Part shown: in pieces, positions 1 to 23,031 of the stretch
How the letters are laid out: each line of letters opens with the position of its first letter
How positions within the stretch are numbered: position 1 is the stretch's first letter
Assembly: GCF_003086415.1 (NCBI RefSeq)
Contig: NZ_QEFP02000001.1
Span: 1 to 23,031, forward strand
Direction of reading: 5' to 3'
DNA length: 23,031 nt
Source of the DNA: Candidatus Nanobsidianus stetteri
GTDB taxonomy: Archaea; Nanobdellota; Nanobdellia; Nanobdellales; Nanobdellaceae
The notes under the pieces: generated by a model
Seen by the model: only the letters and a program-made list of their open reading frames with translations
Told to the model about the DNA's origin: nothing
Databases searched by the model: none
Translations under genes and position numbers: made by a program

Positions 1-60
1 GTTGGTGTAGTGAAGAATAAAGAATTAAGGGCCCAACAAAAATCTGAAAATAAAGAATAA
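1..60 (+). CDS. 3' end of an ORF entering the window, possibly ribosomal protein uS13 (partial)
   Basis: Frame 1 is open from base 1 to TAA at 58-60 (VGVVKNKELRAQQKSENKE*). The basic tail and the position 1 nt upstream of rps4 fit the conserved archaeal S13-S4 order. It is too short to identify from sequence alone. Confidence 0.3.
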   Translation, partial: VGVVKNKELRAQQKSENKE

Positions 61-61
61 A

Positions 62-625
62 ATGTGGAGAAATAGAAAAACCTGGGAAGGTCCTGGACAT
101 CCTTGGCAAAAGGATAGAATAGAAGAGGAAAGACAACTATTAAAACAATATGGATTAAAAAATAAAAGAGAAATATGGAAAGCATCTACAATTGCTAGAA
201 GAATAAGATTCTATGTTAGATATTTAAACGCTAAAAAAGCTGCTGGAGTAGATGTATCAAAAGAAGAAGAAAAATTGAAGAATAGATTAGTTAAATTAGG
301 ATTATTAAATAAAAATTCTGATATAAGTGAGGCTCTAAACATAACAGTAAGAGAAATATTAGAAAGAAGATTACAAACAATTGTATTTAGAAAAGGTTTG
401 GCAAAAACAATAAGACAGGCAAGACAATTAATTGTACATAGGCATATTGTTATAGGAGATAAAGTAATATCTTCTCCAGGTTATTTGGTTAAAGTTGATG
501 AAGAGGATAAAATAGGTTATAATCCTTATTCAAATATAGATAAAGAAAAATTATTAAATCAAAATATAAATAAAGAAGAAAATAAAGAATCATCCATACA
601 AGAAGTTAATCAACCTTCTCAATAG
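62..625 (+). CDS. rps4: 30S ribosomal protein uS4 (S4P/S9e type)
   Basis: The N-terminus RKTWEGPGHPWQKDRIEEE and the S4 RNA-binding domain (LERRLQTIVFRKGLAKTIRQARQLIVHRHIVIG) are typical of archaeal S4. There is a lineage-specific N/K/E-rich C-terminal tail. Confidence 0.9.
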   Translation: MWRNRKTWEGPGHPWQKDRIEEERQLLKQYGLKNKREIWKASTIARRIRFYVRYLNAKKAAGVDVSKEEEKLKNRLVKLGLLNKNSDISEALNITVREILERRLQTIVFRKGLAKTIRQARQLIVHRHIVIGDKVISSPGYLVKVDEEDKIGYNPYSNIDKEKLLNQNINKEENKESSIQEVNQPSQ

Positions 626-919
626 TCCTTTCTTTTTCTTTTTTACTTTCTTCTTTCTTTTCAAAATTTTATTTAACCTATTTATACTTTTATTTAATAA
701 TAGTATAGATAGATTAAACTCCTTTATCATTTCTACCTGACTTCTTAATTCCTTTATAGACTGACCTAATTCAGAAATATTATATGGAATATTTTCTTGA
801 ATCTTTATATATTCAATACCTTTCTTTAATATATCTTTTATTGTATAACCTTTTTTCTTTAATTCTTCCAATTCTTCTTTAATATCTCCAATATATATTG
901 TTGTTGAATCATTAGACAT
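590..919 (-). CDS. Hypothetical small protein, possibly ribbon-helix-helix (CopG/Arc-like) DNA-binding, with coiled-coil and poly-Lys tail
   Basis: The 109-aa ORF starts with TTIYIGD-IKEELEELKKKGYTIKDILKKGIEYI, which fits a beta-strand/helix/turn/helix RHH pattern. A TATA-like ATTATATAAAG lies about 26 nt upstream of the ATG. The 3' end overlaps rps4 convergently by 36 nt. No strong family signature. Confidence 0.35.
   Translation of the reverse strand: MSNDSTTIYIGDIKEELEELKKKGYTIKDILKKGIEYIKIQENIPYNISELGQSIKELRSQVEMIKEFNLSILLLNKSINRLNKILKRKKKVKKKKKGLLRRLINFLYG
629..644 (+). terminator. Oligo-T tract downstream of rps4 (archaeal intrinsic terminator candidate)
   Basis: T5 and T6 runs lie within a pyrimidine tract (626-661) directly after the rps4 TAG at 623-625. 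The same bases encode the Lys-rich tail of the antisense ORF 590-919. Confidence 0.3.
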
Positions 920-1360
920 TTTTAAAATAAGTATTTTATTCTTTATATAATATATTAGAAAAATTTATATATTATATTTATAAAGTTTTTCATAAAACTT
1001 ATAAAGAGAAATTGTTATATCTATTATATAGTAAAATTTTATACAGTTATACGACGTTAAATTATGTTATTACAAAAAAGTTGTCCTAATATATGAAAAA
1101 ATTTATTCGAGAAAATTTATAAATAAAAAATTTGTATCTAATAGGTTGTATATTAGATTTCTAATACAAAAATCTTATATATTTTTTATATAAATTTTTT
1201 GAAAAATATTTATAAAATATTAATTAAGTCGCATAACTTTACATCATTTATAAATATACTAACTAAAAGGTACTCATATCATAAAATAATATGACAACAT
1301 ATTAGTAATAAATAGAAAAATTTATTAATAAATATTTAAAAATTCCAAAGTTGTATATAT

Positions 1361-2404
1361 ATGAATTTTTATTATCAAAATTTTATGGTAGAATATTGTA
1401 AATTACCATATGAAAATGAAAAATATGAGATCCTTATTAAAAGAGAGGAAGAAACAAATGAAAAATATGGTTATGATCCATGGAAAAGGCCAATAAATGA
1501 ATTATTAGATTTCTCAATTATCAATTTAGATAAACCAAAGGGACCTACATCTCACCAGGTATCTGGATGGATAAAAAATATTTTAAATAAGAAAGCCGGA
1601 CATGCTGGTACACTGGATCCAAAAGTAACTGGAGTATTACCAATAGGAATTGGAAGGGGAACAAAAGTATTAAAATTATTATTAACTGCTGGAAAGGAAT
1701 ATATAGCATGGATGCATATACATAAAGATATTGATGAAAATAAAGTATATGAAGTATTAAATAAATTTCAAGGGAAAATTATTCAGAAACCACCACTAAA
1801 ATCTGCAGTAAAAAAAGTTCCCAGAGAGAAAAATGTTTATTGTATAAAAGTATTAGAAGTTGATGGTAGAGATTGGTTATTACAAATCGCAACAGAAGCT
1901 GGTGTATATATAAGAAAATTAATAGATGATATAGGAAAAGCTCTAGGAACAAAAGCTCATATGCAACAATTAAGAAGAATTAGAGTTGGAGAATTAAAAG
2001 AGGATTCTGAAAAATATCCCTTATCTACTTTACAAGATATAGTTGATTCTATATGGTTTTGGAGAAATGAAAATAATGAAAAATATATAAGGAAAGTTTT
2101 TCTACCAGCAGAAGTTGCGGCAGAACATACAAAGAAAATTTGGATATTAGATACTGCAGTTGATGCAATTGCACATGGAGCAAACCTAACAGTAAAAGGA
2201 ATATCAAAACTATATTCGAATATAAAGGAAGGTGATTTAGTAACAATATTTACATTAAAAGGAGAAATAGTTGCATATGGAACTGCATTAATGGATTCCG
2301 AAAAAATTTTAGATTCTGAAAAAGGTATTGCTGTTGATATTGATAGGGTTATTATAAAGAGAGGTTTATACCCGAAAGTATGGAAAAAATCTAATACACA
2401 ATGA
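1361..2404 (+). CDS. cbf5: tRNA/rRNA pseudouridine synthase Cbf5 (H/ACA RNP catalytic subunit, TruB family with C-terminal PUA domain)
   Basis: Contains the catalytic motif GHAGTLDPKVTGVLPIGIGRGTK, the archaeal N-terminal pattern (ETNEKYGYDPWKRPINELL), and a C-terminal PUA region (GDLVTIFTLKGEIVAYGTALM). The start may be Met-8 instead. Confidence 0.9.
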   Translation: MNFYYQNFMVEYCKLPYENEKYEILIKREEETNEKYGYDPWKRPINELLDFSIINLDKPKGPTSHQVSGWIKNILNKKAGHAGTLDPKVTGVLPIGIGRGTKVLKLLLTAGKEYIAWMHIHKDIDENKVYEVLNKFQGKIIQKPPLKSAVKKVPREKNVYCIKVLEVDGRDWLLQIATEAGVYIRKLIDDIGKALGTKAHMQQLRRIRVGELKEDSEKYPLSTLQDIVDSIWFWRNENNEKYIRKVFLPAEVAAEHTKKIWILDTAVDAIAHGANLTVKGISKLYSNIKEGDLVTIFTLKGEIVAYGTALMDSEKILDSEKGIAVDIDRVIIKRGLYPKVWKKSNTQ

Positions 2405-3048
2405 AAATAATATTGGGAATTGATGAAGCTGGAAGGGGGCCTGTAATTGGTCCAATGGTAATTGCAGGTTATTGTATAGAAGAAGAAAAAATTGAATTAC
2501 TAAAATCTTTGGGAGTTAAAGATTCTAAAGAATTAACAAGAAAACAAAGAGAAGATATATATAATGAAATAGTAAAATTAACAGATAAATATAAATATAT
2601 AATAATTGATCCAAAGACAATAGACTATTATGTATATAAAAATAAATTAAACTATTTAGAATTTAATAACATGATAAAAATAATTGAAGAAATAAAACCG
2701 GATAAAGTAATAATTGATTCTCCAATGGTTAATACAAAAAAAGTAATAGAATATATAAAAAATAATTTAAAAATAAATGTTGAAATAATTGCAGAAAATA
2801 AGGCAGACAAAAAATATCCAGTAGTATCTGCAGCTTCTATTATTGCAAAAGTCATAAGGGATAGAGAAATTGATAAAATTAAGGAGAAATTAAATTTAGA
2901 TATTGGTTCTGGATATCCATCTGATGAAAGGACAGTTAAAGCAATAAAAGAAAATTATGAGATATTAAAAGATTATATTAGAGAATCTTGGATGACAATT
3001 AAAAAAATAAGAAAAGAAGACCAAAAAAATATACTTGATTTTTTATAG
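2401..3048 (+). CDS. rnhB: Ribonuclease HII
   Basis: GIDEAGRGPVIGPMVIAG, VKDSKEL and ADKKYPVVSAASIIAK are canonical RNase HII motifs. The ATG overlaps the cbf5 stop (ATGA, 2401-2404). Confidence 0.9.
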   Translation: MKIILGIDEAGRGPVIGPMVIAGYCIEEEKIELLKSLGVKDSKELTRKQREDIYNEIVKLTDKYKYIIIDPKTIDYYVYKNKLNYLEFNNMIKIIEEIKPDKVIIDSPMVNTKKVIEYIKNNLKINVEIIAENKADKKYPVVSAASIIAKVIRDREIDKIKEKLNLDIGSGYPSDERTVKAIKENYEILKDYIRESWMTIKKIRKEDQKNILDFL

Positions 3049-3077
3049 AATTCTTTTCTTTATTAAAGGATAATACT

Positions 3078-4328
3078 TCATAAAATTATGAACGGTAAAA
3101 TAAACATACCTAATATTAAATTAATTATGATGATTGTTGATAATGCTATATATAATGTATTCTTTTCATTAAGATATTTCTTTAATTCCATTAAAATTTC
3201 TATAAATGGTATAGAAATCAAAATAAAGTAATAAATATATGATAATAAAATATTTTCTGTTAATAAATAATATATTATAGCTGAAATATTTAAAATAAAT
3301 AATAATATAAGTGCAATTTTTTGAAATTTATACATTTTGTTAATAAAAGCATCGTCTTCTTTAATATATTTTTCAAAATTCAATTTTTCTTCTTCTTTCT
3401 CTTTAAATTTTACCTTTTTTAATAGTATAAATGAAATTAAGGAAATTATAAAAGTAATCAATAATGAATAAAGTATATTATCAATATTTAAACCTGCTAA
3501 TAATAATTTTGCACCTAAATATGATACAAATATTATAAAAATGAATCTTACTGTATTATCCTTTAATTTCATTAATAATCTAGTTCCAATCCATGCACCA
3601 ATTAAAACCCCTAAAGTAAGGAAAGGCAATAAAATAAAGTCTATATAACCTGCTTTGAAATATAAAATTGAAGAAGTATCTGCAGTTATTCCTATCATAA
3701 AATTACTAGTAGTAGTACTTACTTTTATTGGTAAATTCATTATTAAATCCATTCCCAAAACTTTTAATATTCCAGAACCAATTCCTAATAAACCAGAAAC
3801 AAAACCTGCAAATAACATAACAATCCATCCATAAACCCATCTTACTCCATCATAATATATTATTTCTCCTTTTTCTTCATATTTTCCAAATAAATTAAAG
3901 AAATATGTAGAATCATCCGGTTTTGATGGGTAATATCTTTTTCTTAAATTCTTTATTATCAAAAATATTGAAGATAATAATAATACAACACCAAATATTA
4001 TATAAACAATAAAAAATAAATTATGGGTATATAGATAGTTATTTAAAAGAAATCCAAATATAGCGCCAAAAGTTGTAGCAGTTAATAAACTAATTGCTAT
4101 ATTATCATTGGCAATTTTTTTCTTTATATATGTTAAAGATGAGGATAAAGATGTTGAAATAGTAGATAATAAAGATACACCAATTGTTAAATACAATGGA
4201 TAGTCTAGAAATATTGTTAAGATTGGAGAAATAATTGCTCCACCACCTAGACCGGTTATAGAACCTTCAATACCTGCAAAAATACCAATAAGTAATATTA
4301 ATATTAGATTAAAAAATGTATATATCAT
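3078..4328 (-). CDS. TSUP/TauE-SafE (DUF81) family anion permease with extra C-terminal transmembrane module
   Basis: It is polytopic. The N-terminal GIFAGIEGSITGLGGGAIISPIL and second-half GFVSGLLGIGSGILKV are the duplicated TauE glycine-rich motifs. At 416 aa it is longer than I recall for this family, because of a hydrophilic insert and a roughly 80-aa C-terminal 3-TM extension. Confidence 0.6.
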   Translation of the reverse strand: MIYTFFNLILILLIGIFAGIEGSITGLGGGAIISPILTIFLDYPLYLTIGVSLLSTISTSLSSSLTYIKKKIANDNIAISLLTATTFGAIFGFLLNNYLYTHNLFFIVYIIFGVVLLLSSIFLIIKNLRKRYYPSKPDDSTYFFNLFGKYEEKGEIIYYDGVRWVYGWIVMLFAGFVSGLLGIGSGILKVLGMDLIMNLPIKVSTTTSNFMIGITADTSSILYFKAGYIDFILLPFLTLGVLIGAWIGTRLLMKLKDNTVRFIFIIFVSYLGAKLLLAGLNIDNILYSLLITFIISLISFILLKKVKFKEKEEEKLNFEKYIKEDDAFINKMYKFQKIALILLFILNISAIIYYLLTENILLSYIYYFILISIPFIEILMELKKYLNEKNTLYIALSTIIIINLILGMFILPFIIL

Positions 4329-4421
4329 AGTATTAACAAATTCTTTAAAATATATAAGTCTTCATATAATTATCCTTTCTTAATAAAAAGGAAAATCAAA
4401 AAAGATATTTAAATTCTTTAA

Positions 4422-5273
4422 TCATTCTTCTTCAAATTCTTGAACATTACTCTTTCTATATTCAGAATATTTCTCAACTTCTTGCATAGCTTTATTTATT
4501 TCTTCAATCATTTCCTGAGGTATATTATCTATTTTTACATTATTAATTCCTATTCTAATATATTTATCCCATTCAATTTTTATTCCATTTTCATCTATTT
4601 GCATTGGATGTCTTAGTAAACTGTGTTTTGTATCTCTCATCTTCCATACAATAATTGATCTATACAATTTTCCATCTACCTCATCTAAATCCATCCTTAC
4701 AATCCCATCTACTGCATGTTCAACTCCAGGTCCACCAAACCCTCTCTCACCAACAGAAATTTGTGAGACAAATATTGCAGTACATCCCAAACCTGCAATC
4801 AACCTTTTTAATGACATTACTATAGATCTAGCCATTGCCGGTTTTGTCAAATATAATGTAGAAACAGAATCTATAACAACTCTTTTAGCATTTGTATCTT
4901 TTATTGCCTGCCTTACAACATCTAATAGTTCATGTATATTATCTAAATCTCTTACTAAATATCTTTCTCTTTGAGCTGCAGTACCTGTTCCACCAGTAAA
5001 TGCATCTACAATTGCTATTTTTCCTTCTTCCTCATATTTTGATATATCCCATCCAAAATTCTTAAAACTCCTCCTCACAGTTACTGGATGTTCTTCCAAT
5101 GCAATAAATACTCCATTTTCATTATTCTTTAATCCATTATATAAAAATTGTTTACCTAAGATAGATTTTCCTGTACCAGGTCCTCCACTTAATAATACTA
5201 CATTTCTTTCTGGTATTCCTCCATATAATATCTCATCAAATCCTGGTATGTATGTTCTAACTTTATATATCAT
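4422..5273 (-). CDS. KaiC-like / RecA-superfamily ATPase (single KaiC domain, COG0467-like)
   Basis: [40 protein letters not shown] carries the Walker A. Also present are VVIDSVSTL (Walker B-like) and [10 protein letters not shown]. The ORF extends to an ATG at 5303, but that codon lies inside a 20-bp promoter palindrome, so Met-11 (5273) is preferred. Confidence 0.8.
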
Positions 5274-5287
5274 TATAATAATTTGAA

Positions 5288-5307
5288 ATAAATGTTTAAA
5301 CATTTAT
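5288..5307. promoter_or_regulatory. 20-bp perfect palindrome ATAAATGTTTAAACATTTAT in the divergent KaiC-like / DsrE-like intergenic region
   Basis: Read directly: 5288-5297 is the exact reverse complement of 5298-5307. Each half contains a TATA-like ATTTAT/ATAAAT. The right half is centred about 26 nt upstream of the 5333 ATG. Confidence 0.5.
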
Positions 5308-5332
5308 AAATAACAACATTTTTATATCTTTT

Positions 5333-5674
5333 ATGGCAAAATATTTAATATTATTAACGAAAGATGATAAAAATACTTTGGAAATGGCTTTAGAATTTTC
5401 AAAAATATTAAAAATGAGTGGAGCAGAAGATGTAAAAATTTGTTTTATTTTAGCAGGAATTAGAGCTTTAAATAAAGAAAATGAAGAATTTAATTTAATT
5501 ATATCTAAACATTTAGGAGATATGAAAAATTTAAACATAAATATATACGCATGTGAAAAATGTATGGTAAGATTCAATATACCAGAAGAAAAATTAATAT
5601 ATAAAGATAAAATATTTTCATATGAAGAGATGAATAGATTAGTAGATAAAGGATATGCAATAATTACCTTTTAA
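5333..5674 (+). CDS. DsrE/DsrF-like family protein (sulfur-relay / COG2044-like small protein)
   Basis: At 113 aa it has the family layout as I recall it: N-terminal beta-strand (YLILLT), a helix, a second strand (KICFILAGIRAL), a conserved Cys region (IYACEKCMVRFNI) and the C-terminal hydrophobic ...AIITF end. Confidence 0.55.
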   Translation: MAKYLILLTKDDKNTLEMALEFSKILKMSGAEDVKICFILAGIRALNKENEEFNLIISKHLGDMKNLNINIYACEKCMVRFNIPEEKLIYKDKIFSYEEMNRLVDKGYAIITF

Positions 5675-7919
5675 TTTCTATTATTTTTCCTTCAACATTA
5701 TCTTTAAACAAATCATCATGTGTACATAATATTACTTGATAATTATCCAAACTTGATATTAATTGGGCTAAAGATAATCTTACATTTTCATCTAAAGATT
5801 CGGTAGGCTCATCTAATAACAATACATTTATATTTAAATTTAGTATAGAAGCAATTGCCAATCTTAATGCTAAATCCAATATTTTTATTTGTCCTCCACT
5901 TAATCCAGCTTCATCAATATATTTTTTAATAGTTTTTCCATCAATATTTTTAATTACATAAATATAAAATAATTTTTCATCTTTTACCTTACTCTCTTTT
6001 ATATCTATTCCAACATCTACAATATCTTGATATCTATATAACTTCTTAAAATAGAATTTAAATGCATTTTCTAGGTTTTTCGATATTTTTTCTCTATTAA
6101 CTTCTATATATTTTAGTAAAACACCATATAAGGATCTTAAAACATTTATATTTTTACCCATATTCTTTAATTTTTCATTTATATTATTATACATATTTAA
6201 TTTTTCTTTATAATTTTTTATTAATTCTGGTTTTAAATTTTCATATTTTTTTATTTCTTTATCAAGCTCATTCAATTTATCTTCAAACTCTTTTAAAGAA
6301 TTTAAATTATTTCTTTTATATATATCTTTTATTTTTTCCAAATTCTTTTTCATATTTTCTATTTTCATTAAAGAATATCTAATATTATTTATCTCATTTT
6401 TTATATTTTGATATTCCTTTCTTAAATTATCTATAACCTTATCCAATTCATTTTTCTTTATATAATTTATTGTATCTTTTATTATTTTATATTCATTTAT
6501 TTGATTTATTTTATAACTTATTTCATTAATTTCTTTTTCAATCCTTATTTTTTCATTTTCAATATCAGATAAATTTATTTTATCTTTAATTTTTCCTTGA
6601 ATATATAAAAAATACTTATATTTATTTTCTATTTCTTGATATTGTCTATCTAAATTATTTTTTTCATTTTTAAATTTATTTAAATTTTCCTTATCTTTAT
6701 TTAAACTCTCTCTATATTGATTTAACAATTTTTTATGTAAATCTTCATCCAGAGCTCTCTTACATACTGGACATTCCGATATTTCTCTATTTAATATATT
6801 TAAATATTCCTCTTCCTCCCTTATTTTATTTTCCAAAATTATAATATTATTTTCTAATTCTTTCTTTTTATTATCTATATTTTTTATTTCATTTTCTATA
6901 TTTTTATATTCTATATATTTTTCTATATTTGAATATATTTCCTTTAATTCTTTTAATTTATATTCTAATTCTTTTTCATCAACATTTTCCAAATATTCCA
7001 ATTCCTTTTTTCTATTTTCTAAATATTCTAAAGAACTATTTAACAAATCTTTTGAATAATTTTCATATTTGAGATTTTTTCTTTCAGATTCAAGATTTAA
7101 TATATTATCATATAATTCCCTTTCTTTTTCTTCATATTCTTTTAACTTTTGATTTAAGTAATTTTCTTGAGTTAATAAATTATAATCTATACCACTTTCC
7201 AATGTTTTTAACTCTAAATAATCTTTATATATATTATCTCTTATTTTCTTTAATTCCAAATATTTATTAATTTCTTCCAATAATTTATCAATATCTCTAT
7301 CCCCAAAAATGTTCTTATATAATTCTATATCTTTTGATAATAAATTTCTTTCTTTTTCTTTATATTCTTTTTCCTTTTCTAAATCTTTTATTAATCCCTC
7401 AACTACTTTTAATATTAAAGAATAATATTCTATATCAAATATTTTTTCTAATAACTTTGTTAATTCAATTTTTCCAGATAAATTAATATATCTTCCCAAA
7501 TCCCCCTGTTTTATATATAATACATCTGTAAATTTTTCAACTCTATTTATATTCAATATTTCTCTTATTTTTTTATTAACAATATCTGGTCCAGAAGATA
7601 TAACTTTATTACCTTCATATAATATTGCCTTAGATTCTCCATTATTATTTGAAGATCTTATTATTTTGTATAAAGTATTTCCATTAGAAATTTCCAATTC
7701 TACATTTAAATTATATGAACCAATTCTTATTAAAGATGATACATTTGATATATTTATACTGGATAAAGAATCTTTTCCAAATAAACCAAATAATATTGCT
7801 TGAAATATAGAAGTTTTTCCAACTCCATTTTCTCCTATTATTATATTTTTTTCATCAAAATTTATCTCTAAATTTTTATGTATTTTAAAGTTCTCTAATT
7901 TTATTTTATTAATCCTCAT
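5664..7919 (-). CDS. rad50: DNA double-strand break repair ATPase Rad50
   Basis: Shows Walker A GENGVGKTS, a long K/E/N-rich coiled coil with a central zinc hook CPVC (SECPVCKRAL), the signature LSGGQ, Walker B/D-loop LLLDEPTESLD and H-loop CTHD. Its ATG overlaps the mre11 stop by 4 nt. Confidence 0.92.
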   Translation of the reverse strand: MRINKIKLENFKIHKNLEINFDEKNIIIGENGVGKTSIFQAILFGLFGKDSLSSINISNVSSLIRIGSYNLNVELEISNGNTLYKIIRSSNNNGESKAILYEGNKVISSGPDIVNKKIREILNINRVEKFTDVLYIKQGDLGRYINLSGKIELTKLLEKIFDIEYYSLILKVVEGLIKDLEKEKEYKEKERNLLSKDIELYKNIFGDRDIDKLLEEINKYLELKKIRDNIYKDYLELKTLESGIDYNLLTQENYLNQKLKEYEEKERELYDNILNLESERKNLKYENYSKDLLNSSLEYLENRKKELEYLENVDEKELEYKLKELKEIYSNIEKYIEYKNIENEIKNIDNKKKELENNIIILENKIREEEEYLNILNREISECPVCKRALDEDLHKKLLNQYRESLNKDKENLNKFKNEKNNLDRQYQEIENKYKYFLYIQGKIKDKINLSDIENEKIRIEKEINEISYKINQINEYKIIKDTINYIKKNELDKVIDNLRKEYQNIKNEINNIRYSLMKIENMKKNLEKIKDIYKRNNLNSLKEFEDKLNELDKEIKKYENLKPELIKNYKEKLNMYNNINEKLKNMGKNINVLRSLYGVLLKYIEVNREKISKNLENAFKFYFKKLYRYQDIVDVGIDIKESKVKDEKLFYIYVIKNIDGKTIKKYIDEAGLSGGQIKILDLALRLAIASILNLNINVLLLDEPTESLDENVRLSLAQLISSLDNYQVILCTHDDLFKDNVEGKIIEIKR

Positions 7920-9055
7920 TTTATTAATTGTTTAAATATAGTTTCCCTTATTCTATCCAAATCGGAATTTTTACCAGAATACATTTCTTCAAATAATTCT
8001 TTTATATAATTAAACATTTTTATTACTTCTTCCTTATCATTTACAAAAAAAGAACTATCTATTATACTATCTATTGTAATTACTTCATTATTTAATTTTA
8101 TTTCTTCATCTAAAGAATAAGAATCATCTAAAATTAAGTATCCAGATTCCATTAAATTTTCTAATAGATTTTTTATATTAATATAATAATCTTTCTTATA
8201 TCTAACTTTAATTTTTATAATCGTTTCCTTAGATTTATTATAAATATCATTCTTTAGTTTATTTAATCCATAATCATTATTTATTATATCTTCATAAATA
8301 TATATTGGCCTAACATTTAATTCTTTAAATTCTATATTATCATCTCTTACATAAAAAAATCCCTTCTTTATATTTTCTTCATCTTTTGATATTTCAGTCC
8401 TTTCAGTAGAACCTGGTAAAGCAAATATTATATTATCATGTTTTTCCAAATGTTTTTTATGAAAATGACCAAATGCATAATAATTAGCTTTGGGAAAATC
8501 TTCTGGAGATAAAATCCTTGGTTCTTTGCTATAACCTTCTAAAATACTTTCTGGAAATATATTTATTGCACCATGAAACATAAATATTGTATAACCATTA
8601 TTTTCAAATTTTAAATTAGATAAATTCTTTTTATAATATGCTCTCAATTGTTCATATGACAAATTTGATGGTTCAGATATTCCATAAATATATACATCCT
8701 TATATATAAATGGTTCTTTTATATTTGCCTCATATACTAAATCCAATCTTTTTAATATTTCTAAAACATTTTGTCTTAATCCTTTTGTATCATGATTTCC
8801 CCTAATAAATATTAATGGTATTTTATTATCTTTCAATTTAAACAATATATCCAATATTTCCAATAGATATTTTGAATCTATTCTAAAATAATCATCAAAA
8901 AAATCTCCAGAATGAATTATAAAATCTACCTTTTCTTTAATTGCAAATTCTATAACCTGTTTAAACGAATTTAGAAAATCATATTTTCTAATCTCACCAT
9001 ATTCTACCGGAATTTGGCATCCTAAATGGGTATCAGAAACATGAACAAATTTCAT
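7916..9055 (-). CDS. mre11: DNA double-strand break repair nuclease Mre11
   Basis: The calcineurin-like phosphoesterase motifs appear in order: HVSDTHLG, SGDFFD, RGNHD, FMFHG, GHFH. Confidence 0.92.
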   Translation of the reverse strand: MKFVHVSDTHLGCQIPVEYGEIRKYDFLNSFKQVIEFAIKEKVDFIIHSGDFFDDYFRIDSKYLLEILDILFKLKDNKIPLIFIRGNHDTKGLRQNVLEILKRLDLVYEANIKEPFIYKDVYIYGISEPSNLSYEQLRAYYKKNLSNLKFENNGYTIFMFHGAINIFPESILEGYSKEPRILSPEDFPKANYYAFGHFHKKHLEKHDNIIFALPGSTERTEISKDEENIKKGFFYVRDDNIEFKELNVRPIYIYEDIINNDYGLNKLKNDIYNKSKETIIKIKVRYKKDYYINIKNLLENLMESGYLILDDSYSLDEEIKLNNEVITIDSIIDSSFFVNDKEEVIKMFNYIKELFEEMYSGKNSDLDRIRETIFKQLIK

Positions 9056-9519
9056 TAAATATTATTGTATAAAAATTTTTTATTTATATTTTCCAGATAT
9101 TCTTTCAAATAATTTAAAACTATTTCCTTATCCTTTTTATAATGATCAAAACTTATTTTTAATAAAAAGGAATCTTCTGTATAATGTAATTTAATAATTT
9201 TATTTAATGTCAATTCATTCTTATCAATTCTTAGATAAATATTATAATTCTCATCAAAGTTGCAATTACTTTTTATATTTTCAAACTTTAATCCTAAAGA
9301 AATTAAATTTCTAAAAAATATATCTATGCTATTTTTATTATTAATTTTTATTTCATATACCTCAATTATATTACTTATTAATCCTTTGTCTTTATAATTA
9401 TTTATCTCTATCTTTTTTCTATCAATATCTTTTAATAATAAATCAATTGCATTTAATATTCTATTTTTATCATCCCATTCATGTATATTTACCCTTAATA
9501 GCACAAAAGAAATCCTCAT
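9055..9519 (-). CDS. Hypothetical 154-aa protein, first gene of the mre11-rad50 operon; weak resemblance to the COG1931/DUF54 RNA-binding family
   Basis: Its stop overlaps the mre11 ATG by 1 nt (TAATG at 9053-9057). It has no Walker motif, so it is not HerA. It is too short for NurA and lacks NurA motifs. The N-terminal RISFVLLRVNIHEWDDKNRILNAIDLLL loosely recalls the strand-H-x-T-E-D-x-x-K-V pattern of DUF54. I cannot verify this here. Confidence 0.5.
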   Translation of the reverse strand: MRISFVLLRVNIHEWDDKNRILNAIDLLLKDIDRKKIEINNYKDKGLISNIIEVYEIKINNKNSIDIFFRNLISLGLKFENIKSNCNFDENYNIYLRIDKNELTLNKIIKLHYTEDSFLLKISFDHYKKDKEIVLNYLKEYLENINKKFLYNNI

Positions 9520-9538
9520 TACAATTATATAAATAAAT

Positions 9539-9555
9539 AGAAAAGTTTATATTTA
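9539..9555 (+). promoter_or_regulatory. BRE/TATA promoter of pilin-like gene A1 (leaderless geometry)
   Basis: AGAAAAGTTTATATTTA, with the TATA centre about 25 nt upstream of the ATG at 9576. A near-identical element precedes paralog A2. Confidence 0.5.
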
Positions 9556-9575
9556 TAAAAAGCTTTATATTTAAA

Positions 9576-10064
9576 ATGGTAAAAAGAACTCAGGGTTTAC
9601 CTTTAAATACTATAATTTTGGCAATTATTGCAATAGTTGTATTGGTATTTCTTATATTAATATTCACTGGTGGAATTGGAAAATTCGTTGGACAAACTAG
9701 TCCATTTACTTCATCTAATCAAACAAATAATGCACTATGTTCAGAATATGCATCAGCAATAAACACACAAATGGGAACTTCTACCGATCCAAATGCTCAA
9801 TTACAAATGTTAGCAAATTCTCAATATGTAACTTCTAACTGTAGTATTTATTTCCAATATTCATTTACTTTATATAATGGTTCTGAAGTTGAATGTGGAC
9901 TTGGTTCAAACGCTTGTATAATGCTCAATTCTAACTCGGGTTCCGGCTCCGGTTCTGGTTCTGGAGGATCTGGTGGATCAGGAGGATCTTCTAGTTCCAG
10001 TAATACTGGTTCTGGATCTTCTTGTGCACCTCCAAATGGTATACCAGGCTGTGAACTTAAATAA
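9576..10064 (+). CDS. Pilin-like secreted/surface protein A1 (class III signal-like N-terminus, 6 Cys, Gly/Ser-rich spacer)
   Basis: The N-terminus MVKRTQGLPLNTIILAIIAIVVLVFLILIF is a short basic leader plus about 20 hydrophobic residues. There are six cysteines and N-x-S/T sequons (NQT, NCS, NGS). It is a paralog of 10145-10564 and lies next to a FlaI/PilB-family ATPase cluster. Confidence 0.6.
   Translation: MVKRTQGLPLNTIILAIIAIVVLVFLILIFTGGIGKFVGQTSPFTSSNQTNNALCSEYASAINTQMGTSTDPNAQLQMLANSQYVTSNCSIYFQYSFTLYNGSEVECGLGSNACIMLNSNSGSGSGSGSGGSGGSGGSSSSSNTGSGSSCAPPNGIPGCELK
9927..10022 (+). repeat. Gly/Ser-rich low-complexity coding tract (NSNSGSGSGSGSGGSGGSGGSSSSSNTGSGSS), specific to paralog A1
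   Basis: Read from the translation. It is locally GC-richer than its surroundings, uses mixed codons (ggt/gga/ggc, tct/tcc/tca/agt), and is absent from paralog A2. Confidence 0.85.
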
Positions 10065-10067
10065 AGA

Positions 10068-10080
10068 TTTATTTTTTATT
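10068..10080 (+). terminator. Oligo-T terminator candidate after A1
   Basis: TTTATTTTTTATT begins 4 nt after the stop codon and is duplicated after A2. Confidence 0.35.
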
Positions 10081-10108
10081 GCTAAATATTATTTATAAGG
10101 AAATACAT

Positions 10109-10125
10109 AGAAAATTTTATATTTA
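10109..10125 (+). promoter_or_regulatory. BRE/TATA promoter of pilin-like gene A2
   Basis: AGAAAATTTTATATTTA, with the TATA centre about 25 nt upstream of the ATG at 10145. It is a duplicate of the 9539-9555 element. Confidence 0.5.
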
Positions 10126-10144
10126 TAAAAAAATTTATATTTAA

Positions 10145-10564
10145 ATGATAAAAAGAACTCAGAATTTGCCTTTAAATACTATAATTCTAGCAATTATTGC
10201 AATAGCTATAGTTGTATTTCTTATTGGAAATTTCATTCTACCACCTAATCAACCAACTCCGCCAACCCCTCCAACTCCATCACCCAATCAAAAAATTTTT
10301 GCGCTATGTTCAGAATATGCATCAGCAATAAACACACAAATGGGAACTTCTACCGATCCAAATGCTCAATTACAAATGTTAGCAAATTCTCAATATGTAA
10401 CTTCTAACTGTAGTATTTATTTCCAATATTCATTTACTTTATATAATGGTTCTGAAGTTGAATGTGGACTTGGTCCAAACTTATGTATAAACCTTTCTGG
10501 AAGTAGCTGTAGTCCATCTATTGCTAGTCCACCCAATGCCATACCTGGTTGTGAACTTAAATAA
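10145..10564 (+). CDS. Pilin-like secreted/surface protein A2 (class III signal-like N-terminus, 6 Cys, Pro/Thr-rich spacer)
   Basis: The N-terminus is MIKRTQNLPLNTIILAIIAIAIVVFLIGNF. The core ALCSEYASAINTQMGTSTDPNAQLQMLANSQYVTSNCSIYFQYSFTLYNGSEVECGLG is identical to A1, as is the C-terminal IPGCELK. Confidence 0.6.
   Translation: MIKRTQNLPLNTIILAIIAIAIVVFLIGNFILPPNQPTPPTPPTPSPNQKIFALCSEYASAINTQMGTSTDPNAQLQMLANSQYVTSNCSIYFQYSFTLYNGSEVECGLGPNLCINLSGSSCSPSIASPPNAIPGCELK
10241..10291 (+). repeat. Pro/Thr-rich low-complexity tract (PPNQPTPPTPPTPSPNQ), specific to paralog A2
   Basis: Read from the translation. It lies directly after the N-terminal hydrophobic helix. The homologous A1 segment has the same length but is strongly diverged. 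Confidence 0.85.
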
Positions 10565-10567
10565 AAA

Positions 10568-10580
10568 TTTATTTTTTATT
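10568..10580 (+). terminator. Oligo-T terminator candidate after A2
   Basis: A duplicate of 10068-10080, placed between the A2 stop and the ATG at 10595. Confidence 0.35.
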
Positions 10581-10594
10581 GCTAAATATTATTT

Positions 10595-11233
10595 ATGATA
10601 GATAAAAATTATGTTTCATCTATTTTAGGTATATCAAAAACAAAATTACAAGAATTAATAAATGAAAAAATAAAGCAATATAAAAATTTAATTGATGAAG
10701 AAACAGCTATTTTATTGATATTAAAAGAAAGAGGACTAACATTAGAAGATTTATATAATATAAAAGTAAAAAATTTATATCCAGGATTAAAAGTAAGAGA
10801 AATAAAATTAAAGATAAATAAAATATTAATAAAAAAGGATAATTTAATAATTCTAGAAGCTGGAGATGAAACAGGATTAATTAAGTTAATAATTAAAGAT
10901 TATAAATGGAAAAGAAAAGAGAACTTATTAAAGGAAAATATTAACATAAAAGTAAAAAATGGTGTTGTTCTAAATAACTTTGTTCTATCAATATTCATAA
11001 ATAATATAGATCTAATAGAGAAGATAGATGAAGATATAAATCTAAATCAAAATTATATATCATATAGACATATAAGATTATTAAAAGAAAGAGAGAATAA
11101 TTATATAGTATTAACAGACAATTTTAATGTATTATATTTAGAAAAGAATATTCAATTAGAATATAATAAAACATATACAATAAAATTTTATAATAAAAGG
11201 CCCATCGAAATTATTGAATTAAAATCCTACTAA
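10595..11233 (+). CDS. Putative single-stranded DNA-binding protein, RPA-like (one OB fold)
   Basis: The N-terminal helical segment LIDEETAILLILKERGL is followed by IKVKNLYPGLKVREIKLKINKIL...LEAGDETGLIKLIIKDYKW. This follows the euryarchaeal RPA pattern as I recall it (L.PG...V.I..RV ... DETG.I.L..W). The identification rests on pattern only. Confidence 0.45.
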   Translation: MIDKNYVSSILGISKTKLQELINEKIKQYKNLIDEETAILLILKERGLTLEDLYNIKVKNLYPGLKVREIKLKINKILIKKDNLIILEAGDETGLIKLIIKDYKWKRKENLLKENINIKVKNGVVLNNFVLSIFINNIDLIEKIDEDINLNQNYISYRHIRLLKERENNYIVLTDNFNVLYLEKNIQLEYNKTYTIKFYNKRPIEIIELKSY

Positions 11234-13003
11234 ACTCATTAATTTATCTGGATTGTTATAATACATACTCATAATTTCTGCAATCTTTCTATAATTTCTT
11301 ATATTATTTTCTAGCATATATTCTAATACCCTTATTTTAAATTTGAAGTTGGTTTCTATATCATTTTTATTCCAATTTCTAATTTCAGCAATTTTATTTA
11401 ATACATAACTTTCTCCCGGTATATATGAATCATCCTTAGGATTCCATCTAAATGAAATTATCCTATCTACATCCTTTTTTTCTTTATTAAATCCTATTAT
11501 TTCATATATTTTATCTACCCTTCTTACATATTTTCCTTGATATCTCAATCTCTTAAGAAATACAACTCCATCCAATACTTCCAATAAAGATGGAGGTAAA
11601 TTAATTGGAGGGGATAATAATCTATCCATTAATGCTTCAAAACTTTCTGCATGTATAGTACCCAAACCAGCATGACCTGTTGCCATTGCCTGAAATAATA
11701 TATAAGCTTCCTCACCTCTTACCTCACCTACAATTATATAATCTGGTCTCTGTCTCAAAGCAGCTTTTAATAGATCAAACATAGTAACTTCACCATATCT
11801 ATTTGGACCATATCCTGGTCTTGCAACTTCTGATAACCAGTTTGGATGTGGTAACTTTAATTCTGCAGTATCTTCTATTGATATTATCTTTTTCTCTGGT
11901 TTGATAAATAGAGATATTGCATTTAAGAATGATGTTTTACCTGTAGCAGTTCCTCCAGATATTAATAATGACCTACCTTCTTCTATTAATGTCCATAAAT
12001 ATGCCAGCATATTAAAGTCAACAGTTCCATATAATAGTAGATCAATTGGCGTGAATGGATCTTCTGTAAATTTTCTAATTGTAAATGAAGAACCTCTCCT
12101 AGAAATATCTTTTCCAAAGGTTATTTGAATTCTTGCTCCATTAGGTAAAGCAGCATCTAATAAAGGATTTGCAACAGAAACAATTCTTCCAGTCCTTACA
12201 GATAACTTTATTACAAAATTATCCAATTCTTCATCAGAATTAAATTGCAAATTTGTTTTTATTTCACCTATTAATGGATTTCTATGGAATATATATATTG
12301 GATAATTTATACCTGTACAGGATATATCTTCTATTAATGGATCTCTCATTAATGGATCTATTATTCCATAACCAATTGTATCCCTTATTATGTAATATAA
12401 TATATATGGTAATTTATTTGGGTCTATCTTATATCCTTTTTCTTTTATTATATTTAAAGATTGCTTTATTATATAATTTTTCATATATTCTTCATTTTTT
12501 TCCATTCCTAAAGGAAGTTCGGATGTTCTTGCTAAATCATCAATTATTGAATTTATAATTTTTCTATCATTTTTATCTATACTAGGTTCTATTACATGAT
12601 ATACAAGCTCCCCATATTCATTATCCCATGATATATCTGCATATGCAAAGATATATTCTCTACCAAGAATATTCATCTTTGTTAGTGGATATCTAAATTG
12701 ATTTATATTTTCATTTTTTCCATACAATTCTATAAAAAAATTAATTTTATCTTTTTCAGTAATTTTTCTATTTTCTGTAGGTATATTAACAAAATTTATA
12801 TTATAAACTTTTTTGTTTCTTTTTTTCTTCTTTCTTTTTTCATATTTATTATTGTTTAATGGTATATAAATTGGTTGATATCCATTATTTGCACCCCCTA
12901 TTATATTTATTTTCTCAGTTCTTTCATTTAATTTTCTTTTTATTTCAATCTTTTTTCTTATTACATCTACAACATCATCAATAAAATCATAAATGTTATT
13001 CAT
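11219..13003 (-). CDS. Type IV filament assembly ATPase, FlaI/ArlI-PilB (GspE/VirB11) family
   Basis: Shows Walker A SGGTATGKTS, an Asp box/Walker B region (RQRPDYIIVGEVRGEEA) and a His box (ATGHAGLGTIHA), plus LVYHVIEP in the N-terminal domain as in FlaI-like proteins. The N-terminus is extended and carries a KRKKKKRNKK insert. Confidence 0.88.
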   Translation of the reverse strand: MNNIYDFIDDVVDVIRKKIEIKRKLNERTEKINIIGGANNGYQPIYIPLNNNKYEKRKKKKRNKKVYNINFVNIPTENRKITEKDKINFFIELYGKNENINQFRYPLTKMNILGREYIFAYADISWDNEYGELVYHVIEPSIDKNDRKIINSIIDDLARTSELPLGMEKNEEYMKNYIIKQSLNIIKEKGYKIDPNKLPYILYYIIRDTIGYGIIDPLMRDPLIEDISCTGINYPIYIFHRNPLIGEIKTNLQFNSDEELDNFVIKLSVRTGRIVSVANPLLDAALPNGARIQITFGKDISRRGSSFTIRKFTEDPFTPIDLLLYGTVDFNMLAYLWTLIEEGRSLLISGGTATGKTSFLNAISLFIKPEKKIISIEDTAELKLPHPNWLSEVARPGYGPNRYGEVTMFDLLKAALRQRPDYIIVGEVRGEEAYILFQAMATGHAGLGTIHAESFEALMDRLLSPPINLPPSLLEVLDGVVFLKRLRYQGKYVRRVDKIYEIIGFNKEKKDVDRIISFRWNPKDDSYIPGESYVLNKIAEIRNWNKNDIETNFKFKIRVLEYMLENNIRNYRKIAEIMSMYYNNPDKLMSLVGF

Positions 13004-13034
13004 ATATTTAATGAAAACTTGGGAAAATATAAAT

Positions 13035-13418
13035 TTAACTTAGATATAAAATAGAATTTGAAGAATAATTGTTATATTGTAAAAAGAAAGAGTTCAAACC
13101 TTGACCATAAATAGGATGAAAGTAAGAGTTATTATTATTCAAATTTATTGATAATAAATTTCCATTATAAGATATATATACAATATTATTAATCGCACTT
13201 ATTGAAAATTTATAATTTTGTGAAGGTTGACAAAAAAGATTTGCATCATATAGGTAAGAATAGTATATACAAAACTCAACATTCGATTCTATATAATTTA
13301 AAACTATTTTATCATAATTTGATGGATTTGTTATATGATTGAAATATAGAATCATTGATTGGGAAATAAAAAATAATATTAAAGTTATTAATACAATTTC
13401 TATTGCATTTACCGGCAT
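13035..13418 (-). CDS. Hypothetical pilin-like protein (127 aa) with N-terminal hydrophobic helix
   Basis: The N-terminus MPVNAIEIVLITLILFFISQSMILYF is followed by an N/Y/S-rich, probably beta-rich extracellular domain. Its ATG overlaps the stop of the 282-aa gene by 1 nt (TAATG), and it lies directly upstream of the ATPase. Confidence 0.45.
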   Translation of the reverse strand: MPVNAIEIVLITLILFFISQSMILYFNHITNPSNYDKIVLNYIESNVEFCIYYSYLYDANLFCQPSQNYKFSISAINNIVYISYNGNLLSINLNNNNSYFHPIYGQGLNSFFLQYNNYSSNSILYLS

Positions 13419-14266
13419 TATACAATAGAAGCTTGTACATAGTAGTATACTAATTGATTACAAACAGTAGAATTTGGATTATTAATAATATTTAATCCAT
13501 TATATTGCAAGTTTACATTAATAGAATTTCCATTTGTTGTAGTTGATGTTTCTCCTGTTGGTTCTATTATTATCCATTCGCATTGCCTATTTTGAGGATT
13601 ATACATTGGCCTACATGCTACCTGATATTGTATAACTCCGCTCAACTGGGTTGCTGAAAGCAAACACTCTGGATAATATGATGATCCTGCTATTCCAGTA
13701 TTATATTGAGGAATAAATAATACATTATTATTCTGAACTTCTATATTAAAATCAAAATATTGTGTTATAACATTATTAGTATTTGCTAAAGGCAATATTA
13801 GAGTATTATTGTTCACATCTTGTATTATTATATTAGAAGAATTCACCTTAACTATAAGATCAGGAATACCGCATAATTGAATAGAATTATAACCGGATGA
13901 AGGTATTGAAATAGAATTATTAACATTACATGGAATATATGTATAGTAATTATAATTTATTGGAATTACGGAAATAGATGGATTATAATAAATTGCAGGG
14001 GACTGAAATGAATATTGAATTAAATTATTATATATATTCAAAGAACCCTCAGGTAAATTTAATGTAACTGTTTGAGATCCTCTACTTTGTACAACAGATG
14101 GTATAGTTTCTGCCAAAGAAGTTAATTGACTCTGTATATCATTTATTGTAGATCTAATTTGAGATTTTTGTATTAGTGGTATACCCCATTCATATATCCC
14201 CATTGACAAACCAACTACAATAAGCCCTAACAATAAATAACTAACAAGCTGAGATTGTAATTTCAT
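13418..14266 (-). CDS. Hypothetical pilin-like / filament-associated protein (282 aa) with class III signal-like N-terminus
   Basis: MKLQSQLVSYLLLGLIVVGLSMGIYEWGIPLI resembles archaeal pilin N-terminal domains: a hydrophobic helix followed by an aromatic Y-x-W. The rest is N/S/T/Y-rich, with 6 Cys and 4 N-x-S/T sequons. Confidence 0.45.
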   Translation of the reverse strand: MKLQSQLVSYLLLGLIVVGLSMGIYEWGIPLIQKSQIRSTINDIQSQLTSLAETIPSVVQSRGSQTVTLNLPEGSLNIYNNLIQYSFQSPAIYYNPSISVIPINYNYYTYIPCNVNNSISIPSSGYNSIQLCGIPDLIVKVNSSNIIIQDVNNNTLILPLANTNNVITQYFDFNIEVQNNNVLFIPQYNTGIAGSSYYPECLLSATQLSGVIQYQVACRPMYNPQNRQCEWIIIEPTGETSTTTNGNSINVNLQYNGLNIINNPNSTVCNQLVYYYVQASIV

Positions 14267-14298
14267 TTTATAAATATATTAAAAAATTTTATTAATTT

Positions 14299-14850
14299 TT
14301 ATATCATCCTGTTATAACTTTGTATTGATGAACTTGTATAACTTGTACTTTGATTACTTTTTATACCCTCTATTTGTTTCTTAAGATTATCTAATAATTC
14401 TGCCACTTTTAGATTGGCTTTTTCTAAGTTTTCTATTCTCTTTAATAGTTCTATATTATTTTCATTTTTTTCTTTCTCTTTTGGCCTTAATAAAGCAGCT
14501 TCTTTAAATATATCAAATAAATTCTTTATTTCTCTATATAAATTATTTGTAACAACCACCAATTCTGATATTCTTGCTTGTAAGTCTATATTACTTTTTA
14601 TTAATGAATTTACAATTTCCTTATAAAATGATGTATCTATGTTTGATTGTGCATAATACATTTGAGCTTGAGCTTCCTTTTTAATTATTGGATTTGTTTC
14701 AGATGGTATTGAAACTTGTCTTTTTATTTCTTCAATATTATTTTTTAAATCATTTTTTAATGTAGCTAAATCGTCCTTTAAATTTTCTATCTCTTCAATC
14801 AATTTTTCAACAGGATCTGTTGGCATAAGTTCATACTCTTGCGATGGCAT
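14299..14850 (-). CDS. Hypothetical soluble coiled-coil protein (183 aa), first gene of the ATPase cluster
   Basis: There are heptad-like K/E/L/N-rich segments at both ends (EKLIEEIENLKDDLATLKNDLKNNIEEIK and IELLKRIENLEKANLKVAELLDNLKKQIEGIK) and no TM segment. It has its own TATA about 25 nt upstream. Confidence 0.5.
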   Translation of the reverse strand: MPSQEYELMPTDPVEKLIEEIENLKDDLATLKNDLKNNIEEIKRQVSIPSETNPIIKKEAQAQMYYAQSNIDTSFYKEIVNSLIKSNIDLQARISELVVVTNNLYREIKNLFDIFKEAALLRPKEKEKNENNIELLKRIENLEKANLKVAELLDNLKKQIEGIKSNQSTSYTSSSIQSYNRMI

Positions 14851-14870
14851 AAAAAAATAAAAAATTTTGA

Positions 14871-14886
14871 TATTTATAAATCTTTT
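14871..14886 (-). promoter_or_regulatory. BRE/TATA promoter for the 183-aa coiled-coil gene
   Basis: The minus strand reads AAAAGATTTATAAATA, with the TATA centre about 25 nt upstream of the ATG (14850). It sits in the 41-nt gap after the thermosome stop. Confidence 0.4.
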
Positions 14887-14891
14887 AAAAA

Positions 14892-16553
14892 CTATTCTTC
14901 AACTTCTCCCTCTTCTCCTGATTTACTTGATGATCCTTCTCCTCCCGTTGATTTTCCTACTGCAGCAATAACATCATCTATCTTCAATATCATTATAGCA
15001 GCTTCTACTGCAGACTTTATAGCTTGTATAGTAATATTTGCTGGTTCTATTACATTTTTCTCCCACATATCTGCAACTTTACCTTCAATTGCATCAATTC
15101 CAGCCCATTTTTTACCTTGCTCATGTAATGCTCTTAATTGTGTCATTGCTTCTATAGTATCCATACCAGCATTTTCTGCCAATGCAGCTGGTATTGCTTC
15201 TAATGCATCTGCAAATGCTAGCATTGCCATTTGTACTTTTGATGATTCCTTTTTTGCTTCTTTTCTTATTCCTTCTGCTAATTCCATTTCCAATGCACCA
15301 CCCCCAGCGATTACTTTTCCATATTTAATTACTGTTGCAACATCTTTAATTGCATCATTTATAGATCTTTCAATCTCATCTGCAACATGCTCAGATCCTG
15401 CTCTTATTAATATTGTAACAGCCTTTGGATTTCTACATCCAGTTATAAATATCATATTTTCATCTGCAACTTTTCTTTCTTCAACTAATTCCGCATATCC
15501 CAAATCATTTTCTGATAATTCATCAATGGAATTTACAATTTTTCCACCAGTTGCTTTAGCTATTTTTTCCATATCTGATTTCTTAACTCTTCTTACCGCT
15601 AATATTCCATATTTTGCCAAATAATAAGCTGCTAAATCATCAACTCCTTTTTGTACAAATACAACATTTGCTCCTACTTCTCTTATCTTTTCTACCATTT
15701 TCCTTAACATCTCTCTTTCCTTATTCAAGAATTGTTCTAATTGATCTGGTGAAGATATATTTATCCTAGCATCTGTTTCTGTTTCTTTAATTTCAATGGC
15801 ATCACCTATTAATGCTATCTTTGCTTTTGAAACAACCTTTGGCATTTCTCCATGTATTTTTTCCTTATCTATTACTATTCCATCTATTAGTGATGTTTCT
15901 TCCACACCACCACCAATTTTCTTTTCAATCTTTAATGAATCAAGATCTACAATTATTTTCTTTTCTCCATTTGATAGTTCTACAACATCCGTTACTTTCC
16001 TAACAGCATCAACAACTATTTTTGCCAATTTATCTGAATAAAGTGATGCTATTTTTGATGATAATGCAGACTTTGCAACCTTTATTAATATTTCTTCATC
16101 ATTCATTGATACCTTTTGAGCTAACTTATTTACTAATTCTTCAGCAATAACTGCTGCCTTACTATAACCTTCCATAATAACTGTTGGATGTATATTTTTA
16201 TCCAATAATTCATCCGCTCTCTTTAATAATTCACCTGCCAAAACTGTAGATCTTTTAGTACCATCACCAACTTCTTTATCTTGTGTTTTTGCTATTTCTA
16301 TTATTAACTTAGCAGCAGGATGCTCAACATGCATTTGATCCAATATTGTTGCCCCATCATTTGTAACAGTTATATCTCCCAATTCATCTACTAACATTTT
16401 ATCCATTCCCCTTGGTCCTAAAGATGTTTTTAATATTTCCGATACCAATACAGCTGCCATGATGTTTGATCTCATTGCTTCTCTACCTATTGTTCTCGCA
16501 TATTTTTCTGGAGATAATACAATAGGATATAATCCTTTTTTCTCTTCTGCCAT
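14892..16553 (-). CDS. ths: Thermosome subunit (group II chaperonin)
   Basis: Carries LGPRGMDKMLV, VTNDGATIL, EVGDGTK and VAGGGALEMELA, the hallmark group II chaperonin motifs, at full length (553 aa). Confidence 0.95.
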   Translation of the reverse strand: MAEEKKGLYPIVLSPEKYARTIGREAMRSNIMAAVLVSEILKTSLGPRGMDKMLVDELGDITVTNDGATILDQMHVEHPAAKLIIEIAKTQDKEVGDGTKRSTVLAGELLKRADELLDKNIHPTVIMEGYSKAAVIAEELVNKLAQKVSMNDEEILIKVAKSALSSKIASLYSDKLAKIVVDAVRKVTDVVELSNGEKKIIVDLDSLKIEKKIGGGVEETSLIDGIVIDKEKIHGEMPKVVSKAKIALIGDAIEIKETETDARINISSPDQLEQFLNKEREMLRKMVEKIREVGANVVFVQKGVDDLAAYYLAKYGILAVRRVKKSDMEKIAKATGGKIVNSIDELSENDLGYAELVEERKVADENMIFITGCRNPKAVTILIRAGSEHVADEIERSINDAIKDVATVIKYGKVIAGGGALEMELAEGIRKEAKKESSKVQMAMLAFADALEAIPAALAENAGMDTIEAMTQLRALHEQGKKWAGIDAIEGKVADMWEKNVIEPANITIQAIKSAVEAAIMILKIDDVIAAVGKSTGGEGSSSKSGEEGEVEE

Positions 16554-16600
16554 ATATATATTATATATATAAGACTTATAAGTTTTGGACAGAAAATTTT

Positions 16601-17107
16601 TTATTGATTTGATTTTTCCTTATTTTCTATTAATCTTTTTATTTCTTTTATTATATTATTAATATCATCTTCTTTATTGTTATAAAAAACATAATACTCT
16701 TTTTTCATTTCCTCTAATTCATCTTCTATAACTTCAAGGTTCATTGCCCATATATTTGTAAAAATCTTATGATATGTATAATTTCTTTCTTTTGATAATC
16801 TCTCATATAGTATATTTGGGTCTGCTCTTATAACAATATATAAATCCCCTTTATCATATAAATGTGCAAAATTTCCTTCTATAATAATATATTTACTATT
16901 TAAATTTTTTATATAATTATCAATTTCTTGAAATAACTTATTTTCATCTACTATATATGTTTGTTCTGCTTCATCATATTCTTCATATAAATTATTCTTA
17001 ATTGCAAAATCATTAATATCAATTAAAACAGCATTTATTTCTTTTGCCAATCTCTTTGCTATTGTGCTTTTTCCAACACCGGGTACTCCTGTTATACAAA
17101 TAATCAT
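16601..17107 (-). CDS. fap7: Fap7/AK6-like putative adenylate kinase / NTPase (ribosome biogenesis factor homolog)
   Basis: Shows MIICITGVPGVGKSTIAKRLAKE (P-loop), YDEAEQTYIVDENKL, IIIEGNFAH and VIRADPNILYERL. The size (168 aa) and motif order match archaeal Fap7-type kinases. Confidence 0.65.
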   Translation of the reverse strand: MIICITGVPGVGKSTIAKRLAKEINAVLIDINDFAIKNNLYEEYDEAEQTYIVDENKLFQEIDNYIKNLNSKYIIIEGNFAHLYDKGDLYIVIRADPNILYERLSKERNYTYHKIFTNIWAMNLEVIEDELEEMKKEYYVFYNNKEDDINNIIKEIKRLIENKEKSNQ

Positions 17108-17850
17108 TTCTTTCTTATTACAAATTCTGTTTTTGGATCTTTATATAATGTAGATTTATTTATTGCTATCATTGGTATTCCAAACAGAGTACTTAATAAT
17201 CCCTCAAAATATCCTTCCATGAAATATTCTTTTATTTCTACATTTTTTTCCTTTAATATGTCTTCTATATCTTTTAATATTAAAGATTCTATAGATGAAT
17301 TTAATGTAATTAAGAAATCTAATGCTTTAATATCAATGAATATATCTTCTATTTTTCCAAAACCAAATTTCTCAGTCAACTTAATTATTTCTTTTAGATA
17401 TTCTTCATTTAAAACTCTCTCTATTCCAGAATACATCTTATATGTAGTAGAAATTATAATGCCAAATCTTTTTCCAGAATCTCTAATGAAATTTAGATTA
17501 TTTATTTCTAAAGCCTGTAAATATAAAACCTGAAATATTTCTGATGGAATTATTAAGAATTTTATATCAGAAATACTATAAAATTCGTTTTTATCTTTTC
17601 TAATTAATCTTATTATTGGCGTATTTCCATGAATCATCTCTAAAAAGTTTACATCTTCATTTATATACCATATTTTTGCTTTTCCGACAACTCTATAATT
17701 TAAATATCCTCTCTCTTTTAATATTTCAAGATGTTTAGATAATGTAATTCTATTAATATTTAAGATTTTTGATAATTCAGATATAGTCAATCCATAAGCA
17801 TTCTGTTTAAGAACCTCCAATAATTTCTCATCCACATCATTAGTACTCAT
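17104..17850 (-). CDS. Winged-helix transcriptional regulator with C-terminal putative V4R-like ligand-binding domain
   Basis: The N-terminal LTISELSKILNINRITLSKHLEILKERGYLNYRVVGKAKIWY is a wHTH. The C-terminal part (DSGKRFG...EKFGFGKIE...FMEGYFEGLLSTLFG) resembles V4R domains; this part is tentative. Its stop overlaps the fap7-like ATG (ATGA). Confidence 0.55.
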   Translation of the reverse strand: MSTNDVDEKLLEVLKQNAYGLTISELSKILNINRITLSKHLEILKERGYLNYRVVGKAKIWYINEDVNFLEMIHGNTPIIRLIRKDKNEFYSISDIKFLIIPSEIFQVLYLQALEINNLNFIRDSGKRFGIIISTTYKMYSGIERVLNEEYLKEIIKLTEKFGFGKIEDIFIDIKALDFLITLNSSIESLILKDIEDILKEKNVEIKEYFMEGYFEGLLSTLFGIPMIAINKSTLYKDPKTEFVIRKK

Positions 17851-17867
17851 TAATATTTTTTAGAATT

Positions 17868-17883
17868 AGAAAATTTATATATA
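17868..17883 (+). promoter_or_regulatory. BRE/TATA promoter for the 17903 gene
   Basis: AGAAAATTTATATATA, with the TATA centre about 25 nt upstream of the ATG at 17903. It shares the consensus seen at the pilin-like gene promoters. Confidence 0.45.
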
Positions 17884-17902
17884 TTTATCAAAAGATTAAT
17901 AT

Positions 17903-18535
17903 ATGAAAAGAGAAAAAGTTATTAATTTATTGATTTTAGTCATAGCTTTTATAATTTTAGTATTAATAATAACTATCAAATCTAAAATAATAAATTATAC
18001 AAATAATATTAATAACAATCAGACCTATGTATATACAAATCCAAATAATATAACAATTGCCGGACCATATAATATTACACAATTAGAATTTATACCAATA
18101 TATTCAAATACAAGTTTATATAATTCATTAAATAACTATAAATATCAAGTATTTATTTTTGATCCAACATTAAGTGGATATTATAACGCAGAAATCCTCT
18201 ATATATTGATATATTTATTAAAATATAATAAAAATTTAATATATGCATGTTCTTTCTACTATAATGGTCCTGGATGCAAATATTTTTTAGAAAATAATAG
18301 TATAAACGATAATTATATTTTCTTATATACTACATATAACAATAATGAAAATTTAACATATATTCTACCAAGAAATGAAACATTATTAATATATTTATTA
18401 CCAACAAACGATTCTTATGGAATAATATTTAATAATCAAAACAATACAGTTATTATATATAATAATAATAGCATAATTGCTGAAGAAATGGCTGAGAAGT
18501 TTATATTATACTATTATGGAATTATCAATAGTTAA
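17903..18535 (+). CDS. Hypothetical N-terminally anchored, Asn/Tyr-rich probable surface glycoprotein
   Basis: MKREKVINLLILVIAFIILVLIITIKSK is a signal anchor. The remaining 180 aa contain 11 N-x-S/T sequons by my count (NYT, NQT, NIT x2, NTS, NNS x2, NLT, NET, NDS, NNT). Confidence 0.5.
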   Translation: MKREKVINLLILVIAFIILVLIITIKSKIINYTNNINNNQTYVYTNPNNITIAGPYNITQLEFIPIYSNTSLYNSLNNYKYQVFIFDPTLSGYYNAEILYILIYLLKYNKNLIYACSFYYNGPGCKYFLENNSINDNYIFLYTTYNNNENLTYILPRNETLLIYLLPTNDSYGIIFNNQNNTVIIYNNNSIIAEEMAEKFILYYYGIINS

Positions 18536-18974
18536 GGGAATATTAAATTATCAGTTTGGAGATAATATTGGAGATAAAATAATTGAAAAATATAAAGAAA
18601 AAATAAAAATTGAAAAAAGCAAAAAAACTGGGAGAATAAGAAGAATATATATAGATGATAAATTATTTGGAACAATAGAACCAACAACAGGATTTATTAT
18701 ATTAACGTTTTATGGAGGATTAATAGTAAAAGAACTGTTAAAATTTCCAAAGTATAGGATTGTTGTAAAAGATGAAGCAGTAAAATTTATAAAAGAGGGA
18801 AAATCTGTATTTAATAAATTTGTTGATAATTTGGATGAAAATATATTGCCAAAAGATATTGTATTAATAGTAGATAAAAATGATAATTTACTAGCAATAG
18901 GAGAAAGTTTATTATCTGGAAAAGAAATTAAAGATTTTAAAATAGGAGTTGCTGCAAAAGTAAAAAATGTTTGA
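18516..18974 (+). CDS. PUA domain-containing RNA-binding protein
   Basis: The N-terminal ILNYQFGDNIG motif and the C-terminal PUA-like segment (VKFIKEGKSVFNKFVDNLDENILPKDIVLIVDKNDNLLAIGESLLSGKEI) support the call. The ORF opens at 18477, but Met-14 (18516) gives the conserved N-terminus. Confidence 0.6.
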   Translation: MELSIVKGILNYQFGDNIGDKIIEKYKEKIKIEKSKKTGRIRRIYIDDKLFGTIEPTTGFIILTFYGGLIVKELLKFPKYRIVVKDEAVKFIKEGKSVFNKFVDNLDENILPKDIVLIVDKNDNLLAIGESLLSGKEIKDFKIGVAAKVKNV

Positions 18975-19527
18975 ATATATAATAAAAAAATATTATGGTA
19001 AATTAATAGATTATGCAAAAAGTAATAAAATATTAAGAAAGGAATTACTTTTATCTATATTTTTTGCAAATATGTTAATATACTCAATACCGCTATTTTT
19101 ATTTAGTTATTATTATATTGTTTTACCATATAATTTTTTGATAAGTTATTCAGAAATTATATCAAAGATATTATACTATTCTCATATAAATTTTACGTTA
19201 GAAAATAATGTTGTATATATAAAAAATATAAGTTTTATAATTGATCAAGAATGCACTGGCTTTAAATCAATATTTGGTATATTTGCCCTAGTATTTTCTA
19301 CACCTACATTAAATATAAAGAAAAAAATATATTATTTCATTATTCTTTCGCCAATATTGTTTATATTAAATATATTTAGGTTATGGTCTGTCTTTTATTT
19401 TTATTACATATTTAATGTTAATCCCTATTTCTTACATGATTTTTTATGGGAAATATTTACAACACTGTTTTTAATTATTTTTTGGCTAATATTTTTAATA
19501 AAAAATAAAAAAGAATTATTCGTTTAA
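18967..19527 (+). CDS. Small archaeosortase/exosortase-family protein (putative)
   Basis: It is a polytopic 186-aa protein with the family's ordered signature as I recall it: a loop then IIDQECTGFKSIFGIFAL (Cys96), ILNIFRLW (Arg138) and FLHDFLWEIF (His157). Its ATG overlaps the PUA gene stop by 8 nt. Confidence 0.5.
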   Translation: MFEYIIKKYYGKLIDYAKSNKILRKELLLSIFFANMLIYSIPLFLFSYYYIVLPYNFLISYSEIISKILYYSHINFTLENNVVYIKNISFIIDQECTGFKSIFGIFALVFSTPTLNIKKKIYYFIILSPILFILNIFRLWSVFYFYYIFNVNPYFLHDFLWEIFTTLFLIIFWLIFLIKNKKELFV

Positions 19528-19782
19528 GCTTTCTAGAATTTTCTTAATATTTTCATACAATTTTGGACTTATTTTTTCAATATAAATTATATTATTATTT
19601 TTTATATAAAATCTTACATAATCCCCAGAATTTAAATTATTCATATCTATAGATTTATCAAATGAATAATCTTTCCCATTTATTTCTATTATTACTTTAT
19701 CCTTCATCATATTCTTTATTTTTCCATATATTATTCCCTCTTTTATATAATCAAATGACTCATACATAAAAAATATTTTCAT
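19516..19782 (-). CDS. Hypothetical small protein (88 aa)
   Basis: The ORF abuts the upstream SpoIIM-like gene with no gap and has coding-like composition. It matches no recognisable motif. Confidence 0.4.
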   Translation of the reverse strand: MKIFFMYESFDYIKEGIIYGKIKNMMKDKVIIEINGKDYSFDKSIDMNNLNSGDYVRFYIKNNNIIYIEKISPKLYENIKKILESLNE

Positions 19783-20583
19783 TTAAATAATATAAGCCTC
19801 TATTAATGCTGCTATAAATATAAATAATATAGATAAAACAAATAATGCTAAAGAATCTGAAAGTATAATTTCCAAAGTTTTTCTATCAAGGTTTTTTATA
19901 AATGCTATTGATAAAATATTACCAGCCAATGCTGCTAAGAAATATCCTAAAAATTCTAATATTCCATGTGGTAAAATTTCTAATAAACTAAAAGTTGGGA
20001 TTAAAATAAATTTATATATAATATTATTTGAAACATATTCTGATGCTCTTAAACCTAAGAATACCCCAATAATTGATGCATTCCATAATAATAAATATAT
20101 AGACCCAGCACCAAATATTATTGAAAATGAGAAAAATAACAATAAAACTGTCATATTATTAAATAATATGTATGTAAAGAAAGTATTTGGATATATTGCA
20201 TGTCCATAACTTAGAGCAATTACATTTTCCCTTATATCTTCTATTGCTTGTATTTGTGGATAAAATAAATTATAATTTATTAGATAACCTATATAGAATC
20301 CAATTATTGATGCAAAAAATATTACAAAAGACATTATAAAATATTCTTTATATCTGAAAAATAGGTTTCTCTTTGATTTTATCTTTTCAGATATTTTTTC
20401 ATCTTTTTCTATTAATTTATTGTATATTTGAACAAAAGGAACTAAAGATATTGCAATTATTAATATCCCACCATATGGTCCAGATTTTAATGATAATAAT
20501 GTAGAAAATACTATTATTAATATACTTAGAAAGAACAATATAAAATAATTATACCTTATCTTTTCTATCAGGATATCATACAT
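19783..20583 (-). CDS. SpoIIM-like (DUF95) integral membrane protein
   Basis: It has five to six TM segments. The LLEILPHGILEFLGYFLAALAG motif is characteristic of the stage II sporulation protein M / DUF95 family. Confidence 0.5.
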   Translation of the reverse strand: MYDILIEKIRYNYFILFFLSILIIVFSTLLSLKSGPYGGILIIAISLVPFVQIYNKLIEKDEKISEKIKSKRNLFFRYKEYFIMSFVIFFASIIGFYIGYLINYNLFYPQIQAIEDIRENVIALSYGHAIYPNTFFTYILFNNMTVLLLFFSFSIIFGAGSIYLLLWNASIIGVFLGLRASEYVSNNIIYKFILIPTFSLLEILPHGILEFLGYFLAALAGNILSIAFIKNLDRKTLEIILSDSLALFVLSILFIFIAALIEAYII

Positions 20584-21305
20584 AATAAAAATTCCAACTC
20601 TATTTTATTTAAATTTGACGGTATTATAATACATATAGGAGGATCTAAATTCATATTTAATAATTCCTTTATTTCTTTATAGTATATTTTTTCATTTTTT
20701 CTATTTAGATTAGAACATACAATTAACTTAAAATTTTCACTAAAAATTTTTTCTCTTTTATTATCTATTTCTAATAATCTTTTTATCGCTTCTTTATGAT
20801 CTAAATATTTATTATTTATTGGATCTAAATCTAATAAGACCAAAGTATGTAAATTATTTTTATAATTTCTTATAATATAATCATAAAATTCTGTAGATTC
20901 ATGAAATGATATAGAAACCGTCCTTCCAAACTTATATAAAAATAACCCTATTTTTCCAATTTCATCAAATATAGATGGGGAATTTATTATTTTAAATTCT
21001 ATATTATTCTTCTTACAAAGTTCAATAAAATACATATGAGTAGTAGCAAATAGAGGATTTCCCGATGTTATTAATATTATTTTTTTATCCCTATTATTTA
21101 ATATTATTTTTTCTAATTCTAATTCTACAAAATTTCTATCAACAATATTTATATCTTTTCTTATATTTAATAAAAATTCTTTTGTCTCTTTATCAATAAA
21201 ATTTGTATAATATTCTAGAAATATTAAATCTGCATTTTTTATTTCTTCTATTAATCCATAAGGTATCTCATCTTTATTTTGTCCCAGTCCAGATAATATA
21301 AACAT
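20568..21305 (-). CDS. dphB: Diphthine synthase (Dph5, SAM-dependent tetrapyrrole-methylase fold)
   Basis: MFILSGLGQNKDEIPYGLIEEIKNADLIFLEYYTN and ITSGNPLFATTH match diphthine synthase. The start is placed at Met-18 (21305), 1 nt after the PolD stop. The longer ORF (to 21356) would overlap PolD by 50 nt. Confidence 0.85.
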   Translation of the reverse strand: MFILSGLGQNKDEIPYGLIEEIKNADLIFLEYYTNFIDKETKEFLLNIRKDINIVDRNFVELELEKIILNNRDKKIILITSGNPLFATTHMYFIELCKKNNIEFKIINSPSIFDEIGKIGLFLYKFGRTVSISFHESTEFYDYIIRNYKNNLHTLVLLDLDPINNKYLDHKEAIKRLLEIDNKREKIFSENFKLIVCSNLNRKNEKIYYKEIKELLNMNLDPPICIIIPSNLNKIELEFLLCMIS

Positions 21306-21306
21306 T

Positions 21307-23031
21307 TTATAAATTAAAGAAATCTTTAATTTGCTTTTCCTTAGATTGATTTCCAAATGTTTGATCTATTTTCATTTTCAATGCTTTTAAGCTAGAACTT
21401 GTATATTCATCCAATTTCAATTTTTCGGCTAACCATAAACTTGGCTCTAAATATTTTACAACACTACCATAATGAACTGTCATTACAATTCTTCCTCCAC
21501 ATCTATCACATTTTCCAGATAAAGGAGGTCTTCTAAATCTTTTATTACATTTTATACATCTAAATTCTTGTTCAGAAAACTTTCTCAAATTACCTTTAAT
21601 ATCTCTTGCAAAATGTAAATTTATTACCAAACTTGCAACAGTACTTGGATCTACAGATCTTAATAATTTTGCCAATTTTAATTCAAAATTCAATTTCTCC
21701 AACATTTCTCCCAAAGATTTATATGCAGAAACCTTATTTCCATTTTCACTAATAGAATTTATATCATGCATAAATCCCCAATTTACATATTCTGTTGGTG
21801 TATCAATTCTTTCTTTAAATATTTGTATTTTTACAGATTCTGGAGGTTTATATTGTAATGCTGCTTCATATAATTCTAGTGGATAATTCCAAACAGTATC
21901 AAACTTTTGTACTTCATCATCTATCTCCATCCCTTTAACCTTTATTGTAATTGTTAATGGAGCATCCATAGTTCCTCCCCTTTTATCTGGTAAATATTCC
22001 CTAGAAAAGTTTAATAGAGCATCTAATAATAATAATACTGTTCCTTCATCTCCGTCACAGTTTCTTCTAATTGCAGCATGCATCATTGGATGCATAAGTA
22101 AAGCCTGAGTTCTTGAAAATCCAATTATTCTTCCAACAGTACCTGCAGAAGTATGTGGGGCTAAAACAATTAATAGATGACCTAATAAATCTTCTGGTCT
22201 CTTTACATTATAATATTTATTCATTTTATATAATCTTTCCAATTCTTCATCAATAAATTTGGCAGTATTTATTAAAGAGATTAAGAATCCATCTTTCTTT
22301 AATTTACCGCCTTTCTTTAATGGACCAATTGTTGGTAATATAATATCTTGAGGTTTTAATTCTAATATTTGATCTTCACTTTCCAATGGATTTCCATAAA
22401 TATCATGTGTATATCCCAATTCTTTCAATTTTTCTATTGGAGTATATACTAAATCTTTTGGTTTAAAATATGTAATCGGTACTTCTATAGCATCAAATCT
22501 TACCGTTCCATCCCTAAATACAAATATACCATATTTTGCCCTCAATATTCCCTTTTCCAATCTCTCTGGTTGTTTATTTCTTGAACTTAAACCTTCTGGT
22601 CCCTTTATTATTTTTGGCAATTGAGAGGGATCTAATCCCAAATTTTTTAATGCTGCTTCTATATATTTTGAGATCTGTATTGCATATTTTTTATGTTCTT
22701 TTCCATCTTCTGTCTTTAACAATTTTGTTTCTGAATTACAGAATATACATTTTTTATATGGAACATATATTTTACAATTTGGACAATAATATGTTCTTAA
22801 ATCCGAAACAATTTTCTGATATTTCATTGATTCTAAAAGATTTCTCATTCTTCCTCCTTCTTCTCCTACAGGAAATAGAACCATTATTGAACCTTTTAAT
22901 TCTCTAATCTTTGCTTTTTCAGGTCTTCCCATTCTAACTCCAATATATATACAATTAGGATATTTTGAAAAAGTTCCTGAACTAAATAATGAAAAAAATG
23001 GATATGAATTAATAAATAAAATATCAAAAGT
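21307..23031 (-). CDS. polC: DNA polymerase II (PolD) large subunit DP2, C-terminal portion (5'-partial; continues beyond the window)
   Basis: Carries GVRMGRPEKAKIRELKG, Zn-finger Cys clusters (CPNCKIY...CIFCNSE; CIKCNKRFRRPPLSGKCDRCGG) and NCDGDEGTV. I checked that the frame stays open from 22933 to 23031 (…NCIYIGVRMGRPEK), so the listed Met at 22932 is internal. Confidence 0.9.
   Translation of the reverse strand, partial: TFDILFINSYPFFSLFSSGTFSKYPNCIYIGVRMGRPEKAKIRELKGSIMVLFPVGEEGGRMRNLLESMKYQKIVSDLRTYYCPNCKIYVPYKKCIFCNSETKLLKTEDGKEHKKYAIQISKYIEAALKNLGLDPSQLPKIIKGPEGLSSRNKQPERLEKGILRAKYGIFVFRDGTVRFDAIEVPITYFKPKDLVYTPIEKLKELGYTHDIYGNPLESEDQILELKPQDIILPTIGPLKKGGKLKKDGFLISLINTAKFIDEELERLYKMNKYYNVKRPEDLLGHLLIVLAPHTSAGTVGRIIGFSRTQALLMHPMMHAAIRRNCDGDEGTVLLLLDALLNFSREYLPDKRGGTMDAPLTITIKVKGMEIDDEVQKFDTVWNYPLELYEAALQYKPPESVKIQIFKERIDTPTEYVNWGFMHDINSISENGNKVSAYKSLGEMLEKLNFELKLAKLLRSVDPSTVASLVINLHFARDIKGNLRKFSEQEFRCIKCNKRFRRPPLSGKCDRCGGRIVMTVHYGSVVKYLEPSLWLAEKLKLDEYTSSSLKALKMKIDQTFGNQSKEKQIKDFFNL

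Follow-up and report, generated by a model that had tools for sequence, protein, structure and literature searches.

A tandem pair of related genes in a conserved neighbourhood

The stretch of DNA analysed here (the window; 23,031 nt from Candidatus Nanobsidianus stetteri) contains just two genes of one family, A and B, which lie next to each other on the same strand and share a tract of identical sequence. The features of the locus, in window coordinates, are listed below.

9055–9519, reverse strand: upstream neighbour, a PF01877 RNA-binding protein (E = 8.6e-13)
9531–9575, forward strand: upstream region of gene A with a BRE/TATA-like box, 91% identical to 10101–10145
9576–10064, forward strand: gene A, an ORF of 162 aa, the type-1 paralog
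9735–9905, forward strand: identical tract, copy A (putative donor side), encoding most of the head domain
9933–10016, forward strand: Gly/Ser loop of gene A (residues 120–147), with low-complexity micro-repeats and no counterpart in gene B
10065–10100, forward strand: 3′ flank of A, with a T6 run (10072–10077), duplicated sequence up to 10096 and a 4-nt junction, AAGG (10097–10100)
10101–10144, forward strand: upstream region of gene B, with a TATA-like box as in A plus an 18-nt tandem duplication
10145–10564, forward strand: gene B, an ORF of 139 aa, the type-2 paralog
10223–10300, forward strand: type-2-specific segment IGNFILPPNQPTPPTPPTPSPNQKIF, containing a 9-nt Pro-Thr-Pro micro-repeat
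10304–10474, forward strand: identical tract, copy B (putative recipient side), with a minimal converted tract at 10311–10408
10565–10596, forward strand: 3′ flank of B, with a T6 run (10572–10577), reaching the ATG (10595) of the next gene
10595–11233, forward strand: downstream neighbour, a 212-aa protein with weak replication-factor-A/DUF2240 similarity
11219–14850, reverse strand: FlaI-like secretion-ATPase operon encoding 183-aa coiled-coil, 282-aa, 127-aa and 594-aa (ATPase) proteins

The PF01877 gene is present in nearly all related loci, and in nearly all of them the 212-aa gene lies directly 3′ of the family gene or genes. The FlaI-like ATPase operon, one gene away from A and B and on the opposite strand, is treated here as context only. 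Its ATPase matches T2SSE (E = 5e-36) and scores 425 bits against the NCBIfam FlaI model, under the 550-bit cut-off; the 282-aa and 127-aa proteins have N-terminal hydrophobic helices, and synteny of the operon is kept in the related loci L001, L002 and L004. No platform protein or prepilin peptidase was found within the window. Makarova et al. (2016) described one nanoarchaeal ATPase clade without identified cognate pilins and two nanoarchaea without the peptidase (PMC4858521). Elsewhere in the window, an archaeosortase-family gene lies at 18967–19527. Rad50 and Mre11 are still encoded in this tiny, reduced archaeal genome.

The two units have the boundaries proposed in the first-pass annotation, including the junction at 10097–10100. 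At the 5′ edge, 9531–9575 recurs at 10101–10145; at the 3′ edge, 10029–10096 recurs at 10529–10596 (90% identity), up to the AT of the ATG of the next gene. The promoter and terminator assigned to each unit hold only as archaeal-type features, namely, for each gene, a conserved GAAAAGTTTATATTTATAAA box ~25–30 nt 5′ of the ATG and a T6 run beyond the stop codon. Scans for sigma-70 promoters and hairpin terminators, which are bacterial models not applicable to an archaeon, returned nothing relevant, and Rfam and tRNA scans gave no match. In gene A the box reads GAAAAG TTTATATTTATAAA (9540–9559), which is archaeal BRE/TATA-like, and its spacing from the ATG suggests a leaderless transcript. The same box is kept upstream of both paralogs in distant loci, and the boxes would act as promoters. 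By analogy with archaeal oligo-T termination, the T6 runs may serve as terminators. Tandem Repeats Finder (TRF) detected short repeats upstream of B (period 18, ×2.1, 10107–10143), in the type-2 linker (period 9, ×2.6, 10253–10275) and in the Gly/Ser loop of gene A (period 6, ×3.8, and period 9, ×3.3), a loop that forms a 69-nt indel relative to B.

One head domain on two different linkers

Proteins of the A/B family range from ~128 to 187 aa, a spread that comes mostly from loop length, and follow a single plan: a basic N-terminus leads into one hydrophobic helix, and a linker joins this to a compact, Cys-containing head of ~65 residues; a variable loop follows, and the C-terminal hairpin is conserved. 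The gene A product opens with a basic n-region (MVKRT) and an invariant QGLPLNT motif, ahead of the hydrophobic helix. Next come a FTGGIGKF hinge and a Ser/Thr/Asn linker that holds an NQT sequon, then the compact, Cys-containing head, the Gly/Ser loop and a C-terminal IPGCELK hairpin. The hinge of type 1 is found family-wide. An AlphaFold 2 model of the gene A product places the helix at residues 10–30, disorder at 33–46, the head at 47–118 (pLDDT ~90), further disorder at 120–147 (pLDDT <50) and the hairpin at 155–161. Gene B has the same signal and helix start and the same head, lacks the FTGGIGKF hinge and the NQT sequon, and carries a Pro-rich linker and a short Cys-containing tail (…CINLSGSSCSPSIASPPNAIPGCELK).

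Database searches placed neither protein in a known family. DDW05_01955 of Candidatus Nanobsidianus stetteri shares 99% identity with the gene A product; a look-up of the exact sequences of both proteins found no record. Pfam and NCBIfam searches gave no family above cut-off for A, B or their distant relatives, and the family had no known fold match and no proteomic match. A homolog was not located in the N. acidilobi proteome supplement, searched by the names of neighbouring genes. The family was found only in Nanoarchaeota-type hot-spring sequences.

The shared architecture suggests that the A and B proteins are most likely membrane-anchored or membrane-processed and displayed on the cell surface. 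Their N-terminal signal may be cleaved, and the linker of type 1 may be glycosylated at its N-glycosylation sequon; surface glycosylation is prominent in N. acidilobi (PMC4935971). We also considered A and B as archaeosortase substrates, which was ruled out because the tripartite C-terminal signal (PGF-CTERM type) is missing: each protein finishes with …IPGCELK and has no hydrophobic helix at its C-terminus. A CaaX-like C-terminus (C-x-[LI]-x) is present and not strict, some members having an extra residue.

A class-III, pilin-like signal is plausible for both proteins. As a motif reading only, MVKR-T↓Q-GLPLNT… (the arrow marks cleavage) has R at −2, T at −1 and Q at +1. The −1 residue is A in some orthologs and in most members of a 1,275-member superfamily (‘KK[AG]Q’), whose signal pattern, KK[AG]↓QGL[SP]LNTI…FTG, is class-III-like. 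Cleavage at QG↓L, with the classical G at −1, was ruled out, this residue being N in B and S in many orthologs. Neither A nor B had a hit to PF04021, PF07790 or TIGR02537 at E ≤ 0.1. Superfamily N-termini produced nothing beyond generic transmembrane hits, all below cut-offs: 20 of 69 matched Flp1_like (best E 6e-4) and 11 of 69 the prepilin-type N-terminus model (best E 3.5e-3). The best PDB match to the family profile, the archaeal ‘flagellin’/pilin 8fk7 (E 0.05), was rejected as homology because a profile of the N-terminus only matched just generic transmembrane peptides and hhalign gave a probability of 11%.

An identical tract between old paralogs

Identity between the two units is highly uneven. 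The tract at 9735–9905 equals 10304–10474 over 171 nt with no mismatch in the assembled sequence, as the first-pass annotation had reported, and an exact check showed it to be maximal, bounded by mismatches at 9734/10303 (A versus G) and 9906/10475 (T versus C). Around it, A and B agree at 41/45 positions in the promoter region, 68/78 in codons 1–26, 41/81 (~50%) in the linker, 14/21 immediately after the tract and 61/68 over the last 68 nt including the 3′ flank, compared with 171/171 within it. The alignable flanks are 87–91% identical, and given 11% flank divergence a mismatch-free run of 171 nt has a probability of ~5e-8. Codons 31–52 had been described as equal in length and different at most positions. 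Their length is indeed equal; rather than 22 substituted codons, a MAFFT protein alignment and TRF show a 7-codon deletion (ILIFTGG) offset by an insertion of ~7 codons of Pro-Thr-Pro micro-repeat.

Comparison with related loci indicates that A and B are old tandem paralogs and not a recent duplicate. The Pro-rich linker of B is kept in the second copies of at least 10 other divergent loci, and copies with a homologous type-2 linker occur in L004, L010, L011, L019, L020, L022, L035, L039, L044, L046, L049, L050, L052, L054 and L055. This breadth points to an old duplication, as does the sister lineage L010/L004, which has the same A+B pair, including the Pro-rich linker of B, but with just 86% nucleotide and 75% protein identity between the cores. 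The type-2 segment at 10223–10300 is nearly identical in L004_2, L010_2 and L003_2.

Probable gene conversion from A to B

Only one family-wide type-2 diagnostic site falls in the core, so the ‘type-2 head’ is defined mainly from close relatives (L004, L010, L011 and L020) and a TNSS/NDS motif, and for the same reason the close ortholog L010_2 was taken as the comparator for B. A max-chi-square comparison of gene B (window_2) with gene A (window_1) and L010_2 detected 18 consecutive A-like informative sites at 10311–10408 (χ2 = 61, permutation p ≤ 5e-4). At informative sites outside this run, gene B agrees with L010_2 everywhere. Both L010_2 and L004_2 have the B-type linker and tail, yet they differ from gene B at the 18 core sites. 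Four-sequence site patterns concur, and the copy-A tract carries the type-1 ortholog state at the informative sites. The outer limits of the converted tract are the type-2-specific sites 10303 and 10475. The direction, A to B, is polarised throughout except in the 3′ third of the tract, where the two types share the family consensus. The exact identity and the physical linkage of B linker, A-like core and B tail are as read from the assemblies.

Synonymous divergence behaves in the same way. Between A and B, pS is 0.026 in the core, 0.19 in codons 1–26 and 0.63 in the last 11 codons, where pN is 0.04. Because synonymous divergence collapses in the tract and not in its flanks, purifying selection is excluded as the cause. 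Collectively, these results agree with the first-pass view that the uneven identity does not reflect uniform drift and that a conversion tract covers the core: we consider it likely, with good confidence, that a recent A-to-B gene conversion of 98–171 nt took place between old paralogs.

Conversion recurs across the family with differing tract limits. Of 36 locus pairs in a four-point comparison of cores, 28 favoured a ‘concerted’ grouping; with the window left out, 20 of 28 did. The cores of the L020 pair are 92% identical, and L056_2 records an independent conversion of ~250 nt that includes the linker.

Copy number, mosaic alleles and evolutionary rate

Among related loci, all of which lie between the same two flanking genes, a lone type-1 gene was found in ~33, a tandem pair with both flanks in view in at least 9 and a lone type-2 gene in one (L054). 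C-terminal loop and tail segments are shuffled between alleles and between both paralog types; the tail is the sole difference between L010_2 and L011_2, and likewise between L052_1 and L054_1. Recombinant alleles and copy-number change, for which the first-pass annotation had looked to a comparison of strains, are thus both present. Its suggestion of cassette exchange applies in the sense of this loop and tail shuffling only.

The family evolves quickly in a conserved neighbourhood. Family-wide, core pN is 0.133 compared with 0.027 for the flanking genes at an equal pS of 0.26, a non-synonymous rate five times that of the neighbours. Crude dN/dS is 0.70 in the linker, the highest of the segments, and 0.46 in the core, compared with 0.08–0.09 for neighbouring genes. 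No positive selection was detected, crude dN/dS being below 1 in all segments, and the earlier proposal of diversifying selection in the flanks is not borne out. In rate of evolution and in modelled architecture the A and B proteins look like surface proteins. Consistent with this, Nanoarchaeota ‘hypothetical external’ proteins with one N-terminal transmembrane helix were reported to have the highest density of non-synonymous SNPs (Jarett et al. 2018, PMC6142677).

Alternative explanations

Four other accounts of the identical tract were weighed against gene conversion. An assembly artefact, in which a short-read metagenome assembler collapsed repeats, popped bubbles or followed a chimeric path and so created the identical tract or the entire second copy, is improbable. 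The contig of L003 (GCA_003086475.1) does end inside the repeat, the exact proteins of the window are without a record elsewhere, and L005, assembled with MEGAHIT at k = 141, links the 5′ half of A to the 3′ half of B through the tract. This single hybrid, whose tail is 100% identical to that of gene B, could be an assembler collapse and not a true deletion allele, since k = 141 is shorter than the 171-nt repeat. However, tandem A+B pairs were found in many independent assemblies, JGI and ENA contigs among them, and L003, L004, L010, L011 and L020 give indirect support for both copies and the tract on one molecule; L003 independently joins the B linker to at least 60 nt of A-like core, and a truly type-2-like B core (~88% identical) would share no k-mers with A to collapse. 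It is more remote still that the pair was duplicated in tandem only recently and that linker and tail then diverged very quickly, the core simply not having diverged yet. The low-complexity micro-repeats around the tract are prone to slippage, and the linker has the highest dN/dS; but the B linker and tail are nearly identical in L004, L010 and L003 and have homologues in distant lineages, and so are older than the lineage of the window. The flanks are paralog-specific modules of long standing, not the fast-diverging ends of a new duplicate that the first-pass annotation would have allowed. In L010/L004 the cores of this pair disagree at 14% of sites, and even the well-aligned flanks have a pS of 0.19–0.63.

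Constraint on the core at the nucleotide level, imposed for instance by a regulatory element or RNA within it or by extreme codon selection, and acting without recombination, is scarcely credible. No protein segment is more conserved than the core, and genes A and B have a raised G+C content (33–35% versus 24%), but synonymous sites in the core are free to vary (the family-wide pS equals that of neighbouring genes), which excludes such constraint; the cores of other tandem pairs are just 75–92% identical, and there is no Rfam match. Programmed antigenic variation of the pilE/pilS or vls kind, with one copy serving as an archive for an expression site, is highly improbable, the surface-type products, recurring conversion between neighbours, mosaic alleles and nearby FlaI-like ATPase notwithstanding. 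There are only two copies, each with its own conserved promoter-like box and start codon, and no silent cassettes; the conserved head is homogenised while the variable parts are not replaced; most strains have a single copy; and the events fall on evolutionary, not clonal, time scales. The likeness to variable pilin antigens in the first-pass annotation therefore does not extend to a programmed system. We also considered A and B as targets of a diversity-generating retroelement (VR/TR), which was rejected because the tracts are identical and no reverse transcriptase lies nearby; no RT-like gene was found among the window ORFs or in the Pfam lists of syntenic loci.

Under gene conversion from A to B, homologous recombination between the adjacent copies would have pasted 98–171 nt of A head sequence into B, wiping out the type-2 head sequence of B. 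The tract would end where similarity falls, which is 5′ at the type-specific linker and 3′ at the loop and tail. Repeated conversion, together with micro-repeat slippage in linkers and loops and exchange of tails between alleles, could then produce the mosaic locus, and unequal crossing-over that drops one copy could account for the variable copy number amid a conserved neighbourhood.

Possible significance

Nanoarchaeota are obligate ectosymbionts, and we know of no established host-contact molecules for them. The A/B locus is a good candidate for host interaction because it is a fast-evolving spot in a conserved neighbourhood, with copy-number variation and mosaic alleles, that encodes small, probably glycosylated surface-type proteins and adjoins a FlaI-like ATPase operon; a biological role in host contact is what we would infer from these features. 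A bolder proposal, which we hold as speculative and rather unlikely, is that the family provides the missing filament or tip subunits of a nanoarchaeal type-IV-filament system, within a very large unannotated superfamily of small, Cys-rich archaeal proteins. If so, one host-binding head would be displayed on two kinds of stalk, a flexible glycosylated one and a rigid Pro-rich one; conversion would keep the heads matched for co-assembly or for a shared host ligand, and loop and tail shuffling with copy-number change would tune the host range of these ectosymbionts.

Conversion between tandem paralogs is a textbook mechanism, and the mechanism proposed here is already known; the A/B family itself is uncharacterised. 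For segmental gene conversion, the locus offers a clean, datable case from an archaeal genome that is tiny and reduced. In addition, over 1,000 protein clusters without annotation have the same N-terminal module as A and B, a sign that archaea secrete a large class of proteins that still lacks annotation.

Comparison with known systems

Like archaeal proteins with class III signals (type IV pilin-like; Epd/DUF361-type, Gln at +1), A and B have a basic n-region followed by a conserved motif and a ~22-residue helix. If [KR][A/G/T] is cleaved before Q, the likeness extends to a basic −2 residue, Gln at +1 and a variable G/S/N at +2. A FlaI-like ATPase and other N-terminal-helix proteins lie near A and B, and distant superfamily members occur in tandem arrays or beside KKAQ-type pilin-like ORFs. 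Unlike in class III proteins, the −1 residue is usually Thr in the A/B family, and unlike in pilins, the structural model (of the gene A product) has a disordered linker between helix and head rather than a continuous α1 helix.

With Neisseria pilE/pilS the locus shares non-reciprocal transfer of short tracts between nearby surface-gene copies and the resulting mosaic alleles. It differs in having no silent promoterless cassettes, in that conserved sequence was moved and in showing no evidence of high-frequency programmed switching. The ‘hypothetical external’ proteins of Jarett et al. (2018) are likewise from Nanoarchaeota, have a single N-terminal transmembrane helix and evolve faster than housekeeping genes, as A and B do relative to their neighbours; that category was reported without tandem paralogs or conversion.

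The A/B pair differs from flagellin, archaellin and pilin pairs in that its family is uncharacterised, with no detectable pilin, flagellin or archaellin domain, and in that the globular head is homogenised while the stalk or linker remains paralog-specific. Such duplicated genes are examples of segmental concerted evolution between tandem prokaryotic surface genes, and it is this process that the locus resembles: A and B are adjacent and on the same strand, paralog-specific sequence encloses a homogenised tract, the only part in which synonymous divergence collapses, and unequal crossing-over would alter copy number.

An identical tract within two diverged genes

Genes A and B lie in tandem in an archaeal segment with a G+C content of 23.7%:

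9576-10064, + strand: gene A, the type-1 paralog, 162 aa
10145-10564, + strand: gene B, the type-2 paralog, 139 aa, head to tail with A

Comparison of the repeats bore out the limits and the 4-nt junction that the first-pass annotation gave for the duplicated unit, the copies starting at 9531 and 10101 and ending at 10096 and 10596 with the first two bases ('AT') of the following gene's ATG. The 171-nt tract it reported as exact (9735-9905 in A, 10304-10474 in B) indeed shows zero differences and is maximal, as extension by even one base is impossible at either end. With the well-aligned flanks 11% diverged, a mismatch-free run of this length has a probability of about 5e-8.

Nucleotide identity between A and B, by segment
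Upstream box: 41/45
Codons 1-26: 68/78
Linker: 41/81
Tract: 171/171
21 nt after the tract: 14/21
Last 68 nt, including the 3′ flank: 61/68

The linkers, described earlier as equal in length, are so only in net terms: a 7-codon deletion (ILIFTGG) is offset by an insertion of about 7 codons (9-nt Pro-Thr-Pro repeat). A also carries a Gly/Ser-coding insertion of 69 nt relative to B. Micro-tandem repeats make up B's linker and A's loop, and slippage in them adds variation in length. The G+C content of the two genes is 33-35%, against 23.7% for the window, peaking at 41-44% in the Gly/Ser loop of A and 40% in the Pro linker of B.

Gene conversion in the window lineage

A sister lineage (loci L004, L010 and L011 of other assemblies) carries the same A and B pair, with a B linker and tail almost identical to those of the window; its A and B cores share only 86% nucleotide and 75% protein identity. 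In a four-sequence alignment, type-specific sites flank the tract immediately on both sides, and within it the states private to L010_2, the second copy at L010, are gone from B. A max-chi-square scan testing B as a mosaic of A and L010_2 yielded 18 consecutive A-like informative sites at 10311-10408 (chi2 61, permutation p ≤ 5e-4) between B-ortholog-like sites at 10303 and 10475, and the converted tract therefore measures 98-171 nt. At polarisable sites, the window state is common to type-1 orthologs and the TN[SD]S motif of L010_2 is common to other type-2 genes; at these sites the conversion ran from A to B.

Synonymous divergence (pS) tells conversion from selection. Within the window pair, pS reaches 0.19 over codons 1-26 and 0.63 over the final 11 codons (non-synonymous divergence, pN, 0.04), against 0.026 in the core, for which the family-wide value is 0.26. 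Gene conversion, the first suggestion made from the sequence, is correct. Across 22 syntenic loci, flanking genes and core have equal pS (0.26-0.27) but differ in pN, at 0.027-0.028 and 0.133 respectively; the rate of evolution of the family protein is about five times that of its neighbours. The dN/dS ratio is 0.08-0.09 in flanking genes, 0.18 in the signal/helix, 0.46 in the core and 0.70 in the linker. Diversifying selection, raised by the first-pass annotation beside cassette exchange, is unsupported by these core and linker values, and gene-wide positive selection is not demonstrated. Programmed cassette switching is unsupported as well.

The identical tract might also be read as an assembly artefact caused by repeat collapse. 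The tandem pair is, however, present in independent assemblies, and in locus L003 (GCA_003086475.1) the B linker is joined to an A-like core before the contig ends inside the repeat. Since a true type-2-like core and A have no long k-mers in common, the pattern cannot have arisen by collapse; an assembler effect could have contributed only the last few percent of A/B identity.

Old paralogs at a mosaic locus

The strain comparison proposed by the first-pass annotation, run on 58 related loci scanned with the family HMM, revealed mosaic alleles and copy-number variation at the A/B locus. The family gene or genes lie between the same two neighbours at every locus, with one copy at about 33, two copies with both flanks visible at at least 9, and a copy of the second kind alone at one (L054). 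All upstream (type 1) copies carry …LVFLILIFTGGIGKF followed by a Ser/Thr/Asn/Gln linker containing an NQT sequon, and all downstream (type 2) copies carry …FLIG.FIPQ.P.QPTPPP.P.PSPNQ. Homologs of this Pro-rich linker recur in lineages with up to 9% protein divergence in the flanking genes; type 2 is therefore an old paralog that has been maintained, neither a fresh nor a decaying duplicate. A and B are old, apparently functionally distinct paralogs that carry one and the same head on two kinds of stalk.

The lone type-2 gene of L054 (485-883) sits between the usual neighbours, and at L052 (626-1024) a type-2 gene follows a visible upstream neighbour; the two genes are identical apart from their C-terminal tails. 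At L048 (2092-2436), a type-1 gene of 115 aa breaks off after GLG, and about 165 nt of additional spacer precede the downstream gene; the tail of the type-1 gene is probably frameshifted or disrupted.

In a four-point comparison of cores, 28 of the 36 locus pairs place same-locus paralogs together (20 of 28 excluding the window); over the N-terminal 78 nt the outcome is mixed (17 versus 16). The second copy at L056 (307-723) is type 2 at both ends and type 1 over about 250 nt including linker and core, an independent conversion with other limits. A frameshift close to the start leaves this copy without an in-frame start codon, and it may be a pseudogene or reflect a sequencing error. In the L020 pair, the 3′ half of the core is common to both copies (core 92% identical).

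Tails, too, have been shuffled among family genes. The tail is the sole difference between L010_2 and L011_2, and likewise between L052_1 and L054_1; the 'SGSSC.PSIASPPNAIPGC' tail is found on type-1 and type-2 genes alike, with greater similarity across distant lineages than the cores show (L008_1 versus L035_2: tail 95% identical, core 79%). Directly between the usual neighbours at L005 (215-634; ENA ERZ27247215 k141_33308) is a single hybrid gene with the promoter, linker and core of A and the tail of B (100% over 131 nt, the 3′ flank also 100%). The hybrid may be a genuine allele with a 569-nt deletion, produced by unequal crossover through the tract; alternatively, the assembler collapsed the repeat, which is conceivable because the assembly k of 141 is below 171.

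Genomic neighbourhood

Gene A and DDW05_01955 of Candidatus Nanobsidianus stetteri share 99% identity, and every one of the roughly 100 close homologs of A comes from Nanoarchaeota MAGs or hot-spring metagenomes. Upstream of the pair, on the minus strand, are genes for Rad50, Mre11 and a PF01877 RNA-binding protein; downstream are an RPA-like/DUF2240-like gene, a convergent operon whose last gene encodes a FlaI-like ATPase, and a thermosome gene.

11219-14850, - strand: operon for 183-aa coiled-coil, 282-aa and 127-aa proteins and the FlaI-like ATPase
18967-19527, + strand: exosortase/archaeosortase-type membrane protein, 186 aa (TIGR04178, 48 bits, cut-off 23)

The operon is conserved in L001, L002 and L004. 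Its ATPase matches T2SSE (5e-36) and NCBIfam FlaI at 425 bits, under the 550-bit cut-off. The 282-aa (MKLQSQLVSYLLLG…) and 127-aa (MPVNAIEIVLITLILFF…) proteins have N-terminal hydrophobic helices and pilin-like N-termini and match no Pfam family; the window contains no platform gene (FlaJ/TadC). The RPA-like (+) and ATPase (-) genes overlap convergently at their 3′ ends by 15 nt (11219-11233). The 18967-19527 protein also matches ArtE and pacearchaeosortase, more weakly; neither A nor B has a C-terminal sorting signal.

Putative small surface proteins with a widespread N-terminal module

A and B match no Pfam or NCBIfam family. An AF2 model built from a 95-sequence alignment (mean pLDDT 74) comprises a helix (10-30), a disordered segment (33-46), a confident alpha/beta head (47-118), a disordered Gly/Ser loop (120-147) and a C-terminal hairpin (155-161) folding back to the head; Foldseek found no match to it in PDB or BFVD. 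Nearly all family C-termini read G-C-[EQK]-[LI]-[KQ], placing Cys four residues from the end with CaaX-like spacing (a few have one more residue), and this segment forms the hairpin packed against the head. The sequons NQT, NCS and NGS are conserved family-wide; in B, NQT is missing and the tail contains NLS.

Searching 1.8 billion representatives with a profile returned only about 9 full-length relatives and at least 1275 proteins (clusters at 50% identity) that share the N-terminal 45-60 residues alone. These are small, Cys-rich proteins starting M.KK[AG]QGL[SP]LNTIII…IFTG, belong to no curated Pfam or NCBIfam family, and keep 'M.KK[AG]QGL[SP]LNTIIIAIIVLVVLVVLI.IFTG' nearly invariant. Examples are P0101-P0248, L059 7399-8865 (three genes in tandem) and L061 5848-8270 (behind three KKAQ-type pilin-like ORFs and a 1255-aa adhesin-like protein); an archaeal Rpr2 gene adjoins them on both the L059 and L061 contigs.

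By motif argument, the putative cleavage site would read [KR][A/G/T]↓Q, with a basic residue at -2, Gln at +1 and variable G/S/N at +2. Homology with pilins is unsupported by curated models, PDB profile searches or hhalign, and we therefore file A and B as putative small surface proteins, N-terminally anchored or class-III-like-processed, and at most as candidate pilins. Nanoarchaeota 'hypothetical external' proteins have the highest non-synonymous SNP densities (PMC6142677), N. acidilobi displays prominent surface glycosylation (PMC4935971), and for one nanoarchaeal ATPase clade the cognate pilins were not identified (PMC4858521). This literature is compatible without being specific.

Neither the gene family nor its widespread N-terminal module has been characterised; the conversion mechanism is of a known kind. 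Epd/DUF361-type class III signals carry Gln at +1, and the predicted A/B cleavage site, as read from its motif, resembles them in this residue.

Follow-up and report, generated by a model that had tools for sequence, protein, structure and literature searches.

The stretch of DNA analysed here (the window; 23,031 nucleotides) comes from a Nanobsidianus/Nanopusillus nanoarchaeon, and the locus under study corresponds to Nst1_086-091 and Nps_01160-01185. Seven open reading frames listed in a preliminary description of the sequence were all confirmed at their exact coordinates. On the plus strand are two genes for Cys-rich pilin-like proteins of 162 aa (copy 1, 9576-10064) and 139 aa (copy 2, 10145-10564), followed by a 212-aa RPA-like gene (10595-11233). 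The minus strand carries, in order of transcription, a 183-aa cytoplasmic coiled-coil protein (14299-14850), a 282-aa pilin-like protein assigned below to the DUF7289 family (13418-14266), a 127-aa candidate minor pilin (13035-13418), and a 594-aa secretion ATPase (11219-13003). The two modules converge with a 15-bp overlap at 11219-11233, and at the 282/127 junction the start of the 127-aa gene overlaps the stop of the 282-aa gene in a TAATG that reads ...GTATAATGCCG... As had been proposed, pilin-like N-terminal hydrophobic segments are present, one each in the 162-, 139-, 127- and 282-aa proteins. In 10 of the 11 related Nanopusillaceae loci the cluster has the same genes in the same order; the eleventh, L008, begins within the cluster. 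All genes of the locus are under purifying selection (dN/dS 0.06-0.57, with 0.06-0.34 for those on the minus strand), and the reading frames are intact across 11 genomes spanning 69-95% ATPase identity. Given the conservation in 10 of 11 loci and the purifying selection, the gene arrangement is not a product of chance.

The 594-aa protein belongs to the GspE/FlaI/VirB11 superfamily and is the orthologue of Nst1_088 and Nps_01175, with 95% identity to the Nst1 protein, 92% to that of N. acidilobi, and 45-50% to other DPANN orthologues. It matched Pfam T2SSE (5e-36) and, weakly, PilB3_C, which bears out the original view that a FlaI/PilB-family ATPase beside pilin-like genes marks a type IV filament locus. 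In the translation the Walker A (GGTATGKTS), Walker B (DYIIVGEVRG) and His box motifs are intact; the protein carries a Lys-rich N-terminal extension, and its dN/dS is 0.10-0.18. The best NCBIfam model was archaellum FlaI, at 425 bits and thus under the cutoff of 550, and the second best was the bindosome ATPase BasE. Comparison with PDB entries placed the protein nearer to A. fulgidus GspE (2OAP; 395 bits, 4e-117) than to S. acidocaldarius FlaI (4II7; 304 bits). The ATPase has been catalogued before as a "FlaI paralog" of type IV pilus (T4P) clade 2; in the supplement of Makarova 2016 (PMC4858521), the Nst1 protein with GI 490715254, equated here with Nst1_088 through the spacing of GI numbers and locus tags, is placed in Clade_2.

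The 282-aa protein begins with MKLQSQLVSYLLLGLIVVG...WG.PL..K, continues as a long helix, and ends in an all-beta domain with six invariant Cys. An AF2 model predicted a helix at residues 2-61 and about 17 strands (pLDDT 80.5, one of five models being confident). Of 27 DPANN loci, 24 have a homologue of this family one or two genes upstream of the ATPase. Pfam DUF7289 was matched by 11 of the 21 members of the family alignment (best 4.8e-9); the protein from the window itself did not match this model (gathering score 27 bits) even at E=1, and its assignment to DUF7289 is by transitive homology through the alignment. The first 40 columns of that alignment resemble the PilA-like family (hhalign probability 82%), and dN/dS for the gene is 0.10-0.20. 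With an N-terminal pilin helix, an all-beta domain, a size within about 250-550 aa, and a position beside the ATPase, the protein has the features of the signature minor pilin of clade-2 systems, and it is probably of the arCOG02911 type, if DUF7289 is equated with arCOG02911 on position, size and fold.

The 127-aa protein starts with MPVNAIEIVLITLILFF, has no basic leader, and carries a small Cys-containing domain after its N-terminal segment. Its family comprises only six clusters among 1.84 billion representatives, with conserved N-termini and an invariant Glu at position 7, and its dN/dS is 0.06-0.34. The same operon slot is filled in L016, L018 and L019 by proteins of 145-150 aa that weakly match DUF7266 (7.6e-5 to 3e-3); the 127-aa family gave neither a match to the Pfam DUF7266 model nor an hhalign signal with it. 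The 183-aa protein has no transmembrane segment and no Pfam family, giving weak matches of coiled-coil type, and shows a conserved N-terminal motif, EYEL(V/M)P..P..K(L/I). Homologues with 12 invariant columns occupy the same slot, between a thermosome gene and the pilins, in L015, L021, L062 and L064. Its N. acidilobi orthologue, Nps_01160, is present in the published proteome, and the gene has a high density of non-synonymous SNPs in a natural population (46.8 per kb). It is a conserved accessory component of the operon, which might act as a cytoplasmic regulator or scaffold. Five proteins of the locus had been regarded as uncharacterised; this holds for the 127-aa and 162/139-aa proteins, which are lineage-specific and without a recognisable family, but not for the 282- and 183-aa proteins, whose families are conserved across DPANN pilus operons.

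The two Cys-rich pilin-like paralogs arose by a tandem duplication of about 569 bp, with blocks of 83-93% identity, that takes in the upstream A/T-rich region (9531-9575 and 10101-10145). The duplication is strain-specific, as other Nanopusillaceae have one copy. The 162-aa protein, which is 99% identical to Nanobsidianus stetteri DDW05_01955, consists of a leader, MVKRTQG↓LPLNTIILAIIAIVV (arrow, putative cleavage site), a variable linker, a compact alpha/beta domain of about 90 aa, a Ser/Gly low-complexity insert, and a conserved C-terminus, IPGCELK. The 139-aa protein has Asn at -1 of the putative cleavage site and a Pro-rich linker, and is without the Ser/Gly insert. This family occurs hardly at all outside Nanopusillaceae and varies greatly in sequence (110 matches at 48-99% identity), and the 162-aa gene has the highest dN/dS of the locus (0.37-0.57), with 46.5 non-synonymous SNPs per kb in the population study. 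The 162-aa protein is considered a candidate major or surface subunit.

It is possible, though we consider it unlikely, that only the minus-strand genes belong to pilus machinery and that the 162- and 139-aa proteins are unrelated plain signal anchors, or that the locus encodes a short pseudopilus or a secretion or bindosome-like device, for which the rank of BasE among the NCBIfam models speaks. The two genes are on the opposite strand with the RPA-like gene between them and the ATPase, and no counterpart was found in the DPANN operons. The two proteins did not match Pilin_N, nor did their family match the profile of PilA-like pilins from DPANN; more generally, neither this family nor the 127-aa family had significant profile similarity to pilin families, and neither fold had a neighbour in the PDB (Foldseek, for the 139-aa model). 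That model (pLDDT 80.8, five of five models in agreement) predicted a transmembrane helix at residues 10-28, a disordered stretch at 29-46 and a compact domain at 47-139, and thus a flexible linker in place of the continuous helix of a classic pilin; in addition, Q stands at -2 of the putative cleavage site, where the [KR][GA]↓ consensus of class III signal peptides, which precedes about 20 hydrophobic residues, has K/R. Against plain anchors, the leader MVKRTQ[G/S]↓LP(L/I)NT, which a hydrophobic helix follows, is more than 90% conserved, with a small residue at -1, and residues 1-69 can be aligned (E=0.009) with the T4P subunit of Pyrobaculum calidifontis, an archaeal pilin of solved structure (8FK7). 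Two short relatives of the family also flank a related ATPase in the nanohaloarchaeal locus L045, and throughout Nanopusillaceae, the rearranged L008 included, the family stays linked to the ATPase.

The 212-aa gene had been described as the OB-fold gene of the plus-strand module. The gene is real and its product RPA-like, matching the NCBIfam model for the replication factor A N-terminus (2.6e-6) and listed under arCOG01510 in the gene table published for N. acidilobi, but the orthologous operons of other DPANN do not contain it, and it therefore lies outside the pilus module. As first reported, the window holds no gene for a platform protein or prepilin peptidase, and none was found within 10 kb of the locus in any of the 11 related genomes; the polytopic proteins of the window are TauE/TSUP, SpoIIM and a short exosortase-like protein, none of them T2SSF or peptidase A24. 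In other DPANN, the orthologous operon consists of the coiled-coil gene, PilA-like pilins, a DUF7289 pilin of about 300 aa, sometimes a DUF7266-like pilin, the ATPase, two half-size TadC/T2SSF genes directly downstream of it (Pfam 4e-15 and 2e-14), and two further pilin-like genes. In Nanopusillaceae everything after the ATPase gene is missing from the cluster, which retains the coiled-coil gene (183 aa), the genes for the DUF7289-like pilin (282 aa) and a small pilin-like protein (127 aa), and the ATPase gene.

In the published N. acidilobi gene table, the TadC pair Nps_01915/01920 (five and four transmembrane segments, with single-transmembrane proteins flanking) has no adjoining ATPase. Four of the five type IV filament ATPases in that table have an adjacent platform gene or, in the case of the archaellum FlaI, the one FlaJ-type gene, and every platform other than Nps_01915/01920 has its own ATPase, so that the pairing of our ATPase with this TadC pair is made by elimination from the published annotation. 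A parallel to Nps_01895-01925 was found on the metagenomic contig L106 (25.6% GC), which carries an NTP-transferase, a single-transmembrane protein and two TadC genes, again with no ATPase. These TadC proteins are most similar, over their full length, to the DPANN platform genes in the +1 (36-40%) and +2 (27-31%) positions, L106 being placed in Nanopusillaceae by its G+C content and gene order only. A T2SSF profile search limited by a word index returned no protein named Nanopusillus. The two TadC pairs indicate that the ATPase is an orphan only locally, and the platform would thus be supplied solely in trans. Since the archaellum genes are also scattered in the N. acidilobi genome, the break-up of operons is the norm there.

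The locus had been described as non-canonical, and a self-contained filament working without any PilC/FlaJ/TadC-type platform would agree with the absence of T2SSF genes from the window and from 10 kb around all 11 Nanopusillaceae loci, and with the groundwater DPANN locus L016, where the same layout (a DUF7289-like gene, a small pilin-like gene and the ATPase) has no TadC downstream. This description was not supported: L016 has a TadC of the +2 type about 6 kb away, close orthologues outside Nanopusillaceae have two TadC genes directly after the ATPase, and the ATPase-less pairs of N. acidilobi and L106 offer candidate platforms. We know of no type IV filament ATPase that functions without a platform, which also counts against this explanation, and we regard it as very improbable.

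We therefore favour the explanation, with a probability of roughly 0.7, that the locus is the ATPase-plus-pilin half of the euryarchaeal/DPANN clade 2 T4P operon, broken apart in the Nanopusillaceae lineage. It is supported by the 45-50% identical ATPase orthologues with two T2SSF genes downstream, a DUF7289 pilin upstream and a conserved coiled-coil gene, together with the published clade-2 layout (arCOG02911 pilin, ATPase, TadC) and the Clade_2 assignment of the Nst1 ATPase. The ATPase-less TadC pairs, the pilin-like helix and beta domain modelled for the 282-aa protein, the N-terminal resemblance of the 162/139-aa family to a solved archaeal pilin, dN/dS values below 0.6 and the expressed coiled-coil protein also speak for it. 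As the platform genes would have moved elsewhere in the genome, this is a fragmented known system, and the locus reveals no new kind of machine. A hexameric ATPase would dock on a pair of TadC proteins made from a separate locus (Nps_01915/01920 in N. acidilobi) and drive N-terminally anchored subunits out of the membrane to form a filament on the cell surface. Minor or priming pilins would be provided by the 282- and 127-aa proteins, and the fast-evolving, duplicated Cys-rich 162/139-aa protein would be the most likely exposed subunit. Such a filament could plausibly serve in attachment to the host archaeon, a role already proposed for nanoarchaeal T4P (PMC6142677).

The clade 2 T4P (PMC4858521), as in Aciduliprofundum (arCOG02911-ATPase-TadC) and Haloferax volcanii (PilB3/PilC3 with PilA in trans), shares with this locus the ATPase clade and an all-beta minor pilin of about 250-550 aa just upstream of the ATPase; it often has two tadC genes, and PilA-like major pilins. 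Cases in which ATPase/TadC and pilins lie in different loci are documented for it (PMC4858521), but in those cases it is the pilins that are separated from an ATPase/TadC module, whereas here ATPase and TadC are separated from each other. The present system also differs in having lineage-specific proteins in place of PilA-like pilins, an extra conserved cytoplasmic coiled-coil gene, and no prepilin peptidase annotated in the genome. The loci L013-L024, L062 and L064 fit the DPANN islands with "dark matter" pilins shown in Fig. 2A of Makarova, Wolf & Koonin 2019 (PMC6393860), in which a FlaI-type ATPase and TadB/TadC accompany unrecognisable signal-peptide proteins predicted to be pilins, and the window holds only the upstream half of such an island; neither the Nanopusillaceae locus nor the coiled-coil component appears to be treated in that paper. 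A two-gene platform, many minor pilins and occurrence in DPANN are also features of the Epd pilus or archaeal TFF "system 1" (bioRxiv 10.64898/2026.04.22.720090) and the bacterial Tad pilus. However, the Epd system has its own peptidase (EpdA in the preprint), its major pilin lacks a globular domain, and the Nst1 ATPase has been published as clade 2, not clade 1.

The maturation of the subunits was considered separately. In the 282-aa family, G/A at -1 has been lost: 28 of 33 sequences read MKL↓QS, against MKKG↓QS in Nanobdella and M[KR][GA]↓QS in other DPANN. The 127-aa family starts almost at the mature end (MP-VNAIE...), its invariant Glu becoming residue 5 if two residues are removed. The cleavage motifs of the pilin candidates at this locus are partly degenerate. 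To our knowledge, a prepilin peptidase is needed by all type IV filament systems. No entry for A24, arCOG02298, arCOG02300 or arCOG07367 is present in the N. acidilobi gene table, whereas the table of its host has one, and prepilin peptidase has been reported absent in two nanoarchaea (Makarova 2016, PMC4858521). It is conceivable, if doubtful, that type IV filament assembly in Nanopusillaceae proceeds with no class III signal peptidase at all, the near-leaderless pilins being left unprocessed or trimmed by another enzyme; if true, this would be an exception to the rule.

The Leu at -1 in the 282-aa family could also be read as a sign that the locus is a relic decaying after loss of its platform genes, as could the published N. 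acidilobi proteome, where detection failed for the ATPase, for the 282- and 127-aa proteins and for the pilin-like proteins. There is little chance of this, as the coiled-coil protein is expressed, the ATPase catalytic motifs and the reading frames of the 11 genomes are intact, and the minus-strand genes are under the purifying selection noted above. Least probable is that the locus is part of the archaellum, with FlaI beside FlaG/FlaF-like and FlaC/D/E-like neighbours. The archaellum shares the ATPase superfamily and the principle of N-terminally anchored subunits, the FlaI model scored best, IMG annotates the ATPase as "flagellar protein FlaI", and a coiled-coil gene, two N-terminally anchored proteins and an ATPase superficially resemble flaX-flaG-flaF-(flaH)-flaI. 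This alternative is largely refuted, in keeping with the original remark that no archaellin signature is present: the ATPase falls below the FlaI cutoff, nearer to GspE and in another clade, and Nst1_088 appears in Podar 2013 as a FlaI paralogue set apart from the archaellum genes; FlaH, FlaJ and archaellins are absent from the locus, the KaiC-like gene of the window being thermo_KaiC_1 (435 bits) and not ArlH (53 bits, cutoff 215); a distinct FlaI stands with FlaH and FlaD/E in N. acidilobi (Nps_00925-00940), which has archaellins and FlaJ elsewhere; and what the orthologous operons encode is not archaellins or FlaJ but PilA-like pilins and a pair of TadC proteins.

Nanoarchaeota grow attached to an archaeal host, and the appendages on their surface are leading candidates for recognising it. 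In the literature, nanoarchaeal T4P ATPases and TadC genes are listed with their neighbours left as "hypothetical", and the pilins of one nanoarchaeal ATPase clade were not identifiable. Four candidate structural proteins and one conserved partner in the cytoplasm are now linked to the Nst1_088/Nps_01175 ATPase, a candidate TadC pair is proposed to complete the machine, and the question of how pilins mature in genomes without a recognisable prepilin peptidase is sharpened. The Cys-rich, fast-evolving, duplicated protein is a likely host-facing subunit, and the proteins of this locus are concrete targets for proteomics, cryo-ET and antibody work in the N. acidilobi-Acidilobus co-culture.

Re-derivation from the sequence placed all seven open reading frames of the locus (9576-14850) exactly where the preliminary description had claimed them, and likewise recovered the convergent overlap of the 212-aa and 594-aa ORFs at 11219-11233 and the TAATG overlap at the junction of the 282- and 127-aa genes. 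The window has approximately 24% G+C and is filled with housekeeping genes of archaeal type (S4, Cbf5, RNase HII, Rad50/Mre11, thermosome and a DNA polymerase II large-subunit fragment). In published tables for Nanobsidianus stetteri Nst1 and N. acidilobi, respectively, the genes of the locus are the pilin-like gene Nst1_086/Nps_01185, the RPA-like gene Nst1_087/Nps_01180, the ATPase Nst1_088/Nps_01175, the 127-aa gene Nst1_089/Nps_01170, the 282-aa gene Nst1_090/Nps_01165 and the coiled-coil gene Nst1_091/Nps_01160. Conservation of gene order in relatives, which had been proposed as a check, was borne out: thermosome, coiled-coil, 282, 127, ATPase, convergent RPA-like and pilin-like genes follow in identical order in 10 Nanopusillaceae loci. 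Another Nanopusillaceae locus (L008) begins inside the cluster, and its downstream part is rearranged. In pairwise comparison with three relatives, genes on the minus strand had dN/dS of 0.06-0.34, and the pilin-like gene, the fastest-evolving of the locus, 0.37-0.57; these values indicate that the genes are functional. In the region 4422-9055, Rad50 and Mre11 have a DsrE-like gene and a KaiC-domain protein as neighbours, and HerA/NurA were not found within the window.

The 594-aa protein is a secretion ATPase (Pfam T2SSE, 5e-36), and its membership of this family is firm. It is 95% identical to the protein of 'Candidatus Nanobsidianus stetteri' Nst1 and 92% identical to that of N. acidilobi; an exact-sequence lookup returned no identical record. 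The NCBIfam FlaI model scored 425 bits against a cutoff of 550, and A. fulgidus GspE (395 bits) was closer than S. acidocaldarius FlaI (304 bits), which is consistent with placement in Clade_2. The supplement of Makarova et al. 2016 (PMC4858521) lists an Nst1 ATPase, GI 490715254, in that clade as sister to an N. equitans protein, and, judging by how the GI numbers and locus tags are spaced, we equate this entry with Nst1_088, which in Podar et al. 2013 appears only as 'FlaI paralog, not shown'. The locus is of the type IV filament type, as first described, with a T2SSE-family ATPase and pilin-like neighbours; an archaellum is rejected on the FlaI score, the proximity to GspE and the presence of a separate archaellum ATPase in N. 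acidilobi. The KaiC-like gene of the window was also considered as FlaH/ArlH and rejected, as it matches NCBIfam thermo_KaiC_1 (435 bits).

Hot-spring metagenome proteins share 84-91% identity with the 282-aa protein, N. acidilobi Nps_01165 shares 87%, and the proteins of YN1 and Nanobdella aerobiophila share 61-65%. Pfam and NCBIfam searches gave no usable match for the 127-, 282-, 162- or 139-aa proteins themselves; at the level of the family, 11 of 21 members of the 282-aa family matched Pfam DUF7289 (best 4.8e-9), a domain for which a literature search found no paper, and this family membership is also firm. The best AF2 model (pLDDT 80.5, pTM 0.70; the remaining four were poor, at 52-59) has an N-terminal helix at residues 2-61, kinked at 28-30, followed by approximately 17 beta strands. 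Six cysteines are invariant in the family, and a PDB profile search gave marginal matches confined to the N-terminal helix (8FK7, 0.032; PilE1, 0.042). The predicted structure would fit an extracellular pilin with a large beta domain. The 127-aa family, which comprises 6 clusters among 1.84 billion representatives, begins in every member with M-[PV]-x-x-x-x-E-[IV]-x-L-I-x-L-[IV]-[LM]-F and lacks a basic leader. Neither sequence nor profile comparison detected homology to the DUF7266-like proteins at the equivalent operon position, and neither the 127-aa nor the 162/139-aa family gave a significant profile-profile match to any pilin-like family of the DPANN loci; the 127-aa protein is assigned as a pilin from position and topology alone.

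A Nanobsidianus stetteri MAG encodes a protein that shares 99% identity with the 162-aa protein. The region 9531-10596 is a tandem duplication of the pilin-like gene and its upstream A/T-rich region, with a unit of approximately 569 bp and blocks that are 83-93% identical. Two copies occur in this window alone; other Nanopusillaceae have one, with strain-variable low-complexity inserts, and a public Nanobsidianus stetteri MAG contig terminates within the second copy (P0208). The copies differ in a Ser/Gly low-complexity insert in copy 1 (around 9940-10030) and a Pro-rich post-TM linker in copy 2. All five AF2 models of the 139-aa copy agree (pLDDT 80.8): a TM helix is joined by a variable, disordered linker to a compact alpha/beta domain of approximately 90 aa, within which cysteines are conserved in the family. 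The Pyrobaculum calidifontis T4P subunit 8FK7 aligns with the N-terminal 69 residues of the 162/139-aa family (E=0.009), and short relatives of the family flank a related ATPase in one nanohaloarchaeal locus. In a published population study, the pilin-like gene (46.5 per kb) and the coiled-coil gene (46.8 per kb) independently rank among those densest in non-synonymous SNPs. Across phyla, 12 columns of the coiled-coil family are invariant, including an N-terminal EYELxP..P motif. The N. acidilobi proteome (Wurch et al. 2016) included the orthologue of the 183-aa protein, but the ATPase and pilin-like proteins went undetected in it.

A genome scan with the ATPase found 55 further loci outside Nanopusillaceae, in other DPANN lineages. 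The closest loci (L013, L015, L017-L021, L023, L024, L062 and L064), with ATPase identity of 45-50%, have upstream of the ATPase an optional thermosome gene, a coiled-coil gene, one or two PilA-like pilins with N-termini of the form M..[KR]K[GA]↓ITPVIAVVLLL and a homologue of the 282-aa protein of approximately 200-330 aa; a 145-150-aa protein directly precedes the ATPase in three loci (L016/L018/L019). Downstream are membrane proteins of approximately 289 and then 375 aa, both with a T2SSF domain (4e-15 and 2e-14), followed by two more N-terminally anchored proteins. This layout corresponds to the clade 2 euryarchaeal T4P plan (PMC4858521), in which an all-beta signature minor pilin of approximately 250-550 aa (arCOG02911) lies directly upstream of the ATPase, two tadC genes are often present and the major pilins are of the PilA family. 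The conserved operon context is firm. In 24 of 27 loci, a member of the 282-aa family precedes the ATPase by one or two genes. The thermosome gene (14892-16553) adjoins the cluster in Nanopusillaceae, and the linkage is conserved in distant DPANN as well (L016, L017, L021, L062 and L064). In the Parvarchaeota locus L064 (9536-14545), the orthologous ATPase ORF is 1669 aa, against approximately 600-650 aa in relatives, and could contain an intein or large insertion. Aenigmatarchaeota-type loci (L025, L026, L028, L030, L031, L036 and L037) have a related ATPase, then a KaiC/FlaH-like gene and two half-size T2SSF genes, an order that differs from the canonical flaH-flaI-flaJ.

The window itself encodes three polytopic proteins (TauE/TSUP, SpoIIM and a short exosortase-like protein), all of which lack T2SSF and peptidase A24 domains, in agreement with the earlier observation that no platform protein is present. 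Domain annotation gives no support to the archaeosortase-like or SpoIIM-like protein as a stand-in peptidase or platform, and both were rejected. The region 17903-19527 holds the short exosortase/archaeosortase-family protein (186 aa; Pfam 5e-11) and, two genes away, an N-terminally anchored protein of 210 aa with many N-glycosylation sequons; the two could be a sorting enzyme and its substrate. The 212-aa gene (10595-11233), previously called an OB-fold gene, encodes an RPA-like protein: it matches the NCBIfam model for the replication factor A N-terminus at 2.6e-6 and is listed as arCOG01510 for N. acidilobi (Wurch et al. 2016, Supplementary Data). Its 3' end overlaps that of the ATPase by 15 bp in every Nanopusillaceae genome compared. 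No RPA-like gene occurs in the DPANN pilus operons compared, and this gene marks the breakpoint at the former site of the TadC genes.

Five type IV filament ATPases are listed for N. acidilobi in the gene table of Wurch et al. 2016 (Supplementary Data). Nps_00925, with FlaH and FlaD/E, is the archaellum ATPase, whose FlaJ (Nps_02340) is solitary beside ribosomal protein L4; Nps_03100 is found with TadC Nps_03105, Nps_03260 with TadC Nps_03255 and Nps_03250, and Nps_02250 with T2SSF Nps_02245. Nps_01175, the ATPase of the present locus, has no adjacent platform gene. The sole TadC pair without a nearby ATPase is Nps_01915 (5 TM) and Nps_01920 (4 TM), bordered by 1-TM proteins and an NDP-sugar pyrophosphorylase, and by elimination within the annotation table it would be the partner of Nps_01175. 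Its layout of TadC, TadC and 1-TM protein corresponds to the half of the DPANN operon that the present locus lacks. A metagenome scan with an alignment of the first downstream DPANN TadC (+1) retrieved a contig (L106; 25.6% G+C) on which two T2SSF genes are accompanied by genes for an NTP-transferase, a 1-TM protein of 236 aa (MKKSVSWIEFLI...) and large Ig-domain proteins, but by no ATPase gene. Over their full length its TadCs are most similar to the DPANN +1 (36-40%) and +2 (27-31%) genes. That matching TadC pairs exist apart from an ATPase gene is firm. Beside this pair (L106 3763-8203) are a 790-aa protein with Ig-like domains and hydrophobic segments at both termini and three more secreted beta-rich proteins, all possibly adhesins of the same system. 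A T2SSF profile search, which scored the 8000 candidates sharing most words, returned 49 matches, none of which could be attributed to Nanopusillaceae. Archaellum genes of N. acidilobi are themselves spread over at least four sites in its gene table, indicating that operon break-up is genome-wide in the lineage and not peculiar to this pilus system. The preliminary description is partly supported: the locus is a filament locus without a local platform, but a non-canonical or platform-less system is not supported, given the ATPase-less TadC pair, its match on L106 and the two T2SSF genes of DPANN operons.

The N. acidilobi gene table has no A24 prepilin peptidase entry, and Makarova et al. 2016 (PMC4858521) reported the enzyme absent from two nanoarchaea. 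In line with this, Leu is at -1 (MKL↓QS) in 28 of 33 sequences of the 282-aa family, and the 127-aa family is essentially leaderless. Elsewhere the 282-aa family has MKKG↓QS, retained in Nanobdella, or M[KR][GA]↓QS in other DPANN, and the 162/139 family retains a leader conserved at more than 90%, MVKRTQ[G 55 / S 24 / N 2]↓LP(L/I)NT, with a small residue at -1. The subunits may be used unprocessed or be cleaved by an unrecognised enzyme.

In the proposed model, the ATPase hexamer would act on the in-trans TadC pair, assembling N-terminally anchored subunits into a surface filament that would function in host attachment. In this filament, the 282- and 127-aa proteins would serve as minor or priming pilins and the 162/139-aa protein, which is variable and duplicated, as the exposed subunit; the coiled-coil protein would act as a cytoplasmic regulator or scaffold. 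The assembly may instead be a short pseudopilus or have a secretion role. The locus is a lineage-specific, fragmented version of a known type IV filament system. Its ATPase had been catalogued before, and Makarova, Wolf & Koonin 2019 (PMC6393860) describe in general terms T4P islands of DPANN whose pilins are unrecognisable. What is new is that particular pilin candidates and a coiled-coil partner are assigned to the Nst1_088/Nps_01175 ATPase, together with a split-operon model with a named TadC pair (Nps_01915/Nps_01920), and a sharper question regarding the prepilin peptidase in nanoarchaea.
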